Part shown: positions 1-64,000 of the stretch, piece by piece
Position numbering within the stretch: the stretch's first letter is position 1
Layout of the letters: each line of letters opens with the position of its first letter
Source of the DNA: Candidatus Iainarchaeum sp.
GTDB lineage: Archaea > Iainarchaeota > Iainarchaeia > Iainarchaeales > UBA10219
Direction: 5' to 3'
Assembly: GCA_018304425.1 (NCBI GenBank)
Contig: JAGVWE010000004.1
Location: 187,189-251,188 of the forward strand
Length of the DNA stretch: 64,000 nucleotides
Translations under genes and position numbers: made by a program
The notes under the pieces: generated by a model
The model's input: the letters and a program-made list of their open reading frames with translations, nothing else
Database searches by the model: none
What the model was told of the DNA's origin: nothing

Positions 1-404
1 AGCCGCGCGATGACGAGCCCTGCCGCCGTGTAGTAGACGAAGTAGCCGACCACGAGGCTTGCGTAGAAGCCCGTGGGGTAAACCCTGCTCGTGTAAATGA
101 TGTAGGCTTCGGGTACCGCGGCAATGAACCACACCAGGAGGCCCAGCTTCCGGCCTTTCTCCACCCAGTTGCCTTGGAACCTCTGCCCCACCGCGTCGTA
201 GACCATGGCGGCGACCAAGCCCATGACGAAGGGATGCAGCCAGAACAGGGTCATCAAGGGGTCTTTGAGGTCGCGGATGGAGCCGAGTTCCGTCCACTTG
301 TAGGGAAACACCAGCTGGATGAGCGCTTCAAAGGCGAATGAAAGCACGAGGATGACGAGCCCGGCCGCGAGGCCCGCCAACAGGGTCCGCTTGTTCAAGC
401 ACAT
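1..404 (-). CDS. Multi-pass membrane protein, truncated by window edge
   Basis: Manual translation from ATG 404: MCLNKRTLLAGLAAGLVILVLSFAFEALIQLVFPY..., several hydrophobic segments, open to position 1. Confidence 0.75.
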   Translation of the reverse strand, partial: MCLNKRTLLAGLAAGLVILVLSFAFEALIQLVFPYKWTELGSIRDLKDPLMTLFWLHPFVMGLVAAMVYDAVGQRFQGNWVEKGRKLGLLVWFIAAVPEAYIIYTSRVYPTGFYASLVVGYFVYYTAAGLVIAR

Positions 405-450
405 GCCAAGACTAAGGAGTTAACTGCAATAAAAACGTTTCGCCGGGCGG

Positions 451-516
451 TTAGGGGGCACGTTTTTAGTCCCGTGGCCCCCAAAGAGAAAGAAAAATCC
501 CGCCTCCCGGATTTGC
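451..516. repeat. 66-bp direct repeat, copy 1 (tRNA-Tyr 3' end plus downstream hairpin), att-like
   Basis: Matches 3334-3399 with one mismatch (cccgtgg vs cctgtgg). Confidence 0.95.
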
Positions 517-556
517 TGGTTCTAGCTTACTTGGAGTATTTGTAGCAGGAAGGTCG

Positions 557-817
557 CTAATATGCCTGGTCGTGGTGCGTGTAGTCTTCGAGTACCACGG
601 CCTTCCGGCTTTCGGCGATGGTATAAGTTAAAACGAAGGAACCGTAGATATGTACACGTCGCAGGTGCTGTAACGGCGCATGCAATGGCTTGAACCGGTG
701 CGGGTCTTCAAGGATTTGCCGGATTTTCTTCTGCAGGGCCGCATACTGTATCGGATCCCTTTTCGCCATTTTCGCGATTATTTTGTCCAAGCGCTTGCTC
801 GACTCGAGGAAATACAT
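557..817 (-). CDS. RelE/ParE/YafQ-family toxin
   Basis: 86 aa basic protein, FKPL..PLQHLRRVHI.GSFVL.Y, C-terminal HHD.AY. Confidence 0.85.
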   Translation of the reverse strand: MYFLESSKRLDKIIAKMAKRDPIQYAALQKKIRQILEDPHRFKPLHAPLQHLRRVHIYGSFVLTYTIAESRKAVVLEDYTHHDQAY

Positions 818-818
818 G

Positions 819-1058
819 TCATTTCCTCATGGACGCGAACCACGCTTCGACATCTGGCACCCGGTATTTTTTCTCCTTCTGGTACCGCTTGAGCTTCTCG
901 ACGTATTCGGGCTTGAAAGGCCGCTCCAAGACCTCATACTCGTATTCTTCGACGAGCTTCTCGATGGCCTGGCTCTTGTCCCTCAAATCGTATTTGGCCT
1001 TCACTAGGTTGATGACCCGGTTGGCCCGCTTGCTGATGGAAATGATGGCCTGCACCAT
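819..1058 (-). CDS. Putative antitoxin (DUF2683-like)
   Basis: MVQAII.IS..ANRVINLVKAKYDLRDKSQAI; directly upstream of the RelE-like toxin. Confidence 0.75.
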   Translation of the reverse strand: MVQAIISISKRANRVINLVKAKYDLRDKSQAIEKLVEEYEYEVLERPFKPEYVEKLKRYQKEKKYRVPDVEAWFASMRK

Positions 1059-1068
1059 GCAAAATCAC

Positions 1069-1093
1069 CCGTATTAATATGGTGTTAATACGG
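1069..1093. promoter_or_regulatory. Inverted-repeat operator candidate of the TA operon
   Basis: CCGTATTAA-7nt-TTAATACGG immediately upstream of the antitoxin start. Confidence 0.55.
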
Positions 1094-1113
1094 TATTAAT
1101 AAGAGTTTCGGCT

Positions 1114-1587
1114 CTACAAAAGGCGCGCCAATTGGATGACGTCCACATAGCCGGTTTTTTGCTTGCAGTGCTTTCGGAGCCTTCCCTCTCGCTTGAACCC
1201 GAACTTCCGGTAGAACCAGTGGGCTTTCCGGTTGTCGGCTTCGGCCCGCAACTGTACGCGCTTGATTCCCTGTCTGCGGGCCCGCGCCAGGAAGAACCGC
1301 ATGAGCCTGCTGCCGAGGCCCTTGCGGTGGAGGCAGGGCCGCACCGCGAACGCGCTGATGTTTACCACGTGACGGCACTTTCCGACTTCGCGGAGGTAGC
1401 CGCCATAGGCCAGGACTTTGCCCGTTTCCTCGACTACCCACATTTCTTTTTCCTTCATCAGCCGCTTCCACAGCTTCTTGAAGGCCGGCAACGGCATCCA
1501 GTCGAAGTGCATGAACGGTTCGACGTCGGGATGATAGTAGATTTCGTAGACGCTGGCTGCATCCGAGGATTTGGCGCGGCGGATCAT
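1114..1587 (-). CDS. GNAT N-acetyltransferase
   Basis: V.P..HRKGLGS.L motif A; N..A..FY.KFGF..EG. Confidence 0.9.
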   Translation of the reverse strand: MIRRAKSSDAASVYEIYYHPDVEPFMHFDWMPLPAFKKLWKRLMKEKEMWVVEETGKVLAYGGYLREVGKCRHVVNISAFAVRPCLHRKGLGSRLMRFFLARARRQGIKRVQLRAEADNRKAHWFYRKFGFKREGRLRKHCKQKTGYVDVIQLARLL

Positions 1588-2324
1588 CCACGAACCCCAA
1601 CCCGTCCTTTCTCGGCCGCCGTTCCGCCCTTCCTGAATACCAGCAGGTTTTCGGCCACTTCGAGGGGAAGGGGGTCCCTAACCCCGTGTTCTTGGAGGGC
1701 GGCCTGGAAGTCTCCGGCGATGTTCTCGGTCGTGGCTTCATCCAGTTCGAACCCGTTTTCCTTGAACAGCCGAATCCATTCCGTCCCAGGTTTTTCGTTG
1801 CAGTGGTAGAAATAGCTTTTTGGGCCGCCGTAGGGGGAGCTGAAGACCACCGTGTCGGAGCTGCGGGTAACCGTTTCGAGGAGCGTTCGGGTGGCCCGGT
1901 TGGGGATGTGTTCCGCCACTTCCGAGCAAATGGCTAAATCGAATTTTTTCCCCAGTTCCAGCGGCTTCCGCAAATCGTGTTCAATCATCTTTTCCGGTGG
2001 AATCAGCGCCAGTTTGACCGCCGCCCTGCTGCCGTCCACGCCCAGGATTTCCCGGCCGCGTTCCTGGAAGCAATGCAGGTAGGTTCCGATGCCGCAGCCG
2101 ATGTCCACCACGCTGTGCGGGTCGAGGTGTTTCACGAGGACATCGGCGAATAGTTTTGGCGCCGTATGGCGGCGTTCCTCGAACCGCAGGTAAGAGGTGG
2201 AGAAGAACTTTTCGTCGTACAACGCGTCCACCTGTTCCTTGAATGGGGCGAGGAGGATGGTTTTCAGCCGCCACAACTTGTAGCGCCCCCATCCAAGGAG
2301 CGTCTCAAGGCGTTTTCCTGTCAT
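1584..2324 (-). CDS. Class I SAM-dependent methyltransferase
   Basis: VVDIGCGIG, FDLAICSEVAEHI; start placed at ATG 2324 after GGAG. Confidence 0.85.
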   Translation of the reverse strand: MTGKRLETLLGWGRYKLWRLKTILLAPFKEQVDALYDEKFFSTSYLRFEERRHTAPKLFADVLVKHLDPHSVVDIGCGIGTYLHCFQERGREILGVDGSRAAVKLALIPPEKMIEHDLRKPLELGKKFDLAICSEVAEHIPNRATRTLLETVTRSSDTVVFSSPYGGPKSYFYHCNEKPGTEWIRLFKENGFELDEATTENIAGDFQAALQEHGVRDPLPLEVAENLLVFRKGGTAAEKGRVGVRG

Positions 2325-2373
2325 TCTACTCCCAGTTGGTTGGACTTTTTCGGCATGGGCCGGTAGCGGGTGG

Positions 2374-3297
2374 TTAGTTGTTTTTGGTCTTGCGTTCACG
2401 GTTTTCGCCTTCCAACAGGAAGTCCTTGTACTGGTTTCCATACACGTTATACAGGTATTTGAGGAATGGTTTCTCCTTTTTCTTCGCGTCGACTTCCCTG
2501 AGCACCAGGTAATACAGCATTTTCTCGGCGTCGAAGATGTTCAGCAGCGGATAACCGTTTCTGAAGAGCGCGTGGTTCATCAGGAGCCTGGAGAGGCGCC
2601 CGTTGCCGTCCATGAAGGGATGGATTTTCACGAATTTCAGGTGCACGAGCCCGGCCAATTCAAACGGGTGCAGGAGGTTTTCGGCTTCCCTGAGCCAGGA
2701 GAAGAACCGCACCATTTCGCTCGGCACCTTTTCCGGGGGCGGGGGCCGGTAATTTCCGACGATGTTTTGCCCTTTCCGTATCCGGCCGGCTTCCGGATGG
2801 ACCCCCCGCATCTGGAGGGCGTGCAGTCTCAGCACGAGGTCTTGGTCGATGATTCCCTTGTAATCGAAGAGGAAGTCGATGCATTCCTTCATGTTCTTGA
2901 CTTCCTGCACGTCGCGCTTCGTGTGTTCCGCTTTGGGTTTTTTGCCTTCCAGCACGCCCTTCGTGTCCTCGTAACTCAGCGAGTTGCCTTCGATGGCGTT
3001 GGTGTTGTAGACGAAGCCGACCATGCGTTCTTTCTCGGTCTTCCACAGGCTTTTCCCGATTTTGTGTTTCGCCGCATAGGCGGCCTTGATGCGGTCGACG
3101 ATTTTCATTTGCTTGGCCGTCATCAGCCGCCGGACCGGCTGGACCAGCGAAAGTTCTTTCTCGGCCAGCGCAAGATTCGAGAGGTCAGCTCCGACGTATT
3201 TCCGGATTTTCTTCCACTTGCCCGGCGACACGCGAATATTCCGGGAGAGGTAGAAATATTCCTTGCCTCCTATCCTCTTCTTCTCGACGTAGGCCAT
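2374..3297 (-). CDS. Fic-family protein
   Basis: HPFMDGNGRLSR Fic motif; YNTNAIEGNSL. Confidence 0.92.
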   Translation of the reverse strand: MAYVEKKRIGGKEYFYLSRNIRVSPGKWKKIRKYVGADLSNLALAEKELSLVQPVRRLMTAKQMKIVDRIKAAYAAKHKIGKSLWKTEKERMVGFVYNTNAIEGNSLSYEDTKGVLEGKKPKAEHTKRDVQEVKNMKECIDFLFDYKGIIDQDLVLRLHALQMRGVHPEAGRIRKGQNIVGNYRPPPPEKVPSEMVRFFSWLREAENLLHPFELAGLVHLKFVKIHPFMDGNGRLSRLLMNHALFRNGYPLLNIFDAEKMLYYLVLREVDAKKKEKPFLKYLYNVYGNQYKDFLLEGENRERKTKNN

Positions 3298-3333
3298 ACA
3301 ACAATTAGGGAGCACAAAATTTAAAAACCTATT

Positions 3334-3399
3334 TTAGGGGGCACGTTTTTAGTCCTGTGGCCCCCAAAGAGAAAGAAAAATCCCGCCTCCCGGATTTGC
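3334..3399. repeat. 66-bp direct repeat, copy 2 (overlaps tRNA-Tyr 3' end)
   Basis: Matches 451-516. Confidence 0.95.
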
Positions 3400-3505
3400 A
3401 CCGGGGATCTTCTGGTCGCTGCCTCGTCTCCACGCGCTGGACCCGCTTTTACGCGGGTGTCCAACAGTCTACAGCCAGACGCGTTAGCTACTACGCTAAG
3501 GCGGG
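3381..3505 (-). tRNA. tRNA-Tyr(GTA) with ~52-nt intron at 37/38
   Basis: CCCGCCT/AGGCGGG acceptor stem, TCTGG-CT-GTA-G[intron]A-CCAGA anticodon arm, GGTGCAAATCC T-arm. Confidence 0.92.
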
Positions 3506-3595
3506 ATACGCCTTGGCTTGCCCTGAATGGGCTCGCCTACCCAAATAGGTTGGGCATCCTTTTTATTCTTTGCCTTTTAGGGCCTGCCCCGGGCC

Positions 3596-4345
3596 TTACA
3601 AGACCGAAATAAGCAGGTAGAACGCGCCAAAGCCCACGCACCACCAGCCGAAGTTGATGCGTTCCGCGAACTTGAGGAGCACGCCAATCGAGGCATAGCC
3701 CACCGTGAAGGAGGCGAGCACGCCGAGCCAGATGTTGGGGTCGGGGACGAAGCCCTCCGCAGCCCCGAAGAGGACTTCGGCTGCTGCCACGGTGGGGATG
3801 CTCAGCAGGAAGCTCAGGCGAAAGGCCTGCTCGGGCTTGAAGCCCTCCAACAAGAGCACGCTGGTCGTGGTGCCGCTGCGGCTGATGCCTGGCAGCACGG
3901 AAAAGCCCTGTGCCAGTCCCAGCAGGACCGCGTTTTTCTTGGTGAAGAAGCCGTGCCTTCCCAGGTGCGCGAACAATTCCAGCAACCCCGTGGCCACCAA
4001 GAAGAAGCCGATGACCGGCATGACCAGGCGGGTGTTCAACGCAAGTTTTTTCAGCAATAGGAGGCTGGGCACCGCCGTGACTCCCGTGGCCAGCAGGGTG
4101 ACGAAGAGGAACCGCGCAAGCTTGGGATCCTTCCAGGCGAGCAGTTCCCTGATTTCGTGGCGGAAGTAAACCGTGGCCGCGGCCAGCGTGCCCACGTGGA
4201 GGAACAGCGAGTGGCTGACGGATTCCTGGACGGTTAAGCCGAAGACCCGCATGGCCAGCACCATGACCTGGCCCTGGCTGCTGATGGGCAGCCACTCGGT
4301 GATGCCTTGGATGACTCCCAAGACCAGGGACTGGAACAGGTCCAT
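3596..4345 (-). CDS. uppP: Undecaprenyl-diphosphate phosphatase (BacA family)
   Basis: LGVIQGITEWLPISSQG and PGISRSGTT motifs. Confidence 0.92.
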   Translation of the reverse strand: MDLFQSLVLGVIQGITEWLPISSQGQVMVLAMRVFGLTVQESVSHSLFLHVGTLAAATVYFRHEIRELLAWKDPKLARFLFVTLLATGVTAVPSLLLLKKLALNTRLVMPVIGFFLVATGLLELFAHLGRHGFFTKKNAVLLGLAQGFSVLPGISRSGTTTSVLLLEGFKPEQAFRLSFLLSIPTVAAAEVLFGAAEGFVPDPNIWLGVLASFTVGYASIGVLLKFAERINFGWWCVGFGAFYLLISVL

Positions 4346-4425
4346 GCCATGTTAGTGTGGCCACCCCTATAAATGGCTTTTCCTCTGCCTTTAAATTCAC
4401 GTAATGCCTTAATTTAGGGGATTGC

Positions 4426-5307
4426 ATGGCTTTGACTTCGCTGGTGGCCAAGACCTTCAAGGAGGCCAAGATGGTCACGGGCCTGGCCAAGAACACCCTG
4501 GTCTTCAAGCTCAAGCGCAGGGCGCTCCGCAAGCGGTTCCGGTTCGGCAAAATCGAGACCATCGTGGTCGACATGGATGGCACGCTGTTCGAAAGCGATG
4601 CCGGCAAGGAAGCCTTGAACCTCACCTTTTCCGACCTCGTCGAAGAAGGCATTCCCAGGGGAGAACTCATCTACAACCTCATCATGCGCCGCATCTCCCA
4701 CGGCATTTACTCGATTGAGGACGCCATCATCAACGGCAACAAGCTCCTCGCCGGCAAGGGCTTCAAGCGAAGCGACTTCCGGAAGGTCTTGGAGATGTGC
4801 AAGCCCGGCCTCCGCCTGCAATTGATTCAGGCCTTGAAGGAACTCAAGAAGCGGACCAACGCGAAACTCGTCTTAGCTACGTTATCCAGCGTGGAATTCG
4901 GCCAGGACCTCAATGACTTCCTGCGCCGGAAGCATGGCTTCAAATTCGACGGCATCATCGGCTCGAGCCTGGTCTTCGACCGGCAGAACCGCATCACGGG
5001 CCTCCGCGAAATCATCGGAACCCGCAACCGCGTCATCGGCAGCATCCGCGTGCGGACCAAGCTGAAGGCCCTGCGCGACCTCTTCCGTGAGCGGGGCTGG
5101 CGGTTTGACTTGAACACCGCCTTGTTGATTACGGATGGCTACGGCGACATCGACCTGGCCAAGGACATGAAGACCGTGCTCATCAAGCCCAGGCGCATGA
5201 TGAACGTGGCCCAGAAGGTCTCGCAGAAGCTGCGGCTCGCCGACCTCATCGTAAAAGACGACTGCGGCCTGAAAGAGCGGCTCCTGGCCCTCATCGGCGG
5301 GCGATGA
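4426..5307 (+). CDS. HAD-superfamily hydrolase (SerB-like)
   Basis: VVDMDGTL motif I, TDGYGDI motif IV. Confidence 0.8.
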   Translation: MALTSLVAKTFKEAKMVTGLAKNTLVFKLKRRALRKRFRFGKIETIVVDMDGTLFESDAGKEALNLTFSDLVEEGIPRGELIYNLIMRRISHGIYSIEDAIINGNKLLAGKGFKRSDFRKVLEMCKPGLRLQLIQALKELKKRTNAKLVLATLSSVEFGQDLNDFLRRKHGFKFDGIIGSSLVFDRQNRITGLREIIGTRNRVIGSIRVRTKLKALRDLFRERGWRFDLNTALLITDGYGDIDLAKDMKTVLIKPRRMMNVAQKVSQKLRLADLIVKDDCGLKERLLALIGGR

Positions 5308-6190
5308 GCAGGCCCCGTTTCACGAACAATTCCTCGTAGCCCAGGGGCCACAACAGGGTCGTCCAGATCCCGGCCAAAAAGTAGAGGATGTAGCTCGCAT
5401 TCGGGGTCACCCACGCGAACCGGTAGACGTAGATGGGCGCGAGCAAGGCGAGCAAACCCGCGTACCCGATGGCTTCCTTCCAGTAGAGGTGCCTTCGCTT
5501 GACCACGAACTTTTCCATGCGCAGTTCCTTGGACGCGAAGAACCCCACGTAAAAGCCAAGCAACGCCGAGATGAGGGGGATGTAGTCCATGAACGCCAGG
5601 GCCAGCATGGCCAGCACGACCACGATGATCAACGCGACCTCGTCGCCCAACTGGGTGAGCCTGAAATGCTTGTGACGCCACACGTTTTCCACGTGGCGAT
5701 TGGCTTTGCCCATCAGCCAGCCCAGTGCAAGGCCCCCGATGACGTCCGTGGGATAGTGCACGCCCAGGTACACCCTTGAAACCGCTACCCCGATTACCAG
5801 CACCGCCAGCAAGGCCTTGAGCGCCGGAAAATAGGGGGCAAGGTGCGCGTACATGGCGGCGGCCAGGCTTGCATGCCCGCTTGGAAACGAGGGGGTCACA
5901 AACTTGTCGTGTTCGAGTACTTCCAGCCAGGGAAGGCTGGGCCGCGGCCGGCCCACCATGAATTTGAGGATGCCGGTTGCGACCAGCGTGAACAACACGG
6001 TGTTGACCAGGAAAAACCCCCGCGACTCCCGGCCAGACCAGTAAATGCCGGCAATGAGGAGCAGCCACACCAGGGGGTCGCCGGCCAGCGTCCAAGCCGT
6101 GAACAAGAGGTTCAGTCCCGGGGCGTGCAGGGCTTGAACGCCGTTGACAATGGCTTCATCCAGCCCCAAGACACCCAACTGCAGGCTCAT
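5291..6190 (-). CDS. PAP2-family membrane phosphatase
   Basis: K....RPRP, SFPSGHA, SRVYLGVHYPTDV. Confidence 0.92.
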   Translation of the reverse strand: MSLQLGVLGLDEAIVNGVQALHAPGLNLLFTAWTLAGDPLVWLLLIAGIYWSGRESRGFFLVNTVLFTLVATGILKFMVGRPRPSLPWLEVLEHDKFVTPSFPSGHASLAAAMYAHLAPYFPALKALLAVLVIGVAVSRVYLGVHYPTDVIGGLALGWLMGKANRHVENVWRHKHFRLTQLGDEVALIIVVVLAMLALAFMDYIPLISALLGFYVGFFASKELRMEKFVVKRRHLYWKEAIGYAGLLALLAPIYVYRFAWVTPNASYILYFLAGIWTTLLWPLGYEELFVKRGLLIARR

Positions 6191-6269
6191 GACACGCTAT
6201 TTAAGGGCAAAACCTCGATATAAACCTTTAGGCCTGGCAAAAACGTCTCATACCTCGCATGGGACAACC

Positions 6270-6719
6270 CTAGACCTTGCTCTTCATGACCCTTTTCATG
6301 CCCGGGATCTCAATCGAGGAATAGTCAATCATCAGCTTGCATTCCTTGAACGCCTTGCGCAAGGCATACACCTTGCAGAAGTCAAACAACTCGCCTCGCT
6401 CGTTCTTCTGGAGCTTGGGCAGCTCCGTAATCTCGTTGATGACCGCCGAGACCTTGCGCCCGTTGACGGCCGCGAGCACGCCGGCGAGGTCGGCCTCGGT
6501 CTTGCCCGGCTTTATCTCTTCTTTCAGCGCGGCGTCCAGCTTGTCCAAGGCCACGCACTTGCGCAGGTTCTCCTCGACCTTCTTGTCGATGCCCGTGCCC
6601 AGGCTCGCGAGGAACTCCATGACCGTGCGGGGCTCCATGCCCGGTTCGACCTTCAGCTTCTTCACCGAAACCCAGTCCTCGTAGTTCGCCACGAATTGAA
6701 TGAACTTCTCGTCCGCCAT
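6270..6719 (-). CDS. Conserved archaeal protein (DUF2666-like)
   Basis: MADEKFIQFVANYEDWVSVKKLKV..VMEFLASL; family recalled from memory, not searched. Confidence 0.6.
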   Translation of the reverse strand: MADEKFIQFVANYEDWVSVKKLKVEPGMEPRTVMEFLASLGTGIDKKVEENLRKCVALDKLDAALKEEIKPGKTEADLAGVLAAVNGRKVSAVINEITELPKLQKNERGELFDFCKVYALRKAFKECKLMIDYSSIEIPGMKRVMKSKV

Positions 6720-6830
6720 GCGTTCGCCTCCCAAAAAACGGCTCCCAATAGCTTACTTCAAGCAGGTATTTAATTGTTTGGCTACCACCAGAAGCCTTGC
6801 TTTTGCTGGTGGGAAAAAACGCCGTCGGCT

Positions 6831-7832
6831 TCACTTCACGTGCGCCTGCACCAGCTCGACGCCCGCCTCTTGGAGGATGCGTTTCGCGGTCTCCGAAACC
6901 GCGTACTCCACGTTGTACACCACTTTCGCAATGCCCGCGTTGATGGCCATCTTCGCGCACTGCAGGCAGGGGCTCATCGTAGTGTAAAGGGTGGAACCCT
7001 TCAATTCCACGCCATGGTAGGAGGCCTGCACGATGGCGTTTTCCTCGGCATGCGAGCACACGCATTCCTCGAGATTCGTTCCCGACTTGGCGAAGCTGTT
7101 GCACCGCGGGCAGCCGCCCTCGTTGCAGTTGCGCACGCCGCGCGGGGTGCCATTGTAGCCCGTGGAGATAAGCCGCTTGTCTTTCACGATGACCGCGCCT
7201 ATCTTCCGCTTCACGCAGTTGCTTCGGCTCGAGACCTCCCGCGCGATGTGGATGAAGTACTCGTCCCAGCTCGGCCGCTCGAAGTTCTGTGGTAGCCCTG
7301 CAATCGTCGCGTCGGCATTCTTGTACAAGTGTTCGAGGCTGCCGTCGTTCACGACCTCCACGTCGGCCATCCCCCGCAAAGCATCCAGTTGCTGTGCGCT
7401 CGCATCCGCATTCCGTGCCTCCCGTTCCTCGGCTTTCCTGAACTCGGCCAGCGTCTTCGAGTCCCCGGTCCGCTTGCGGTCCAGCGCGCGCTTGAACCGC
7501 ACTTCGGTCGGCGCCTCAATCCACAGCAAGTGGAAGTTGCCCGCCGCCTTCAAGGCCGAAACCTCGGCCGGGTTGCGGATGCTGTCAATCACCCAGTTCG
7601 AGTCCTTCTTGAGGCGCGGCAGGATGCGTTCCGCGAGCACGGCCGGGCCGAATTTCTCGCGCAGTTCGTTGCCCAAGCCAATCATGGCATCGCGGCTCTC
7701 CGACTGGCCGCGGGCCTTCAACTCGTCGCGGATGACGTCGGAAAGCGAGGCATAGCCGAAGCTCTTGGCCTTCAAGTGCTCGGCCACCGTGCCCTTCCCC
7801 GCGCAATTCCTGCCCGTTAAACCGATGAGCAT
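6831..7832 (-). CDS. P-loop nucleotide kinase-like domain fused to dCMP deaminase
   Basis: N-terminal GLTGRNCAGKGT; C-terminal RPSWDEYF, HAEENAI, SPCLQC. Confidence 0.9.
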   Translation of the reverse strand: MLIGLTGRNCAGKGTVAEHLKAKSFGYASLSDVIRDELKARGQSESRDAMIGLGNELREKFGPAVLAERILPRLKKDSNWVIDSIRNPAEVSALKAAGNFHLLWIEAPTEVRFKRALDRKRTGDSKTLAEFRKAEEREARNADASAQQLDALRGMADVEVVNDGSLEHLYKNADATIAGLPQNFERPSWDEYFIHIAREVSSRSNCVKRKIGAVIVKDKRLISTGYNGTPRGVRNCNEGGCPRCNSFAKSGTNLEECVCSHAEENAIVQASYHGVELKGSTLYTTMSPCLQCAKMAINAGIAKVVYNVEYAVSETAKRILQEAGVELVQAHVK

Positions 7833-7904
7833 CGTATCCACCTATTTCCGCCCCAAGCAGTTTTAAAGCCAATCCATTCCTTGCCATCAAGCCGAGGGGC
7901 AACC

Positions 7905-8077
7905 TTTAAATTCTCGTCGGTTGTAAGTTAACTGTATGCACGCGCCAAGAAGGGATTTACTTTGGCACCCGTTCCACTGATTTAACCAGCGTGCGCACTG
8001 GCAAGGCCAGTTTTTCCCCCGGCTTTTTCAAAAAGGCTGCTAACTTTAGAAGGAATCTACTTTGGCTCCGGCCTTGA
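7905..8077 (+). promoter_or_regulatory. trp promoter/leader: TATA box, leaderless uORF1 (7936-7980, MHAPRRDLLWHPFH), two CTT-TGG putative +1 shift sites, hairpin/T-tract module
   Basis: TTTAAATT at 7905-7912; AGA AGG GAT TTA CTT TGG at 7948-7965; AGA AGG AAT CTA CTT TGG at 8048-8065. Confidence 0.8.
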
Positions 8078-9119
8078 ATCGCCTTTAAAGTCAGCCCTCA
8101 GCCAAGCCATTGACGGAAAGCTCTCCCCCACCGCCCTCGGAGAAGGCCTCCGCCAAATCCTCTCCGGCCAGGCCACGGACGCGCAAACCGCTTGCCTGCT
8201 CACCTGCCTCCGCCTGCAAGGCCTCGAAGCCCCCCAGCTGGTGGCAGCGGTCTTGGCCCTCCAGGAATTCATGCACGCCATCCACCCCAACGGCGACCAG
8301 CCCCTCTTGGACATCGTGGGCACGGGCGGCGACCAAGCCGGCACCTTCAACGTCTCCACGGCCTCGATGTTCGCCGCCGCAGGCGCGGGTTGCCGGGTCG
8401 CGAAACACGGCAACCGGGGTTTCACTTCCAAGACGGGCGCAGCCGACGTCCTCGAAAAACTCGGCGTCAACATCGGGCTCTCGCCAGCCGCCAGCGCGCG
8501 GTTATTGGAAGAAACCGGAGCCTGTTTCCTGTTTGCGCCCACTTTCCACCCCGCCCTGGCTTATGTAGCAGGCGTGCGGCGGGAGCTGGGCTTCCGCACG
8601 CTCTTCAACCTCCTGGGGCCCCTTGCCAACCCAGCCAACGCTTCCACGCGGCTCGTTGGCGCCAATTCCCCGGAGAACGCGCGCGTGCTCGCGAAAGCCC
8701 TGCAACGCCTGGGCCTCGCACACTGCCTCGTCGTCCACGGCTCCCAGGGCACGGCCTCCCGCGCTCCCGGCCTCGACGAGCTCTCCACGCTCGGCAAAAA
8801 CCTCTGCATCGAAGTCAAGGGCAAGGCCTCCAAGGAATTCTTCTTGCGGCCCGCGGAGTTCGGCTTCAAGCCCGCTGCACTCGCCGACCTGCAAGTCCAC
8901 TCCGTCGACGAAAGCGCGGCCGCCGTTCTGTCCGTCCTCCGCGGCGAAGCCGGCGCCAAGCGCGACGTCGTCCTCTTCAACGCCGGCGCGGCCATCCACG
9001 TCAACGGCCTCGCGGGTTCCATCGCCGAAGGCATGGCCCTTGCCCGCGGCTCCATTGACTCCGGCCAGGCCCTCGAAAAACTCGAACAACTGAAGGTGAA
9101 ATCGAATGCACTTGCTTGA
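8061..9119 (+). CDS. trpD: Anthranilate phosphoribosyltransferase; N-terminal domain lacks a canonical start codon
   Basis: DIVGTGGD..GTFNVST, AKHGNR; the N-domain ILSGQATDAQTACLLTCLRLQG lies upstream of the first in-frame GTG (8241). Confidence 0.93.
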   Translation, partial: FGSGLESPLKSALSQAIDGKLSPTALGEGLRQILSGQATDAQTACLLTCLRLQGLEAPQLVAAVLALQEFMHAIHPNGDQPLLDIVGTGGDQAGTFNVSTASMFAAAGAGCRVAKHGNRGFTSKTGAADVLEKLGVNIGLSPAASARLLEETGACFLFAPTFHPALAYVAGVRRELGFRTLFNLLGPLANPANASTRLVGANSPENARVLAKALQRLGLAHCLVVHGSQGTASRAPGLDELSTLGKNLCIEVKGKASKEFFLRPAEFGFKPAALADLQVHSVDESAAAVLSVLRGEAGAKRDVVLFNAGAAIHVNGLAGSIAEGMALARGSIDSGQALEKLEQLKVKSNALA

Positions 9120-9891
9120 CGAAATCCTCGCCACCAAGGAACTCGAAGTCAAGGCCATGAAGAAGGCGGCCTTCCGCGAGCTCCCGCTCCCACGGGGAAC
9201 CTTCCGCTTGCAGGAAGCCCTCGCCCGCCGCGGGAGGCTGGGCCTGGTCGCGGAGTTCAAGCGTCGCAGCCCGGCCGCAGGGGGCCCGACCACCGAAGCA
9301 CCCGATTTACCGTCAGCCATGCAAGCCTATGCCCAGTGCGCGGACGCGGTTTCCGTGCTCGTCGACCAGCCGTTTTTCGGCGCGCAACCGGATGACCTCG
9401 AGCAAGCCGTGCAACGCACGCCCCTGCCCGTGCTCGCAAAAGACTTCGTCCTCGCCAAGCCCCAACTGGATGCCTTCCACTTCCGGGGAGCGAGCGCCAC
9501 CCTGCTCATCGGGAGCATCCTCGGCAAACGCCATTTACAGGGCTTATACGCCTATTCCGTGGAACTCGGCCTGGATGCCCTGGTCGAAGTCCACTCCGCC
9601 GAAGAACTCGGCGTGGCCCTGGACCTGAACGCCCAACTCATCGGCGTCAACAACCGCGACCTGCGCTCGTTCAAGGTGGACCTGGCCACCACCCGGCGCG
9701 TGCTTGACTCGGCTTCCCCCAACGACTTGCGCGGTAAAATCATCGTCTCCGAGTCCGGCTATTCCTCGCTCGATGACCTCCACCGCGCCTACGCGGACGA
9801 GCGCGTGAACGCGGTCCTGGTCGGCACCTCGCTGATGGAGAACCCCAAGCTCTGCTTTGCGTTCCGCAGGCACTTCGGAGGAAAAACATGA
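9106..9891 (+). CDS. trpC: Indole-3-glycerol phosphate synthase
   Basis: [33 protein letters not shown]. Confidence 0.95.
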
Positions 9892-11069
9892 AAGCGAAAG
9901 GATACTTCGGCGAGTTCGGCGGTTCGTTTGTCGCGGAAACCCTCCTGCAGCCCCTCAGGGAACTTGGGCAGGCCTTCGAGTCGGCAAAGCGCTCGAAGCC
10001 CTTCCAGCGCGAACTCGATTCCCTGCTCCGCGACTATGCAGGCAGACCCACCGCGTTGACCTACTGCTCAACCCTCTCGCGCCGGCTCGGCTTCAAGGTC
10101 TACCTCAAACGCGAAGACCTGCTGCACACGGGGGCACACAAGCTCAACAACGCGTTGGGCCAGGCGCTCCTCGCGCGGACCATGAAAAAAAAGCGGCTCA
10201 TCGCCGAAACCGGGGCCGGCCAACACGGAGTGGCGACGGCAGTCGCCGCCGCGCGGCTCGGCTTGAAGGCAGAGGTCTACATGGGCACGGTCGACATGGA
10301 GCGCCAAAAACCGAACGTGCAACGCATGCGCCTCTGCGGCGCGGAAGTGAGGCCCGTGCCCTCCGGCTCGAAAACCCTCAAAGACGCCATTAACGAGGCT
10401 TTACGCGATTGGTCTGCCTCGTTCGAGGACACCCATTACCTGCTTGGCTCGGTGCTGGGCCCGCACCCCTTCCCCTCGATGGTCGCACATTTCCAGTCCG
10501 TCATCGGGCGCGAAGCCCGTAGGCAATTGCTCAAAACCGAGGGCAGGCTGCCCGACCAGGTCATTGCCTGCGTGGGCGGAGGCAGCAACTCCATCGGGGT
10601 CTTCCAGGCGTTCCTCGGCGAGCCATCGGTGAAGTTGACGGGAGTGGAGGCCGGCGGCCACGGAATCCGGTCCGGCCTGCACGCGGCCCGGTTTGCGGGA
10701 ACGCCCGATGCAGGGGTTGGAGTCGTGCACGGCACGCGCACCTTCGTCTTGCAGGACGCCTTTGGCCAGATCAAGAACACGCACTCGGTTTCCGCGGGCC
10801 TCGACTACCCCGCGGTGGGGCCCATGCATGCGCGGCTCCGCGCCGATGGCCGCGTGGAATACGTCTCGGCCACGGACCCGGAAGCCCTGAAGGCGTTCAC
10901 GTTGTTGTCGGAAGCCGAGGGAATCATTCCCGCCCTTGAAAGCGCGCACGCCCTCGCCCACCTCTCCAGGCTCAAGGGCAAGCTGAAACGGGACGCGATT
11001 GTTTTGGTCAACCTCTCGGGGCGCGGCGACAAGGACCTGGACACGGCCTGCAAGGAGTTGAACCTATGA
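9888..11069 (+). CDS. trpB: Tryptophan synthase beta chain
   Basis: [40 protein letters not shown]. Confidence 0.98.
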
Positions 11070-11878
11070 CCCCGGCTTCCATCGGGCAAACCCTTGCACG
11101 CCTCCGCGCGGAAAAAAAGCGTGCCTTCCTGCCCTTCCTGGTAGCAGGGCATCCCTCGTACGAGGAGTCCATGCGGTTGGCGCTGGCGGTCGCCGACCAC
11201 GCCGATGTCCTGGAACTCGGCCTGCCCTTTTCCGACCCCATCGCGGACGGTAAAACCATCCAAAAAGCCAGTTCCCTGGCCATAAAGCGGGGGATGGACA
11301 CGGAAACCTATTTCGGTTTCGTCTCCGAATTCACCCGGAAAACCAGGGGCCAGGTTCCCGTCCTCTGCATGACCTACTACAACCTCGTCCACCGGCTCGG
11401 CGTGCACGCCTTCACCGGGCGCGCGGCGGCTTCGGGCGTGAGCGGCTTGATAGTGGTGGACCTGCCCTTGGAGGAGTCGACCGCGCTGCAACGCGCGTGC
11501 GCGTTGAACGGCCTCGACCTGGTGCTGCTGGTCTCGCCCTCGACTCCCCCCGCGCGCGCCAGGAAAATAGCGGAAGCCTCGCGGGGCTTTGTCTACCTGG
11601 TTTCCTCGGTGGGAGTCACGGGCGCCAAGAAAAAGGTTTCCAGGCAAGCCCTTCGACTCATCCGCCGCGTGAAAAAAACCTGCAAGGGAAAACCCCTGTG
11701 CGTGGGCTTCGGCGTGAGCAACGCCGGGCAAGCGGCAACGCTTGCGCGCGCTGGCGCGGACGGCGTCATCGTGGGCTCGGCCCTGATTGACAAGGTAGGG
11801 GAGAAAAACTTTTCCGCGTCGCTGGCGCGCGTGCGCGCCCTCGCCGCATCCATCTCGGGAGGCTTGAAACATGTTTGA
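11066..11878 (+). CDS. trpA: Tryptophan synthase alpha chain
   Basis: [39 protein letters not shown]. Confidence 0.97.
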
Positions 11879-13472
11879 GGATTCGCTGGCGGTCCTGCGG
11901 CAGGCCAAGCCCGGTTCCCTGGTGCCCTTCGTGCACACCGTGGACCGCGTGCTGGACGTGCCCGACTATTTTTCGAAGCTCTCCGACTTTGGGAGAAAAC
12001 CCGGCAGCGTCTTGTTCGAGTCCGCGGAAGTGGTTTCAGGGTACGGCGAGCACAGCCTCGGGTTCGCCGAGCCCATCCTCCGGGCTTCCTTCGCCGACCC
12101 CGAACTGCGGATAACCGCCTTAAGCCCCCAAGGCGAGCGGTTCCTGGCCTTCGTGGGCGAGAAACCCTTCTCGTTCGTCGAAGGACTGGAGTTCTCAGCC
12201 AAGCAAGTAAAAGGCATCATTCCCCGCAAGGCGTTCAAGGGTTCGGAGGACGAAAAGTTCGCCGAGAAAACCCCCTTGGACGCGCTCCGCGTCCTGGCCT
12301 TCACCTTCAAGCCCACACTCCAGCCCTTCAAGTGCTCGGGCGGCCTGTTCGGGCTGTTCTCCCACGACTTCATCGACCGCTTCGAGGAACTGCCGCCCCT
12401 GGCGGAAAGGCCGGAACCCGACTACGAGTTCTACTTCGCGGATTCCCTGTTCTTCGTCGAACACCAGAAGAACAAAACCCACTTCATCGCCAACGCGTTG
12501 GTTTCGGACGATGACTCCGATGAGCAGGAAGCCTATTGCCGTGCCCGCCTCGACGCCTTGCTCGACAAGTTCAGCGACGCGCGTCCCCTAACGCCGCGGT
12601 TCGCGCCCAAACAGGCAGGCCCAGGCAACGAATCCATTTCGGAGAAAAGCTTTTTCGCAGGCGTCAAGGAAATCAACGAAAACATCCTGGCCGGCAACGT
12701 CTTCCAAGCCGTCTTGAGCGCGGAAACAAGCCTCGACTTCAACGCCGTCCCCCTCGACGCCTACAAGGCGCTGCGCGCAACCAATCCCTCGCCGTACATG
12801 TTCTTTTTCGGCCTCGAGCGCGGCCAACTCCTGGCGGCCTCGCCGGAGATGGGGTACCGCGTGGACGGGAACGGCAATGGCCAGCGGTTCCTGGAAGTGC
12901 GGCCCATCGCCGGCACGCGGCCGCGCGGCCAAGACCCGGAAGAGGACGCCCGCCTCGAAGCCGAGCTCCTGACGGACTCCAAGGAACTCGCCGAGCACGC
13001 CATGCTCGTGGACCTGGCGCGCAACGACGTGGCCCGGGCTTCGGTTCCCGGCACGCGGCAGGTCTCGAAGCCGTTCACGGTCGAAAAGTACTCCCACGTC
13101 CAGCACCTCGTGTCCACCGTCCGCGGCCAGCTGCGACCGGAACTGGATGCCCTCCACTGTTACCCCGTGTGCATGAACCCGGGAACCCTGACAGGGGCCC
13201 CAAAACCAGAGGCCATGAAGCTCCTGCGCAGGCTGGAGAAAAAGGGCAGGGGCTTCTATGGGGGCCTGGCCTGTTACCTCACCCCAGCGGGCGTGCTGGA
13301 CTCGGCCATCGTCATCCGCGCCATCCGCCTCCTGGACGGCAAGGCGCGGTTGCAGGCAGGCGCCGGAATTGTTTTGGACTCGCGGCCCGGAGACGAGTTC
13401 GCGGAAGTCCAGGCAAAACTGGCGGCCTGCCGGGAAGCAGTCAAGAAATCGGGGGGCGTGCTGCTTGACTGA
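11871..13472 (+). CDS. trpE: Anthranilate synthase component I
   Basis: LFESA, NPSPYMF, PIAGTRPRG, KELAEHAMLVDLARND, GTLTGAPK. Confidence 0.96.
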   Translation: MFEDSLAVLRQAKPGSLVPFVHTVDRVLDVPDYFSKLSDFGRKPGSVLFESAEVVSGYGEHSLGFAEPILRASFADPELRITALSPQGERFLAFVGEKPFSFVEGLEFSAKQVKGIIPRKAFKGSEDEKFAEKTPLDALRVLAFTFKPTLQPFKCSGGLFGLFSHDFIDRFEELPPLAERPEPDYEFYFADSLFFVEHQKNKTHFIANALVSDDDSDEQEAYCRARLDALLDKFSDARPLTPRFAPKQAGPGNESISEKSFFAGVKEINENILAGNVFQAVLSAETSLDFNAVPLDAYKALRATNPSPYMFFFGLERGQLLAASPEMGYRVDGNGNGQRFLEVRPIAGTRPRGQDPEEDARLEAELLTDSKELAEHAMLVDLARNDVARASVPGTRQVSKPFTVEKYSHVQHLVSTVRGQLRPELDALHCYPVCMNPGTLTGAPKPEAMKLLRRLEKKGRGFYGGLACYLTPAGVLDSAIVIRAIRLLDGKARLQAGAGIVLDSRPGDEFAEVQAKLAACREAVKKSGGVLLD

Positions 13473-14085
13473 AACAGGCAAGGGCTTGAAGGCCTTGTTG
13501 ATTGACAACTTCGACTCGTTTTCCTACAACCTGGTGGACGAGTTCCGGAAGCGCGGCGTCGAGTTGGTCGTGTACCGGAACACGGTTTCCATCGCCGAAC
13601 TCCTGGAACTCGAAAAGCGGTTCCCATTCTCGCTCGTCATCCTCTCCCCTGGCCCGGCAAGTCCAAGGGAGGCCAACAACCTGATTCCCATCCTCCAGCG
13701 GTTCGCCGGCTCCAAGGTCTTGTTCGGGGTCTGCCTGGGCCACCAAGCCATTGCCGAGGCCTTTGGGGGAACGGTTTCCAGGGTCGCGCCCGTGCACGGC
13801 AAGCCCAGCCCGGTCGAGGTCAAGGCCTCCAAGCTGTTCGAGGGCCTGCCCCCGGTTTTGCGCGTGGCCCGCTACCACTCGCTGGCCGCCACCAAGCTGC
13901 CGGCCTGCCTCCACGAGACCGCGCGCACTCCGGATGGGGTCAACATGGCGTTGGAGCACGCCACGCTGCCGGTCTACGGCGTGCAGTTCCACCCGGAAAG
14001 CATTTTGACTCCGTTGGGTGGCCGCATCATCGACCGGGTCCTGGCCATCGCAGCAGAAAGGAGGGTTCTGCCTGCGCCTTTATAA
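13465..14085 (+). CDS. trpG: Anthranilate synthase component II (glutamine amidotransferase)
   Basis: IDNFDSFSYNL, LSPGP, GVCLGHQ, QFHPES; TTG start overlapping the trpE end. Confidence 0.93.
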   Translation: MTETGKGLKALLIDNFDSFSYNLVDEFRKRGVELVVYRNTVSIAELLELEKRFPFSLVILSPGPASPREANNLIPILQRFAGSKVLFGVCLGHQAIAEAFGGTVSRVAPVHGKPSPVEVKASKLFEGLPPVLRVARYHSLAATKLPACLHETARTPDGVNMALEHATLPVYGVQFHPESILTPLGGRIIDRVLAIAAERRVLPAPL

Positions 14086-14139
14086 ATCGGCAAACCAGGG
14101 GAAACGCTTAAATAGTTCCTGTACTGGAGGTGATATAGT

Positions 14140-14235
14140 ATGGAGCAATCGTTTGTCTGCCTGAACGCTGTTGCAGTTCCTTCTTTAGTCGGCAGACTGT
14201 TTGCTTCCTTGGTTGGATTCTATTATTTTTGGTAA
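14140..14235 (+). CDS. Aromatic-operon leader peptide, 31 aa, ending FYYFW
   Basis: TTAAATA box ~14108, RBS GGAGGTGA 14126-14133; MEQSFVCLNAVAVPSLVGRLFASLVGFYYFW*. Confidence 0.8.
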   Translation: MEQSFVCLNAVAVPSLVGRLFASLVGFYYFW

Positions 14236-14237
14236 CG

Positions 14238-14330
14238 GGCTCTCCCTAAGCCTCGCCTAGGCTGCTTTCTCGGAGAGCCTTTCCTCAATCCCAGCCTCGG
14301 CTACCCTCTTCTTGGAAGCGGATTTTTTTT
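14238..14330 (+). terminator. Putative attenuator: GGCTCTCC/GGAGAGCC hairpin and T8 tract before pheA
   Basis: Stem 14238-14245/14272-14279; TTTTTTTT at 14323-14330. Confidence 0.5.
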
Positions 14331-14341
14331 GGTGATAAGAC

Positions 14342-15400
14342 ATGCAATTGGAAGTTGAACGCAGGAAAATCGACGCAATCGACGAAAAAATCGCCGCGCT
14401 CGTTTCAGAGCGCCTCCAGGCAGCCAAGCGAATCGGCGTCCTCAAAGGCGGGAACGCCGTCCTCGTGCCCGGACGCGAGCACGCCATCCTGGACGCGCTT
14501 GCTTCTAGCCATCCCACCCTTCCCCGCAAGGCCTTCGAAGGCGTCTTCCACGAGCTCTTCGCCGCCTCCCGCGCCGCCCAGAAGCCCTTGCAGGTCGCGG
14601 TGCTGGGGCCGGCAACCAGTTACTCGCACCAGGCCGCGGCCAAGCGCTTCGGCTCCCTCCCGGAATTCGCGTTCCAGTCCTCGATTCCCGAGGTCTTCCT
14701 GGCCGTCGAAAAGGGCCTGGCCGACTACGGCGTTGTTCCCATCGAGAATTCCTCGGACGGCGCGGTCAACGCGACCTTCAACATGTTCCTGAAGTCCCAT
14801 GCAGGCATCGTGGCCGAGATAAACCTGGACATCGACCATTGCCTGGCCGGCAAGGTGCCGCTCTCCGCGGTCAAGAAGGTGTTCTCGCACCCCCAGGCCC
14901 TGGCCCAGTGCGCGCACTGGCTGGCCAGCCGGTTGCCGCACGCCGAACTCCTGGAAGCGGCCTCGACTTCCGATGCCGCGGAGAAGGCCCTGGTCTACCA
15001 CAGCAGCGCGGCGGTTTGCTCGGAGTTCGCGGCCCGGCACGCGGGCCTCGACGTCCTGGCTTCTTCCATCGCCGACGAAGCCCTGAACCGCACCCGGTTT
15101 TTAGTCATCGGCAATATTGAGGCCCGGCCCTTGCCCGGTGGCAGGGACAAGACCAGCCTCATCTTCAGTGTCCCGCACAAGCCCGGCGCGCTCGTCGAAG
15201 CCTTGAAGGTCTTCCAGGCGCATGGCCTCAACATCACCAAGATTTGGAGCCGGCCCACCTTGATCCAGAAGGACGCCTACGAGTTCTTCGTGGACTTCCA
15301 GGGGTTCGTCGGCGACAAAAAAGTGGAGCAGGCACTCGACGAGCTCCGCGTACCCTGTGGTTTCGTCAAGGTGCTTGGCTCGTTCCCGGAGGAGGACTGA
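14342..15400 (+). CDS. pheA: Chorismate mutase/prephenate dehydratase (P-protein)
   Basis: R..IDAIDEKI..L..ER; VPIENS..GAV, SHPQALAQC, NRTRF, ACT domain. Confidence 0.95.
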   Translation: MQLEVERRKIDAIDEKIAALVSERLQAAKRIGVLKGGNAVLVPGREHAILDALASSHPTLPRKAFEGVFHELFAASRAAQKPLQVAVLGPATSYSHQAAAKRFGSLPEFAFQSSIPEVFLAVEKGLADYGVVPIENSSDGAVNATFNMFLKSHAGIVAEINLDIDHCLAGKVPLSAVKKVFSHPQALAQCAHWLASRLPHAELLEAASTSDAAEKALVYHSSAAVCSEFAARHAGLDVLASSIADEALNRTRFLVIGNIEARPLPGGRDKTSLIFSVPHKPGALVEALKVFQAHGLNITKIWSRPTLIQKDAYEFFVDFQGFVGDKKVEQALDELRVPCGFVKVLGSFPEED

Positions 15401-15401
15401 C

Positions 15402-16415
15402 ATGATCATCAAGCTCAAGGCAAGCGCGTCCAAGGAAGCCATCCAGCAGGTCATCGACTTCGTGCGAGCCCATGGCCTCGACGTGGATGCGTCGCTTGGA
15501 AAGGAAGTGACCCTGGTGGGCGTCATCGGCGACACGCGGCAGCTCCCCAAGCAGGCCCTGGAGTTCCTGCCGGCCGTGGAAAAACTCATCCCCATCCTCA
15601 AGGACTACAAGCTGGCCTCGCGGGAATTCCACCCGGAAAACACCGTGGTCAAGGTCAACGGCCTGAAAATCGGCGGTGAACAGTTAGTTATTATGGCCGG
15701 GCCCTGCGCCATCGAAGGCGAGGAACAACTCCTGGAAGCCGCGCACGCCGTGAAAGAAGCCGGGGCCCACGTCCTGCGTGCCTCGGCCTTCAAGCCTAGG
15801 ACGTCGCCCTACGACTTCCAGGGCATGGGTGAGGAGGGCCTCAAGCTCCTGCGCAAGGCCAAGCAAGCCACCGGGCTCGTCACGGAGACCGAGGTCCTGG
15901 ACGTGCGGGATGTAGAGCTCGTGGCCAAGTACGTGGACATCCTGCGCGTGGGCGCGCGCAACATGCAGAACTTCGACTTGCTCCGGGAAGTCGGCAAAAT
16001 CGACAAGCCCGTCATCCTCAAGAACGGCATCTCCTCGACCCTCAAGGAGTTCCTGTTGGCGGCCGAGTACATCATGGCGGAAGGCAACCGGAACGTCATC
16101 CTGTGTTCGAGGGGCATCCGGACCTTTGAGACCCTGACGCGGTTCACCTTGGACGTGAACACGATTCCCCTCTTGCACAAGGAAAGCCATTTGCCGGTCA
16201 TCGTGGACCCAAGCCATGCCGCGGGCATCCGGGAACTCGTGCAGCCGATGTCCCGTGCCGCGGTCGCGGCCGGCGCGGACGGCCTGCTCGTCGAAGTGCA
16301 TAGCCACCCGGAAAAGGCGTTGTGCGATGGCAAGCAAGCCCTGCTCCCCTCCGATTTCAGGCAATTGATGTCGGACCTGCGGAAAATTGCGCCCATCGTG
16401 GGGAGAACAATGTAG
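15402..16415 (+). CDS. aroF: DAHP synthase, type I-beta with N-terminal regulatory domain
   Basis: MAGPCAIE, AFKPRTSPYDFQG, GARNMQNFDLL, VDPSH. Confidence 0.93.
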   Translation: MIIKLKASASKEAIQQVIDFVRAHGLDVDASLGKEVTLVGVIGDTRQLPKQALEFLPAVEKLIPILKDYKLASREFHPENTVVKVNGLKIGGEQLVIMAGPCAIEGEEQLLEAAHAVKEAGAHVLRASAFKPRTSPYDFQGMGEEGLKLLRKAKQATGLVTETEVLDVRDVELVAKYVDILRVGARNMQNFDLLREVGKIDKPVILKNGISSTLKEFLLAAEYIMAEGNRNVILCSRGIRTFETLTRFTLDVNTIPLLHKESHLPVIVDPSHAAGIRELVQPMSRAAVAAGADGLLVEVHSHPEKALCDGKQALLPSDFRQLMSDLRKIAPIVGRTM

Positions 16416-16424
16416 GCGGAACCC

Positions 16425-17690
16425 ATGGACCTGAAAATCAACCCCATCCAGGAAGTCAACGCCGTGCTCGAGGCGGTTCCCTCCAAGGCGGAGACTCTAC
16501 GCGCCCTTTTCTGCGCGTCCCTAGCCGACGGCGTCTCGCGCATCCAAAAGCCTTTAATCGCCGAAGACCAGTTTCTCTGCCTCAAGGCCCTGGAAGCCCT
16601 GGGCGTGCATTCCACGGTCAAGGCCTCCGCGCTGCGCGTGCAGGGCCTGGGCGGCCGCTTCCAGGTTCCCGAGGACAAGCTCTTCTTGGGCAACTCCGGT
16701 TTCGGCCTCCGCTGCCTGACCGCTCTTTCCTGCCTCGTCTCCGAGGGAAGGGTTACCCTCGACGGCTCCAAGGAAATGCGCCGCCGTCCGGTGGCCGAGT
16801 TGCTCGCGGCCTTGAACGCGCAGGGAGTAAAGGCCGCGAGCCTGAAGGCCAACGGTTGTCCACCCGTGCAGGTTGCAGCCGGCCGGCCAGCGGGTGGCAT
16901 CCTTTCCGTTGACTGCAGCCGCAGCAGCCAGTTCCTCTCCGGCCTCCTCTTGCTGGCGCCCTTCGCCGGGCAGGACACGGAACTCGTGCCTTCCGCGAAG
17001 TTCAGTTCCCGGCCCTTCGCCGACCTCACCATCGACTTCCTGCAAAAATTCGGCGTCGCCTGTACAGCCACCGGAAAAAACCTCGTGGTTCCCGCCGGCC
17101 AGCGCTTCAAGAAAACAACACTGCGCGTGGGTGGGGACTTCTCCGGCATGAGCGCGTTGCTGGCCGCGCCCATTCTCACCGGCGGAAAAATCGTCGTCAA
17201 GGGCCTGTGCAAGGATTCCCTGCAGCCTGACCGCTTTATCCTGGACGCGCTCCGCCGGATGGGGGCACAGGTGCATATGACTACAGAAAGCGTCCGCGTG
17301 GAAGCCAACGGCACCCCTCACCCCCTGGAAGCCGACTTCAACGCCTGCCCCGACCTAGTGCCAACCGTGGCCGTCCTGGCCGCCTTTGCTTCCGGTAAAA
17401 GCCGGTTGACGGGCATTGCCCACCTCCAGTTCAAGGAATCCAACCGCCTCAACGCGGTGGCCCGCGAGCTCAAGCGCATGGGCATCACGGCCCGGAAAGG
17501 CAGCGACTCGCTTGAAATCATCGGAGGCAGGCCCCGCGGCGCGACCATCCAAACCTACAACGACCACCGCATCGCCATGGCCTTCGCCCTCGCCGGCCTG
17601 AAAGCCAAGGGCATGAAAATCCTGGGCGCCCACTGCGTCGAAAAAAGCTTTCCCCGCTTCTTCGAGGAACTGGCAAGGGTGGGAAGATGA
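16425..17690 (+). CDS. aroA: EPSP synthase
   Basis: PSK...R, LGNSG, SSQFLSGLL, KESNRL, DHRIAMAF, KSFP.FF. Confidence 0.95.
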   Translation: MDLKINPIQEVNAVLEAVPSKAETLRALFCASLADGVSRIQKPLIAEDQFLCLKALEALGVHSTVKASALRVQGLGGRFQVPEDKLFLGNSGFGLRCLTALSCLVSEGRVTLDGSKEMRRRPVAELLAALNAQGVKAASLKANGCPPVQVAAGRPAGGILSVDCSRSSQFLSGLLLLAPFAGQDTELVPSAKFSSRPFADLTIDFLQKFGVACTATGKNLVVPAGQRFKKTTLRVGGDFSGMSALLAAPILTGGKIVVKGLCKDSLQPDRFILDALRRMGAQVHMTTESVRVEANGTPHPLEADFNACPDLVPTVAVLAAFASGKSRLTGIAHLQFKESNRLNAVARELKRMGITARKGSDSLEIIGGRPRGATIQTYNDHRIAMAFALAGLKAKGMKILGAHCVEKSFPRFFEELARVGR

Positions 17691-19306
17691 ACCTCGTGTT
17701 GATTGGTTTCCGGGGAACGGGCAAGACCGCCGTCGGCAGGGAAGTCGCGAAGGCGCTCGGTTTTTCCTTTGTCGACACCGACTGCTTGGTTGCGGAGCGT
17801 GCGGGCCGCCTTATCCCGGAAATCTTCGACAAGTTCGGCGAGCCGGGCTTCCGCGAACTCGAAGCCCAGGCCATCGCCTCCCTGGCGGGCGCGGACCACT
17901 CGGTCATTGCCTGTGGCGGCGGCGCGGTCCTGAACCCGGCCAATGTCGCGGCCCTCAAGCGCAACGGCCTCCTGGTGCTCTTGACCGCGGACGCCGATGA
18001 AATCAGCCACCGCATCCAGGGCAGCCAGCGGCCGCGGCTGACTTCCCTTGATGGGCTTGCGGAAGTCAAGCACCTGCTCCGCGAACGCGCGCCCCAATAC
18101 CAGCAGGCAGCCGACCACGTTCTCGACACCACCCGGCTCTCGGTGCCGGAAGCAGTCCAAGGTGTACTTGCCCTAGCCAGGGCTCCAAACCCCGGCAAAA
18201 GCCCTTCCACTGTTTCCGTGCCTGTCCTCGTCGGCACGCGGGACGCCCACGAAATCGTCATTGGCAACAGCGCCTTGGACCGGCTTTCCGCCCTCATTTC
18301 CCAAGCTCAGCCATCGGCCGTGGCCATAGTCTCCGGCACCGGCGTCCCGAAAGCCCCTGTCGCCTGCGTGAAAAAAACCCTGGAAGCCGCGGGCGTGCGC
18401 TGCGTCCTCGCTTCCTTGGATGACCGCGAGGCCAGCAAGCGCCTCTCAACCGTGGAAAAAATTTCGTCCACCCTGCTCGAGCAAGGCCTGGACCGGCACT
18501 CGCTGTTGATAGGCGTGGGCGGCGGCCTCACCTGCGACCTTGCGGGCTTCGTCGCCGCGACCTTCATGCGCGGCATCCCCCACGCCTTGATTCCCACCAC
18601 CCTGCTGGCCATGGTGGACGCGGCCATCGGGGGAAAGACGGGAGTCAACCTCTCCCAGGCCAAGAACGCAATCGGGTGCTTCAAACAGCCCCTGGCGGTT
18701 CTCATCCGGCCCGCGTTCCTGGACACGCTGCCCCCCAGGGAACTCCTCAACGGCTTCGCGGAAGCCGTCAAGCACGGCGTCATCGCCGACCCGGAACTGC
18801 TGGCCTTCATGGACCGGCACGCGGAAAAACTCCTGGCCCTGGACGAGTCTTTACTCGCGGAATTCATTGCCCGCAACGCCCGCATCAAGGCCGGCATCGT
18901 TTCCCTGGACCCCTCCGAGCAGGGCCCACGCAAGGCCCTCAACTTCGGCCACACCCTCGGCCACGCCCTGGAAGCGGAGGCCGGCTTCAAGGGCTTGAGC
19001 CACGGCGAGGCGGTTGCCATCGGGATGGTCTTCGAGGCCCGGCTCTCCCAGCGCCTGGGCGGCCTATCCGCCGTGGAAGCGGCCTCCCTGGAGCACCTGC
19101 TGGAAAAGCTCGGCCTGTCCACCCGCCTCCCGGCCTTGGACTCCGGGAAACTCCTGGCCCGCATGGCCTTCGACAAGAAGAACGAGGCAGGAACCATCCG
19201 CTTCGCGTTGCCGCAAGCCATCGGAAGGATGATGGACCCGGACGGCTCCTACTCGGTGCCCGTGCCCGTGCACGTCCTCCGCTCCCTCTTGGAGGCCCGG
19301 CCATGA
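17687..19306 (+). CDS. aroB: Shikimate kinase / 3-dehydroquinate synthase fusion (AroK-AroB)
   Basis: LIGFRGTGKT, GE..FRELE, CGGG; GGG...DLAGF, PTTLLAMVDAAIGGKTG, LNFGHTLGHA. Confidence 0.93.
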   Translation: MNLVLIGFRGTGKTAVGREVAKALGFSFVDTDCLVAERAGRLIPEIFDKFGEPGFRELEAQAIASLAGADHSVIACGGGAVLNPANVAALKRNGLLVLLTADADEISHRIQGSQRPRLTSLDGLAEVKHLLRERAPQYQQAADHVLDTTRLSVPEAVQGVLALARAPNPGKSPSTVSVPVLVGTRDAHEIVIGNSALDRLSALISQAQPSAVAIVSGTGVPKAPVACVKKTLEAAGVRCVLASLDDREASKRLSTVEKISSTLLEQGLDRHSLLIGVGGGLTCDLAGFVAATFMRGIPHALIPTTLLAMVDAAIGGKTGVNLSQAKNAIGCFKQPLAVLIRPAFLDTLPPRELLNGFAEAVKHGVIADPELLAFMDRHAEKLLALDESLLAEFIARNARIKAGIVSLDPSEQGPRKALNFGHTLGHALEAEAGFKGLSHGEAVAIGMVFEARLSQRLGGLSAVEAASLEHLLEKLGLSTRLPALDSGKLLARMAFDKKNEAGTIRFALPQAIGRMMDPDGSYSVPVPVHVLRSLLEARP

Positions 19307-20772
19307 AAGTCGTTGTCTCCATTGGTGCCCCGTCAACGCGCGCGGCCCTTCGCCTGATTTCCAGAGCCAACCGGCTCGCGGACTTGATTGAGCTTCGCCT
19401 CGACCTGCTCCCCGCGGAATCCCTCGAAGCGCTCATTCGCGCCTGCCGGAAGCCCGTGCTCGCCACGCTCCGCTCGAAGCGGGAGGGAGGGGAATTCAAT
19501 GGCCGGCCCGCCGCGGTGGAAAGGCGATTGCACCAGGCGCTAAAACGTGGAGTGGAATTCCTCGACGTGGAATTCGCGCTCCCAGCCAAGACGCGGAAGC
19601 GTCTCATGCGGGCGGCAGCCGCGAAGAAAAAAAAGGTCATCCTCTCCAGGCATTTCCCGGCTCGCACGCTTCCCTTGGCCGAACTCATGGCCTTGCTTAA
19701 GCGGATGGCGCGCGTCAAGGGAGTCGAGCACCTCAAGATAGTCACGCGCGCTGATTCCGTCGAAGACAATGGCGTCCTCCTCTCCCTTCACCTCGCCGCC
19801 CACCGGCAAGGCGTTCCCCTCATTGCCCACGCCATGGGCCCGCTGGGAAGGGTTTCCCGGCACCTCGGTCCCTTGATTGGAGCGGACCTCGCCTTCGCCC
19901 GCCTGGAAGGCCAAACGCCCGCGGCGGACGGCCAACCCACTGTAACGGAACTCCGACGGGGAAAGCGTTCCGCCGTGTGCGCCGTCGTCGGCAAACCCAT
20001 CGGGCACAGCCTCAGCCCCGCCTTGCACAACGCGGGCTTCCACGCCCTTGGCATGGACGCGGTCTTCCTCGCGCTCGAAGCAGAGTGCTTGGCGGAAGCC
20101 GTTGGCCTCGCGCGGAAAGGAAACTTCCTGGGTTTGAGCGTTACCCTGCCCTTCAAGGCGGACGCGCTCAACCTCGCCGACCAGGCCGATGCGCTTGCCG
20201 GGAAAATCGGGGCCGCGAACACGCTGGTTTCCCGCGGCGGGAAACTGGTGGCCTTCAACACGGACTGCCCGGCAGCCGTCGAAGCACTTGAAACCGTTGC
20301 ACCGGTGCGCGGCAAAAAAGCCTTGATACTCGGCGCGGGCGGCATGGCGAAAGCCACGGCCATCGGCCTGCGCGTCCACGGCTGTGAAGTCGCTCTTGCC
20401 GCACGCCACCCGGAGAAAGCGCGCAGCTTCTGCCGCGCCCACGGCCTAGCTTTGCGCTCGCTTCGCTCGCTGCACGCGCTTACCTCGCTTGACGTGGATT
20501 TCCTCGTGAACGCCACGCCCCTCGGCATGGAGGGTGCGCCTTTCCCACTGCCCATCCCGGCCCGTTTGCTCCGTGGGCAAACCGTTCTCGACTGCGTCTA
20601 CAACCCCGTGCACACGCCCCTCCTGCGCGCGGCCGAAGCCAGGGGCTGCCGGACGGTTTCCGGCCTTGAGGTTTTTGTCCGGCAAGGCGTCCGGCAATTC
20701 CAGTTATTCACCGGCCGAAAGGCGCCCGTCAAAGCCATGCGGGCCGCGGTGGTGCGGAGGCTGAGAGCATGA
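19303..20772 (+). CDS. aroE: Type I dehydroquinate dehydratase / shikimate dehydrogenase fusion (AroD-AroE)
   Basis: ELRLD, TLRS..EGG; HSLSP.LHN, SVTLPFK, GAANT, NTD, GAGG, VNATPLGM. Confidence 0.92.
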   Translation: MKVVVSIGAPSTRAALRLISRANRLADLIELRLDLLPAESLEALIRACRKPVLATLRSKREGGEFNGRPAAVERRLHQALKRGVEFLDVEFALPAKTRKRLMRAAAAKKKKVILSRHFPARTLPLAELMALLKRMARVKGVEHLKIVTRADSVEDNGVLLSLHLAAHRQGVPLIAHAMGPLGRVSRHLGPLIGADLAFARLEGQTPAADGQPTVTELRRGKRSAVCAVVGKPIGHSLSPALHNAGFHALGMDAVFLALEAECLAEAVGLARKGNFLGLSVTLPFKADALNLADQADALAGKIGAANTLVSRGGKLVAFNTDCPAAVEALETVAPVRGKKALILGAGGMAKATAIGLRVHGCEVALAARHPEKARSFCRAHGLALRSLRSLHALTSLDVDFLVNATPLGMEGAPFPLPIPARLLRGQTVLDCVYNPVHTPLLRAAEARGCRTVSGLEVFVRQGVRQFQLFTGRKAPVKAMRAAVVRRLRA

Positions 20773-21839
20773 CGGGAAACACGTTCGGCACCCTTTTCAG
20801 AGTCACCTCGTTCGGCGAGAGCCACGGCAAGGCCATTGGCTGCATCATCGACGGCTGCCCCTCCAACCTGGCCCTGTCCGAGGCCGACCTCCAAAAGGAG
20901 CTCGACCGGCGCCGGCCCGGCCAGAGCGGCGTCACTACCGCGCGCAAGGAAAGCGACCGCGTCGAAATCCTTTCAGGGGTCTTCGAAGGAAAAACCCTGG
21001 GCACGCCGATTGCTTTGCTCATCCGCAACGAGGACGCGCGCTCCAAGGACTACGACGCGCTCAAGGAAGTCTTCCGGCCAGGCCACGCGGACTACGCGTA
21101 CCTGCAGAAATTCGGTTTGGTCGACCACCGGGGAGGCGGTCGCAGTTCGGGCCGCGAAACGGCTGCCCGCGTAGCCGCAGGCGCCGTGGCCAAGAAACTC
21201 CTTGCCCTTCAGGGCATCAGGGTTATCGCTTTCACGCGTGCCGTCGCGGGCATCGAAGCCCAGGCAACCGACCTCGCGGCCATCGAGGCCAACCCCGTGC
21301 GCTGTCCCGATCCCGCAGCAGCCAAGCGAATGGAAGAAGCCATCCTTGCAGCCAAGGCAGCCGGGGACTCCCTGGGGGGAATTGTGGAAATCCAGGTGAA
21401 GGGTTGTCCTGCCGGCCTCGGCGAACCGGTCTTTGGCAAGCTCGACGCCGAACTCGCGAAGGCCCTGATGAGCCTCCCGGCCGTCAAGGGCGTTGAAGTG
21501 GGAGCCGGTTTTGCTGCCACGCGCCTCAAGGGCAGCGAGAACAACGATTCCTACACCGCCTCGGAGGACGACCAACCCGTGCCCGCCACCAACCGGGCCG
21601 GCGGCGTCCTCGGCGGCATCAGCTCGGGCGAGGAAATCATTGCACGCATAGCCGTCAAACCGCCTTCCTCGATTGCCCTTCCCCAGAAGACCGTGGACCA
21701 CGCCGGCCGCGAAACGGAGATTGCAATCCAGGGCAGGCACGACCCCTGCCTCTGTCCCCGCGTCGTTCCCGTCGCGGAAGCCATGGCCGCGTTGGTGCTC
21801 GTGGATGCCTTGATGATGCAGAAGGCGAGACAATGGTGA
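20769..21839 (+). CDS. aroC: Chorismate synthase
   Basis: FGESHG, RPGHAD, RGGGRSSGRET, GRHDPC. Confidence 0.97.
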   Translation: MTGNTFGTLFRVTSFGESHGKAIGCIIDGCPSNLALSEADLQKELDRRRPGQSGVTTARKESDRVEILSGVFEGKTLGTPIALLIRNEDARSKDYDALKEVFRPGHADYAYLQKFGLVDHRGGGRSSGRETAARVAAGAVAKKLLALQGIRVIAFTRAVAGIEAQATDLAAIEANPVRCPDPAAAKRMEEAILAAKAAGDSLGGIVEIQVKGCPAGLGEPVFGKLDAELAKALMSLPAVKGVEVGAGFAATRLKGSENNDSYTASEDDQPVPATNRAGGVLGGISSGEEIIARIAVKPPSSIALPQKTVDHAGRETEIAIQGRHDPCLCPRVVPVAEAMAALVLVDALMMQKARQW

Positions 21840-22576
21840 AGGCAAAGTCCGGACCGGTCGTCGGCATCGTGGGCGGCAAGGGGAAGATGGGCCGCCTGCT
21901 GGCCAAGCTGTTCAAGCGCAGGGGCCTCGAAGTCAGCGTGAGCGATTTGCATACCCGTCTGACAAACGCACGGCTCGTCGAGGCCTGTGACATCGTGTTC
22001 TTTTCCCTGCCCTTCAAGCAAGCCTTGCGCGTCATCCCCCGCATCGCCCCGCTCGCCAACCCCGGCGCCTTGTTGTGCGACCTCACCTCGGTGCAGGAAA
22101 AAACCGTGTCCCTGCTCGCCCGCCACGCCCCGCGCGGGGTCGGCGTTTCAGGCGTGCACCCCATGTTCGGGCCCGATGTCCCCTCCATGAAAGGCCAGCC
22201 GGTTTTCATCTGCCCCGTGCGCGCCAACCCCTGGCTGGGTTTCCTCAAACGCATCTTCAAGGGAGCCGGGCTGCGCCTGCACGTGTTCTCCCCCCGCGAA
22301 CACGACCGACTGACCGCGGTGCTGCAGGCAGGGGTTTACTTGAACGCCCTGGCTTTTGCCGGTCGGCTGGCGGACAACGGCATTTCCCTGCGACAAGCCC
22401 GCCGCCTGGCCACCCCCAATGGCCAGCAACTGCTGGACTTGATGGAGAGCGTGCTGGGCCTGGATGCCTGGCTGGTGCAAAGCATCCTCTTCGGCAACCG
22501 GTTCGTGGAAACGCCTTGGCGGTCGGAACGCGCCTTCGCCAGGGAATTCAAGCGCTTGAAGGAGGCCCTTGCATGA
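21833..22576 (+). CDS. tyrA: Prephenate/arogenate dehydrogenase
   Basis: GIVGG.GKMG, DLTSV, HPMFGP, EHD. Confidence 0.9.
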   Translation: MVKAKSGPVVGIVGGKGKMGRLLAKLFKRRGLEVSVSDLHTRLTNARLVEACDIVFFSLPFKQALRVIPRIAPLANPGALLCDLTSVQEKTVSLLARHAPRGVGVSGVHPMFGPDVPSMKGQPVFICPVRANPWLGFLKRIFKGAGLRLHVFSPREHDRLTAVLQAGVYLNALAFAGRLADNGISLRQARRLATPNGQQLLDLMESVLGLDAWLVQSILFGNRFVETPWRSERAFAREFKRLKEALA

Positions 22577-23799
22577 CCCAATCGGTCTTCCAGCGCGCCG
22601 GCAAGAAGCTCACCGTGAAAGGCACGAGCGACCGCGTCAACCGCGTCAAGATTTCCCCCATCAAGGAGATGGGTTTGCTTGCGGAAAGCATGCAGGGCGT
22701 GGTCTCGCTGGGCCAGGGAACGCCGTCCTTCCGAACCCCTGCCCACATCGGGGCCTTCGTCGCGCAGAAAATCGCGGAAGGCGCCGTCGACAAGTACATC
22801 ATGGGACCGGGTCTGCCGGACCTGCGCCACGCGATAGCGGACAAGCTCGGCCGCGTCAACCGCATCGACGCAAACCCCGACACCGAGCTCATCGTCACGG
22901 TCGGAGCCAACCAGGCCCTGTGCATGGCCATGCTGGCCCTCGTCAACGAGGGCGAGGAAGTGCTGATGACTTCCCCCAATTACTCGCCGCACCTCGAACA
23001 GGCAGGGGTTGCCGGTGGGAACGTGAAATTCGTGCCCCTGGTCGAGGAAGAGGGCTGGCGCCTGGATGTCGAGGCCTTCGCGCAAGCGATTTCCAGGCAC
23101 ACGAAGCTGGTCGTCCTCAACACGCCCCTCAACCCCACGGGCTCGGTGCTGCCGGAAAGGGACTTGCGTGCCCTCGCCGAGGTCGTCCTCCAGACAGATG
23201 CCTTCGTGCTCACCGATGAAACGTACGAGGACTTCGTCTTCGGAAAAGAAAGGCACTTCAGCCTGGCCTCCATCCCAGCGATGCGGCCCCGCACCCTCTC
23301 GGTGTTCAGCTTCTCGAAGTCCTACGCCATGACCGGCTGGCGCTGTGGTTACGTGCACGCCGAAGAGGGGCTCATCAACCAGCTCCTAAAACTGCACGAT
23401 GCCCTGTGCATCTGTGCTCCCCTCACCGCGCAATACGCCGCCCTCGCTGCCCTCACCGGGCCTCAGGACTGCGTCAGCCACTTCCGCGGCGAAATCGCCC
23501 AGCGTGCCCGTCTCGTCGAAAAACGCATGGCCGAGCTGCCACGCTTTTCCTCCCAGCCCCTGGCCGGGGCCTACTACGCGTTCCCCAGGGTCGCGGGCCT
23601 AAGGGACTCGGTGGGCTACTGTCTGGAGCTTCTCCACGGGGCCAAGGTGGTCACGGTGCCAGGCTCGGCCTTCGGGCCCACGGGAGAAGGGCACATCCGG
23701 TTGAGCTACTGCATGGAAGAAAATGTGATTGACCAAGCCTTCGACCGCATCCAGCAATTCGAGAAAAAACAGGGACACGGGCAGCCATTGCACGGCTAA
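22573..23799 (+). CDS. Class I/II PLP aminotransferase, probably aromatic
   Basis: NTPLNPTG, DETY, SFSKSYAMTGWRCG; last gene of the aromatic operon. Confidence 0.9.
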   Translation: MTQSVFQRAGKKLTVKGTSDRVNRVKISPIKEMGLLAESMQGVVSLGQGTPSFRTPAHIGAFVAQKIAEGAVDKYIMGPGLPDLRHAIADKLGRVNRIDANPDTELIVTVGANQALCMAMLALVNEGEEVLMTSPNYSPHLEQAGVAGGNVKFVPLVEEEGWRLDVEAFAQAISRHTKLVVLNTPLNPTGSVLPERDLRALAEVVLQTDAFVLTDETYEDFVFGKERHFSLASIPAMRPRTLSVFSFSKSYAMTGWRCGYVHAEEGLINQLLKLHDALCICAPLTAQYAALAALTGPQDCVSHFRGEIAQRARLVEKRMAELPRFSSQPLAGAYYAFPRVAGLRDSVGYCLELLHGAKVVTVPGSAFGPTGEGHIRLSYCMEENVIDQAFDRIQQFEKKQGHGQPLHG

Positions 23800-23805
23800 G
23801 CAGAA

Positions 23806-23931
23806 CTAGTACTTCGCGAGCTCCCGCAGCAGCGCCATGTTCTCCTGGATGACTTCGCGCGCGGCCTGCAGGACTTCCTTGCGGATTTTCTTGGTGTTCG
23901 CCTTCGAGACGTGTTTCCGGGCCATTGACAT
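23806..23931 (-). CDS. 41-aa putative antitoxin of Doc (below ORF-track cutoff)
   Basis: MSMARKHVSKANTKKIRKEVLQAAREVIQENMALLRELAKY*; TATAAATA upstream; adjacent to doc. Confidence 0.65.
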   Translation of the reverse strand: MSMARKHVSKANTKKIRKEVLQAAREVIQENMALLRELAKY

Positions 23932-23957
23932 AATCATCCCCCGCCCGCTATTTATAC

Positions 23958-24515
23958 CTATGGTTTTACGTCCACGAACCCGTGCAGCCAGTCGTAGACC
24001 TGGTCGGCGGAGAGCTTTCCCTGCGCGATGTTCAACAGCGTGTCCACGGCGTCCTTGAGCCGGTAGGCCTTCAGCCGCAGGCCGTTCAACCGAAGGAACA
24101 GCGTTGCCACGACGAAGCCCGTCCGCTTGTTCCCGTCAAGGAACGGGTGCTTGGAGATGATTTCCCCCAGCAAATACGTGGCAATGCGCAGCAACCGCTC
24201 CTGCCTGGAAACGTCCCTTTCGAGGGTTTGCTCATAGAATTCCAGGTTGCTCAGCACCATTGCCAGGAGGTTGGGCTGCACTAGGCCGAAGTTCTCGATG
24301 CCTTCCTGCATGAGGGCGAAGACCTGCGCGTCCTTGAGGCTGCTGAACACTTGCACGCCATGGTTTTCCCCGGCCGAAATGAACCCCACCAGGATGTGGA
24401 TGGCCTCGCATTCCTCCAGCTTGAGGTAAACCCTGCCGCCGCTGGTCGCCTGCCGGCGGAAGAGGCCATTGAAGGTCTGCATGTGTTTGCGGATGGTTTC
24501 CAGGTCGAAGCGCAT
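23958..24515 (-). CDS. Doc/Fic-family toxin
   Basis: HPFLDGNKRT (Doc-type lysine), FLRLNG. Confidence 0.88.
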   Translation of the reverse strand: MRFDLETIRKHMQTFNGLFRRQATSGGRVYLKLEECEAIHILVGFISAGENHGVQVFSSLKDAQVFALMQEGIENFGLVQPNLLAMVLSNLEFYEQTLERDVSRQERLLRIATYLLGEIISKHPFLDGNKRTGFVVATLFLRLNGLRLKAYRLKDAVDTLLNIAQGKLSADQVYDWLHGFVDVKP

Positions 24516-24591
24516 AAGATGCTCCAGGGAATATTTATTTGTGCCTTAACTTTAATTAAGGGGGACGGGGGAAGGTGGCTTGGCTAAGAAA

Positions 24592-25503
24592 CTATGCTTT
24601 GGGTTTCCGGAAGGAGCGAGGAACCCTTCGTGGCCGCCCATACCGATTACCATACCTTTTGAGTATTTTTAGATAGTCAGTTTTTCTTTGCCCTTCCCTT
24701 AACTCCGATTGCCACGTTCGCTTGAAAGGGAACCAGTGCTCTACCAAATAACGTGTATTTTTCCCGGTAATACCCAGGGAAGCAAGCGCTTCCCCCTGGT
24801 GGGTGGCAAGGTTTAATACATGGGTAGCCCCAAAAAAAGCTGCATCTGGTTTTTCGCGCCGGAGCCGGGTCAAAAAGCCTTTTTCCCTTAAATGCTCGTA
24901 AGAGTAGTAAAATTTTCCGCGCCACCTTTTGAGAAAGAGCCGATCTTTTGCGGGAAGTCCCGTACGCTGGCTTTCTAATAGCTTGTCTGCTTTCATCCCT
25001 GTTGGTTCTACTCTATCATTGTATCTTAGTGCAATGGCCGATTCCATTGGCACCACCTTAACTCCTCTAATTTCAGCGGCTTTAATTAGCTTTGGGAAAA
25101 GAAAAGTTTTGTAGTTTTCAACTATTTCTTCGAACATGCCGAACCTTTCCTTTAAAGAGGTTAGGCTCTTTCTTTTCATTTTGTTCATTCGAATGATCGG
25201 TTCAGCCTCGCGGGGAAACAATTCCAAGAGTCTCTCGTCGCGTTTCTCTCGTGCCACCTGAACTTCTTCGAGAAGTCTGAGTTTACTAGGCAAGTCCTGG
25301 ACCATTCTTTGAACTGGTTCAAGAGAACTTATTTCCGCAGTTTTCCGCCAGTCTTTGAGCCGTCGGGGAGTCATTTCAAGTCCAAGCACGCTCCCCGGCT
25401 GCATTCCTTCAACTATTTTCAGGGCTTGGTGCACAACCCAGTTTGGAACCGGGTTCCGTGGGTTTCCATGGTGTACGCCAACGAGAAGGGTCATTTTTTC
25501 CAC
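24592..25503 (-). CDS. Hypothetical protein, lower GC, Arg/Lys-rich C-terminus
   Basis: 303-aa ORF directly 3' of tRNA-Thr; visibly more AT-rich than flanks. Confidence 0.7.
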   Translation of the reverse strand: MEKMTLLVGVHHGNPRNPVPNWVVHQALKIVEGMQPGSVLGLEMTPRRLKDWRKTAEISSLEPVQRMVQDLPSKLRLLEEVQVAREKRDERLLELFPREAEPIIRMNKMKRKSLTSLKERFGMFEEIVENYKTFLFPKLIKAAEIRGVKVVPMESAIALRYNDRVEPTGMKADKLLESQRTGLPAKDRLFLKRWRGKFYYSYEHLREKGFLTRLRREKPDAAFFGATHVLNLATHQGEALASLGITGKNTRYLVEHWFPFKRTWQSELREGQRKTDYLKILKRYGNRYGRPRRVPRSFRKPKA

Positions 25504-25507
25504 CTAA

Positions 25508-25629
25508 AGCCTCCGGCGAGATTTGAACTCGCGACCTGCTGATGGCTTGCGCAACGCACTACCACCCCTTGCGGGGAAGTAGTTACCGCGTTACAAGTCA
25601 GCTGCTCTACCAGGCTGAGCCACGGAGGC
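25508..25629 (-). tRNA. tRNA-Thr(TGT) with ~48-nt intron at 37/38
   Basis: GCCTCCG acceptor, GCTGA-CT-TGT-A[intron]A-TCAGC, GTTCAAATC. Confidence 0.92.
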
Positions 25630-25724
25630 ATTCAAGGCCTACCAATCTATGGAGGCTAAATGGTTTATAACCGTTGATTGTCGGGTCAGAATGGTATAAA
25701 TACGGCTTAGGACATAAGCCTTTT

Positions 25725-27692
25725 ATGCCAGGGAAGCTTCCCCGCAAGTCAGGGCCTCCGCCACGCGCTGCAGATGAAGCCCGGCGCGTGCTCCTGCGTT
25801 TCGCCCCCTTGGAAGCCGAAACCCTGGACCAGCGCCTGCTCAGGCTCAGAGAATACATCGCCGCCCGCCGGCGCCTGCTGAAGCGGGTGTCCGAGAACAC
25901 GGTTTCCAAGGTCCTCCGAGCAGAACCCTCGATGGCTTTCGCCCGCCGGCTCACGCCCACCCAAGTCATCCGACAAACGTTGGTGCCGTTCGCCCCGAAA
26001 CCCGGTGAATCGGAGGCCGACCGCGCCGCCCGCGTGGCGGGCCTCGTGGAAGCCCGCAAGAAGCTGCAAACGATTTTTGGCGTCCACTACCGCCAAATAG
26101 GGGAGACCATTCGCGGCCATCCGGAACTCTCGTTCGCCCGACGGCCCCACGGCGTCTATTATGGGAAACCTCGCACGAAGCCGAGGTACAAGACCGACTT
26201 CAAGCGCAGAAGCGGAGTGGCCGACCGCGTCCACGAAATCCTGGCGCCCCTCGCGCCGCCCACGCGACCGGAATCTCCCGAGGCGCGCACCGAACGCCTC
26301 GCGCGGGTCAGGGGAGTCATCACGTTTTTGGGCCTTGAATTGGGTGAAAAAGCCGTGGCACGCGAGATAAGCCAATCACCCGCGCTGGCATTCGCCCGTC
26401 TCTACCGCTCCCAATCGGAAGAAATCCGCGACCGCCTGCTCGAGGTCGCTTTCACCAACCCGAGAAAGATTTCCAACGCCTACCGGAAGCTGGTCACGCG
26501 GTTTGGTCTCGTGAACGTCAACACGGTCTTACGCCGTTATCCGGAGACGCGGTTCGCGGCATCCAAAGTCGTCGTAACCAGTCGGACCCATGGCGTGCCA
26601 GGCGGGCAGGTTCTGTCCACCAGACGCAAGTTTGCGTTGCGCACTCCCGCCGACTGGCGCCGCGCCTACCCAGGCATGCCTTCCTTCAAGGGCGAACCCC
26701 TGCCCACCATCCTTCGCATTGGCCGCAGGCTCGCGGCCGTGCGCGACAAGGGTACTGCAGCGGTCTTGGCCCGCGTGCGCCGCCTCGAGGAAACCTATGG
26801 CGCCCAGGCCATCAGCGAAGCCCTCCACGCCTATCCTGCGCTCGAGTCCTTAACGGCGTATTCGGACCAGGCGAGCAAGCACCTTCGTCGCTTCCCCATC
26901 TACCGTCTCACCCCGAGCCAGCGCCAGGACATCGTCCGCTATTACAAGCGCTATAAAAGCGTCCCAAAGCTCGTCTCCTATTTCAAGGACATGGGTGTGA
27001 GACTGCGTGGGCACGAAGTTTCGCTGGTGCTGGAGGTTGCGGGCGTCACCCCGGTTCCACTCGCCGTGCGCCGCCACGAGAAAAAAGTGGCCAGAGAAAC
27101 CGCCAAGGCCGCCAGGACCGCGCAATCCGAGCCGAAGCAAAGGATTCGTCGCAACAATCTGCCAGAGGCCGCGTGCAGGGCACTCGTCGAGGAAAACTTG
27201 CCGAACATTCGCGGGGGCGTGGCGAACGCCTTATGGAGCCTGGTTCGAATCAGGTCGTTTGCCGAGATCCTGCCGGTCATCGTCGAGCGCGTCGTCCGCG
27301 AGCTTCCGTTCGCGCGGCTGCCGGGCGAGCCGCACTTGAGGCCCTACCTCGTGCAGATGGCGAAATTCCAGACGTTCAATCTCGCGAAGGAAGAAGGCTG
27401 GCTCCGAAGAAAAGGCGCGCGGGACGTGGCCTTCGCGCCCGGCGCCGAGGAATCCGTGCCAAGCCACGAGCTTCGGCCTGACCAACTGGTCGAAGTGCCG
27501 GAAGACCTGCGTCCGCATTTCCGCGCCCTCGCCGACAAGTCGGGGCTGGACAAACGTGAGCGCATGGCCTTCAACGCCTTGTCGGAAGGGAAAAACAGCA
27601 ATCAAATCCGCGCCTATTTGGCTTTGCATACCGGCGCGTGGACCCGCATGCGGCGCAGCATCCAGGAAAAAATCGGGCGCCAGCTCGATTAG
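25725..27692 (+). CDS. Large basic protein with C-terminal sigma70 region 2/4-like or HTH domain
   Basis: TATAAATA at 25695 then ATG 25725; LVEENLP..., PYLVQMAK; LDKRERMAF..LSEGK.S.QI...L. Confidence 0.7.
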   Translation: MPGKLPRKSGPPPRAADEARRVLLRFAPLEAETLDQRLLRLREYIAARRRLLKRVSENTVSKVLRAEPSMAFARRLTPTQVIRQTLVPFAPKPGESEADRAARVAGLVEARKKLQTIFGVHYRQIGETIRGHPELSFARRPHGVYYGKPRTKPRYKTDFKRRSGVADRVHEILAPLAPPTRPESPEARTERLARVRGVITFLGLELGEKAVAREISQSPALAFARLYRSQSEEIRDRLLEVAFTNPRKISNAYRKLVTRFGLVNVNTVLRRYPETRFAASKVVVTSRTHGVPGGQVLSTRRKFALRTPADWRRAYPGMPSFKGEPLPTILRIGRRLAAVRDKGTAAVLARVRRLEETYGAQAISEALHAYPALESLTAYSDQASKHLRRFPIYRLTPSQRQDIVRYYKRYKSVPKLVSYFKDMGVRLRGHEVSLVLEVAGVTPVPLAVRRHEKKVARETAKAARTAQSEPKQRIRRNNLPEAACRALVEENLPNIRGGVANALWSLVRIRSFAEILPVIVERVVRELPFARLPGEPHLRPYLVQMAKFQTFNLAKEEGWLRRKGARDVAFAPGAEESVPSHELRPDQLVEVPEDLRPHFRALADKSGLDKRERMAFNALSEGKNSNQIRAYLALHTGAWTRMRRSIQEKIGRQLD

Positions 27693-27724
27693 CCTTGGCG
27701 ACTCGGACACCCAGAACAAGCCTG

Positions 27725-27970
27725 CTACCCCTCAAGCAGTCTGAAGAATTCCTCGCGCGTCAGTCCGCAGTCCGTCAGGATCCCTTTCAAAGTGCCCAGC
27801 GGCAGGCCGCCGCCATGCAGGGAAACCGTGGTGTGCCGGTACTGGCCCTTATGGTTTCCGGCCAGTTGCACATGGGACCCCTTGCTATAACGCACGGGCA
27901 CTATCCCGATTTTGGCGAGCGCCTTGATCAACTTCTTGGGTTTCACGGGTGGAAGGTGGCCGTTGCTCAT
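27725..27970 (-). CDS. hicA: HicA-family toxin
   Basis: LP.VK.K.LIKAL.K.G....KGSHV, L..GTLK.IL..GL..EEF. Confidence 0.88.
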   Translation of the reverse strand: MSNGHLPPVKPKKLIKALAKIGIVPVRYSKGSHVQLAGNHKGQYRHTTVSLHGGGLPLGTLKGILTDCGLTREEFFRLLEG

Positions 27971-28021
27971 GCAATTCCCTTGTTGGGCAACAAGGTTCAG
28001 CCAACCGAATCAGTGAGCCAT

Positions 28022-28225
28022 CTACTCTTTTTGTCCCAAATGAATGGATAGTGCGTCCGACAAATTCCTGAACGCGTCCCGCATGCTTTTGCCGTAGGTG
28101 TTGATGTGGTACTTGTCGCACCGCACCAAAACGTTTTTGCCCTCTCGCCAGACCTTGACGTCAATCGTTTCCGATTCCTTCCCGTGCTTCATGGAAAGGA
28201 CGCTTGATTGGGTTGTCGTGGTCAT
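28022..28225 (-). CDS. HicB-like antitoxin
   Basis: INTYGKSM.DA..NL.DAL; adjacent to hicA. Confidence 0.7.
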   Translation of the reverse strand: MTTTTQSSVLSMKHGKESETIDVKVWREGKNVLVRCDKYHINTYGKSMRDAFRNLSDALSIHLGQKE

Positions 28226-28279
28226 GTTCTCCCGATACCATTTACCCTTGAAGGACTTAATATAGGTTTGGTTGAAAAA

Positions 28280-28352
28280 TGCCCCGGCCGGGATTTGAAC
28301 CCGGGTCTCCGCCGTGAGAGGGCGGAATCCTTGGCCTCTAGACTACCGAGGC
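28280..28352 (-). tRNA. tRNA-Glu(CTC)
   Basis: CCGCC-CT-CTC-AC-GGCGG anticodon arm, GGTTCAAATCC. Confidence 0.95.
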
Positions 28353-28519
28353 AAATGGCTTTTTGACCGACTTTATTTGGGGGGGCGCCTGCCTCTCACC
28401 CTACGCCCTGAGGCCCTACAAAAACGGTCAGGCCAATCCCTTTGGGCTTGCAAGGGTTTTAATGGGTTTCCCTGGCACCCACGCAACCCTTAAATAGGGC
28501 CTCCGAGCCAATTATATCC

Positions 28520-29260
28520 ATGACTACCGGCCTCCACCCCGCCTCTCCGAGATTTCCCCGGCTGGCAGCGGCCGCGAGGACCGCCCGCGAGGTCATGGCA
28601 AAGGGCAAGAGGAAGCGGAATGCGGCCCTACTGGGGACCGCGCTCCTCGGTGGCCTGGTGCTGAGCAAGGTGGCGGCCCGCTCCCCCGCAGAGAAGCTGC
28701 GCGCGAGGGAGATAGAGGTCGCGCAGCAAATCCTGGAGAATCCGCGCTTCCCCGTGCCGCGGAGGGTCTATCTAACCGGGGACGCCAAACTGGATTCCCC
28801 CGGCAACTGCACGGGCTGGGTGCGGAACCTCGCTTCCCGACTGTATGGGCGGAACTATGAGACCGGCAGGAACGCCTTCGTCTTCGCCGAGTGCAACAAG
28901 GTCCTCGAACGCAGGTGGGGTAAAGGGGCGAACGGACAGTATGTCAGGACGGGCTTCACGCAGGCCGAAATCGTCGACCGCATCGCGTCCGGTGTCATCA
29001 AGCCCGGCACCGCCATCGGCACCTATTATGCTGACAGCCCCCACAACCTGGAGGGGGCACCCTACTCGCATGTCGTCATGTACTTGGGCCCGCAACTCGT
29101 GATGGAACCCGTGATGGAGAACGGGAAGGGGGTCCAGCGCATGAGAGTCGTCCACTGGTTCGGCCACAACTTCGTGAAGGGGCCCGCCACGGCTCCCCTC
29201 GAGAGCTTTTTCGCTTCCGGTTCGAGGCTCCAATTCCTTGATATCCTGCGTCCGAAATGA
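28520..29260 (+). CDS. Secreted or anchored NlpC/P60-CHAP-like cysteine hydrolase
   Basis: Basic plus hydrophobic N-terminus; GNCTGWVR, IKPG, YSHVVMYLG. Confidence 0.6.
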   Translation: MTTGLHPASPRFPRLAAAARTAREVMAKGKRKRNAALLGTALLGGLVLSKVAARSPAEKLRAREIEVAQQILENPRFPVPRRVYLTGDAKLDSPGNCTGWVRNLASRLYGRNYETGRNAFVFAECNKVLERRWGKGANGQYVRTGFTQAEIVDRIASGVIKPGTAIGTYYADSPHNLEGAPYSHVVMYLGPQLVMEPVMENGKGVQRMRVVHWFGHNFVKGPATAPLESFFASGSRLQFLDILRPK

Positions 29261-29266
29261 CGGAAG

Positions 29267-29341
29267 TGCCGTGGGGCAGATTTGAACCGCCGACCCCCAG
29301 ATTATGAGTCTGGTGCTCTAACCAGGCTGAGCTACCACGGC
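29267..29341 (-). tRNA. tRNA-Met(CAT), probably elongator
   Basis: CCAGA-CT-CAT-AA-TCTGG; GCCGTGG acceptor; Ile2 not excluded. Confidence 0.9.
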
Positions 29342-29377
29342 AAAAGAAGTCGCGTAGGGATTTACCGCATAAAACAT

Positions 29378-30073
29378 TTATAAGGCTTTTTCAGGGTGGG
29401 CGAACGCCTTAAGGTGGTCGGCGCGGTCGATCAATCGGATGTGCTTGTCGTGCAAGACCAGTTTGTCGGCGTAGCCGAGGAACAACCCGGTTTCGAGGAC
29501 TCCGGCCAGGTCCTTGGCCTGGAAGTCGAGGTCCTCGTAGGAGTAGAGGTTGTCGACTTTGACGTCCACCAGGTAGTTGCCGGTCTCGGTTTTGAATGGC
29601 GTGCCGTGTTCCAATCGAAGCGAGGCCCTGCCCATGCGTTCGAGTGCGGCCAGGGTCCGCTTCCAGCCGAAGGCCGCGACCTCGAAGGGAATGCTTCCAT
29701 GCAGGCGTTCGACGAGGTGTCGTGCCTCCGCGACCACGAACAATTCGGCCGCGCTCTGGGCAATCATCTTGTCGAGGATGAGCGAGTGCGTGTCGCGTTT
29801 CACGTAGTTCAGGTCCTCGTCGACTTGCGCGGCGAACTCGATGCCTACATCCACTTCATGGTCGTTGAGGGAAACCATGGGCAGATGGCAGGCGGAGGCG
29901 AGGGCGGCCAGCCGCGCCGAGCCCGGAACGAACTTCACGTGGATGCCGCGTTGCTCGGCGGACAACGCGAGCTTTTTCACGAACCTTTCCCCGGCCTCGG
30001 AGGTGCCGATGCTCACGACGTCTCCGTCGTGCACGTACCTGGCGACGAAGTCCTCCATGGATTGCTCGTGCAT
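29378..30073 (-). CDS. rpiA: Ribose-5-phosphate isomerase A homolog with degenerate active-site motifs
   Basis: PFEV, PF.TE.GNYLVD, GVLETGLF are RpiA-like; GTGST, DGADE and KGGG motifs are altered. Confidence 0.8.
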   Translation of the reverse strand: MHEQSMEDFVARYVHDGDVVSIGTSEAGERFVKKLALSAEQRGIHVKFVPGSARLAALASACHLPMVSLNDHEVDVGIEFAAQVDEDLNYVKRDTHSLILDKMIAQSAAELFVVAEARHLVERLHGSIPFEVAAFGWKRTLAALERMGRASLRLEHGTPFKTETGNYLVDVKVDNLYSYEDLDFQAKDLAGVLETGLFLGYADKLVLHDKHIRLIDRADHLKAFAHPEKAL

Positions 30074-30158
30074 AGGACCATTAATAGGGTTTAACCGTTA
30101 TTTAAGGGTTTCTGGGGCTTTTGGCAAGGTTTTTATGTTCCCACAGCGTAGTCCTATT

Positions 30159-30923
30159 ATGGCCAAGCCCGCGCGTCCCGAAATAAAGAAGCCCAGGCAA
30201 TTCAATGCCTTTGAGCGCTTCATGCTTGGGCGGGCCGTCCGCCGCGCCTTTCCCACCCACAAGGGAAGCGAGTTGCGGAGGAAAGTCGAAGAATACCGCT
30301 CGGATTTTGAAAGCGAAATGGCGCGGGTCCGTTACGTTCCAAAAAAGCGTTTGCGGCCCATGGGTTTCGTGCAGCGGTGGAAAGCCAGGAAGCTCATCGA
30401 CCACATGGAATACCCTTTGCCGGCAGGGGCTCCCGAAGTGGAGAGGGAATTGGTTGCGCGGCGGTTAACGGCTGCCAAGACTTTCCTGCGCAGGCTGGCA
30501 GCGGATCCCCTGACGCGGCGCGCCTTGTTTGATGCATTCCATACGAGCCTCCTGAAAACGATTACCGCTGAGTTGTCAGCGCGTGATTTTCCAACAAAGA
30601 CCTTTGTTGATAGCAAGGAGAGAACCCGGCCCGGTGCCCGGCGGTTCAGGCTTTACTCGAAAGAAAAAAGCGCGGAAGCTGGTGGCAAGCAGAGCCAGCT
30701 TCACTTGTATGCCAGGCCCGTTGAAGGCGGTTACTCGGAGCTGGCCGAGCACGAGTTAACCCATTTGGCCATCTGCATGGAGGCCTTGGAGAACCCCCAC
30801 GGCTTCACCCTGTCGAAACGCCAGTATTCAGCCATCCTGGTGCGGGTGCGGCGGATTTTGGGTGAACACCCCAGCCTTTCAGCCAAAGAATTTTATTCCC
30901 ATTATGCGGAAGTCATGAGGTGA
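30159..30923 (+). CDS. Hypothetical basic protein with HExxH, paralog 1
   Basis: MAKP.., MEYPLPA, SELAEHELTH. Confidence 0.75.
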   Translation: MAKPARPEIKKPRQFNAFERFMLGRAVRRAFPTHKGSELRRKVEEYRSDFESEMARVRYVPKKRLRPMGFVQRWKARKLIDHMEYPLPAGAPEVERELVARRLTAAKTFLRRLAADPLTRRALFDAFHTSLLKTITAELSARDFPTKTFVDSKERTRPGARRFRLYSKEKSAEAGGKQSQLHLYARPVEGGYSELAEHELTHLAICMEALENPHGFTLSKRQYSAILVRVRRILGEHPSLSAKEFYSHYAEVMR

Positions 30924-30927
30924 ATGG

Positions 30928-31713
30928 ATGGCCAAACCAAGGCACCCAGAAATATTGAAGCCCAGGCCGCTCACCCGGGCCCAGAGCCGTTTTGTCAGGC
31001 GGCGGGTGCGAAAGGAGACCCCTGGCAGGACGGCGCGCAGTAGAACGAAGGCAGTCCGTGCACGGATTGAAGCAATCGAGCACGATATCGCGAGGCTGCG
31101 GTATATTCCCAAGCCGGTTCTCCTGCCCATGCATGGACTCGCCAGCGAGAAGACCCGAACCCTGATTCGGGAGATGTATTATCCCTTGCCGGCCAATGCA
31201 TCGGCTGAATGCAGGTCGCTGGTCGAGCAACGGCTGTCAGCAGCAAAGCAGTTCCTTTACAAGCAATGGAAAAACCCCTCGCTGTCGCAGGCTTTGTTCA
31301 ATTCCTATTACAGTGGTTTGCTGAAAACACTGGTCACCGAACTCTATTGGCGCAGAGACGTTCTGCAAGACGCGCAATTCACGTTCCTTGAAAGCCCGAT
31401 GATTGGTTCCCGCCGGCGGTTTCCCAGTTATGAGCCGAAGCAGAGGCAATTGGCAGCTATTCTAAAAGGTGGGACGCTGACCCCAAAGCAACACGCCTTG
31501 TATGCTTCGCCCAATGAAACCGGCAGGTCAGAGCTCAGGGAACACGAATTCATGCACTTGGCCATTGGCATGGAGATTTTCAGGCGCCCTGAAAGTTTTG
31601 ACCTCGAAAAAGCCTACAAGCGAGTGGTTGGAAAAGTGAAGCGGATTCTCCGGGAAAAACAAGTCTATTCCCCCGTGGAATTCTACGCTGAATACCAAAA
31701 AACCATGGACTGA
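30928..31713 (+). CDS. Hypothetical basic protein with HExxH, paralog 2
   Basis: MAKP.., MYYPLPA, SELREHEFMH. Confidence 0.75.
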   Translation: MAKPRHPEILKPRPLTRAQSRFVRRRVRKETPGRTARSRTKAVRARIEAIEHDIARLRYIPKPVLLPMHGLASEKTRTLIREMYYPLPANASAECRSLVEQRLSAAKQFLYKQWKNPSLSQALFNSYYSGLLKTLVTELYWRRDVLQDAQFTFLESPMIGSRRRFPSYEPKQRQLAAILKGGTLTPKQHALYASPNETGRSELREHEFMHLAIGMEIFRRPESFDLEKAYKRVVGKVKRILREKQVYSPVEFYAEYQKTMD

Positions 31714-31722
31714 CCACGTTAA

Positions 31723-31794
31723 AGCCCTCCCCGGGAATCGAACCCGGGACCTCGTCCTTACCAAGGACGTGCTCTACCACTGAGCCAGGAGGGC
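31723..31794 (-). tRNA. tRNA-Thr(GGT)
   Basis: CGTCC-TT-GGT-AA-GGACG, GGTTCGATTCC. Confidence 0.95.
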
Positions 31795-31856
31795 CAATAA
31801 TTCAAACTAATTGCCTCCGCAAAGGGTTTTAAAGCTTGGCTCGCCGCTTCCCGGCT

Positions 31857-32342
31857 TCAGCAGCCTAAGAGGTTTTTTTCGACGTAGATGTCCGTCGTGC
31901 CCCCATGGGCCTGGCTGAACACGCGTTTCACGACCTGGAAGCCTTGCGCGCGGTAGAAGGCAAGCGTTTCCGGTTCGCCGCAGAGGATGAACGCGCGGAC
32001 CTTGGCGGCGTGCCGTTGCCGGAACTCGTGCAAGGCTTTTTCCAGCAACTCGGCGCCGAAGCCCGCCCGCTTTTTTTCGGGCAAGACGAGGAACTGCTCG
32101 ATGGTGCCATGCAATGCGCCCGTCTTGCAGTAAATGAAGCCGGTTACTTTCCGGTGTTCCCTGGCCACGAAGCAAAACCGTTTCTTGCCCGCGAAGTGCT
32201 TGACGTAGTCCAGGGTGATGTGGGCAACCCTTTCCTCGAAGGCGTGCGTGGGCAGCTTGTGGTGGTAAGCCGAAATCCAGGAGACCAGGAAGGTTTCCAG
32301 CACGTCCACGGCATCGCTTTCCTCGAACCGCTTGATGAGCAT
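31857..32342 (-). CDS. GNAT N-acetyltransferase
   Basis: VLPEKKRAGFG.ELL, FY..QGF. Confidence 0.85.
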   Translation of the reverse strand: MLIKRFEESDAVDVLETFLVSWISAYHHKLPTHAFEERVAHITLDYVKHFAGKKRFCFVAREHRKVTGFIYCKTGALHGTIEQFLVLPEKKRAGFGAELLEKALHEFRQRHAAKVRAFILCGEPETLAFYRAQGFQVVKRVFSQAHGGTTDIYVEKNLLGC

Positions 32343-33595
32343 TATTTCACCAAATCGTTTACTTTATTCAAGTCGCTTACCTTTAACTTGGTTTCCTTGC
32401 CGCTCGCCAGGTCCTTCAAGGTGAGTTCGCCTGCCGCTAGGTCCTTCTCCCCGACAATCAAGACGAATGGCACGCCCAAGCGGCTCGCGTACGCCAGGTT
32501 CTTGCTGATGCCGCGCCCGCAGAGGTCCATGTCCGTGTTCACGCCCATCCCGCGCAGCCTCTGCGCGAGGTCAACGGCCGGCTTCAACGCGGTTTCCCCG
32601 ATGGGGGCCACGAACACCCGCGTCCGGTTCTGCGCCGGCAACCGGTCTTCGAGGACGTCCAGCAGCCGGTCGACGCCGAAGCTGATACCCGTGGCAGGAC
32701 TCTCTTGCCCTCCATACAGACCGACCAGCTTGTCGTACCTTCCGCCGCCGGCGATGCTCGCCACTCCCGGCACCATGACCTCGAAGACGTTGCCCGTGTA
32801 ATACTCCAGGCCCCGCGCGAGTGAAAGGTCCAACTGCACCTTGCCCTTGCAGCCCTGCGCTTCCAGCATCCCAATCAAGTCCAGCGCTTCCTTTAGGCCT
32901 TCGCTGTCCTTGCCGACCTGCTTCATCGCGCTCGCCGCGTCGTTCTGGCGCACGACTTCCAGGATGTCCGTGGGGATGCCCTTCTCTTTTAGTTCCTTCT
33001 CGACGCCCTTCCACTCGATTTTGTCGGCCTTGTCGAGGCTGCGGAAACAGTCCACGACCTGCTCGGGCTTCACCTTGCACTTCTTCGCGAGTTCCTCGAG
33101 CAGCTTCCGGTTGTTCACCTTCACCTTTGCGTCAAGGCCCAGGCGCTTCACGATTTCGAGCGCACAGGCAATCACTTCGAAGTCCGCGAGCGTGGAGTTT
33201 CCCCCCACCGTGTCCGCATCCGCCTGTGTGAACTCCCGGTAGCGGTTGGCGCCCGGCCGGTCATACCGCCACACCTGCCCGATTGCATAGCGCTTGAAGG
33301 GCTTCGACAGGTCCCGGTTGGTTGCCACTACGCGACCCATTGGCACCGTCAAGTCAAACCGCAATCCGATGTTGCGGTCGCCCTGGTCCTTGAACCAATA
33401 AATTTCCTTGGAAATCTCCTGGCCCCCCGCCCCCTTCTTGGCCAGCAACTCGAGTTCTTCGAGTGCGGGCGTCTGCAGGGGATAGAACCCGTACAACTCG
33501 AACACCTGCCGGCAGGTGTCCTCGATGAACTGCTTCTTCTTCATGCGTTCCGGGAGAAAGTCCCGCGTGCCGCGCACGTTTTGAAAGGTCGTCAT
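32342..33595 (-). CDS. hisS: Histidyl-tRNA synthetase
   Basis: RGTRDFLP, LRFDLTVP, RYREFTQ, LARGLEYYTG, GGGRYD. Confidence 0.97.
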   Translation of the reverse strand: MTTFQNVRGTRDFLPERMKKKQFIEDTCRQVFELYGFYPLQTPALEELELLAKKGAGGQEISKEIYWFKDQGDRNIGLRFDLTVPMGRVVATNRDLSKPFKRYAIGQVWRYDRPGANRYREFTQADADTVGGNSTLADFEVIACALEIVKRLGLDAKVKVNNRKLLEELAKKCKVKPEQVVDCFRSLDKADKIEWKGVEKELKEKGIPTDILEVVRQNDAASAMKQVGKDSEGLKEALDLIGMLEAQGCKGKVQLDLSLARGLEYYTGNVFEVMVPGVASIAGGGRYDKLVGLYGGQESPATGISFGVDRLLDVLEDRLPAQNRTRVFVAPIGETALKPAVDLAQRLRGMGVNTDMDLCGRGISKNLAYASRLGVPFVLIVGEKDLAAGELTLKDLASGKETKLKVSDLNKVNDLVK

Positions 33596-33635
33596 AACCC
33601 ATACCTCCTAAGTTCCTTGCAGTTTAATAGGTTTT

Positions 33636-33740
33636 GCCTTCGGGCTGTGTCCTGCGCAGCAGGACACGTTTCCCCGAAGACGCGGTCTTCGGGGCCTCGT
33701 CCCCAAGGGGACAAGGTCGCAGGCCTTTTGTCAAAAGGCC
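33636..33740. repeat. Cluster of five adjacent hairpins between hisG and hisS
   Basis: gcc/ggc, gtgtcctgc/gcaggacac, ccccgaagac/gtcttcgggg, cctcgtcccc/ggggacaagg, ggcctttt/aaaaggcc. Confidence 0.8.
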
Positions 33741-34625
33741 TCACGGCACCACCCGGTTGAACTCGAATTCCACCAAGTCCGTGGCCCCCGCCTTCTTGAT
33801 GAGCGGGATAAGGCCCGGCACCGCCTCCCGGTCCACGGCCACGTTCACGGCATAGCCTTCCTCGCCGTAGAGCTTGGCAATGGTGGGTTTTCGCAGGCAG
33901 GGCAGGATTTTCACCAGCTCATCCAGGCGTTCCGCGGACACGTTCATGACCAGCATGGACTTCTTCTTGCCCAACAGCACGCTCTGCAACAGCGTATTGA
34001 TTTCCGCGATTTTAGCGCGCTTGGCCTCGTCCGCCCAGGCTGCCTTGTTCGCGATGAGCCGCGTTGTTGACTCCATGACCGTGTCCAGGATGCAGAGGTT
34101 GTTGGCCTTCAACGAGCTCCCCGTCTCGGTCAACTCCACGATGGCGTCCACCAGCCGCGGGCACTTCGCCTCCGTGGCCCCCCACGAAAACTCGACCGCG
34201 GCGCGCACCCCATTGCGGGCCAGGTATTCCTTTGCCAGGTTCACGTACTCGGTGGCCACGCGCTTTCCCTCCACGTCCTTCACCGACTTGATGCCGGAAT
34301 CACAGGGCGCAGCCAAGACCACGCGCACCTTGCCGAACCCCTGCTTGGAGTACAGCAACTCGCTGACCTCCTCGACCCTCGCTCCGCTCTCCGCAATCCA
34401 GTCCTTGCCCGTGATGCCCGCATCCATGACCCCGTCCTCGACGAACCTGGCCATCTCCTGCGCGCGCACCATCATGACCTCGATGCCCGGGTCGCTGATG
34501 GCCGGAAAGTAGCTTCTTTCCGTGGCCTTGATGCGCAGGCCCGCCGCGTTGAACAACTCGACGGTCGCGTCCTGCAGGCTCCCCTTCGGGATGCCCAACT
34601 TCAATTTCTCCTTCGTTTCGTTCAT
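33741..34625 (-). CDS. hisG: ATP phosphoribosyltransferase, long form
   Basis: [31 protein letters not shown]-terminal regulatory domain. Confidence 0.95.
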
Positions 34626-35614
34626 TTTCTTTCCTCCACCTTGCCAAAAAAGCAACTCCGTTGATTGGTGTGACACGCGTTGCCGGTCTGCTCGACCCGA
34701 AACAACAACGCGTCCGCGTCACAGTCGAAGCGCACTTCCCGCACGCGCTGGAAGTTGCCGCTCGTCTCCCCCTTCGTCCACAGCGCCTTGCGGCTCCGGC
34801 TCCAGTAACAGGCCTTGCCCTCGCGCAGGGTCTTCTCCAGCGAAGCGCGGCTCACATAGGCCAGCATCAGGACCTCGCCGTTGCCCGCATCCTGCACCAC
34901 GGCCGGAATCAAGCCGCGGCCCTTGCCGAAGTCCAGGCGATTGAACGCCAGCGCGTCCTCAACGGAAATCCTTCCCTCGTACAACGCCATGCCCACCACC
35001 GCATCCACGCCCAGCCAGTCCAGGCGCGCCACCTCAGCCAGGGAGGACACCCCACCCGCATAGACCAGCCTGTTCCGGGTCAGCCTGGCCAGCCTTTCCA
35101 CGCGCCCGAAATCAAAGCCCGCCATCCGCCCCTCGACCTCCACAAAGGTGGCCATGAACTCCCCGCAATAGTCCTCCAACTCTGGCAGCAGTTCCTCCGG
35201 AGTCCGCGACGTCGCCTCCTTCCAGCCCTTCACGACGATGCGGCCGTCCTTCGAGTCCAGGGCCGCGACCACTTTCTCCCTTCCCACCACGCCAGCCAGC
35301 TCCGACAGGAAGCCTTTCTCGGCCTTCGACCCGACGATGACCTTCTTCGCCCCGGCCTCCACCAGCGCGACCGCTTTCTCCACCGAGTCGATGCCGCCTC
35401 CCACCCGCGCCCGCACCTTCCAGCACAACGCCTGCACGGTCTCCAGGTTAGAGCCCTCGCGCAACGCGGCATCCAAATCAATGACCTGGACTTCCCGGAA
35501 CCCCTTGAACCGCTCCGCTAAGCCATCCACGTCCGTGGACTCCCACTTCTTCTCGCGGCCGCCCACGAGCTGCACCGCCTTGCCATCCATCAAATCAATC
35601 GCCGGAATGATCAT
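34622..35614 (-). CDS. hisA: ProFAR isomerase / phosphoribosyl-AMP cyclohydrolase fusion (HisA-HisI)
   Basis: [18 protein letters not shown]; [31 protein letters not shown]...SCF. Confidence 0.93.
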
Positions 35615-36366
35615 GGTCGCACCTCAACCCTTTTTTCCTTCAAGAACGCTTTCACTTGCCCAATCGTCAACTCCCCAAAATGGAAGACGCTCGCTGCCAG
35701 CACGGCGTCCGCGCCTCCAACGGCAACCGCGTCGTAGAAGTCTTGGAGGCCGCCCGCGCCCCCCGAGGCGATGACGGGAATGCGCGCCCGCACCCCAATC
35801 GCCGCCAGCAACTCCACGTCAAACCCCTGCTTGGTGCCATCGCGGTCCATGGAGGTTACTAGCAGTTCCCCCGCGCCCAGTTCCTCGGCTTGCTTCGCCC
35901 ACTGCACCGCGTCAAGCCCGGTCGCCTGCGAGCCCGCGCGCGAATACATTTCCCACCCTGCTCCCACCCGTTTCGCGTCAATCGCCACGACCACGGCCTG
36001 GCTCCCAAACTCCCGCGCCAACTCGCCAATGAGTTCAGGCCGCTCCACCGCCGCTGAGTTGACCGTGACCCGGTCGGCCCCGGCCAAAAGCAGTTCCCTG
36101 GCCGCTTTAACCGACTTAATGCCGCCGCCCACGGTCAAGGGCACGAAGACGCGCCGGGCCGTCCGCCGAACCAATTCCACCACGGTCTTCCGTTCTTCGA
36201 CCGTGGCCCCGATATCCAGGAAAGCGATTTCGTCCGCGCCCTCCGCATAATATTTTTCCGCCAACTCCACGGGCAAGCCTGCCGGCTGAAGGCATCCGAA
36301 ACGGACTCCTTTCACGACCTTCCCGCCCTTCACGTCCAGGCAGGGGATGATTCTCTTCGCCAACAT
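35611..36366 (-). CDS. hisF: IGP synthase cyclase subunit
   Basis: [32 protein letters not shown]. Confidence 0.97.
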
Positions 36367-36370
36367 GTTC

Positions 36371-36970
36371 TCACGCTTCCACGAAATTCCTCAACACCTG
36401 CAGCCCCACGGGGCCGCTCTTCTCCGGGTGGAACTGTACGGCCCACACATTTTCGCATTCCACGGCCGAAACGAATGACTCGCCGTACTCGCTCCGCGCC
36501 GCCACGAGGTCGGGCGCGGTCCGCTTCACGGCGAACGAGTTCACGAAGTACGCGTAGGCGCCATCCTCGACGCCCTCGAAGAGCCGCGTCTTCCGCGTCA
36601 AGCGCAACCGGTTCCACCCGATTTGCGGCACCTTCCGCGCAACCGTGAACCGCTCCACCCTTCCCCCCAGCAACCCAAGGCCGCTCGCGTCCAGGCTTTC
36701 CTCGCTCCCCTCGAACAGCAATTGGAACCCCAGGCAGATGCCCAGGAAAGGCGTGCCCTCCCGCACCCGCTCCCTGAGCGCCGCCTCCAAGCCCGTGCGC
36801 CGAAGGGAGGCCAGGGCCGAGCCGAAGTTGCCCACACCGGGGAGCAGGATTTTGTCGGCCCCTGCCAGGTCTTTCGGCCCGGACGCGGTTATGTAGCTTG
36901 CACCCAGCCAGTCCAAGGCATTCCCCAGGCTGCCCAGGTTGCCCGCGCCATAGTCCACGATTCCAATCAC
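36371..36970 (-). CDS. hisH: IGP synthase glutamine amidotransferase subunit
   Basis: IVDYGAGNL.S, LPGVG, LGICLG, QFHPEKS; GTG start overlaps the hisB stop. Confidence 0.95.
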   Translation of the reverse strand: MIGIVDYGAGNLGSLGNALDWLGASYITASGPKDLAGADKILLPGVGNFGSALASLRRTGLEAALRERVREGTPFLGICLGFQLLFEGSEESLDASGLGLLGGRVERFTVARKVPQIGWNRLRLTRKTRLFEGVEDGAYAYFVNSFAVKRTAPDLVAARSEYGESFVSAVECENVWAVQFHPEKSGPVGLQVLRNFVEA

Positions 36971-37572
36971 GTTTTCACCTCCCGCAACCTTCCCTTCGTG
37001 CTCGGCACGCCCCGCATTCTCGCATCCGGCTCGACCGCCATCCGCAAAGCCTTTCCAAACGACTTGAACAGGGCTTCCGCGATGTGGTGCGAGTTCCTTC
37101 CCGCCAACAACCGCAGTTGCAGCGTGCAGCCTAGGTTGGTGGCCAGCGCTTCGAAGAAGTGCTCGACCATCTCCGCACTCAAGTCCCCGACCTTCTTCGC
37201 CGGGAACCCGGCCTCGAACGCGAGCTTTCCCCGCCCGCTCAAGTCCAGCGCGCACAAGGCCAGGCTCTCGTCCATGGGCAGGACGAAAAAGCCATAGCGG
37301 TTGATGCCATTTCGGTCGCCCAGCGCCTGACTCAAGGCCTGGCCCAAGGCGATGCCCGCGTCCTCGACCAAGTGGTGCTCGTCGAACCGGTCCACGCACT
37401 CGGCCTCCAGCTTCACGTCCACGAGGCTCTTCGCGGCCACCTGTTCCAGCATGTGGTCGAAGAAGTCAATCCCCGTTCGCACCGCGAATTTTCCGGTGCC
37501 GTCCAGGTCGACTTCCACGCGCACGCGCGTCTCCTTCGTCTTCCGCTCCACCCTTGCCTTCCTCATCTCCAT
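36967..37572 (-). CDS. hisB: Imidazoleglycerol-phosphate dehydratase
   Basis: R.TKET, FFDHML, DEHHLVED, PMDESL, NSHHIAEALFK. Confidence 0.96.
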   Translation of the reverse strand: MEMRKARVERKTKETRVRVEVDLDGTGKFAVRTGIDFFDHMLEQVAAKSLVDVKLEAECVDRFDEHHLVEDAGIALGQALSQALGDRNGINRYGFFVLPMDESLALCALDLSGRGKLAFEAGFPAKKVGDLSAEMVEHFFEALATNLGCTLQLRLLAGRNSHHIAEALFKSFGKALRMAVEPDARMRGVPSTKGRLREVKT

Positions 37573-39277
37573 CCCTCCAGCGCCTCATTCACATCCCCAA
37601 AAACCTTTCCCGCTCCGTTCTTTCGGAGCAGTTCCCTCAACTCCCTTCCCTTGTCTTGGGGCGGCAGCACCCCGACCGCGGTCAAGCCCGCCCGCCGGGC
37701 CGCCTGCTGGTCGTCTGGCGTGTCCCCGAAGTAGGCCCCAGCCGCCGCAGGACCTCCTTCAACCCCCACGGGCCTGGCTTGGCCTTTCCGGGAGGCACGT
37801 CCTCCATGCACACGACCTCCGCGAACAAGTCCCGCACCCCAAAGCGTTGCAGCGCAAACTCGGCTTCCGCTCTCGGTCTGCCCGTGAACACCGCCAGCCG
37901 ATACCTTTCAGCCAACCGCTTCAACCCTTCCTTGTCCGCCAGCAGTTTCTCGTTGGCAATCAAGCCGCCAAAGTTTTTGCCGAGGTAAAACCCCTGGAAC
38001 ACTCGCTTCACCGTCGCCAGCTCCGCTTTCTTTCCCTTCCGCTTGGCCAGCTCGCGGCTCAGCTCCCAGTCGCTGTTGTAGCCGCCCTCGTTCTTCAACG
38101 CCTGGATTTCGCCGGCGCTCGCCTTCTTCCCGGTCAACCGTTCCACTGTCAACCGGATGGCCTCGCGGTAGGATTTCCGCACGTCGACGAGCACTCCATC
38201 GATGTCGAAGACGAGCACGGGCTCGGCAAGTACGCCCTTCAGTTCGCGCACGAAGCGTTTCATCTGCTTCCGCGTGCCAATCGTCACCCGACAGCAGCCC
38301 GCCAACAACGGGTAACCGGAGCGGTCGCGCACCAGCACCCCGCGCTCGCGCAGCTTCCGCACCACGAACTTCACCTGCGACCCCAGCCGGAGGATGAAGG
38401 CGTTGGCTTTGCCGAACCGCGCTTCCACACCCAACCGTTTCAGGGCCTTCCGCAGCCAGGCCCGGCTCTTCCCCACTTCCCGGACATAGGCCCGCATGTA
38501 GGCCAGGTCCCCCAAAGCCGCCAGCCCAGCCCGCAAACCGGCTCCGCTGACCGGATACGGCCTTGCAGCGGCCGCCAGCCTTTCGATGACGGGCGCCTGT
38601 GCCAAGGCATAGCCCATGCGCAGCCCCGCCAAGCCGAAGGCCTTGGACAGCGTGCGCAGCACCAGGAGGTTGCCATATTTCCTGAGCATGGGGACCAGGG
38701 TCTCCCCGCCGAACTCGATGTAGGCCTCATCCACCAGCACCAACGCGTTCGGCGCGCGGCGCAGCAGCCGTTCAACCTGCTTGCGCGTGACCGTGGTTCC
38801 CGTCGGGTTGTTGGGCGAGCACACCACGATTGCGGCCGTCCGCGCGTTCACCGCCCCGAGCACGCGCTTGAGCGGGAAAGAAAACCCTGCGTCGTCGTCC
38901 AACAACACTTCCCGCACTTTCAATCCCGCCAGCTTCGCGTACAACTCGAACGGTGAGTACGTCGGAACCGGGAGCACGACTTCGCCGCGCGGCCTCCGGA
39001 TGGCGTCGAAAATCTTGTCGATGGCCTCGTCCGAGCCGTTGAACAGCAGGACGTTCTCCGGCCGCACCTTGCAGTAGGCCGCCACCTTCTCCGCCAGCCG
39101 CCGGCTCTCCGGATAAGCGGCCACCACTTCAGCCGTCAGGCCCCGCAACGCCTTCACCACCTTCGGGCTCGGCCCCACCGTGTTCTCACCGAAGTCCAGT
39201 CGCAGCTTGCCCAGCCTCCCGGCTATGGGCGGAACGTACTTTTCCGCTTCCATGACCTCTCCTCGCATTCCCATCAT
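37563..39277 (-). CDS. hisC: Histidinol-phosphate aminotransferase fused to a HAD phosphatase; frame break near 37738
   Basis: NGSDE, SPNNPTG, VDEAY, RTLSKAFGLAGLR; HAD motif FDIDGVLVDV; AYFGDTPDD continues in another frame to 37563. Confidence 0.88.
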
Positions 39278-40566
39278 TTCCGTTTCACCTCGAACCGTTT
39301 CTCCACCGACTTCCTGTGCGCGTCCAGCCCCTCTTCCCGGGCCAGGCACGCGACGGCCGGCCGCAAGGCCTCCAAACCCCTGCGCGACAGCCTTTCCACG
39401 TTCTGGAACCGCATGAACTCAAGCACGCTCAACCCGGACGAGAACCGGGCCGCGCGCCCGGTCGGCAAAACGTGGTTGGTGCCGCTCGCATAGTCTCCGG
39501 CCGCCTTGGGACTCCAAGGCCCCAGGAAAACCGTGCCCGCGTTGACGAGCCCATCCACAAACCGTTGGCCGAAGCCCCAGACCTCGGCGTGCTCGGCCGC
39601 GAAGTCGTTGGCGAACCGCAGGACCTGTGCCTCGTTTTTTGCGAGGACAATCAGCCCGTTTCGTTTCAGCGACTGCCGTGCAACTTGGCCGGTCGCCAGT
39701 TCCCCCAACTGCTGCTTTAACTCCTTTTCCACTTGCCGCGCCAGCTTCCGCGAAGTCGTGACCAGCACGCTGCGCGCGTTGGGCTCGTGCTCGGCGGAAG
39801 CCAAGAGGTCGGCGGCCATCCATTCCGGGTTCCCGCTTTTCGCCAGCACCAGCAGTTCGGTGGGCCCGGCCAGCAAGTCGATGCCGACCTCGCCGTAGAC
39901 GAGCCGCTTGGCCGCCGTGACATACGCGTTTCCCGGCCCGAAAACCTTGTCCACGCGTGGAATGCTTTCCGTGCCGTACGCCATCGCGGCAATGGCTTGC
40001 GCGCCCCCAACCTTGAAGATGCGGTCGGCTCCCGCCAGCAGGCAAGCAGCCACGATCAAGGGATTCGCTTTCCCGTCCTTCCGCGGCGGCGTGCACACGA
40101 TTTTCTCGCGCACGCCCGCCACCTGCGCGGGCACCAGGTTCATCAGCGCGGTCGATGGCAGCGGATATCGCCCGGCAGGGACATAGACCCCGACGCGCTC
40201 GATGGGCCGCACGGTCTGCCCCGCGTATATGCCGTTACCGAAGCCTTTTGCCCAGCTTTTAGGCAGGGCCGCCCGCTGGAAATCCGCGAGGTTCTTCGTC
40301 GCGCACTTCAACGCGCTCCGCTGTTCCTTTGTCAGGCCGCGCAGGGCCGCGCGTTTCTCGGCCGCGCCCACTTCCAGTTCGTTTGCCGATAGCGTGACCC
40401 GGTCGAACCGCCGCGTGAATTCGCGCAGGGCAGCGTCGCCGCGCCTGCGCACGGCCTCGAGTATTTCCCGTGCCGCTGGCTCCGCTGCGCGGTTCGCTTC
40501 CGCTTTCGGTTTCACCAACCGTTCATAGTCCGTTCGCGAAACCCCGGCCAACTCGACCCGGGTGAA
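39274..40566 (-). CDS. hisD: Histidinol dehydrogenase; probably initiated at ATG 40603 via a +1 shift, alternative TTG start 40551
   Basis: GVYVP.G, GGAQAIAAMAYGT, GPGN.YV, AGPTE, AEH, GDY..GTNHVLPT. Confidence 0.95.
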   Translation of the reverse strand, partial: FTRVELAGVSRTDYERLVKPKAEANRAAEPAAREILEAVRRRGDAALREFTRRFDRVTLSANELEVGAAEKRAALRGLTKEQRSALKCATKNLADFQRAALPKSWAKGFGNGIYAGQTVRPIERVGVYVPAGRYPLPSTALMNLVPAQVAGVREKIVCTPPRKDGKANPLIVAACLLAGADRIFKVGGAQAIAAMAYGTESIPRVDKVFGPGNAYVTAAKRLVYGEVGIDLLAGPTELLVLAKSGNPEWMAADLLASAEHEPNARSVLVTTSRKLARQVEKELKQQLGELATGQVARQSLKRNGLIVLAKNEAQVLRFANDFAAEHAEVWGFGQRFVDGLVNAGTVFLGPWSPKAAGDYASGTNHVLPTGRAARFSSGLSVLEFMRFQNVERLSRRGLEALRPAVACLAREEGLDAHRKSVEKRFEVKRK

Positions 40567-40978
40567 CTAAACCCCTTCTGTCAGTCTTGCGACTAGTCGT
40601 CATAACCCAACCCACCTCCAAGAGAAGTTGTTGGGCTACCCCCAATGATGGAGTAACCCGTGGTGAACTAACTCAACCCGTTCGGTTGAAGAAAAGAAAG
40701 GGCCGGTGCGGGGAATTGAACCCCGTTCAGAAGGTCCACAGCCTTCTATCCTAACCGATAGACCACACCAGCCATTACGCCTTTTTACAAAAGGTGTGCG
40801 AAAACGTCCCATGCGCGGCATGGGACTGCCCTCAGTATTGGCTTCGCTAAAAGAGGGACAAGCGCTGAGAATAGTTTCATAGCTAGCCAAGTCAAGTAGG
40901 GCGTTATCGCCGGCTATGAAGTAAATTCCTTCTCATAGGTTAATCGCTCACATATCTTCCGTCTGCGGAGTTTAAATA
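40523..40978 (-). promoter_or_regulatory. his leader: TATA box, three uORFs with His-codon putative +1 shift sites, RBS-sequestering hairpin, embedded tRNA-His
   Basis: TATTTAAA 40978-40971; uORF 40936-40904 MRRNLLHSRR; frame ending VHHGLLHHWG* at 40636; uORF 40603-40523 with AGA AGG GGT TTA GTT CAC. Confidence 0.78.
40701..40773 (-). tRNA. tRNA-His(GTG) with encoded G-1
   Basis: G-GCTGGTG...CACCGGC-C; GAAGG-CT-GTG-GA-CCTTC. Confidence 0.95.
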
Positions 40979-40980
40979 GG

Positions 40981-41496
40981 TTATGGTTTGCCTTCCGCAG
41001 CCGCTTGTTCCTGTCTTTCTTGCAGCAGCCGCTGGGCCGCCTGGATGCCGGCCATCAGTTTAACTGGTTCCCTGGCCGTCAACACGAGTTTCTTGAAGTG
41101 CCCGGACTTCTTGTGCACCAACATGGACTGCTTGTGCTGGGAAACGAAGTAAAGCGTGTCTAGGCTCATGCGGACGCCCCACCCGATGTAGAACGGGACG
41201 CGGTCCACGAGTTCCGCCGACGAAATGTCTTGCACCGGCACCCGGTACGAGTAAAACGGCAAACGGATCTCCAATGCCTGCTCGGTGGCCACGAACCGCA
41301 TCAAGTACAACCAATAAAAGGCCAGGACTACCAGGCCCAGCGCGGCCAGGCCCGGCGCCAGTGACTCGATTCCCACGGCCTGCTGGGAGAGATAGTACAA
41401 CAACGCGGCCAACGCCGCGACCAACGCCAACCAGAAGCCCTTGAACGCCCAACCCACCGGCGCCTGCTCCTCGTACAAGACCCGTTCAACGGCCAT
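40981..41496 (-). CDS. Membrane protein, two TM helices plus a possible PH-like domain
   Basis: Hydrophobic hairpin followed by YIGWGVR motif. Confidence 0.7.
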   Translation of the reverse strand: MAVERVLYEEQAPVGWAFKGFWLALVAALAALLYYLSQQAVGIESLAPGLAALGLVVLAFYWLYLMRFVATEQALEIRLPFYSYRVPVQDISSAELVDRVPFYIGWGVRMSLDTLYFVSQHKQSMLVHKKSGHFKKLVLTAREPVKLMAGIQAAQRLLQERQEQAAAEGKP

Positions 41497-41640
41497 GCCC
41501 TATTCAAGTGCGAACCCGTATTTAATGGTTTTCGCGCAGCCTTTTTGGCTTCGCCAAAAAGCCTGGGGGAAAACGCTTCCTGCCTTGCAGGAGACAGGCG
41601 AACCAGCGAAGGCACGGCAGAAGCCGGAGAAAAAGGAAAG

Positions 41641-41661
41641 TGCACGGGGCAGGATCCGAAC
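41641..41661. repeat. Duplicated 3' end of tRNA-Leu (21 bp, 1 mismatch)
   Basis: tgcacggggcaggatccgaac vs tgcacggggcaggattcgaac at 41732. Confidence 0.85.
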
Positions 41662-41731
41662 AGCCTTTTTACAAAAGGCTGGCGAAAACGTCCGAATGCA
41701 ACCCCTTCTCGCTTCGCTCGAAGGGGTGGAA

Positions 41732-41815
41732 TGCACGGGGCAGGATTCGAACCTGCGAAGGCACTAAGCCACTGGCCCCTGAAGCCAGCACGTTTGGCCG
41801 CTTCGTTACCCGTGC
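41732..41815 (-). tRNA. tRNA-Leu(CAG)
   Basis: CTGGC-TT-CAG-GG-GCCAG, long variable arm, GGTTCGAATCC. Confidence 0.95.
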
Positions 41816-42056
41816 AGCTGACGAAGCGTCAGCTGGCACCGCATACGTCGTCCCATCTCGCTGCTGCTCGATGGGACATAAATATGCCGTGCTTTGCCTG
41901 CTTCAAACCTAAGAGGCTGGGAAAGGGTTTTTATGGCTTGCCATTGAAGAAAGGCAGTGGCATACGTGGTATGCCACCTTTTCCCAGGGCTTCGTTGTCC
42001 ACTTCGTGGACGACGCCACCAAAAGCGAAGCTTTTGATGGTTGTAAAAAGCCCTAG

Positions 42057-42130
42057 CGACCCCGTTGGGATTTGAACCCAAGCCTAGAGCTCCGGAGGCT
42101 CTTATGCAATCCAGACTACACTACGGGGCC
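42057..42130 (-). tRNA. tRNA-Arg(CCG)
   Basis: AGAGC-CT-CCG-GA-GCTCT. Confidence 0.93.
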
Positions 42131-42151
42131 AACCCCTTTTGCCGGGGCAAG

Positions 42152-42225
42152 CGCACCCACAGGGATTTGAACCCTGGCCGGCAGCTCCGCAAGCTGCTAT
42201 GCTATCCTGGCTACACTATGGGTGC
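42152..42225 (-). tRNA. tRNA-Arg(GCG)
   Basis: GCAGC-TT-GCG-GA-GCTGC. Confidence 0.93.
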
Positions 42226-42335
42226 AACGATACAGATTAACGGAGGGGGCTTTTTTAAAACCACTCCTAGGCGGAATATTTATGTCCCACCACAGGTGGG
42301 ACGACATAGGGCGTCCAGCCGCCACCTTCGTCCGG

Positions 42336-43412
42336 CTAAATCCAGCCCTGGCCCCCGCCTTTCCGTTCTTCCGGGGGAGCGGGCTCTTCGTCGTAGGCCG
42401 TTACCCGGTTGCTGTTCAGCAACAACTGGGTGTACGCGAACTTGAGGGCCTTGTCCAATAAGACCGTGTAAATGATGAGCAGCGGCTTGAAAACGAATTT
42501 TGTGAGCAAGTAGAACATGCTCGTGAAGACGAAGGCCACGACGAACCAAAAGTTTTTCTCGATGACTGCGAAGAGGGGCACCCGGGCTTTCAGGGTGGCG
42601 AACGCGCTCTGTTTTTCGGCTTCGCTGGGTTCCACGGGTTTCTTGGCTTTCAGCCTTTCAACGACTTCCTGTCGGTAGGCCTTGGAGCCGAGTTCGAGTT
42701 TCTTGGCCTGCACTTTTTTGGCGAACGCCGCAACCCTCGGGTCCAGGCTTTCCCCGAGTTTCTGGTATTCCTCGGTTTCCAGGAGGCCGTCCAAGAGCAT
42801 GCGCTGGTTGATGATGACAAGGCTCGCGTTTTCTTCCACCAATGCCCGGGTGCCGGCGCCGACCAGGGAGTTGGAGACCACAGCGGACTCGAAGTCGTTC
42901 AGGTAGGTGGCGGGGTTTCCGTTCACTGCCAGGGCAATGGAGGCGAACACGCCGAAGCTGATGAGCAGCGCCACGTAGCCGTATCCCGCGGTGATGGCTT
43001 TCACCAACGCGTTCCCCTTCACCGTGGACAAATACCAGTAAACGATTTCAATGAAGAGGAAGACGCTCAAGGCGTAGAACGTCAGCGGCCAGGCGAAGTC
43101 CACGAGGTTCTTGAACAGGAAGAGGGCGGCAAACCCTCCGAGCACCAGTCCCACGGCGGAGGCCAGGTGCATGTTCTCCTTTTCCTTGACCTCCGAAAAA
43201 GAGGCCACCAGGGCCAGTGTGAGGGGAAACAATAGGAGAAACGCGTAGAAGGGGAGCGACAGCACCTTGTCGAGGTTTTCTCCCAGCTTGCCGAGCATCA
43301 CGATTTCGGAGAGCTTCACGCCGGAAGCGTTGAGGGAAAACATCCACGCGAAAACCGTCAACGCAATCAAGGCAGCCAAGACAAGGGTTTCCGCGTCCAC
43401 CTTTAATGCCAT
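42336..43412 (-). CDS. Multi-pass membrane protein
   Basis: 358 aa, about 6 TM segments around a soluble helical domain. Confidence 0.75.
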   Translation of the reverse strand: MALKVDAETLVLAALIALTVFAWMFSLNASGVKLSEIVMLGKLGENLDKVLSLPFYAFLLLFPLTLALVASFSEVKEKENMHLASAVGLVLGGFAALFLFKNLVDFAWPLTFYALSVFLFIEIVYWYLSTVKGNALVKAITAGYGYVALLISFGVFASIALAVNGNPATYLNDFESAVVSNSLVGAGTRALVEENASLVIINQRMLLDGLLETEEYQKLGESLDPRVAAFAKKVQAKKLELGSKAYRQEVVERLKAKKPVEPSEAEKQSAFATLKARVPLFAVIEKNFWFVVAFVFTSMFYLLTKFVFKPLLIIYTVLLDKALKFAYTQLLLNSNRVTAYDEEPAPPEERKGGGQGWI

Positions 43413-43416
43413 GGGC

Positions 43417-44319
43417 TTACACCAGCACTATTACGTCGTTGTCCTTTAATATCATGCAGGTTTCGGCCTGTGCCACCATGGCGCCCTTTTGCTCCAGCAA
43501 AACCGGGTAGGGCCGGATGCAGCCCTTGAGCAGGAGCTCCCGCAAGCCCATCCTCCGCTTGAAGTCCGGCAACTTCAACTCGTTGTGGGCATACCGTTCG
43601 CTCCAGGGCAGGGTCTTGTACTTGCCGGCAATGAATTCCATGATTTTCCGGGCTTCCGGGTTCCGGATGGGCCTCGGCTCCTGCAAGCCATAGATTTCGC
43701 AGGCGCTTCCCTCGTGGATGAGCCCGCGGCCATTGGTTGCAAAGGGTTCAATGGCAATCGCCATGCCTTCCACGAGTTTCCTGGACTGCTTCAAGCCCAC
43801 GTTGGGCATGCTGGGATTGGAGTGCGTGGTCCACTGCTCGAGGCCGTGCCCGCACAGGTTCTGCACGGGCTTGAAGCCATACCCCTTAATCGTGTCCTCG
43901 ATGGCTTGCCCGATTTTCCCGACCTCCGCGCCAACCCTTACCCCGGCAATGGCGTTCTCCAAGGCCCTTTCGCTGGCCTCCAAGAGCTTCCCCCATTCCC
44001 CGGAAAAGTCCAGGGAAAAAGCCGCGTCCGCGATGTAGCCCTGGACTTGCACGCCCAAGTCCACCTTGATCAAGTCCCCTTCCCCGACCACCCGTTCATC
44101 GTCCACGCAGGGACTGTAATGGGCGGCTTCATCGTTTACGGACAGGTTAGCCGGGAAGGCCGGCCCAGCTTCTTTGTCTATATCAGTGATTTCCTTCTCC
44201 AGGCATTCAGCGATATCAAGCAGTTTAGCGCCTGGCTTAACCATTTTTCTGGCCTTTTTCTGCAATTCATGCAGTATTTTGCCTGCCCTCACGTAGTTTT
44301 TCGCAATGGTTTCATCCAT
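43417..44319 (-). CDS. map: Methionine aminopeptidase type 2
   Basis: AFPANLS.N..AAHY, KVDLG, GYIADAA, NLCGH, AIEPFAT, AQAE. Confidence 0.95.
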   Translation of the reverse strand: MDETIAKNYVRAGKILHELQKKARKMVKPGAKLLDIAECLEKEITDIDKEAGPAFPANLSVNDEAAHYSPCVDDERVVGEGDLIKVDLGVQVQGYIADAAFSLDFSGEWGKLLEASERALENAIAGVRVGAEVGKIGQAIEDTIKGYGFKPVQNLCGHGLEQWTTHSNPSMPNVGLKQSRKLVEGMAIAIEPFATNGRGLIHEGSACEIYGLQEPRPIRNPEARKIMEFIAGKYKTLPWSERYAHNELKLPDFKRRMGLRELLLKGCIRPYPVLLEQKGAMVAQAETCMILKDNDVIVLV

Positions 44320-44516
44320 CCAACATCCCACCAACAAAGTTCCCCAAAAGCTTAAAACCCCATGCCTTCGCCTAATGGATGCGTTTAATCAGCCAAACGG
44401 CCGCCAACAACCCCCGGAAAGCAAGCCCGGGCACCGGCCGGCACGCTCAAAGTCGTTGGCGTTCCTTGGCCGGGGTTTCCCCCCAACCAGGTTATGTAGC
44501 GTGTTGTTTCGCCCGC

Positions 44517-46946
44517 TCACGTGAACGCCCCCAACGAGGACTGCTTGCCGCCATGCACCAAGTCCTGCTCACTGTACCCCAGTTCCCGCATGATTTTGAT
44601 GACCGCCGGCACGACCTGGTTGTTGATGTAATACTCCGCGTCATAGTCTCCTTCCCGCACGAACTCCGCGAGCTCGGCTTTCTCGGAAATGGTTTTCCCC
44701 GACTTCGTGATGATGAATTCAAGCACCGAGCCGACCCCGATGTCCTTGCCCCGCTTGATGGCCTTCTCCGCGGCCGCCACATGCGGCGCCACCTGCTCGT
44801 ACTTTCCCACCGTGCGCCGCAACATCGTGTACATGAAGAGCTCCTCCTTCGGCACCCTTCCCTGCTTCAACCGCTCGATGGTCTCACGCACGACCTTCAC
44901 GGCCTTGTCCGGCTTCCCCTCCTTCAACACGGCCTCGATGACGCGCTTCTGCGTTTCCTTCGCAATCTGCGCCCAGTCTCTCCTCACGTACTCGAAGCCC
45001 ACGATGGTCAGGTTGCCCTCGAAGTCCATCAACGCATACTTCTTCTTCGCGGCACCGCCCTCCTTCTTCGTCACGAAGATGCCGCGCCGGTAATAGCCCT
45101 CGAACTCCAACTCCATGACGCCCGGCAACGCCTCGTTCACTTTTTTTGCGAATTTCTTTACGTCGTCTTCGCTTTTTTCCCGCGGCAAAATCAAAAATGC
45201 GCTGTCCGAATCGGCATATAGCGGCGTAAAACCATCGTTTTCGGCGGCTTGCAGCACTTCGTGCACATAGTGCCGGCCCCACGCGGTAACCGCCGTAGCG
45301 CACTCCCGCGAATACCAGCGGAACCGCGCATAGCCCAGCACGCCATAAAAAGAGTTCAACAAAATCTTCAGCGCCCACTGCCTGGCATACAGCACCTTGT
45401 ACTCGGTGGTATCTTTAGCCACCGCTTTCATTTGCTTTTGGATTTCAATGCGCTTGTTCAGGATGTCCTCCAAGAGGCTCGAGAAAAAGCCCTGTCGCTT
45501 GTCGCAAAACCAGTCTCCCGTCGGCGCCTTGTGCTTGTCAAGCCCCTTGCAGCAGGCGCAGTTCAGGGTGTCAGGCGAAATGTGGTGCGAGACAATGATG
45601 CTTGGATACATGGAGCGGAAGTCCAGCACCGCGATGTTCTCGTGCAGGCCCGGCACCGGGCTCTTGACGTAGCCGCCCTCGAAGCTCTTCTCCGCCCGCG
45701 CCTCGACCTCTTCTTCCCGGGGCTTGTTGGGAATCAACAGGTTGTTCCGGTAACTCTTGTCAATCAAGAGGTACTCGACGAGGATGCCGGTGCTGCTGCG
45801 GCTCACGTCGAACGCGGTCTGCTTGGTGAGCTTCGCCATCTCCACGGTCAACGGCAGGTAATCCCGTGCAATCCTCAAAGTATACGCCGCGTCCGCCAGA
45901 TTGTAGTCCGCGACCCGCTCCAGGCCCTTGCCGGAGTCCCAGGCCTGGTTGATTTCCTCCGGCTTGACCTTCTCCTTTTCCTCGCCATACAAGGCCTTCG
46001 CCACGGCCTCCAAGTCGAACTTGACGAGGTCCAGGACGCCCAGCCGCGCCAGCAACCGCACGATTTGGAAGGCGTCGACGTGCTGCCTTCCCCGCACCTT
46101 GACGGCCTTGTCCATGCCCTTCTGCCGGACCACGGGCTCACTGCCATCCGCGTTGACGTCGAACTTCAATCCCAGCCGCTGGCACCGCTCCTTCAGGTAC
46201 GGGAAGTCAAACGAGTCCCCATTGTACGTGACCACGATGTCCGGGTCCTTTTCCTTTATCTTGTCCACTAGGGCCTGGACCATGCCGCGTTCGTCGTCGA
46301 ACACCGTGACGTAATCGCGCTTGACTTTCTTCCCGAAAGTGAACACGTGCTGCTCGTCCGCGTCCGCGTAGGAAATCATGACAATGGCATCCCGTTTGGG
46401 GTCGGAAAACCGTCCCGGTGACAGGGTTTCCAGGTCAAAGCAGCACACCCGGAGCCGTTTCACGGCCTCGTCGCGTTCCCGGTCGCAGGCCACGCGCAAC
46501 GCCCTGTTTTCGGCATCCGCTTCCACCACGGCATAGCCCATGGGCTCCAGGCCCTTGTCAATCACGTAGCGCTTGGCGAACGGGATGTCGTACTCGCGGG
46601 TTTCCTTGACGCCGGCTGCCTTCCGTATCTCGCCGCGCACGAACGTCAGGTCCGAGGTGTTCTTGAAGGAGACCTTCAACGCGTTCCCGGCATTGGCTTT
46701 CTCCACGGCCTCGGCCTTCAAGAGCCTGACTTTCCGGTTGGCGTCCTGCCACTCCATGCCCTCCAACTCTTTCTTCCGCTTGGCCGCGTCATCGCAGAGC
46801 ACGTAAAAGTAGGGCCGGAAGTCCGGGTCGGTAAAGCACTCAATGCCTTTCCCGGTGCGCAAGAAGAGGCGGATGCAGGCCAGCCCCTGCTCGTCCTGGG
46901 TGGAGTCGATGTCGAGCAACAGCCCGGAAACCTTTCTCACGGCCAT
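44517..46946 (-). CDS. polB: Family B DNA polymerase
   Basis: FDLET, TYNGDSFDFPYL, DFRSMYPS, KILLNSFYG, YADSDS, KKKYA. Confidence 0.96.
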   Translation of the reverse strand: MAVRKVSGLLLDIDSTQDEQGLACIRLFLRTGKGIECFTDPDFRPYFYVLCDDAAKRKKELEGMEWQDANRKVRLLKAEAVEKANAGNALKVSFKNTSDLTFVRGEIRKAAGVKETREYDIPFAKRYVIDKGLEPMGYAVVEADAENRALRVACDRERDEAVKRLRVCCFDLETLSPGRFSDPKRDAIVMISYADADEQHVFTFGKKVKRDYVTVFDDERGMVQALVDKIKEKDPDIVVTYNGDSFDFPYLKERCQRLGLKFDVNADGSEPVVRQKGMDKAVKVRGRQHVDAFQIVRLLARLGVLDLVKFDLEAVAKALYGEEKEKVKPEEINQAWDSGKGLERVADYNLADAAYTLRIARDYLPLTVEMAKLTKQTAFDVSRSSTGILVEYLLIDKSYRNNLLIPNKPREEEVEARAEKSFEGGYVKSPVPGLHENIAVLDFRSMYPSIIVSHHISPDTLNCACCKGLDKHKAPTGDWFCDKRQGFFSSLLEDILNKRIEIQKQMKAVAKDTTEYKVLYARQWALKILLNSFYGVLGYARFRWYSRECATAVTAWGRHYVHEVLQAAENDGFTPLYADSDSAFLILPREKSEDDVKKFAKKVNEALPGVMELEFEGYYRRGIFVTKKEGGAAKKKYALMDFEGNLTIVGFEYVRRDWAQIAKETQKRVIEAVLKEGKPDKAVKVVRETIERLKQGRVPKEELFMYTMLRRTVGKYEQVAPHVAAAEKAIKRGKDIGVGSVLEFIITKSGKTISEKAELAEFVREGDYDAEYYINNQVVPAVIKIMRELGYSEQDLVHGGKQSSLGAFT

Positions 46947-47264
46947 ACCCAGCCATGAACCCAAAAAGGCTTTTAAGATAGCTTTTTAACCGCCTAGGCA
47001 CATTCAGTCTCTTACGGGCAAGACACGCAACGAGTTTCCATTGAACGCGGTTCCACCAGGCCAGTTCTCCAAACGCCGCAAGGCCGCCTTGAATCGCGCC
47101 ATGAAAAGTGGCAATGACTCTTGGCATGGAGAGCCGCGGCGTCCTCCGGTTGACTTGCCGGTATGCTTGCAATGCGGGCTTAGCCCTTTGGGAACACCCG
47201 TCTTTTCCGCTGCCAAACCCCGCAAACCTTTTAATTAACCTCGGCCCTAATGTAACCGGTTTCC

Positions 47265-47786
47265 ATGCCCACCCGCGAGCAACGACTGGCACAACGACAA
47301 GGCCCTTCCGGCTCCGCCCCCTCGCAGGGCGTCCCCCGCGGCCTCAACCCCCCGGTCTTTGACTCCGTTTCCCGGGACATCCGCGCCCTCAACTCCAGCA
47401 TCCTCATCATCACCCAGAAAATGAAGTTCCTGGTGCGCAACGAAAAAATCCTGGGCCGCAACGTGCTCGTGCTCAACAAGAAACTCAAGTCCCTCGAAGA
47501 CCACAGCGGGGCGGGAGCCAGCGTGGGCGGCGCTTCCACCCTCGAAATGCAGGGCATGGCCGACCGGTTCTCCACCGAGCTCTCGCGCCTCAACGAACGC
47601 CTCGCCTACCTCGAAAACGAGTTGCAGCGCGTCAAGGACACCTACGCCAAACTCGAACCGGTCCAGGAAATGAAGTACGTGGTCGACAGCATCAACCCCC
47701 TCGAGTTCGTCACTTACGCGGGCCTCGACAAGATCCTCGAAGAACGCCTCAACGCGCTCAAACAAAAAGCCGAAAAAAGGGTTTGA
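47265..47786 (+). CDS. Coiled-coil hypothetical protein
   Basis: Heptad-rich 173-aa ORF with genome-typical codon use. Confidence 0.75.
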   Translation: MPTREQRLAQRQGPSGSAPSQGVPRGLNPPVFDSVSRDIRALNSSILIITQKMKFLVRNEKILGRNVLVLNKKLKSLEDHSGAGASVGGASTLEMQGMADRFSTELSRLNERLAYLENELQRVKDTYAKLEPVQEMKYVVDSINPLEFVTYAGLDKILEERLNALKQKAEKRV

Positions 47787-47787
47787 C

Positions 47788-49335
47788 TCATCGCTCGCCG
47801 CACCGGCTCAGGCCCGGCCGCAACAGCACGCGGTAATTCTTCCGGCCCCGGAGGTTCAGGCCACAATCATCGCCTGCCACGATTTCCGCTCTCGCCTCCA
47901 CGTACTGGGCATACCCGGGTTTCAAGTCCATCTCCTTGTCCGCGCTCACGGCCACCCCGACTCCGTAGTCCGGCAGCTTCAAGAGGAGCTGCGTGATTTC
48001 GCCTGCAAGCGGGTCCGCGTTGCCGCGTTCCAGGAATTCCCTGGCCTCAGGCAACGCCACCCAGGCCCGCAACCCCGCACTCTCGCCCCGTGCCCGGTAG
48101 GCTTCCATCAGGCCCTTGAGCACGTTGTGCACCACCCAGGCCCTGGCCCGGTCATCCAGGCCCTGCAAGTGGATGAGGCTGGTCCGACCAACGGCCTTCA
48201 ACCAGTTCTTCGCGATTTCCTCGAAGTCGTTGGAGCCCACGAACAAGCCCTTGTACCGCGAGTCAATCACGGCCAGCACCCGCACCGCGTGATTGATTTT
48301 GGCTTCCGACAGCTTGTCGCTTGCCGCAAACGTTTTCACGCGCAAAATAAGGTCATCCAGGTTCTTGAGCTTGGCCCCGGCCGCGGCCAGCTTGACCAGG
48401 TCCTTGACCTCCTGTTCCACGACTCCAAAGGAGTCCAGCAAGTGATTCGAGTCCAACAGGTTGAGGTCCACGAAAAGGTTTTCAAGGGGCTTGAAGTGCC
48501 GGATTGGAAAGCCCATGGGCTCGGCTTCCCCTGAATCCGTTTTTCCGGCCGAGGCCATAGCCGAGGCCCCCATGGCCCCCGCGTCCTTGGCGGGTTCCGC
48601 GAGGCCGTCAAACTCCTGGCCCTCCGCGAACACCACGGCCGGCAGGTTGGACAACAAGGCGGACTCCAACAGCAAGTGGAGCACGTGCCTCCGCTCTCCC
48701 GGCTTTCCCCCCACTACCAGGGTCCGCGCAAAGAATTCCAGGGGCTCGGTTACCGGCAACCCGTTCATGGTGCGGCCCAGCCGCGCCTCGGCCTTGCCCT
48801 GCACGGCCACGGATTCCTCGCGGCCGGGCGCGGAATTTGAGGCAAGCAAGGGCACCATGAGTGGCTGGGAGAAGAAAACCCGTTGCACGCCGGCTTCGGC
48901 CTGGTGGAGTTCCACGAGCTTCAAGTCATAGCCTTTCGCGACGTCTTTCACGGTTTGCGCGGCCGCCGCCAGCCCCTGCAGGGCCTCGTCGAGGTCGCGC
49001 ACGAACTCCTCTTCCTTCCAAGGCACGTACACCGGTTGGGAGGCCAGCAACAGGAACTTCAGGGTCTGCCCCTGGCTTCCAGCCTGTCCGCGGTCGTGGC
49101 GCGCGACCACCAGGGCTTCGAGGGGAAGCTTGTAGAGGAAGTCCTCGGTGTCTCCGTCCGCGTGGAAGGCCTGGTACAAGTCCGCGACCGCGCCCACGAC
49201 CCGCTCGCCCTGTTTTTCGTAGACCAGGACCAGCAACACGCTCTGGGGATTCGAGTAGACCTCGATTTCATGGCCTTGGAGGGAGCCGTTGAACAACCGC
49301 TCCCACGGCCCATCCCGTAACTGGAATAACTGCAT
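47788..49335 (-). CDS. Hypothetical protein with degenerate HerA/FtsK-like ATPase domain
   Basis: RTLVVGGKPGERRHVLHLLLES..SNLPAVVF; WVALPEA; YGVGV; no Walker A GK[ST]. Confidence 0.65.
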   Translation of the reverse strand: MQLFQLRDGPWERLFNGSLQGHEIEVYSNPQSVLLVLVYEKQGERVVGAVADLYQAFHADGDTEDFLYKLPLEALVVARHDRGQAGSQGQTLKFLLLASQPVYVPWKEEEFVRDLDEALQGLAAAAQTVKDVAKGYDLKLVELHQAEAGVQRVFFSQPLMVPLLASNSAPGREESVAVQGKAEARLGRTMNGLPVTEPLEFFARTLVVGGKPGERRHVLHLLLESALLSNLPAVVFAEGQEFDGLAEPAKDAGAMGASAMASAGKTDSGEAEPMGFPIRHFKPLENLFVDLNLLDSNHLLDSFGVVEQEVKDLVKLAAAGAKLKNLDDLILRVKTFAASDKLSEAKINHAVRVLAVIDSRYKGLFVGSNDFEEIAKNWLKAVGRTSLIHLQGLDDRARAWVVHNVLKGLMEAYRARGESAGLRAWVALPEAREFLERGNADPLAGEITQLLLKLPDYGVGVAVSADKEMDLKPGYAQYVEARAEIVAGDDCGLNLRGRKNYRVLLRPGLSRCGER

Positions 49336-49415
49336 TCCCGGAACCCAGCCAATATATAGGCTTTATGTATTTATATATGTTTAATCATCCTTATACTGCC
49401 ATTTTGGTGCATTCC

Positions 49416-49901
49416 ATGGTTGACGCGCAAGTCGTGCAGGAAACCGTCAAGCGCATGCTGGACTCGGGCATCGACGTTCCAACCATCCGGCAGACCCTGG
49501 CCGACATCGGCTTAAGCGAAGCCGAAATCCAGCGCGTGCTGTCCCAAGCCAATGCTCCCGCCACAGCCCAACCCCAGGCGCCAGCCGAGCCCTCTCCGGA
49601 GAGCGTGCGGGATTCCCTGCTCGACGACCGCGAAGAAGAGGAGTTGCGGGAGACGACCGCGCACGCGGCCCTCGAAGAACAGGGCCTGAAACTCGATGAC
49701 CTGCACGGCAAAGTCGATTTGTTGCACGAGAAACTGGCTTCGCCTTCCCTTTCCCAGTCCGCCTTGGAAGCGCGCCTCAACCAGTTCGAGAAAGACCTCG
49801 GAGAGTTGAAGGCAGGCAGCAGGGCCCTGCAGGACCTGCTCAAAAAAATCCTGGAAACCAACCGCGAAACCCTGGCCCGGCTCGAACAACAAAAGAAATA
49901 A
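49416..49901 (+). CDS. Coiled-coil hypothetical protein
   Basis: N-terminal MLDSGID..TI..TL.DIGLS..EI, C-terminal heptads. Confidence 0.75.
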   Translation: MVDAQVVQETVKRMLDSGIDVPTIRQTLADIGLSEAEIQRVLSQANAPATAQPQAPAEPSPESVRDSLLDDREEEELRETTAHAALEEQGLKLDDLHGKVDLLHEKLASPSLSQSALEARLNQFEKDLGELKAGSRALQDLLKKILETNRETLARLEQQKK

Positions 49902-49950
49902 GTTTTAGGGGGATGCCAGGCAACCTTCCCATGGTTGTCGCTTGAGCGCC

Positions 49951-50787
49951 TTACTTGGCTGCCCCCAATGGTTCCTCGTCCGCGGGCTGTCTTTCGGTAG
50001 GCAAACCCGTCGTCGGCCCCTGCGGGCCCACGCCGCCAGGAGAAGGTTCTTCTCCGCCTTCTGTGATAGGCCCGGTTGGCCCTGGTCCTCCCGAGCTGGG
50101 TAAGGACCCCCCTGCGCCGCCGCATTCACATTTTCCGGGGTCGTCAAACCCTGACGCTAAACTATATGCACATTGTTTTCCAGCCGTCGCACAAGTATGC
50201 GTGTTACAAATCTGCACTCCTTTGAGTGCCTTAGCCCCTGCCCCCTTTTCTGCCCCTTCATTAAGAATTTTCTGTTTGTCTGCGGGGCTGAATGCACAAC
50301 CAGCATTGGGATTGCCGGAAGTGTTTGGGCCAGTCGGTGCATTTCCGCCGGACACGGGGGCTCCACCGCCTGACGGCGTGCTTGGCCCTGTAGGGCCTTG
50401 GCTGCCGCTTGACGGCGGGGTTCCTATCGGCGTGCAAACACAGTCATACGTGCACTCGACATGCACCTGGGTGTTGTGTGGGTTGCATACTGCCATTGTA
50501 AGCTCATAATTATCTGGCTTGCAATACTCGGTTGCCGTGTCCTTGCAGTTTAACTCTGCGTTTCTCTTGCATGCGGTGGTGTCGTTTTCTTCACTTATCC
50601 TTTTCTCTTCTGCCTCGCAGGCAGCCTCCCGTTGCTCAGGCGCTGTTCCAGGCGGCACTTTTACGGGCACCTCCCCAAAAGTTGACCTGCCTGTTTCAGT
50701 TGCCTTTCCTGCGATGGGCAAATTGCAGCCCGCCAACACAATCAAGGCGCTTAAGGCAAGAAGCAAGGCAAACCGGTTGAATTTCAT
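49951..50787 (-). CDS. Cys-rich predicted lipoprotein
   Basis: LSALIVLAGC lipobox; Cys modules with G/P/T linkers. Confidence 0.8.
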   Translation of the reverse strand: MKFNRFALLLALSALIVLAGCNLPIAGKATETGRSTFGEVPVKVPPGTAPEQREAACEAEEKRISEENDTTACKRNAELNCKDTATEYCKPDNYELTMAVCNPHNTQVHVECTYDCVCTPIGTPPSSGSQGPTGPSTPSGGGAPVSGGNAPTGPNTSGNPNAGCAFSPADKQKILNEGAEKGAGAKALKGVQICNTHTCATAGKQCAYSLASGFDDPGKCECGGAGGSLPSSGGPGPTGPITEGGEEPSPGGVGPQGPTTGLPTERQPADEEPLGAAK

Positions 50788-50823
50788 TAGCGGTCCTCAT
50801 ACCCATACTGTTCGTCGAACTAT

Positions 50824-51393
50824 TTAAAGCCGTGGGTCAGTGGCTTCCGTGCCCCTCGCCATGCCCGCCGCCGTGCGCCCCATGGGCGTCCCCGTGCCCT
50901 GCTCCCCCGCCTTCGGCCGCGGCCTCGGCTGCAGTTCCCCTTCGTGGCCGTGCACGTGCCCCATGTGGAACACTCTTTCCACCAGCCACTTCATGAGCCG
51001 GGTCGAGCCCGTGATGACGCGGCTGCCTAGGTACTTGCTCGTGTTCCTGTGCGTGTCATCCGCGTAGGGTTGCGCGGGGTTCATCTCGGTCGCGCCCTGC
51101 TTGCGGTTCCACCAGTATTCCGCGGTCTTGCCGCCAACGGCCTTCACCATGTCCGGCAACAATTCCGGGTCCGGGTGACTGCCATGCGCGCCCTCGAAGG
51201 CCGCGTATTCCCGTTCCACGTCTTCGCCCAGGCCATGGGCAAGGCCGCCCGTCGTCCTTCCCACGCGGTTCAGGACCGTGCCCAGCAAGCCGAAGGCCAG
51301 GACCGCGCCCAGCAGGGCCGCGACCCACAGGAAGTCAAGGTAGGTGGCAACCACGATGGCGAAGGCAATCAAGGAGAAGTGCAGGGGTCGCAT
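50824..51393 (-). CDS. Membrane-anchored hypothetical protein
   Basis: N-terminal TM hairpin; coupled to upstream genes. Confidence 0.7.
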   Translation of the reverse strand: MRPLHFSLIAFAIVVATYLDFLWVAALLGAVLAFGLLGTVLNRVGRTTGGLAHGLGEDVEREYAAFEGAHGSHPDPELLPDMVKAVGGKTAEYWWNRKQGATEMNPAQPYADDTHRNTSKYLGSRVITGSTRLMKWLVERVFHMGHVHGHEGELQPRPRPKAGEQGTGTPMGRTAAGMARGTEATDPRL

Positions 51394-51395
51394 GG

Positions 51396-51752
51396 TTACC
51401 CGCCCAGCCCGCCGAGGCCGCCGTAGCCACCCATGCCTCCCATGCCGCCCAGCATGTCGCCGTAGCCCATGTCCGGGGGATACATTTCGGGCTGCTGTTC
51501 TTTTTCCTTCAGGCCCAGGGCCAGGGAGACCACGATGAGGCCGAAGACGATGACCGGCCAGTAGGCGTTGATGTCCGCCGTCTTGGAGACGAAGTACAGC
51601 ACGCCGGCCGAAACCAGTATCATGAGGGCCATGGTCATGCTGCGCATGCCGAGGACAACGATGGCGATGACCGCGAATATCAGCCAGTTCTCGCCGAACT
51701 GGAAGGCCAGCATCAAGAGCATGAGGGCCACGAGGAAGGTGAAAGTGTCCAT
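51396..51752 (-). CDS. Small membrane protein with Gly/Met-rich tail
   Basis: Four hydrophobic segments, tail GGMGGMGGYGGLGGLGG. Confidence 0.75.
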   Translation of the reverse strand: MDTFTFLVALMLLMLAFQFGENWLIFAVIAIVVLGMRSMTMALMILVSAGVLYFVSKTADINAYWPVIVFGLIVVSLALGLKEKEQQPEMYPPDMGYGDMLGGMGGMGGYGGLGGLGG

Positions 51753-51756
51753 GGTC

Positions 51757-52017
51757 TCAGCCCTTGAATATCTGGACTTTTTCGAACAAGTCCTTGCCGA
51801 AGGTCGTGAACAGGAACAGCAGCACCGTCAGCCACACCAGTTCGCGGTAGGAGTAAACGGTCAAATAGGTGACGAGGAACGCGAACAACACGGCGAGCTT
51901 GGCGCTGCCCAGGGTTCCCTTGGCCCAGCTCAGCAGCCAGATGAAGAAGAACAGGATTAAGGCAATCTCGAGGTTTTCAAACAACCCGCCCCAGTAACTC
52001 AACAGAAACCCGGTCAT
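51757..52017 (-). CDS. Small membrane protein
   Basis: WLLSWAKGTLGSAKLAVLFA. Confidence 0.75.
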   Translation of the reverse strand: MTGFLLSYWGGLFENLEIALILFFFIWLLSWAKGTLGSAKLAVLFAFLVTYLTVYSYRELVWLTVLLFLFTTFGKDLFEKVQIFKG

Positions 52018-52051
52018 GTCATGCCCCTGTAATTGATAGGTTTGTCGGCCT

Positions 52052-52492
52052 TTAAATTACTTTGCCTGCCGTTTTCAGGGTGGCTATTATCTCGGCCGTA
52101 TCCAGCACAACTATCTTGCTTTGTCTCTTCAGGGCTTTGTCCTGGGACCACAGGGGGCATTGCTTGGCAAGTGCCAGCGCCATGTAAGGGACATCATTCG
52201 GGTCAGGGCTTAGTTTGTGCGCCTCTTCCGCGTACTGGGCATATTCGTTTTTCGGGATTTCCACGATTTTTGCCGCTTCAAAGATGTCCTCCATCTTCTT
52301 CGCTACAGCCGCTTTTTGCGTCTTGAGCCTGGTAGCTATTTCGCCCATGTATTTACGCAACTCGATCTTGGTGAATTCCGGAGTAAGAAGTTGGATGCCG
52401 ATGGCTTTGAGCAAGGCCTTCCGGGTGCCAGAATCCGCAAGCGTTGCCGCAATAAAGACGTTTGCGTCCACGACCAGCGTTTTCGGCAACAA
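52052..52492 (-). CDS. PIN-domain (VapC-like) toxin
   Basis: LVVDANVF, DPNDVPYMALAL, LWSQDKAL. Confidence 0.88.
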   Translation of the reverse strand: MLPKTLVVDANVFIAATLADSGTRKALLKAIGIQLLTPEFTKIELRKYMGEIATRLKTQKAAVAKKMEDIFEAAKIVEIPKNEYAQYAEEAHKLSPDPNDVPYMALALAKQCPLWSQDKALKRQSKIVVLDTAEIIATLKTAGKVI

Positions 52493-52505
52493 GAGAACTC
52501 CACCC

Positions 52506-52748
52506 TCAAACCCTGATACCGTGCCTTCGAGCCACTCCAGCTTTTATTTTCCGCCCGATTTCAATGACGTCTTCCTCAGTCAGGGAACTATGCTTCGTCA
52601 ACTCATCGAGTTCCTGCAAGAGTTTCAACCGCTTTATTCGGTCTTCAAGCAGGCACCGGGTTTCCTCGCTCCAGTTCACGCCGCGGATCCCGTGCATTTC
52701 CTTTTTCAGCGACGCCGGGATGGCCAGGGTCAGCGTAGTTTTGTTCAA
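52506..52748 (-). CDS. Putative antitoxin
   Basis: TLTLAIP..LKKEM....VNWSE..R; upstream palindrome CACTA-ATTA-TAGTG near 52762. Confidence 0.75.
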   Translation of the reverse strand: MNKTTLTLAIPASLKKEMHGIRGVNWSEETRCLLEDRIKRLKLLQELDELTKHSSLTEEDVIEIGRKIKAGVARRHGIRV

Positions 52749-52802
52749 GCGAACACCTCCACACTAATTATAGTGCGTTTAGTGTATTTAAGCTTTTGGC
52801 CC

Positions 52803-53135
52803 TCATTGCCCCGTCGCGGGGTTCCGCAGCCTGGTGCCGATGCCCCAGATTACCACGGAGAACACCTGGATGCTCAGCAGCAACTGGAACATGTAGGCGG
52901 AGGCGAAGACGAAGAACCACTTGAACACCAGGAAGTAGATGAGGATGGCCGCGATGACGATGGTCAGCGGCCCGTCTCCCAGGTAGCCGCGCACCGTGGT
53001 GTAAAGCATGAAGATGCTGATGACCTGGAAGATGATCTTGGCTTCGGGGATGAGTTCCATGATTAGGGGGGGAAGGACGATGATGAGCGGCACCGCGATG
53101 GCAATGAACAGCACGATGTTTCCTTTTTCGTTCAT
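52803..53135 (-). CDS. Small membrane protein
   Basis: LYTTVRGYLGDGPLTIVIAAILIYFLVF. Confidence 0.75.
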   Translation of the reverse strand: MNEKGNIVLFIAIAVPLIIVLPPLIMELIPEAKIIFQVISIFMLYTTVRGYLGDGPLTIVIAAILIYFLVFKWFFVFASAYMFQLLLSIQVFSVVIWGIGTRLRNPATGQ

Positions 53136-53147
53136 GGTTTTCCCTCT

Positions 53148-53555
53148 TTATCCTGGCATCATGGGCGGTGGCCGCGGCCTCGCCCCCAAGCCGGGGTGCG
53201 GGTGCCTCATGCCGTGCATGCGTTCCATGACGTCTTTCCCGGAGTCCACCGGGCTTCCCTGTTCTTCCTGGCCCTGCTGGGGCATTCCCTGGCTCTGGGT
53301 GACGAAGAAGAAGTCGATGATGATGGAGGCAAAGCCCAGCATGAACAGCATGTACAGCAGGTAAACGCCGCCGAACAATGCCCACAAATCGCTGAAAAAC
53401 ACGAAGTAACAGAAGCCCGCAATCAGGATGTAGGACAGTGCGCTCTTCCCCAGGTGCATGCGCGCCCACGAGACGATGGTCAGCAGAATGAATATCTTGA
53501 GGACGAAGTTGGCGTCCGCGAACATTTCCCCCAGGAAGCCAAGGAACGTCAGCAT
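53148..53555 (-). CDS. Small membrane protein
   Basis: IVSWARMHLGKSALSYILI; Q/P/M-rich tail. Confidence 0.75.
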   Translation of the reverse strand: MLTFLGFLGEMFADANFVLKIFILLTIVSWARMHLGKSALSYILIAGFCYFVFFSDLWALFGGVYLLYMLFMLGFASIIIDFFFVTQSQGMPQQGQEEQGSPVDSGKDVMERMHGMRHPHPGLGARPRPPPMMPG

Positions 53556-53677
53556 GCTACCTACAAAGCGCGAAGAGGTTAATAGCCTTCCCCGTTGCCC
53601 AACCCACACCAACCAATTACCCATTATTTCGGCAATCGACGAATAATTATATAAGCTGGTTGCGATCCATTCCCTGC

Positions 53678-54097
53678 ATGCAGCGGGTTTACCTGGACTC
53701 GAATGTATTTATTGCCGTCATCCGCGGGGACATGGGGAAACCGTTTAGGTTGATGTATCAGTTTTCCATGGATTTTTTGGTTCATTGCCAAGGGCGTTTC
53801 GAGGTCATTCTCTCCGATGTGACGTTAAAAGAAATCCGGTGTCATGCTTACTCTTCCCCGGAGGAAGCCTTGGCTTTGTTTGCAGAACACGGCATTCGGG
53901 TGACGCTGGTTGGTCCCGATGAATCCAACAAACGCAGGGCCAAGGAAATAGAATTGCTGGGCGTTCATTATCCGGATAGCCTGCACGTCGCATTGGCTTT
54001 GAGGTGGCAAGCCTGTGCGATTGTTACCTGGAACGTCAAGGACTTCGAGCCGGTACGCCACCTGATTGACGTGCGGGAACCGGCGGGTTTTGGTTGA
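53678..54097 (+). CDS. PIN-domain (VapC-like) protein
   Basis: VYLDSNVF, DSLHVALA, IVTWNVKDF. Confidence 0.88.
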   Translation: MQRVYLDSNVFIAVIRGDMGKPFRLMYQFSMDFLVHCQGRFEVILSDVTLKEIRCHAYSSPEEALALFAEHGIRVTLVGPDESNKRRAKEIELLGVHYPDSLHVALALRWQACAIVTWNVKDFEPVRHLIDVREPAGFG

Positions 54098-54099
54098 TT

Positions 54100-54375
54100 C
54101 TATAGCAGGCCTTTTTCCCGTAAGAGTTCGTCCGCCAACTGGGCTCGTTCTTCCCGGGTTGGAAACCGCCCGGTGAAGCCCCGTGCCCTGGCTTTTTCGG
54201 CCAGCTTTTGGAAGTCCCGCCGCATCCGCTCCCGCCGAACGGCCAGGACTTTTTCCCTGACCGCGTCCCGCACGAAGTCGTTGCGCGAGCTGTGCAGGCC
54301 CTCTGATTTCACGCATGCGTCGACTTCTTTGACCAGCTTGGGCTCCAGGGTGATGCAATACTGTTTCATGGCCAT
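54100..54375 (-). CDS. Ribbon-helix-helix (CopG-like) protein, probable antitoxin
   Basis: ITLEPKLVKEVD......SSRNDFVRDAVREK. Confidence 0.82.
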   Translation of the reverse strand: MAMKQYCITLEPKLVKEVDACVKSEGLHSSRNDFVRDAVREKVLAVRRERMRRDFQKLAEKARARGFTGRFPTREERAQLADELLREKGLL

Positions 54376-54450
54376 GATATTGATTACGGTATTGGTTTAT
54401 TTAAGCGTTTTGGTTGGCTGGCCGAAAGACAGGGGTTCCGGGGAAGCCGT

Positions 54451-55878
54451 TTACCGGTAGCGGTTGGGGCCGCGTTCTTGGCTCCAGTAGTCGGGTTGTG
54501 CGTAGGCCGGGAACCCGGTGCCAGTGCCTTGGGTGCTTGTGCCCGTCGTTCCCGTGCCGGTCCATTCGTTGTCCGCGCCCGTGCCTGGCACGCTGCCGGT
54601 TGGTTGCTCGCCGCTTGGAATCGTGGTGGTTTCGGTTCCGTCGAGGGTGGGGTTATCGGTTGTCGCGGAACCCGTGCCGGTTTGGTTCACGGCCTGCACG
54701 CCGCCGGGCCCGCATCCCTCTCCCGGTTCACCTGGTTCCCAGTTCACGCAGGTGTTTCCGGGCTGCTCAGGTGAAACGGATTGGTTTTGGGCGGTGCTGC
54801 CGGGGCAGAAGCATTTTTTTTCGGAGTCCCAGTCACAGTGGTCCTTCTTGTTGGAGCAGAACTTTTCTTTGCAGACGTCTCTGGCCAGTTGGTCGAGTGT
54901 TTTGCTTGGGTTCTTGGGCACTCTCTGTGCCACTTCGCGGTCGTCATCCTCGGTCCACTTGCAACCATCCCCCGTGGTCGGCCCGCCACCCCCGCCTCCT
55001 CCTCCAGTCGTTGGCGGGCTTCCTCCGGTGCTTCCCGTGGGTTTGGGGATGCAGGCACAATAGTCTGCTGTTCCCTTGCCACACGTTCCCTTGCCGCCAT
55101 CGCACTCGCCGGCTTGGCCGCACTGCGTCCAATACAGGGCCGCATCATTTTTTCCTTGGCCGGCAGCGGCCTTCGTCGAGCAATCAACGTCTGCCTGGGT
55201 CGCCTGGTTGGCGCCACTGCCGTCGCGGGGTGCTTCGCCGGCTTGGGTTCCTTCGTCCTCGCCGCAGGGCACGCAGTTCTTGTTCAGTATTTTGCACTTG
55301 CCCTCGCCCTCGCAGGTGCCGCAGGCCGTCTCATAAGCCGCCTGCCACTCCGTTGGGTTCTTTTTCTTGCTCTGGTGGGATTGCACCAAGGCCGCATCCG
55401 CCGCTTTCTTCGCGTCCGCATTGCATTCGTTGCTTGAAGTGGTCGGGCCACCTGCAGCTCCGCCTCCTCCGGAATCGGGGCTGCCCCCGCCAACTGAGGT
55501 GGTGCCCGAATAGCACACACAGGAATAGTCATAGGTTACGACCCCATAATACTTCGAAAACCCCCTTTTCACTTCATATCCTGTTACCTTTACGGTGGCT
55601 TTCCCGGAATTGCAGGCCTCCGCCTTGCAAAAAGCCGCGCACCGCGTGTCGGCGGCGGTCTGGGCTTCGACCGCGCAACCTTTCGCGGCAGCGTCCTTTT
55701 CCTCCTGGCTTGGCGCTCCGAACATTCCAAAGGAACCGCATTCCTTCTTTACCCCATCTTCATTTTCTTTCGCACAGACCACCGATTCACCGGCAAACCC
55801 AGTCGAGGGAAGGGTGCAACCAGCCAGCACGATTAAGGCGCTAATGGCTAAAATGAGCAGTAATTGGCGTGTTTTCAT
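54451..55878 (-). CDS. Cys-rich predicted lipoprotein, paralog of 49951-50787
   Basis: ISALIVLAGC lipobox; several Cys modules with Gly/Thr linkers. Confidence 0.8.
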   Translation of the reverse strand: MKTRQLLLILAISALIVLAGCTLPSTGFAGESVVCAKENEDGVKKECGSFGMFGAPSQEEKDAAAKGCAVEAQTAADTRCAAFCKAEACNSGKATVKVTGYEVKRGFSKYYGVVTYDYSCVCYSGTTSVGGGSPDSGGGGAAGGPTTSSNECNADAKKAADAALVQSHQSKKKNPTEWQAAYETACGTCEGEGKCKILNKNCVPCGEDEGTQAGEAPRDGSGANQATQADVDCSTKAAAGQGKNDAALYWTQCGQAGECDGGKGTCGKGTADYCACIPKPTGSTGGSPPTTGGGGGGGGPTTGDGCKWTEDDDREVAQRVPKNPSKTLDQLARDVCKEKFCSNKKDHCDWDSEKKCFCPGSTAQNQSVSPEQPGNTCVNWEPGEPGEGCGPGGVQAVNQTGTGSATTDNPTLDGTETTTIPSGEQPTGSVPGTGADNEWTGTGTTGTSTQGTGTGFPAYAQPDYWSQERGPNRYR

Positions 55879-55927
55879 CGAGTCACCATCTTGGTTTTTG
55901 TCATATGATATGTCTTCATTGGCCTAT

Positions 55928-58900
55928 TTAACTGTTTCCCTGGATTGCCGTGGAACCCGTTCTTGGCGGACTGCTTGCCGAGTAGCCAATGCAGGTCTTT
56001 CCGGCTTCCAGCTTCTGCGTGAAGTCGTGGATGCTTTGCTTGGCCCCTGCTTGCTTGTAGATGCGGGTGGGGTCCCAGAAGAAGCTGACGCTGGTTCCCT
56101 CTTCCCGGGCGCAGAGCAGCTGGCGTTTAACCAGGCTAAACACGTCCTCCACCGAGTTGATGTAATCGCTGGTCGCCCTTCCCGGCCGGTTGTATTGCAT
56201 GCTGCTGATGCCCTGCAGTTTCACCACGGCACCGTACTCGTCTGCCGTGAGGAAGTTCAGGGAACCCTTGGGTTCTTCGGCCCGCAACACCGCGCTCATG
56301 TGCCTGGGCGTGTAGATAATGGTGCGCAAGTCCACTTTGCCAGCATAATCCGCCTTTGACCAGTCCACGGTGTACGCGTTCTGGAAGTTGAACAAGCGGT
56401 CTTTCTGGGTCGCAGACCTATCCGGTTTGTGGAAGAAAGCCTCGGTGACGAGTTGGCCGTCGAAGTTCAGGCAAGCCCCCGCGCCGCTCCACTCCGTCAA
56501 GCTCGTGCCCGTGTTCACCGGCAACTCCTTGTCAGACAAGAGGTAGAACGCCCCAAACGGTTCGGTGCTTATCTCCTTCTTGTTCATCTCCAGCACCACG
56601 GGCGTGGCATAACTGGGCGCCATCGTCATCTTCACGGCGCCCTCTCCCTGGGTCTCCATGCGCAACACGATGCCCTTGAATTGCGGCGACGTGTTGATGG
56701 TCTTGATGTCTTTTTCGATGGACGTGAAAATCTTGTTCATGGGGTTGGAGCCCGCATCCGGGTAGCTCGTCAAGGCCACGGCACCGTTGTCAATCCGGAC
56801 CGTTTCCGTGGGGTTGAGGTTCACGAAGGAAACCCCGTAGCCCTGCCGGTCAAACCGGTCCTTTTTGAGGCCCACGAGACCGTCAAAGGGCAGCCGGTAG
56901 AACATGGAGTTCGGCACCGGGTCGGCCACCCGGTACAGGGAAACGCTCATCTTGCCTTTGACGTTGCCTTGGTCGTCGAAGAACCGCCAGTCGTTCGTGA
57001 ACAGGGGGCCCAGTTCGACTTCGTATATGCCGGCCTGAATGGTGTTCACGTTGTTTTCGAATCGGCGGGTGAAGAACAGCTTGTTTTGCTGCAGGTAAAG
57101 CTGGTTGAACCCGTACTTCTTGTTGCCGGGCGCGGTTCCCAGGCTATGGAAAGCCGTGTCAGCGTCGGCAAAGGCCACGTTCGTGTAATACTCGCCGAAG
57201 TCCTTGATGAAGTCCTCGGAATAGCCGTCGGCCATGAGCATGGCGTTGAACTTGGTCAACTGGTTGAGGGCCTGGACATTGGGCACGCGGGCAGTCCAGT
57301 TGACGGACGAATCCGCCTTGATGAACCGGTTGATGGTGGACTCCCCATACGTTGTCTCCGTGCTCCGCGGCGTGCCGCACCCCGTTTTCTGCTCGATCTC
57401 GCTGGGCTGCGGGTTGAGGTTCACCCTGAACGCGAACGCCACCGAAGCCGAGTCAATCGAGGCAGCCGAGGACGAAGTGACTTCCGCCACCGCCGTGTAG
57501 ATGCCGTCCGCGAGGTCGGCCATGATGCACTCGCCGGTCTTCGAGTTCACGCCCGCGAGGTTGCTGATGCCCGCCAAGGCAATGGTGCAGGTTTTCAGGC
57601 CTCCCGCCGTCCCGTTCATGCGCACCGAAACGCTGGCATCCGCAGGCGCCGTGCCGTTGTTCGTGGCAGTCACCTGGACGGTCATGTCGTCGCCGTTCTG
57701 GGTGCCGATGATGCTGCTTGCGCCCACGCTTCCGGCATCCACCGTATGCAGTGCGTTGTCCGTATTGAACTGGGTGGTCACCTTGCCGGTTTCATCCGTT
57801 GAGGGGCACGTGAACTGGTAGTTGTTGGCCTTGAGGAATTCATCAAACGCCTCCAGCCTTTTGACTATGGCGATGTTCAATTGCGTGGCGTCGCAGTAGA
57901 TGCCATTGGCATTGTCCGCGTTGCAGGAGTCCGCCTGGATGGCGTCCGAGCCGTTCCAGTTCCAGTTCAGCCTGGTTTTGGGCAAGGCTCCCGGCCCGTT
58001 CACGCCCAAGGAGGTGCCTGCATTGCACGCAAACGTGTCAAAGTCGAGTCTCGGTATCTCGAGTTTCTCGGTTTGGGTGATGAAGCGCACGTGGATGGGC
58101 TCCCGGTACTCGCCGTCGCTGGCTTCCACGCAGGCGCCCTGGTTGGTTGGAGCCCCTATCCAGTAGCCCGCGAACTCCCCGTTATCGCACGTAACGGCCG
58201 CTTTTCCCGCATGCAGGGGGTCCCCGTGGTGGTGGATCTTGGTCAAAATGGTGGCAATCGCGTACGTCGGCTTTTCGTCCAAGATGCCGAGGTTCTGGAA
58301 GTTGACGCCCACGGTTTGAGTGGAATTCTTTGAACCGCAGTCCAGGCAGTCCGCAATGGCGAGGTTGAACATCCCGACCAGTTTTTCCTTGTCCAGGATG
58401 ACGCTTTGCGCGTCGGGTGGGAGATAGATGGCCGCGCCCTTCTTTCCGACCCCGTTAAGGTTGATGACGTAGTCCGGCAGGGTATGCGTGTCCGTGGTAT
58501 CATGGCAGTCCTCGTCGAAGACGCCGAATATCGCCAGGACCACGGCCACGACTACGGCAACGATGATTCCAATGAGGGGCACCGCCCCAGCAATCACGAC
58601 AAGGGCACCCACCACGACTCCCGCGGCAATGGATTTCCCAACCCCTGACTTGGAGGACTCGTCCCACGCGCACATGTCGGCTGTTACGGCTACGTCTTCC
58701 CTCAGCTTGAAGTTCTTGAGGATGGCCGAGTCGGTTTGGCCGGGCGGCGTGTAGAACGTGTACTTGTCGAAGTCCAGGTAGCCGTCGGACTCGACAATCA
58801 CCTTGTACTCTGCTATCTGCCGCCAGCCTCCGCCGGCCGGGCGCGCGTACACGGGAACACCGTAGTAGCCTGGCACGGTTTTCTTCGTCACGAGGACGTC

Positions 58901-61900
58901 ATACGTTTTATCGGGCTTGGCGTTCGAAATCTCGAAGGGCTCGAGGTTGATGCCGCCCTCGCTGGCGCCGCCGCGGCAGTCGTCGTGGTCGCAGAACTTA
59001 AAGTCGACGTCCACGTTGCCGCAGGCCTTGGTGTCCACCTGGAACTTTTCGTTGCCGTCCTCGTCTCCCCGCTTGATGCGCACCCCGTTCTGGGAGTCCG
59101 GCGTGAACTTGACGCACTGGTCGAGGTTCGTAATCAGGAGCTCGCCGTCCACCTTGCTCGTGCCCACCGACACCGGGCCGGTGTCGGACAAGACTTCCGC
59201 GTCCAGGATGACCGAGAACTTGGCGGTCTTGCCGAGCACGCTGGCGTCCGGCAGGGGCGTGAAAGTAAGGCTTCCCACGTACTCCTTGTCGGCCGGCACG
59301 GTCTCGAACAGCTTGGTCTGCCGGTTGGACTGCACCAGCATGGTGGGCGCGGCTCCCGCCGAGGTGTCGTTTAACGTGATTTCCACGTAGCCAACGATGT
59401 CTCCCTGCCACACCATCATGGCAGTCAAGTTGTTCAACCCCATGGGGGTTCCGTCTTTCGTGACGCAGTTGTTTTTGACCACGATTTCCTTGACCAGCTT
59501 GCTGGTGAAAGTCGTGTCCTTCCAGGCATTGGGCTGCACGGTCAGGCAATTGGCTATCTTCGGCTTTTCCGCCAAGCCGATGTCCACCTTCAAGGGCACC
59601 GAGTAAACGTAGGTCGCGGTGCGGCTCTCGTTGCTCAACTCGATGTAGAGGCTGCCCTCCACGCTCGTCTTTTCCTTCAACAGCTTGGCCAACGCGGAGA
59701 CCGTGGCCTTGACGTTCAGGCTCTTCGTCGTGTTTTCCTCGAGCCAGAAGGGCTGCACCGTGTACTGGTTCAGGTAGTTCTGCATCTTCTGCAGGTCGAG
59801 GAGGCCCCGGAACTTGTCTCCCTTGACCAGGAGCTTGGAGATGTAGAGTTTCTGGGGCACTTTGCTGGTAATCTTCAGCTCGGCGTCGCGCTCGTTGTTG
59901 GTCGTCAGCCCCAGGGAATAGGTGAGGGTGGCGGGCGAGAAGTCCACGGGCTTGTCGCTGATTTCCAGGGCAACCGCTTCGCCCATGAACCCGCGTTTCT
60001 CGACTTCCACCGTGAGCTTCGTGCCCGGCGGGGAAGCAGGGAAGACGAATTCAACGGTTCCCTTGGGCCCCGTGGTCTTAATCTGCACGGTTTCCGCGAG
60101 GTCGGGCGTGCGGCGCCGCAACCGCACCAGCGCACCGTCGGTGTCAAAGCCCGAGTTCTCGCCACCCGCATAGGTTATGTGGACAATGACCCGGGTCTCG
60201 ATGTAGGCCGGGATAACATCCTGGTCCAAGTCGATTTTCAGCTGCTGCTCGGAGAAAATCGTGAACGCCGTCAACCGGTTGAAGGCCTCCCTCCCGCTGG
60301 AGACCATCAGTTGCTGTACGTTGGTCTGCCCTTGCTTGCGGGCCTCGACTTCGAGCTGGGTCTTGGCGGTCTTGCTTTGCGTGAACCGCCCCAAGCCGAT
60401 GGGCGGCAACTCGAACCGTTGCCCGGTCTCGCTGAAGGGCGTGGAGTCCGCGTTGACGACCGTGTACTTGTCGATGACCAGGCGGTCATCCATTTTGAGG
60501 CCGTCCTGCGTGACCCTTATCCGGAGGTTGGCGTTGTCGTGGACGGTGGGCGAGTCATTCGTGACCGTGCTCTCGAACCGGTACTTCTGGAAGACCCGCA
60601 ACTGGAAGGGCTCCTTCAAGTACACGTCGTCAATGGGGTCGAACACTTTCTCGCTGTAGCAGAAGCCGTTGGCGCAGGACTCGGCCTGGCCGACATTAAA
60701 GGTCTTATCGTAGCTGTTGGCATACAATTCCTTCTTGTCCGCGGTTTCCTTCCTATCCCCCAACGTCGAGTCCACGGGGTCGCGGAGGAACTTGCCCTGC
60801 AATTCCTCGGCTTGGATGCGGTAACTCAAGGGGAGGGCCGCGCCTGCCTGGGCTTCCTGCCTCACCTTCAGCTCCACGTCCACGTTGTAGATGCCGGGCT
60901 GCATGCCCTTATTATCCATCCACGAGACCTCGGCCCACTTCGCGTCCCCGTTCGTCAACAGGGCCCGGTCGTTGCCGGCCGGCGGGTTCCAGGTCGTGCC
61001 CCGGATGATGCTGGTAGTCGGGATGTTCAGGTTGTTGACGAACCAGGCATCCTTTTCCACGGCGTTCTCGGAGCCCGTGCGCAGGAAAAACGTCAAGGCC
61101 TTCAACGTCGAAGCACTCGGTACCTGCACGTAGAACCGCACCTTGTACCTTTCCCCGGGCACCATGGCCTTGACCTTGGTGTTGGTCTTGTCGAACAAGC
61201 CCTCGAACACGATTTTGGGTTCCCTGCCCTCGATTTTTTCGACCAGCAGGGCGTTGAATTCGATGGTCTGGTCGGGGAACACTTGTTCCACCCTGGAAGT
61301 CCAGGAAGTCCTCCCCGTCTTCGAAACCCGGGCGTACACCGCTGTATCGGCCTTTGTCGGGTGAGTGGCAACGCCCTTGTCGTCCGCGGAAAGCGTGCCC
61401 AGTTTGGTGCCCGCGGCATTGAACACTTCCACGTCCACGAAGGGCACGCCCTGCCCGTCCGCGTCCCTGGCGTTGACTTTCAGGGTGCCGAAGCCGATTT
61501 TCATGTCAATGGTGAACTTCGTTATTTGCTTGACCAGCAGTTCCTGTTCCGGGCTCTTGCCCGTGGCGGGGAACTTCTGCGCGTACGCGAGATACTTGCC
61601 GGGCTTCAAGCCCTTGAATCGGACTAGGCCCTTGTCGTCAGTCGATGGCGCGCCACAGGCCTCGCAAATGAACTTGGTCAGCGCGTAATACATGTTGACC
61701 TTGGCGTTGACCACCGGCTGCTTTTCCTCGTCCTGCACCAGCACCTCGACCTGCCCCGAGTTCTCGGGCGTCAGCTTTTCCAGCTTTACCTCGACGTTCA
61801 AGGGCTGGGCCTTCGAGGCGTTGCTCGCGTCAACCGCCACGTCCGCCGAGGAAAGGTAGTCGTCGTGGTAGGCTTCCACGAAGTACTTGCCCTTTTCCTC

Positions 61901-63055
61901 CAAGCTGAAGGTAACCTGGCTCTTGCCTTGTTCCACGGCCTGCGAGCCAATCGCTTCCCCGGTCTCCCGCTTGAGGGTCACCTTGGCCGCCGTCACGGCG
62001 TTCCCCGAAACCTTGTCCAAGACCTTGACGTTGATGACGGCCTGGACTTCCTTGGTCAGGGTCACGTCAACGGTCTTGGTCTGGTCCGCGTAGACCACGA
62101 ACTTGTCGGACTGCGCGTTCGCATACGCCCCCGAAGTATCCGTTACCACCACGTAATAGGTGCCGGGCGTCGTCTTGAAGGCCTTCTCGCCGTAACTCGT
62201 GAAACCCTGGTCCACGGAAACCCCCACCGCGTCCCTCAACTCGACCTGGGTGCCGTCCAAAGCCGGGTTCAACCGCACCAGGATTCCTCCCTCCCGGACA
62301 ACGGCCTGCTGCAAGTGCAATACGCCCGAGCCGTCGTCGACAAACGAGTCCGAGGAAATGCCGCTGCCCTCCACGTTCACGAGCACGCTGCCACAGCCGT
62401 CCGGCGGCACATAGGACAGCGTTCCATTGGTCACCGTGTAAGTGTCCTGCAGGAAGCTCACTCCCAGGTTCGAGCAACTCAGCCGCACCGTCAAGGGCTT
62501 CAAAATCTTTTGCCCCGAGGCATCCGTGAAGGAAATGCTTTTGCCCAGCGCTTCCGGCCCCAGGCCCCCATTCCCGGTTCCCCCCGCTTTTTCGGCCAAG
62601 GCCAGCCGTTGCTCGGCCGTGTCCTTGCCGAAGACAAACGACTTCTGCACGCCTTCAAAGCCGTCCCTGGTGACTATCAAGGCCACCTGGCTGCCCTCCG
62701 GCAACTCAATGGATACCGCGCCCTGCGAGTCCGTGGTCAACGTGAACGTGTCCGCGTCCGCGGTCAAGGAAACCGAGGCATTGCCCAACGGGTTGCCGGC
62801 CGCGTCCGTGACCTGCAGGCTCAAAACGGTTTTGGGCCCCAATGGGGGCGGCGTGAGGCCCGGCTGCAACAAGAAGAACGCGCCCACCGCGCCGACAACC
62901 AGCAGCAGGACCAGCAACAGGAAGCTGGGCATGACCTGGTCGATGGGGTCCACGACCTTGTAAATCGGGATGACCTTGTTGAGGCCGTCCAGTACCTTGT
63001 AATAACCGTCTTCCAGGGAATAATAAAAGTCTTTGAGGTTCTGGCCCAAGCCCAT
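55928..63055 (-). CDS. Giant (2375 aa) membrane-anchored surface protein with repeated beta-sandwich (carboxypeptidase regulatory-like) domains
   Basis: N-terminal TM; repeated V.D..G.P...A.V.L....TD..G units. Confidence 0.85.
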   Translation of the reverse strand: MGLGQNLKDFYYSLEDGYYKVLDGLNKVIPIYKVVDPIDQVMPSFLLLVLLLVVGAVGAFFLLQPGLTPPPLGPKTVLSLQVTDAAGNPLGNASVSLTADADTFTLTTDSQGAVSIELPEGSQVALIVTRDGFEGVQKSFVFGKDTAEQRLALAEKAGGTGNGGLGPEALGKSISFTDASGQKILKPLTVRLSCSNLGVSFLQDTYTVTNGTLSYVPPDGCGSVLVNVEGSGISSDSFVDDGSGVLHLQQAVVREGGILVRLNPALDGTQVELRDAVGVSVDQGFTSYGEKAFKTTPGTYYVVVTDTSGAYANAQSDKFVVYADQTKTVDVTLTKEVQAVINVKVLDKVSGNAVTAAKVTLKRETGEAIGSQAVEQGKSQVTFSLEEKGKYFVEAYHDDYLSSADVAVDASNASKAQPLNVEVKLEKLTPENSGQVEVLVQDEEKQPVVNAKVNMYYALTKFICEACGAPSTDDKGLVRFKGLKPGKYLAYAQKFPATGKSPEQELLVKQITKFTIDMKIGFGTLKVNARDADGQGVPFVDVEVFNAAGTKLGTLSADDKGVATHPTKADTAVYARVSKTGRTSWTSRVEQVFPDQTIEFNALLVEKIEGREPKIVFEGLFDKTNTKVKAMVPGERYKVRFYVQVPSASTLKALTFFLRTGSENAVEKDAWFVNNLNIPTTSIIRGTTWNPPAGNDRALLTNGDAKWAEVSWMDNKGMQPGIYNVDVELKVRQEAQAGAALPLSYRIQAEELQGKFLRDPVDSTLGDRKETADKKELYANSYDKTFNVGQAESCANGFCYSEKVFDPIDDVYLKEPFQLRVFQKYRFESTVTNDSPTVHDNANLRIRVTQDGLKMDDRLVIDKYTVVNADSTPFSETGQRFELPPIGLGRFTQSKTAKTQLEVEARKQGQTNVQQLMVSSGREAFNRLTAFTIFSEQQLKIDLDQDVIPAYIETRVIVHITYAGGENSGFDTDGALVRLRRRTPDLAETVQIKTTGPKGTVEFVFPASPPGTKLTVEVEKRGFMGEAVALEISDKPVDFSPATLTYSLGLTTNNERDAELKITSKVPQKLYISKLLVKGDKFRGLLDLQKMQNYLNQYTVQPFWLEENTTKSLNVKATVSALAKLLKEKTSVEGSLYIELSNESRTATYVYSVPLKVDIGLAEKPKIANCLTVQPNAWKDTTFTSKLVKEIVVKNNCVTKDGTPMGLNNLTAMMVWQGDIVGYVEITLNDTSAGAAPTMLVQSNRQTKLFETVPADKEYVGSLTFTPLPDASVLGKTAKFSVILDAEVLSDTGPVSVGTSKVDGELLITNLDQCVKFTPDSQNGVRIKRGDEDGNEKFQVDTKACGNVDVDFKFCDHDDCRGGASEGGINLEPFEISNAKPDKTYDVLVTKKTVPGYYGVPVYARPAGGGWRQIAEYKVIVESDGYLDFDKYTFYTPPGQTDSAILKNFKLREDVAVTADMCAWDESSKSGVGKSIAAGVVVGALVVIAGAVPLIGIIVAVVVAVVLAIFGVFDEDCHDTTDTHTLPDYVINLNGVGKKGAAIYLPPDAQSVILDKEKLVGMFNLAIADCLDCGSKNSTQTVGVNFQNLGILDEKPTYAIATILTKIHHHGDPLHAGKAAVTCDNGEFAGYWIGAPTNQGACVEASDGEYREPIHVRFITQTEKLEIPRLDFDTFACNAGTSLGVNGPGALPKTRLNWNWNGSDAIQADSCNADNANGIYCDATQLNIAIVKRLEAFDEFLKANNYQFTCPSTDETGKVTTQFNTDNALHTVDAGSVGASSIIGTQNGDDMTVQVTATNNGTAPADASVSVRMNGTAGGLKTCTIALAGISNLAGVNSKTGECIMADLADGIYTAVAEVTSSSAASIDSASVAFAFRVNLNPQPSEIEQKTGCGTPRSTETTYGESTINRFIKADSSVNWTARVPNVQALNQLTKFNAMLMADGYSEDFIKDFGEYYTNVAFADADTAFHSLGTAPGNKKYGFNQLYLQQNKLFFTRRFENNVNTIQAGIYEVELGPLFTNDWRFFDDQGNVKGKMSVSLYRVADPVPNSMFYRLPFDGLVGLKKDRFDRQGYGVSFVNLNPTETVRIDNGAVALTSYPDAGSNPMNKIFTSIEKDIKTINTSPQFKGIVLRMETQGEGAVKMTMAPSYATPVVLEMNKKEISTEPFGAFYLLSDKELPVNTGTSLTEWSGAGACLNFDGQLVTEAFFHKPDRSATQKDRLFNFQNAYTVDWSKADYAGKVDLRTIIYTPRHMSAVLRAEEPKGSLNFLTADEYGAVVKLQGISSMQYNRPGRATSDYINSVEDVFSLVKRQLLCAREEGTSVSFFWDPTRIYKQAGAKQSIHDFTQKLEAGKTCIGYSASSPPRTGSTAIQGNS

Positions 63056-63067
63056 GTCGTTCTACTC

Positions 63068-64000
63068 CTACTTTGACTCGATGCATGCCTTTTCAGGCGT
63101 GGTGGCCGTCGTAATCGCCAATTCCTCGGCTTTCATGAAGTCCGTGTCCGAGACCTTCTTGGGGTTCCACCAGAAGTCCGCCCGGGCATCCGTGCCCGAA
63201 ATGCAGACGAACTGTTTTGCCACCAGCTTCAAGACGTCTCCAATGCTTTCCACCTGGTGCCCGTCCAGCAAGCTGCTTACCTCAGGGACACCGTAGAGGA
63301 GGGCATCGCTTCCCCCGCCTGCCTGGGCAATGAATGATGCCTTGTCGTTGCCCACGTTCAAGTGGATTTTGCTTTCCTGGTTCTGGGGCGTATAGTAAAT
63401 GGTCTTCAGGTAGACGTTGCCGTAGTCCAGGGGCTTGCAGAACTCGAAGCCATAGCTGGTCGCGGCGATTTCCCCGCCCAACAACGCGCACTTGGTTTCC
63501 AGGCCGTGCTGGTCCGGCGTCTCGTAGAACGCTTCAATCATTCTCCTATCGTCGAAGCTCGAACAACTATAGCCTATGCCGTTCCACTTCGAGGAAACCG
63601 GGCCCAGGTTGGCGGCGTTGCCCCCGATGGCGAGGCTGTAGAACGCCCAGGCCTCGTCGTTGCGGTTGGTCATCTTCAGGATGAGGGGCGTGGCCTTGCT
63701 GGGGCTGTAGGTTATCTGGTTGATGGCTCCCCGGCTCACTTCGAGGATGGTGCCCCTTCGGTCGACGTTGAGGCGCTTGAAGTCATTGGACTTGTCGAAG
63801 ACCTCGATGACTCCGTTCTGCACCGGCGTGCTGCCCGGGATTTCCACGGTGTGAACGGCTTCCTCGGCCGGGTTCGCGTTCACCTTGATGCGGTCACCCT
63901 TGTAATTGACTCCATAGCCTACCCTCCCGTTGCTGACCCCGATGGGGCCATCGAAGGGCAGGTGGTAGAAGGGGCTGTCGGGTTCGGGGCTGTCCAAGCG
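63068..64000 (-). CDS. C-terminus of a paralogous giant surface protein (truncated by window edge)
   Basis: FYHLPFDG..G..RVGYGVNY, LKTIYYTP, FWWNP match FYRLPFDG..RQGYGVSF, LRTIIYTP, FFWDP of the downstream protein. Confidence 0.85.
   Translation of the reverse strand, partial: RLDSPEPDSPFYHLPFDGPIGVSNGRVGYGVNYKGDRIKVNANPAEEAVHTVEIPGSTPVQNGVIEVFDKSNDFKRLNVDRRGTILEVSRGAINQITYSPSKATPLILKMTNRNDEAWAFYSLAIGGNAANLGPVSSKWNGIGYSCSSFDDRRMIEAFYETPDQHGLETKCALLGGEIAATSYGFEFCKPLDYGNVYLKTIYYTPQNQESKIHLNVGNDKASFIAQAGGGSDALLYGVPEVSSLLDGHQVESIGDVLKLVAKQFVCISGTDARADFWWNPKKVSDTDFMKAEELAITTATTPEKACIESK

Follow-up and report, generated by a model that had tools for sequence, protein, structure and literature searches.

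A candidate relay of +1 frameshift modules at histidine codons in the his operon leader of Candidatus Iainarchaeum sp.

The his operon of Candidatus Iainarchaeum sp. is preceded by a leader in which one short module containing a histidine codon occurs three times: in a first upstream open reading frame (s0, in uORF0), just 3′ of a tRNA-His gene (s1), and in a second upstream frame that overlaps the start of hisD (s2, in uORF2). The module begins with an SD-like hexamer rich in G, followed after 3 nt by a [C/G]UU codon, the His codon CAY and usually a C. Short uORFs with this module were found in 34 genomes from 10 families of the order; their +1 frame either belongs to the leading his gene, which is hisD or a short hisG, or ends on the ATG of that gene. 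With somewhat more confidence than doubt, we interpret the leader as a relay of repeated modules in which ribosomes slip by +1 at hungry His codons, i.e., as a ribosome-based histidine sensor. Judged from the window alone (the whole analyzed stretch of 64,000 nt), the leader appears only partly beyond chance, and the comparison with relatives carries the weight of the evidence.

Organization of the his leader

The features are listed from the 5′ end of the leader, with positions in the window.

40971–40977, minus strand: TATA-like TATTTAA(A), ~38 nt 5′ of the uORF0 ATG, read from sequence
40904–40936, minus strand: uORF0, from ATG 40936, M-R-R-N-L-L-H-S-R-R, then TAA
40915–40930, minus strand: module s0, AGGAAT-TTA-CTT-CAT-A, heptamer at 40915–40921
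40636–40917, minus strand: frame Z, 93 codons plus TAG, with putative entry by +1 at s0; spans the tRNA-His gene and ends ..ELVHHGLLHHWG*
40700–40772, minus strand: tRNA-His (GTG), found by ARAGORN; Rfam RF00005 with 55.3 bits versus a gathering score of 29
40662–40677, minus strand: module s1, GTTGAG-TTA-GTT-CAC-C, heptamer at 40662–40668
40645–40650, minus strand: second His pair, CAT CAT, at s1
40602–40639, minus strand: hairpin that pairs the SD-like GGAGGTG (40613–40619) and adjoins ATG 40603
40593–40595, minus strand: TAG ending the 23-codon +1 frame of s1, 8 nt past ATG 40603
40523–40603, minus strand: uORF2, 26 codons plus TGA, SD 9 nt upstream, His as codon 14, overlapping the hisD start
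40561–40576, minus strand: module s2, AGGGGT-TTA-GTT-CAC-C, heptamer at 40561–40567
39274–40563, minus strand: hisD, from the +1 entry codon; Pfam PF00815, E 3.5e-149
32342–39277, minus strand: remaining operon with hisC-HAD fusion, GATase-bearing ORF, hisA/F, hisF/A-hisI, long hisG and hisS (Pfam)

The TATA-like element is a candidate for the single promoter of the whole unit. An initial annotation of this DNA had proposed a cascade of three stages, starting with a uORF reading MRRNLL-H from 40936, which is present on the minus strand as described. Skipping C40918, that is, a +1 shift at CTT-CAT, gives 93 sense codons up to TAG 40638–40636. The annotation had likewise described an open frame here, of 94 codons; the frame exists, but the tRNA-His gene inside it had been overlooked. 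ARAGORN and Rfam both support a cloverleaf with a GTG anticodon at this position. G-1 is encoded at 40773, CCA is not encoded, and CTTTCTTTTCTT follows. This gene is the sole tRNA-His gene among the 39 tRNAs detected in the genome. The distance between the His codons of s0 and s1 is 253 nt, equal to 1 mod 3.

At s1, the +1 frame is shut by TAG 40670–40668 directly before its entry codon. The +1 frame entered at the first His pair runs through the hairpin for 23 codons and stops at TAG 40595–40593, in agreement with the read-through suggested for the second stage. Folding also bore out the predicted hairpin that buries GGAGGTG and abuts ATG 40603 (40639–40602; −22.2 kcal/mol, z = −2.62, 4 of 200 shuffles equal). 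The two 'LV-H' sites of the window are copies of one 10-mer, TTAGTTCACC, whose only two occurrences in the genome (1,477,149 bp) are these.

The 26-codon frame from ATG 40603 contains ...G-L-V-H..., as had been noted for the third stage. TAG 40567–40569 shuts the hisD frame right before the entry codon ACC (40561–40563). Because the hisD frame runs from this TAG(40569–40567) as F-T-R-V-E-L-A-G-V-S-R-T-D-Y-E-R-L, a +1 shift at GTT-CAC (40567–40562) would enter hisD after an in-frame stop, as was proposed. According to the alignment, TTG 40551, the first canonical start in hisD, lies five codons inside the conserved N-terminus. Further downstream, the hisD stop overlaps the ATG of hisC as ATGA.

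Contigs assembled from other runs have 0 differences to the window (X6 over 40300–40757, X9 over 40562–40718). No RNA run containing this locus was listed. A natural variant contig contains in-frame insertions of +18 and +3, with all frames retained; its uORF2 contains 3 inserted nt that keep the frame, along with a synonymous substitution. The spacing between s1 and s2 is 121 nt (1 mod 3) in this variant versus 101 nt in the window, and its s1 +1 frame reads directly into uORF2.

Modules and reading frames in relatives

Conservation had been named as a point on which the cascade idea depends, and the His codons and frame relations do recur in relatives, which supports it. The module's uORF-frame His codon is one base out of frame with hisD in 5/5 hisD-first leaders. 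All 29 assessable short-hisG leaders (G155 was masked and G146 ends at a contig edge) have a uORF with a start codon that is read in the gene's −1 frame and places His within the open N-terminal stretch of the gene; the same holds for 1 of 24 long internal hisG loci, counted by eye, not by script. The relatives are kin, and these counts therefore overstate independence. Families sharing the module at the nucleotide level have HisD proteins that are just 44–51% identical. In G015, C-ATG occupies the module site; we drew no conclusion from it.

The A-site codon of the modules is always His. Among 38 short-hisG sites it is CAT in 31 and CAC in 7, followed by C in 30 of the 38; the P-site codon is CTT in 17, GTT in 3, ATT in 2, GCC in 6 and CAA in 4. 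GC-rich genomes use CAC and AT-rich genomes CAT. The zero frame stops 1–28 codons past the His codon. Direct repeats, up to four per leader and restricted to his leaders, might also suggest that the 16-mer is the site of a histidine-responsive protein (a DNA operator or an RNA site) and that the frame relations are by-products. We consider such a site very unlikely. The spacings vary (18, 25, 33, 34 and 101 nt) yet always fit the frame logic, and the word drifts from CAC to CAT, which is still a His codon. Moreover, the distance to an ATG is small and fixed, there are stops that overlap the following ATG, and an unsystematic look noticed no regulator gene travelling with the motif.

For the window, G039 and G013, hisD itself lies in the +1 frame of the module; in G173 and G019 that frame ends in a TGA overlapping the hisD ATG. 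The canonical hisD N-terminus begins with ATG in 27 of 30 loci; the three without a start codon there are the fusion-type leaders of the window, G039 and G013. Between G039 and G013, the 8 codons that precede the first ATG differ at 3 third positions only, and they agree with the N-terminus in another family. In G004, the first canonical start of hisG (Pfam HisG) follows 18 codons after the site, and the hisG of G148 is also without a start.

If there were no frameshift, the uORFs would be ordinary His leader peptides acting by stalling or occlusion, with hisD started from TTG 40551 and short hisG from GTG or TTG, and the module would be an initiation region (GTG-ATT-YAC-TTC..). Many leaders indeed hold an in-frame GTG or TTG, located upstream of the site in several short hisG genes, and the module GTG starts uORFs in G013, G173 and G004. 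In short hisG, TTC-ATC doubles as the codons for F-I in the gene product, so its conservation could partly be ordinary coding. However, G039, G013, G004 and G148 are without a usable start before the conserved residues. Stalling at the His codon would furthermore leave the nearby start codon covered by the ribosome, so that starvation would repress the operon, the wrong direction. Several modules are 'closed' by a TAG that directly precedes the entry point in the +1 frame (s1 and s2 of the window, s3 of G039, s2 of G173, s1 of G093, s1 of G089, and G172). In these, the TAG stands between GTG and gene, and from the letters as they stand, no alternative entry to the +1 frame is apparent. We judge leader peptides and an initiation region, taken jointly, to be improbable.

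In 7/7 tRNA-His-linked leaders, an ATG-started counterpart of uORF0 that ends ..[L/C]-L-H.. lies 5′ of the tRNA gene, with the ATG 4–7 codons 5′ of CTT-CAY. The s0 +1 frame is open across the tRNA in all seven and terminates at the s1 His codons in six. The equivalents of Z in 6 other genomes are open for 74–152 codons, with Z lengths of 80 to 152 codons among the six leaders in which Z links s0 to s1. The remaining two frames across the tRNA are open for just 14–55 codons. Our first reading, in which the tRNA gene made the first stage spurious, was abandoned after these leaders had been examined.

In this GC-rich genome taken alone, the openness of frame Z does not reach significance. Of the 39 tRNA genes, 11 carry open sense frames of at least 100 codons, with tRNA-His in 12th place, and a naive estimate gives a probability of 0.04 for the flanks of this frame to remain open in the window. 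A loose scan for frameshift sites gave 31 matches in this genome and is unspecific in GC-rich DNA. Together with the many spurious ORFs in the region, these controls are what one would expect if short ORFs with no relation to each other coincided with an open frame arising at random in GC-rich DNA, an explanation that the conservation across 34 genomes and 10 families makes hardly credible.

The insignificance of Z in this genome would also suit an arrangement in which His-dependent +1 shifting works at the last module alone (s2, in uORF2), s0, s1 and Z are duplication relics, and the tRNA-His gene is there for promoter borrowing. The 29 short-hisG leaders have one or two modules, with no tRNA seen at most such loci, and in G039 frame Z stops right 3′ of the tRNA and is followed by an ordinary SD-ATG uORF. 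Nevertheless, the s0-Z-s1 frame relation is kept in 6 of 7 leaders despite very different lengths, and the openness of Z over 84–159 codons in the relatives with 37–48% GC has naive probabilities of 7e-4 to 1.3e-2. In G089, Z is open even across an intron-like insert of the tRNA. The s1 +1 frame ends on the next ATG in four relatives, namely G093 (TAATG), G020, G089 and G019 (all ATGA). Weighing both sides, we regard a lone functional s2 as rather unlikely.

Across the order, clusters of a 13-mer occur only in this genome (G000), G013, G039 and G173; lone matches elsewhere are at control level. The composite pattern matches in 4 of 215 genomes of the phylum, each time at hisD. In a scan of genome contigs with at least 120 stretches, hisD was matched at 3 of the 80 loci listed; among the matches listed, L069 and L098, corresponding to the G039 and G013 loci, hold hisD and tRNA-His. 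A further 40 stretches among the listed genome-contig matches contained hisD in none, and the scan of metagenome contigs yielded 55 stretches with 0 cases of hisD or any tRNA. The matches at L086 and L095 were rejected as coding tandem repeats. At L113, a hisD gene lies ~3 kb from the motif match.

Decoding elements and the proposed relay

The 16S rRNA 3′ end reads ..GGATCACCTCCT. Pairing with this tail at −4 kcal/mol or stronger was computed for 14/14 modules versus 26.6% of 4072 control sites. For s0, 10 upstream nt pair at −4.0 kcal/mol in the duplex computation; s2, which has 17 nt identical to a G039 module, reaches −5.9 kcal/mol. SD-like words are more frequent than expected ahead of ORFs, at 16.4% vs. 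6.2%. The SD-like hexamer ends 3 nt before the P codon in the tested modules, and the SD spacing of the RF2 cassette is 3 nt as well.

Genes for tRNA-Leu(GAG), tRNA-Val(GAC) and tRNA-Thr(GGU) are present. Re-pairing of tRNA-Leu(GAG) from CUU to UUC involves one G:U and two Watson-Crick pairs, and one mismatch remains for GUU to UUC, as at s1 and s2 of the window. Three elements of a +1 cassette are found here: a re-pairable P-site codon, a short-spaced upstream SD-like stimulator, and an early end of the zero frame combined with a startless gene in the +1 frame. This last feature is missing in leaders that retain GTG, TTG or ATG. No 3′ stimulatory hairpin is consistent across modules. Instead of a hisL-type terminator/antiterminator, there is a single hairpin followed by an ATG in place of a T-run. 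A riboswitch or T-box was rejected on an Rfam scan of 39000–43500 (E ≤ 1), which returned only the tRNA and weak unrelated matches.

In the relay that we favor, a short zero-frame uORF would just terminate when charged tRNA-His is plentiful. When it is scarce, the ribosome would pause at CAY and slip by +1. A slip at s0 in uORF0 would lead into frame Z, translated through the tRNA-His gene, and a slip at s1, at the end of Z, into the 23-codon frame through the hairpin that holds the SD. Since this frame stops 8 nt past ATG 40603, we propose that uORF2 is then initiated or re-initiated. A slip at s2 in uORF2 would enter the hisD frame at its natural N-terminus, and the remaining operon would be expressed via coupling, as at the overlap of hisD and hisC. 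The initial annotation had placed frameshifting, hairpin melting and re-initiation in series; the relatives back the frameshift relay, but for melting there is one modest hairpin, the conservation of which was not found. Against the relay speaks that TTG 40551 could start hisD without any slip, and that the yield after three serial slips would be low if any of them were inefficient. We know of no precedent for translation through a tRNA gene.

We tentatively consider a further possibility, held with less confidence than the relay, that one transcript has two fates and that the tRNA-His gene acts as a processing-dependent switch within the translated frame. With plentiful histidine, uORF0 would end before the tRNA, tRNA-His would fold and be excised, and the his mRNA would thus be severed and silenced. 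With scarce histidine, ribosomes slipped at s0 would traverse tRNA-His as it emerges and prevent its folding and excision, with s1 and s2 as two more His checks before HisD is made. If true, three serial hungry-codon checks would yield a steep, histidine-specific response, an archaeal counterpart of attenuation.

Relation to known systems

In enterobacterial hisL, translation of a leader with His codons informs the his operon of how much charged tRNA-His is available. That system is bacterial, has a consecutive run of His codons and acts on transcription termination via alternative hairpins, whereas the archaeal his leader has 1–4 scattered His codons and no terminator/antiterminator pair. To our knowledge, leader-peptide regulation of amino-acid biosynthesis is not established in archaea. 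A survey names RNA attenuators for Proteobacteria and T-box leaders for Firmicutes and Actinobacteria, where T-boxes couple tRNA-His status to the expression of his genes (PMC9413887). T-boxes resemble the leader described here in linking tRNA-His status with his genes; unlike it, they bind uncharged tRNA directly.

The closest elements belong to the +1 cassette of RF2 type, which, as described in a recoding review, shares with the his leader a short zero-frame ORF, a CUU shift codon and an upstream internal SD-like stimulator; the functional protein comes from the +1 frame and the slip is sensor and effector at once (PMC5009743). In the his leader, a sense codon for His occupies the A-site, and what is sensed would accordingly be charged tRNA-His in place of a release factor. 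The his leader further differs in its archaeal host, in heading a biosynthetic operon, in having up to three serial sites and in one frame that crosses a tRNA gene. The yeast heptamer CUU-AGG-C of Ty1 alone gives ~40% +1 frameshifting according to the same review (PMC5009743). Its heptamer logic, with CUU, a slowly decoded sense codon and then C, is the one proposed for the his leader; unlike the latter, Ty1 depends on a rare tRNA, senses no amino acid and is a retroelement, not a metabolic operon. In the zip-2 uORF of C. elegans, trouble during elongation is signalled by a frameshift on an mRNA whose translation is already under way (PMC11831180). This case is eukaryotic and, unlike the his leader, has no specificity for a single amino acid and no biosynthetic operon.

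For archaea, our literature search returned no description of frameshifting in his operons or of leaders of this kind. The 2016 recoding review states that hungry-codon frameshifting could give starvation-specific trans-frame proteins, of which "no examples are known" (PMC5009743). If true, the his leader would be the first natural case of such a product and a novel mode of amino-acid sensing, widespread in one DPANN order (34 genomes of 10 families), and it would add a tRNA gene nested in a translated frame. The sequence rule would be directly testable by swapping the His codons. For annotation, gene finders that require a start codon would shorten hisD and short hisG in these genomes or flag them as broken.

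The his locus and its leader

The SSU and LSU rRNAs of the host match archaeal models, and its genome comprises 7 contigs (1.48 Mb). On the minus strand of the window, the his operon is preceded by a leader in which we distinguish three modules: s0 in a first short reading frame (uORF0), s1 just after a tRNA-His gene, and s2 in a further short frame (uORF2).

Features of the his locus
40971-40977, TATA-like box, read from the sequence
40700-40772, minus strand, tRNA-His gene inside the 93-codon frame
Minus strand, hisD (Pfam, E 3.5e-149)
Minus strand, locus order (Pfam): unknown 171-aa ORF, leader, hisD, hisC-HAD fusion, GATase-bearing ORF, hisA/F, hisF/A-hisI, long hisG, hisS, GNAT gene

If transcription began from the TATA-like box, uORF0 would be the first frame on one transcript. 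The hisD stop overlaps the hisC start (ATGA), so that ribosomes entering hisD can continue down the operon. The hisC gene (37682-39349, minus strand) encodes an aminotransferase joined to a HAD-family hydrolase domain, a fusion also present in relatives, and this domain is possibly a candidate for the histidinol-phosphate phosphatase step. In the 342-aa ORF at 36371-37399 (minus strand), the glutamine amidotransferase domain is confined to residues 167-340, and the first 166 residues matched no Pfam family; no IGP dehydratase was identified in the his operon of the window.

The tRNA-His is the sole one found among the 39 tRNAs of the genome. The histidyl-tRNA synthetase gene hisS (32342-33595, minus strand) ends the same gene string, and thus tRNA-His, histidine biosynthesis and HisRS share one cluster. 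In one relative (G025), tRNA-His is directly followed by a HisRS-like gene and then by hisD. Upstream of the leader lies a cluster of tRNA-Arg(GCG), tRNA-Arg(CCG) and tRNA-Leu(CAG) (41731-42225, minus strand), whose Arg(GCG) and Leu(CAG) genes show synteny with another relative (G015). The region 40776-40828, just upstream of tRNA-His, looks like a repeat or widely shared element: many unrelated contigs from four runs pile up here (summed depth up to ~100 versus ~10 on the flanks), and it contains a hairpin (GTCCCATG..CATGGGAC) followed by TTTT.

The module and proposed entry into hisD

The initial annotation proposed a three-stage cascade, from uORF0 into a long frame, from two His pairs past a hairpin and ATG 40603, and from uORF2 into hisD. 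Every detail of its sequence description was confirmed on re-reading, and contigs assembled from other runs carry identical letters. The same word, TTAGTTCACC, underlies both of its Leu-Val-His sites and is absent from the rest of the genome.

hisD is present in 43 of the 196 genomes of the order, and leaders were compared in the 30 loci listed. Among these 30, five have a tRNA-His gene shortly before hisD in the same orientation, and a repeated 16-mer, G[GT]TG[AG][TG]-T[CT]A-[CG]TT-CAC-C, precedes hisD in four (the window's own genome G000, G039, G013 and G173). The composite pattern matches 4 of the 215 genomes of the phylum, each time at hisD, compared with five scattered matches for the reversed control. 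That chance accounts for the leader is scarcely credible. Because the host 16S rRNA ends ..GGATCACCTCCT, the opening hexamer of the module is SD-like, and pairing with this tail at -4 kcal/mol or stronger was found for 14/14 modules versus 26.6% of 4072 control sites. Then follow 3 nt, CUU or GUU, a His codon and usually C. One module copy is identical over 17 nt between the window and G039, whose HisD proteins share only 46% identity. That the module is a protein-binding site appears quite improbable. All modules examined have their His codon in frame with a short uORF that possesses a start codon.

A +1 step at the module leads into hisD itself in the window, G039 and G013; in G173 and G019 the +1 frame stops at a TGA overlapping the hisD ATG. 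An ATG marks the canonical HisD N-terminus in 27 of 30 aligned proteins, and the three exceptions are exactly the fusion-type leaders of the window, G039 and G013. In the window, the Met column is occupied by TAG and the second residue by the entry codon ACC. The eight codons preceding the first ATG in G039 and G013 differ at three third positions only and match the HisD N-terminus of another family, which argues that they are translated although no start codon precedes them. Directly after s2, CGGGTCGAGTTGG (40548-40566, minus strand) is by eye similar to the 5' part of s1 (CGGGTTGAGTTAG); it looks like a third, decayed module copy that now provides TTG 40551.

A proposed relay through tRNA-His

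The 93-codon open frame of the first stage is present, but the initial annotation had overlooked the tRNA-His gene within it. We abandoned a first reading, that a tRNA in the open frame refutes this stage, after relatives of family f21 (G093, G020, G089) showed the same layout as the window: an ATG-started uORF0 containing Leu-Leu-His, tRNA-His, a module encoding Leu-Val-His-His-stop, an SD, an ATG-started uORF2 containing Ser-Leu-His, and a short hisG. All seven tRNA-linked leaders keep the s0 +1 frame open across the tRNA over 74-152 codons, compared with 14-55 in the other two frames, and in six of them this +1 frame stops within a few codons of the s1 His codons. The s1 +1 frame in turn ends on the next ATG (TAATG in G093; ATGA in G020, G089 and G019) or, in the window, 8 nt beyond ATG 40603.

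The naive probability of open flanks is 7e-4 to 1.3e-2 in three AT-richer genomes. In G000, sense frames open for at least 100 codons run through 11 of the 39 tRNA genes, so the window alone proves nothing for the first stage. It is rather unlikely that s2 alone works and the rest of the leader is a relic. The module and its frame relations recur in relatives, which supports the cascade comparatively, most firmly for the third stage and least for the first. Judged from these sequences, the leader is real and conserved, and it very probably has a function.

A low-depth contig from two runs differs from the window across 40538-40671, and we analyzed this variant by scripted application of the listed differences to the window sequence. 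The tail of the s0 +1 frame is lengthened by 18 nt in frame, keeping both His pairs and the stop; uORF2 becomes 3 nt longer, also in frame, and a single base is deleted between SD and ATG. The resulting s1-s2 spacing is 121 nt (1 mod 3), and a ribosome slipping +1 at s1 would then continue straight into uORF2 and meet the s2 His codon in frame. In either version a ribosome path is preserved.

In G089, a tRNA-His-like sequence (locus L294, minus strand, ~230-385), not called as a tRNA by ARAGORN, is interrupted after the anticodon loop by an intron-like insert; the open frame continues across this insert.

Proposed mechanism and short hisG leaders

In the RF2 site, the SD-like element has a 3-nt spacing. 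Sensor-effector +1 frameshifting (RF2, antizyme) and His-codon leaders (hisL) are known kinds; we propose the former likewise for the his leader, and its modules share the His codons of the latter. Hungry-codon +1 slipping at these codons would make the leader an amino-acid sensor heading a biosynthetic operon; re-initiation and perhaps the hairpin may contribute, and we infer that the slip depends on histidine. The module layout is that of the RF2 site and the Ty1 heptamer (PMC5009743), and the same review states that no example of such a sensor is known. Our literature search found no earlier hungry-codon-slip amino-acid sensor at a biosynthetic operon. Translation through a tRNA gene would go a step beyond that novelty.

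The same arrangement occurs where a short hisG heads the operon (e.g., family f5, G172, G122, G148). All 29 assessable short-hisG leaders, two further loci being left outside, have a started uORF in the -1 frame of the gene, with His within the gene's open N-terminal stretch; together with five hisD-first leaders they represent 34 genomes and 10 families. Among 24 long, internal hisG loci, a count by eye found just one with such a uORF. The leader anatomy is conserved.

Of 38 short-hisG sites, 31 use CAT as the His codon, chiefly in AT-rich genomes, and 7 use CAC; the next base is C in 30/38 and the P-site codon CTT in 17/38. The word therefore drifts while its His-codon meaning is kept. TTC-ATC doubles as the gene's residues Phe-Ile, a caution on conservation, and constant TTC and ATC in AT-rich genomes point to a second constraint on those positions. 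The short hisG frame starts GTG-ATT-CAT-TGG in G152 (L273) and GTG-ATT-CAT-TAG in G148 (L270), where the TAG cuts off the sole in-frame start. An arrangement of leader peptides and weak starts only, with no slip, is unlikely. In G004, the f5 his leader is closely preceded by the end of an ACT-domain ORF (L016, 400-714), a possible candidate for an amino-acid-binding regulator.

What the first reader, a model, noticed from the sequence alone, without database searches (positions are those of the whole stretch)
40636..40920. tRNA-His gene embedded in the translated leader of the his operon
Seen: an intact tRNA-His (40773-40701) lies on the sense strand between shift sites 1 and 2, and the post-shift frame crosses it without a stop. 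An open run of 94 codons has roughly 1% probability under a uniform-codon approximation. I see no separate TATA box between the leader and the tRNA. Inference: the transcript has two fates. With His plentiful, ribosomes stop at 40904, the tRNA folds, and RNase P/RNase Z excision severs the his mRNA. Under starvation, shifted ribosomes unfold the tRNA and preserve the operon mRNA.
Basis: partly seen in the sequence, partly recalled or inferred. Interest (0 to 1): 0.82.

Follow-up and report, generated by a model that had tools for sequence, protein, structure and literature searches.

The report
tRNA-His inside a histidine-gated reading frame
The genome's only tRNA-His gene sits inside a reading frame that ribosomes seem to enter only by slipping one base at a histidine codon, a relay conserved across an archaeal order that would switch on histidine genes during histidine shortage.

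Summary
An intact tRNA-His (40773-40700, minus strand) lies between a 10-codon upstream ORF (40936-40904) and hisD. The frame +1 to that ORF's Leu-His pair (CTT CAT) runs open across the tRNA to 40636.

In this window alone it is not remarkable: 12 of 39 tRNAs of the genome have equally long open runs.

Relatives make it significant. In 34 genomes of the order with the same small ORF upstream of tRNA-His:
- The +1 frame crosses the tRNA in 28, from 11 families; the +2 frame crosses in 0.
- The spacers share no detectable similarity between families.
- All five tRNA introns crossed are multiples of 3.
- The 2,639 crossing codons hold no His codon (73 expected) and no stop.

The frame ends at the hisS start codon, or at a second in-frame box before his biosynthesis genes. 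A last +1 shift enters HisD or HisG.

The box (AGTGAKTTA-NTT-CAY) resembles the prfB +1 frameshift site, with a His codon as the slow A-site codon.

Best reading: a histidine-starvation-sensing +1 frameshift relay that translates through the unprocessed pre-tRNA. I found no published precedent.

The parts
40971..40978 (-). TATA-like box (TATTTAAA), 35 nt upstream of the small ORF's ATG. Presumed promoter of the whole unit.
   Evidence: Sequence. A TATA-like hexamer lies at -42..-17 of the small ORF's ATG in 30 of 34 related loci, against 11 of 34 in a control window. Promoter function is inferred.
40904..40936 (-). Upstream small ORF (uORF1), MRRNLLHSRR*: the zero-frame leader peptide with one His codon.
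   Evidence: Homologous small ORFs precede tRNA-His in 34 genomes, for example MRRNFLHQKQ* in L126.
40916..40931 (-). His box 1: purine-rich AAGGA, spacer ATTTA, CTT (40921-40919, P-site codon), CAT (40918-40916, His, A-site codon). Proposed +1 shift site.
   Evidence: In the +1 frame a TGA overlaps the ATG and no ATG, GTG or TTG lies between it and the box (read from sequence), so this frame cannot be entered by initiation upstream of the box.
40636..40917 (-). Conditional +1 reading frame: 93 sense codons plus TAG. It crosses the hairpin and T-run, the palindrome, the whole tRNA-His and its T-rich trailer, and contains box 2 in frame.
   Evidence: It has 0 stops and 0 His codons before box 2 (84 codons). 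Across 28 loci the count is 0 of 2,639 codons.
40800..40826 (-). Hairpin GTCCCATG-CCGCG-CATGGGAC followed by GTTTTC: terminator-like, inside the conditional frame.
   Evidence: Fold and sequence. Function is inferred.
40780..40794 (-). Palindrome CCTTTTGTAAAAAGG, 7 nt before G-1 of the tRNA. Part of a stretch that is multi-copy in the metagenome.
   Evidence: depth 100 against about 9.5 at 40786-40806, with several foreign contigs matching 40776-40828. Similar elements occur in relatives.
40700..40773 (-). tRNA-His (anticodon GTG) with G-1 and C73. The only tRNA-His found in the genome. Read in the register ..GGC TGT GGA...
   Evidence: The same register (G34 at the second codon position) holds in 26 of 28 crossing loci.
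40674..40699 (-). T-rich trailer (TTTCTTTTCTT) and hairpin CAACC-GAACG-GGTTG. Possibly the tRNA's own terminator region; translated in the conditional frame.
   Evidence: Sequence and fold. Terminator function is inferred.
40636..40677 (-). His box 2 and His-rich tail: GTT (40668-40666), CAC CAC (40665-40660), CAT CAT (40650-40645), TAG (40638-40636). TAG 40670-40668 lies in the +1 frame directly 5' of TTC.
   Evidence: A post-tRNA in-frame box followed by a stop occurs in 13 of 28 crossing loci.
40593..40664 (-). Frame entered by a +1 shift at box 2. It runs through the hairpin that sequesters the SD and stops at TAG 40595-40593, 8 nt past the uORF2 ATG.
   Evidence: The relay step (re-initiation 8 nt upstream of the stop) is inferred.
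40603..40640 (-). Predicted hairpin pairing the uORF2 Shine-Dalgarno (GGAGGTG, 40619-40613) with CTTCTC, and the pre-ATG stretch with TAGCCCAAC.
   Evidence: region MFE -64.6 kcal/mol, z -2.9, with 1 of 200 shuffles folding as well. Conservation was not tested.
40523..40603 (-). uORF2 (26 codons, SD-led), with His box 3 in frame.
   Evidence: Its start region resembles the start of hisS in the same window.
40562..40577 (-). His box 3: AAGGGG, spacer TTTA, GTT (40567-40565), CAC (40564-40562). The hisD frame opens here: TAG 40569-40567, then TTC ACC.
   Evidence: +1 frame of 429 codons into HisD, previous stop directly 5'. Analogous final boxes enter HisD in L008, L009, L025, L026 and L122 (truncated there), and HisG in L136 and L148.
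39274..40563 (-). hisD coding frame as entered by the +1 shift (ACC 40563-40561 onward). TTG 40551 is a possible independent start.
   Evidence: Pfam. N-terminal alignment A2: the post-shift residues TRVELAG align with the conserved first strand of canonical HisD, and the TTG lies inside that strand.
32342..39349 (-). Rest of the co-directional cluster: hisC/HAD, an ORF with a hisH domain, hisF, hisA-hisI, hisG, hisS.
   Evidence: Pfam and tblastn. hisS has its own TATA-like box and SD, and no His box.

Best explanation
The locus is a histidine-sensing translational relay, and the tRNA-His gene lies inside its conditional reading frame.

Proposed sequence of events:
1. One promoter (TATA-like box at 40978-40971) drives a transcript that starts with a 10-codon leader ORF, continues through tRNA-His, and runs into the his operon.
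2. When charged tRNA-His is plentiful, ribosomes read CTT-CAT in frame and stop at 40904. The tRNA is free to fold and be processed.
3. When charged tRNA-His is scarce, the A-site His codon stays empty. The P-site tRNA on NUU re-pairs one base downstream on UUC, a +1 shift of the prfB or Ty1 type. The ribosome then enters a frame kept free of both stop codons and His codons.
4. That frame carries the ribosome across the terminator-like hairpins, the unprocessed (in relatives even unspliced) pre-tRNA-His and its T-rich trailer.
5. In relatives where hisS follows the tRNA, the frame ends on the hisS start codon, giving termination-reinitiation coupling.
6. Before his biosynthesis genes, as in this window, the frame ends at a second His box. 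A further SD-led uORF carries a last box whose +1 frame is the enzyme's own frame. Biosynthesis therefore needs two or three successive starvation-dependent shifts.

Shown by sequence comparison: the boxes; the frame relations; the absence of stops and His codons; intron lengths divisible by 3; the overlaps with start codons; and HisD or HisG N-termini that have no start codon of their own.

Inferred: that the shift happens and is triggered by low His-tRNA; that one transcript carries all parts; and what ribosome passage does to termination, tRNA processing and mRNA stability.
For: 1. Frame conservation. Of 34 genomes with a small ATG ORF carrying the box within 420 nt upstream of tRNA-His, the +1 frame crosses the entire tRNA in 28, from 11 families, and the +2 frame in 0. 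The tRNA is read in the same register in 26 of 28.
2. Independence. No spacer pair from different families is similar at E<=1e-3, against 24 pairs within families. Shuffle-times-frame probabilities for one representative of each of 9 families multiply to 10^-12.3.
3. His-codon avoidance. The 28 crossing frames, from the first box to the next box or stop, hold 2,639 codons with 0 His codons. Base composition predicts 72.9, and the other two frames of the same stretches hold 41 and 53 CAY triplets. Only His and stops are missing; the next most depleted residue, Tyr, is at 0.56 of expectation.
4. Introns. The five intron-bearing tRNA-His genes that are crossed have introns of 153, 51, 63, 51 and 114 nt, all divisible by 3. 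The one not crossed has 130 nt.
5. Destination.
- In 10 of 11 loci where hisS follows, the crossing frame stops within -5..+7 nt of the hisS ATG, five of them ATGA overlaps; the 11th is at +17.
- In L005 the stop overlaps the hisD ATG.
- 13 loci have a second in-frame box and then a stop. Ten of these precede his biosynthesis genes (hisD, hisG or hisF), two an Asp/Glu racemase and one is undetermined. None of the 11 hisS loci has a second box.
6. Entry into enzymes.
- The +1 frame of the last box is the HisD frame in the window, L008, L009, L025 and L026, and the HisG-HisE frame in L136 and L148.
- In L025 the hisD frame has TAG directly 5' of the box. It has no ATG, GTG or TTG before the codon of invariant V38, which lies after invariant I34.
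- In L008 and L009 the residues homologous to the canonical N-terminus precede any start codon.
7. Site anatomy. In 57 boxes the consensus is A-G-T-G-A-K-T-T-A, then C/G/A-TT, then CAY. The P-site codon is always NTT (CTT 42, GTT 13, ATT 2), though NTT was a search criterion; see the Against line. The genome has the G34 tRNAs Leu(GAG), Val(GAC) and Ile(GAT) that read these codons. Ten of 57 boxes have a stop in the +1 frame within three codons 5' of TTC, which pins entry to the box.
8. Specificity. Neither of two background samples of 80 HisD loci, from unrelated genomes and from metagenomes, has the box (0 of 160). One of the 160 has a tRNA-His nearby, of bacterial type. The strict box pattern hits 84 times in 215 genomes, against 39 for the reversed control by my hand count, and the hits cluster at his loci.
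9. Shared promoter. TATA-like hexamers occur in 30 of 34 loci before the small ORF, 8 of 34 before the tRNA and 11 of 34 in a control window.
Against: - There are no RNA, ribosome or protein data. No RNA run holds the locus, so frameshifting, co-transcription and regulation by histidine are all inferred.
- In this window alone the signal is weak: P about 0.037, and 0 His in 84 codons is not significant by itself.
- The window's three boxes lack the GTGA consensus; they carry AAGGA, TTGA and AAGGGG instead. The strict pattern has 0 hits in this genome.
- hisD has a possible own start (TTG 40551) 13 nt after box 3, and uORF2 has its own SD. Ribosomes need not come through the tRNA to make HisD.
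- uORF2 looks like a relic of a hisS 5' end.
- The step from box 2 to uORF2 needs re-initiation 8 nt upstream of the stop, which is hypothetical.
- Six of 34 loci do not cross: three in f31, plus L144, L151 and L153.
- 38 of 57 boxes offer an open GTG in the +1 frame at -8, so initiation there is not excluded for those boxes.
- With GTT or ATT in the P site the re-paired codon has a first-position mismatch. This follows from decoding rules, not from a test.
- Eleven of the 34 loci were found with a pattern that includes GTGA, and all boxes with a regex that requires NTT. Part of the consensus is therefore built in.
- 16 of the 28 crossing loci belong to one family (f21).
- L122's hisD is truncated after about 64 codons (read).
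- Translating through the only tRNA-His gene should cost tRNA output just when the tRNA matters.
Confidence: 0.72

Rival explanations
1. Leader-peptide sensing without frameshifting. Ribosomes stall at the His codon, as in classical attenuation, and remodel RNA structure. The crossing ORF is translated by ordinary initiation, either at the GTG inside the GTGA motif or by re-initiation after the small ORF's stop. It serves only to couple translation to the downstream gene.
For: - 38 of 57 boxes have an open GTG in the +1 frame at -8.
- The window's crossing frame has a TTG at 40890, 14 nt after the small ORF's stop codon.
- Hairpins with T-runs follow the small ORF in the window and in L008 and L009.
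- His runs (HH, HHH) follow several boxes.
Against: - 19 of 57 boxes have no usable GTG. Ten have a stop between it and TTC, and all three window boxes are among the 19.
- No SD precedes the GTG in the leaderless small ORFs (read).
- A ribosome stalled with NTT in its P site should cover position -8, by the usual ribosome footprint (recalled, not from a call). Starvation would then block GTG initiation, which is the wrong direction for hisS and his genes.
- Under free re-initiation the crossing frame could be +1 or +2. It is +1 in 28 loci and +2 in none.
- L025's HisD has no start codon before invariant residues.
Confidence: 0.13
2. The crossing mainly controls RNA fate. Without ribosomes the tRNA folds, and RNase P and RNase Z cut the his mRNA off its 5' part. 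With shifted ribosomes the tRNA stays unfolded and the operon mRNA stays intact and stable. Alternatively, RNA polymerase is carried past the T-runs. This complements the best explanation; the difference is which consequence of ribosome passage matters.
For: - tRNA-His mostly lacks its own TATA-like box (8 of 34, control 11 of 34), so tRNA and mRNA probably share a precursor.
- The frame is kept open across introns (5 of 5 divisible by 3), so it is the unprocessed precursor that is translated.
- T-rich tracts flank the tRNA.
- hisS and uORF2 have their own SDs, so coupling alone may not be needed.
Against: - Nothing in the sequence shows cleavage, stability or termination effects.
- The exact placement of the crossing frame's stop on the next start codon is explained by translational coupling, not by RNA protection.
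- The second and third boxes downstream of the tRNA act after the tRNA has been passed.
Confidence: 0.35
3. Independent neighbours. The open frame is chance, the tRNA and hisD have their own promoters and starts, and the repeated TTAGTTCACC-like boxes are operator sites for a histidine-responsive DNA-binding regulator.
For: - In this genome long open runs across tRNAs are common (12 of 39).
- 8 of 39 tRNAs show a small ORF whose +1 frame crosses the tRNA by chance.
- hisD has a TTG start.
- The boxes occur as direct repeats upstream of regulated genes, as operators do.
Against: An operator model does not predict any of the following:
- The His codon always in frame with an upstream ATG.
- +1 but never +2 openness (28 against 0 of 34).
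- 0 His codons in 2,639 codons, with only His and stops missing.
- Introns divisible by 3.
- Stops placed on start codons.
- Synonymous CAC/CAT variation, 28 against 29.
Confidence: 0.03

Closest known systems
prfB (release factor 2) programmed +1 frameshift of bacteria
   Same: As I recall the prfB site (not from a call), it has a P-site CUU that re-pairs one base downstream, a slowly decoded A-site codon as the sensor, a purine-rich Shine-Dalgarno-like element a few bases upstream, a zero-frame stop, and a functional product in the +1 frame. The window's box 3 (AAGGGG, TTTA, GTT, CAC) and boxes of the form GGAGG, 3 nt, CTT/GTT, CAC in L008, L009 and L002 have this layout.
   Different: - Here the A-site codon is a sense codon (His), so the signal would be charged tRNA-His, not a release factor.
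- The host is an archaeon.
- Most boxes carry GTGA with a 4-nt spacer, not AGGGGG with 3 nt.
- Shifts are chained two to four in a row.
- One post-shift frame runs through a tRNA gene.
Ty1 / ABP140 / EST3 shift site CUU_AGG_C of yeast ('hungry codon' +1 frameshifting)
   Same: A CUU P-site slip is driven by a slow-to-decode sense codon in the A site (passage of the review PMC5009743 read).
   Different: - In yeast the slow codon is slow because its tRNA is rare, and the shift is constitutive.
- Here the codon is read by the cell's only tRNA-His, and the shift would report amino-acid supply.
- The same review says of starvation-specific trans-frame products that 'no examples are known'.
Leader-peptide attenuation of the enterobacterial his operon (hisL)
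   Same: His codons in a short leader ORF upstream of his genes sense charged tRNA-His. Hairpins with T-runs follow the leader.
   Different: - hisL has seven consecutive His codons and works by stalling, which selects between terminator and antiterminator hairpins (recalled, not from a call).
- Here there are one to three His codons in a fixed slippery context, the information is passed on by a change of frame, and no alternative hairpins have been shown.
T-box riboswitches on hisS and his operons of Firmicutes and Actinobacteria
   Same: The same regulon logic: hisS and his biosynthesis genes respond to the charging state of tRNA-His (abstract of PMC9413887, seen in the listing).
   Different: The T-box mechanism is an RNA-tRNA contact. 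No Rfam family other than tRNA reaches its threshold in 39500-43000.
tRNA-mRNA co-transcripts (E. coli tRNA-tufB operon; mitochondrial 'tRNA punctuation')
   Same: A tRNA embedded in a precursor with protein-coding RNA, to be released by RNase P and RNase Z (recalled, not from a call).
   Different: In those cases the tRNA is not inside a translated frame. Here selection keeps a frame open, and free of His codons, through the tRNA and even through its intron.

Membership tests
tRNA-His gene | Cloverleaf with anticodon GTG | tested here: met
   ARAGORN. Rfam RF00005 scores 55.3 bits against a gathering score of 29.
tRNA-His gene | Extra G-1 opposite discriminator C73 | tested here: met
   Read: G at 40773, C at 40700. 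That these mark tRNA-His identity is recalled.
prfB-type programmed +1 frameshift site | P-site codon whose tRNA can re-pair in the +1 frame | tested here: met
   NTT followed by C in 57 of 57 boxes (CTT 42, GTT 13, ATT 2). NTT was a search criterion. G34 tRNAs Leu(GAG), Val(GAC) and Ile(GAT) are present. The re-pairing itself is inferred from decoding rules.
prfB-type programmed +1 frameshift site | Slow A-site codon that acts as the sensor | tested here: inconclusive
   The A-site codon is always His (CAT 29, CAC 28; CAY was a search criterion), and the post-shift frames avoid His completely (0 of 2,639 codons). That the codon is slow under starvation could not be measured.
prfB-type programmed +1 frameshift site | Shine-Dalgarno-like stimulator a few nt upstream | tested here: inconclusive
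   The 16S 3' end reads GATCACCTCCT. GTGA(T), GGAGG and AAGGGG elements lie 3-4 nt before NTT. However, GTGA also encodes a conserved Ser-Asp/Glu, and its register differs from that of prfB.
prfB-type programmed +1 frameshift site | Zero frame stops soon and the +1 frame encodes the functional product | tested here: met
   Zero-frame stops lie 1-22 codons after the box. The +1 frame is HisD or HisG-HisE.
prfB-type programmed +1 frameshift site | Frameshifting demonstrated | not testable with these tools
   No RNA run holds the locus, and no proteomic data are at hand.
Leader-peptide transcription attenuator (hisL type) | Run of consecutive regulatory codons in the leader | tested here: not met
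   The window's uORF1 has one His codon and uORF2 has one. Only the tail after box 2 has 4 His in 8 codons. Relatives have 1-3.
Leader-peptide transcription attenuator (hisL type) | Mutually exclusive terminator and antiterminator hairpins | tested here: inconclusive
   Hairpins with T-runs are present. Alternative pairings and their conservation were not examined.
T-box riboswitch | Match to the T-box covariance model | tested here: not met
   An Rfam E-value search of 39500-43000 lists no T-box match up to E=10.
tRNA-mRNA co-transcript | One promoter for the tRNA and the downstream mRNA | tested here: inconclusive
   TATA-like hexamers occur in 30 of 34 loci before the small ORF, 8 of 34 before the tRNA and 11 of 34 in a control window. 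No transcript data exist.

The most novel reading that the evidence does not exclude
An archaeal order (in a phylum of 215 sampled species) senses histidine supply by 'hungry-codon' +1 ribosomal frameshifting. This would be the first natural case of starvation-triggered frameshifting used to switch genes on.

The shifted ribosome is relayed through the unprocessed, even unspliced, precursor of the cell's only tRNA-His to the start of hisS or into a cascade of further His boxes before the his operon. The tRNA gene would then double as a ribosome-gated processing and termination switch inside an open reading frame.
Probability: 0.55. Interest if true: 0.96.

Novelty: categorically new. Interest (0 to 1): 0.93.

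Why it matters
Three things would be new if this holds.

1. Amino-acid starvation sensed by programmed frameshifting. The 2016 review of recoding states that no examples are known of hungry-codon frameshifting making starvation-specific products (PMC5009743, passage read). The 2021 review of archaeal recoding counts a single proven -1 case in cellular archaea (PMC8211752, passages read).

2. A tRNA gene kept inside a translated reading frame, introns included. This links tRNA maturation, translation and operon expression on one RNA.

3. A graded design. One shift suffices for the synthetase; two to four are needed for the biosynthetic enzymes. That would give a steep response built only from codons.

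The idea is directly testable with reporters. It also gives annotators a rule for 'start-less' or 'frameshifted' hisD and hisG genes in these small archaeal genomes. Amino-acid control in archaea is poorly understood, and this would be a mechanism found from sequence alone.

Tried and rejected
**Searches that led nowhere**
- Rfam E-value search of 39500-43000: only tRNAs above threshold, no T-box or other cis-regulator.
- The sigma-70 promoter and intrinsic-terminator scan is not suited to an archaeon. It gave 3 terminator-like sites against 3.1 expected.
- Genome-wide box scans in the window's genome gave 27 strict-type and 80 loose hits. Of the five candidates I inspected, none looked like a gene start, and four of the five read as low-complexity or antisense-looking frames. 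Only the two his-locus boxes showed the 'short zero frame, long +1 frame' signature.
- I looked for the same design at other tRNAs of this genome. There are chance hits at 7 other tRNAs, none with the box context, so there is no evidence that other amino acids use it here.
- The search for related loci with a HisD alignment in genome contigs, and with the window's HisD in metagenome contigs, returned only distant, mostly bacterial HisD loci. I used them as a background control. They gave neither close kin nor the organism's name.
- The six further hisD loci fetched and L119 had no tRNA-His in their flanks.
- The class and phylum searches added only 19 genomes beyond the order. One has hisD and one has a strict box hit.

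**RNA and read evidence**
- No RNA holder is listed for the locus, so expression could not be examined.
- Read laying on DNA contigs also showed a joint 40774->40916 with only 21 letters on the shorter side. I took this as a repeat or foreign contig and drew nothing from it.

**Taxonomy**
- It was not resolved. The SSU model RF01959 matches full length (1327 bits), but its control also rings in bacteria.
- tRNA introns after position 37/38 in relatives and TATA-type boxes fit an archaeon.

**Tools and literature**
- Five full-text searches found no paper describing His-codon frameshift control, a tRNA gene inside a reading frame, or tRNA-His linked to hisS or hisD in archaea. This holds only for the held library.
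- Supplements are closed. The archaeal fusion/fission study PMC11237513, seen only as a search listing, might list such split hisD genes in its supplements.

**Considered and rejected**
- Assembly error: independent contigs agree, and the layout recurs in 34 genomes.
- Transcriptional slippage: the boxes contain no homopolymer run.
- Real proteins encoded by the crossing frame: the peptides are not conserved between families, and the f31 +1 products tested have no Pfam hit.
Full report
**What is there**

On the minus strand the window carries a co-directional histidine cluster, in this order:
- a TATA-like box (40978-40971);
- a 10-codon ORF, MRRNLLHSRR* (40936-40904);
- tRNA-His(GTG) with G-1 and C73 (40773-40700);
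- an SD-led 26-codon uORF2 (40603-40523);
- hisD, hisC/HAD, an ORF with a hisH domain, hisF, hisA-hisI, hisG and hisS.

ARAGORN finds 39 tRNAs in the 7 contigs of this 92.6%-complete, 1.48-Mb genome, and only this one tRNA-His. The genome matches the archaeal SSU model over its full length.

The frame +1 to the CTT-CAT pair of the small ORF is open from 40917 to TAG 40638-40636. It therefore crosses the whole tRNA.

**Is it more than chance in this window?**

Hardly.
- In this 60% G+C genome 31 of 39 tRNAs have an open sense frame across them, and 12 of 39 have a run of at least 98 codons.
- 8 of 39 have some small ATG ORF with a cognate codon whose +1 frame crosses the tRNA.
- Shuffling the spacer and allowing for the one open frame of the tRNA gives P about 0.037.

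DNA contigs from two runs agree with the window over 40450-41050, with no differences listed, so the frames are not assembly errors. One of those runs (X1) may be the source sample.

**Relatives: gathering the loci**
- hisD is found in 41 of 196 genomes of the order, and in 42 of 215 of the class, which is also the whole phylum sampled.
- tRNA-His lies upstream on the same strand in 8 of the 31 hisD loci fetched.
- A BLAST with the tRNA, followed by ARAGORN, gave 19 further tRNA-His loci.
- A pattern search for the box gave 11 more genomes.

**Relatives: the upstream box**

Of the first 26 tRNA-His loci, 23 have a small ATG ORF with the box ([C/G/A]TT-CAY) within 400 nt upstream. The three without are L127, L130 and L131. 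With the 11 pattern-selected loci this makes 34 genomes.

**Relatives: frame conservation**
- The +1 frame crosses the entire tRNA in 28 of the 34. These are spread over 11 families, 16 of them in f21. The +2 frame crosses in 0.
- The tRNA is read in one register, with G34 at the second codon position, in 26 of 28.
- Spacers of different families show no similarity at E<=1e-3: 0 pairs between families, 24 within.
- One representative for each of 9 families gives a joint probability of 10^-12.3.
- The six exceptions are three f31 loci, L144 (stop inside the tRNA), L151 and L153. In the f31 loci the +1 frame encodes a conserved peptide without a Pfam hit and stops 16-92 nt before the tRNA. In L153 the +1 stop overlaps the ATG of a 42-codon ORF that, by its coordinates, spans the tRNA.

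**Two independent signatures of translation under histidine shortage**

First, codon content. From the first box to the next box or stop, the 28 crossing frames contain 2,639 codons and not one His codon.
- Base composition predicts 72.9.
- The other two frames of the same stretches hold 41 and 53 CAY triplets.
- Only His and stop codons are missing. The next most depleted residue, Tyr, stands at 0.56 of expectation.

Second, introns. Six of these tRNA-His genes carry introns.
- The five that are crossed have introns of 153, 51, 63, 51 and 114 nt, all divisible by three.
- The one that is not crossed has 130 nt.

So the frame is maintained on the unspliced, unprocessed precursor.

**Where the frame leads**
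- In the 11 crossing loci where hisS follows the tRNA, the frame stops at -1, -1, +3, -1, +7, -5, +7, +5, -1 and +3 nt from the hisS ATG. In one locus the offset is +17, to what may be an internal Met. None of these 11 has a second box.
- In L005 the stop overlaps the hisD ATG.
- In L178 it overlaps a TTG that opens a HisH-like ORF, judged by eye.
- In 13 loci, including the window, a second box lies in frame just after the tRNA and is followed by a stop. What comes next is hisD (6, one of them truncated), hisG (3, two confirmed by Pfam), hisF (1), an Asp/Glu racemase (2) or undetermined (1).

From the second box the path goes to the next box in one of two ways:
- directly, as in L009;
- by way of a stop near the ATG of an SD-led uORF that carries the next box: an ATGA overlap in L025 and L026, 3 nt before the ATG in L148, and 8 nt after it in the window.

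The last box's +1 frame is the enzyme's frame.

**Evidence that the last shift is needed**
- In L025 the hisD frame has TAG directly 5' of the box. It has no ATG, GTG or TTG until the codon of an invariant valine, downstream of an invariant isoleucine.
- In L008 and L009 the residues that align with the canonical HisD N-terminus of relatives precede any start codon.
- In the window, TAG 40569-40567 closes the hisD frame just before TTC ACC. The post-shift residues align with the first conserved strand of HisD, and the alternative TTG start (40551) lies inside that strand. An own start is therefore possible, but it would truncate a conserved element.

**Anatomy of the box**

Fifty-seven boxes give the consensus A-G-T-G-A-K-T-T-A, then NTT, then CAY.
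- The P-site codon is always NTT, never another Leu, Val or Ile codon. NTT was part of the search pattern, but 23 of the 26 tRNA-His loci not picked by the box pattern were found with it.
- Ser is always AGT, Asp is GAT and Glu is GAG. This points to constraint on nucleotides as well as on residues.
- The His codon varies freely: CAT 29, CAC 28.
- NUU codons are read by G34 tRNAs, which the genome has. After a +1 slip onto UUC, the second and third positions pair by Watson-Crick. This is an inference from decoding rules.
- The upstream GTGA(T), GGAGG or AAGGGG element is complementary to the 16S 3' end, GATCACCTCCT.
- Ten of 57 boxes have a stop in the +1 frame within three codons 5' of TTC. 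All three window boxes lack a usable start there, so the frame can only be entered at the box.

This is the layout of the prfB and Ty1 +1 sites, with a His codon as the slow A-site codon.

**One transcript?**

A TATA-like hexamer lies 17-42 nt before the small ORF's ATG in 30 of 34 loci. The same window before the tRNA has one in 8 of 34, and a control window in 11 of 34. It suggests a shared precursor beginning with a leaderless or short-leader small ORF. It remains a motif count.

**Structure in the window**

The stretch between the tRNA and hisD folds more stably than shuffles (z -2.9). In the predicted fold the uORF2 Shine-Dalgarno and pre-ATG bases are paired in a hairpin at 40640-40603. 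The post-box-2 frame runs through that hairpin. I did not test whether the hairpin is conserved.

**Specificity**
- Among 160 unrelated HisD loci, 80 from genome contigs and 80 from metagenomes, one has a tRNA-His nearby (bacterial type, no box) and none has the strict box.
- The strict pattern hits 84 times in 64 of 215 genomes, against 39 hits of the reversed pattern by my hand count. The hits cluster at his loci, for example in 18 of 23 genomes of family f21.

**Interpretation**

The best-supported reading is a histidine-sensing +1 frameshift relay in which the tRNA-His gene lies inside the conditional frame. What ribosome passage over the tRNA achieves is open. It could be:
- delivery of ribosomes to the next start codon, which the stop-start overlaps show directly;
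- carrying RNA polymerase past T-runs;

These are not exclusive. The main rival is stalling without frameshifting, with the crossing ORF started at the GTG of the box. It fails for 19 of 57 boxes, including all three in the window, and predicts the wrong direction of control. Operator sites or chance cannot explain the frame, His-codon and intron statistics.

**Literature**
- The recoding review PMC5009743 (passages read) says of hungry-codon frameshifting that yields starvation-specific products that no examples are known.
- The archaeal recoding review PMC8211752 (abstract and passages read) lists one proven -1 case in cellular archaea.
- Five full-text searches found nothing on this arrangement.

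**Limits**
- Everything rests on sequence comparison; no RNA run holds the locus.
- The window's own boxes are off-consensus.
- Its hisS stands at the end of the cluster with its own promoter-like box and SD.
- uORF2 looks like a relic of a hisS 5' end.
- Counts are dominated by family f21, and part of the box consensus was built into the searches.

Noticed in passing
window 40780-40794, window 33722-33740, and relatives (L026, L121, L141, L124, L127; introns of L005, L151, L170, L172): A palindromic element of the type CCTTTT-NN(N)-AAAAGG, often followed by TTTGCGAAAAA, recurs near tRNA-His, inside tRNA-His introns (in tandem in L005) and between hisG and hisS. The stretch 40776-40828 is multi-copy in the metagenome, with depth 100 against about 9.5. 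It may be a mobile hairpin element or a bidirectional terminator.
   Followed up: partly
window 40595-40619 versus window 33585-33608: The SD and start region of uORF2 (GGAGGTGGGTTGGGTTATGACGAC) closely resembles that of hisS (GGAGGTATGGGTTATGACGAC), and both peptides begin MTT. uORF2 may be the remnant of a hisS 5' end from an ancestral tRNA-His-hisS arrangement, which is the commonest layout in relatives.
   Followed up: no
L123, L124, L125 (family f31): The small ORF with a His box (..RRDQLHH..) is followed in the +1 frame by a conserved His-free peptide (..SRLVLPLEIRDSLGL..). The peptide ends 16-92 nt before tRNA-His and has no Pfam hit. These genomes lack hisD, so the box may control something else there.
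   Followed up: partly
L134, L167, L175 (Asp/Glu racemase); L161, L163 (139-residue unknown protein): His boxes also lead by +1 into an Asp/Glu/hydantoin racemase (Pfam-confirmed in L134). Its conserved N-terminus (..IGVLGGMGP) precedes its first ATG. Boxes also lead into a conserved 139-residue protein of unknown function. These are possible further members of the regulon.
   Followed up: partly
L002, L008, L009, L025, L134, L151, L175 (small upstream ORFs): In several families the zero-frame leader peptide continues after the His codon with a Cys/Gly-rich or acidic tail, for example ..HGCDGCPGCGPPQ* and ..HGCGECGEGDEGE... In others it stops after 2-5 codons. It is unclear whether the long tails have a function of their own.
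   Followed up: no
G000 contigs C4 and C5, upstream of tRNA-Ala(CGC) and tRNA-Val(CAC): The regions about 130-170 nt upstream of these two tRNAs translate to similar strings (..SPKT.SSGPR..GDKVA..). This indicates a shared DNA element upstream of unrelated tRNA genes.
   Followed up: no
L122 (G103): After the last box the +1 frame reads a normal HisD N-terminus, but it stops after about 64 codons (read). This is a pseudogene or an assembly error in that genome.
   Followed up: no
window 40774-40916: Contigs in runs X1 and X6 join 40774 to 40916, skipping 141 nt, with only 21 letters on the shorter side. This is probably a foreign or repeat-derived contig rather than a deletion variant.
   Followed up: no
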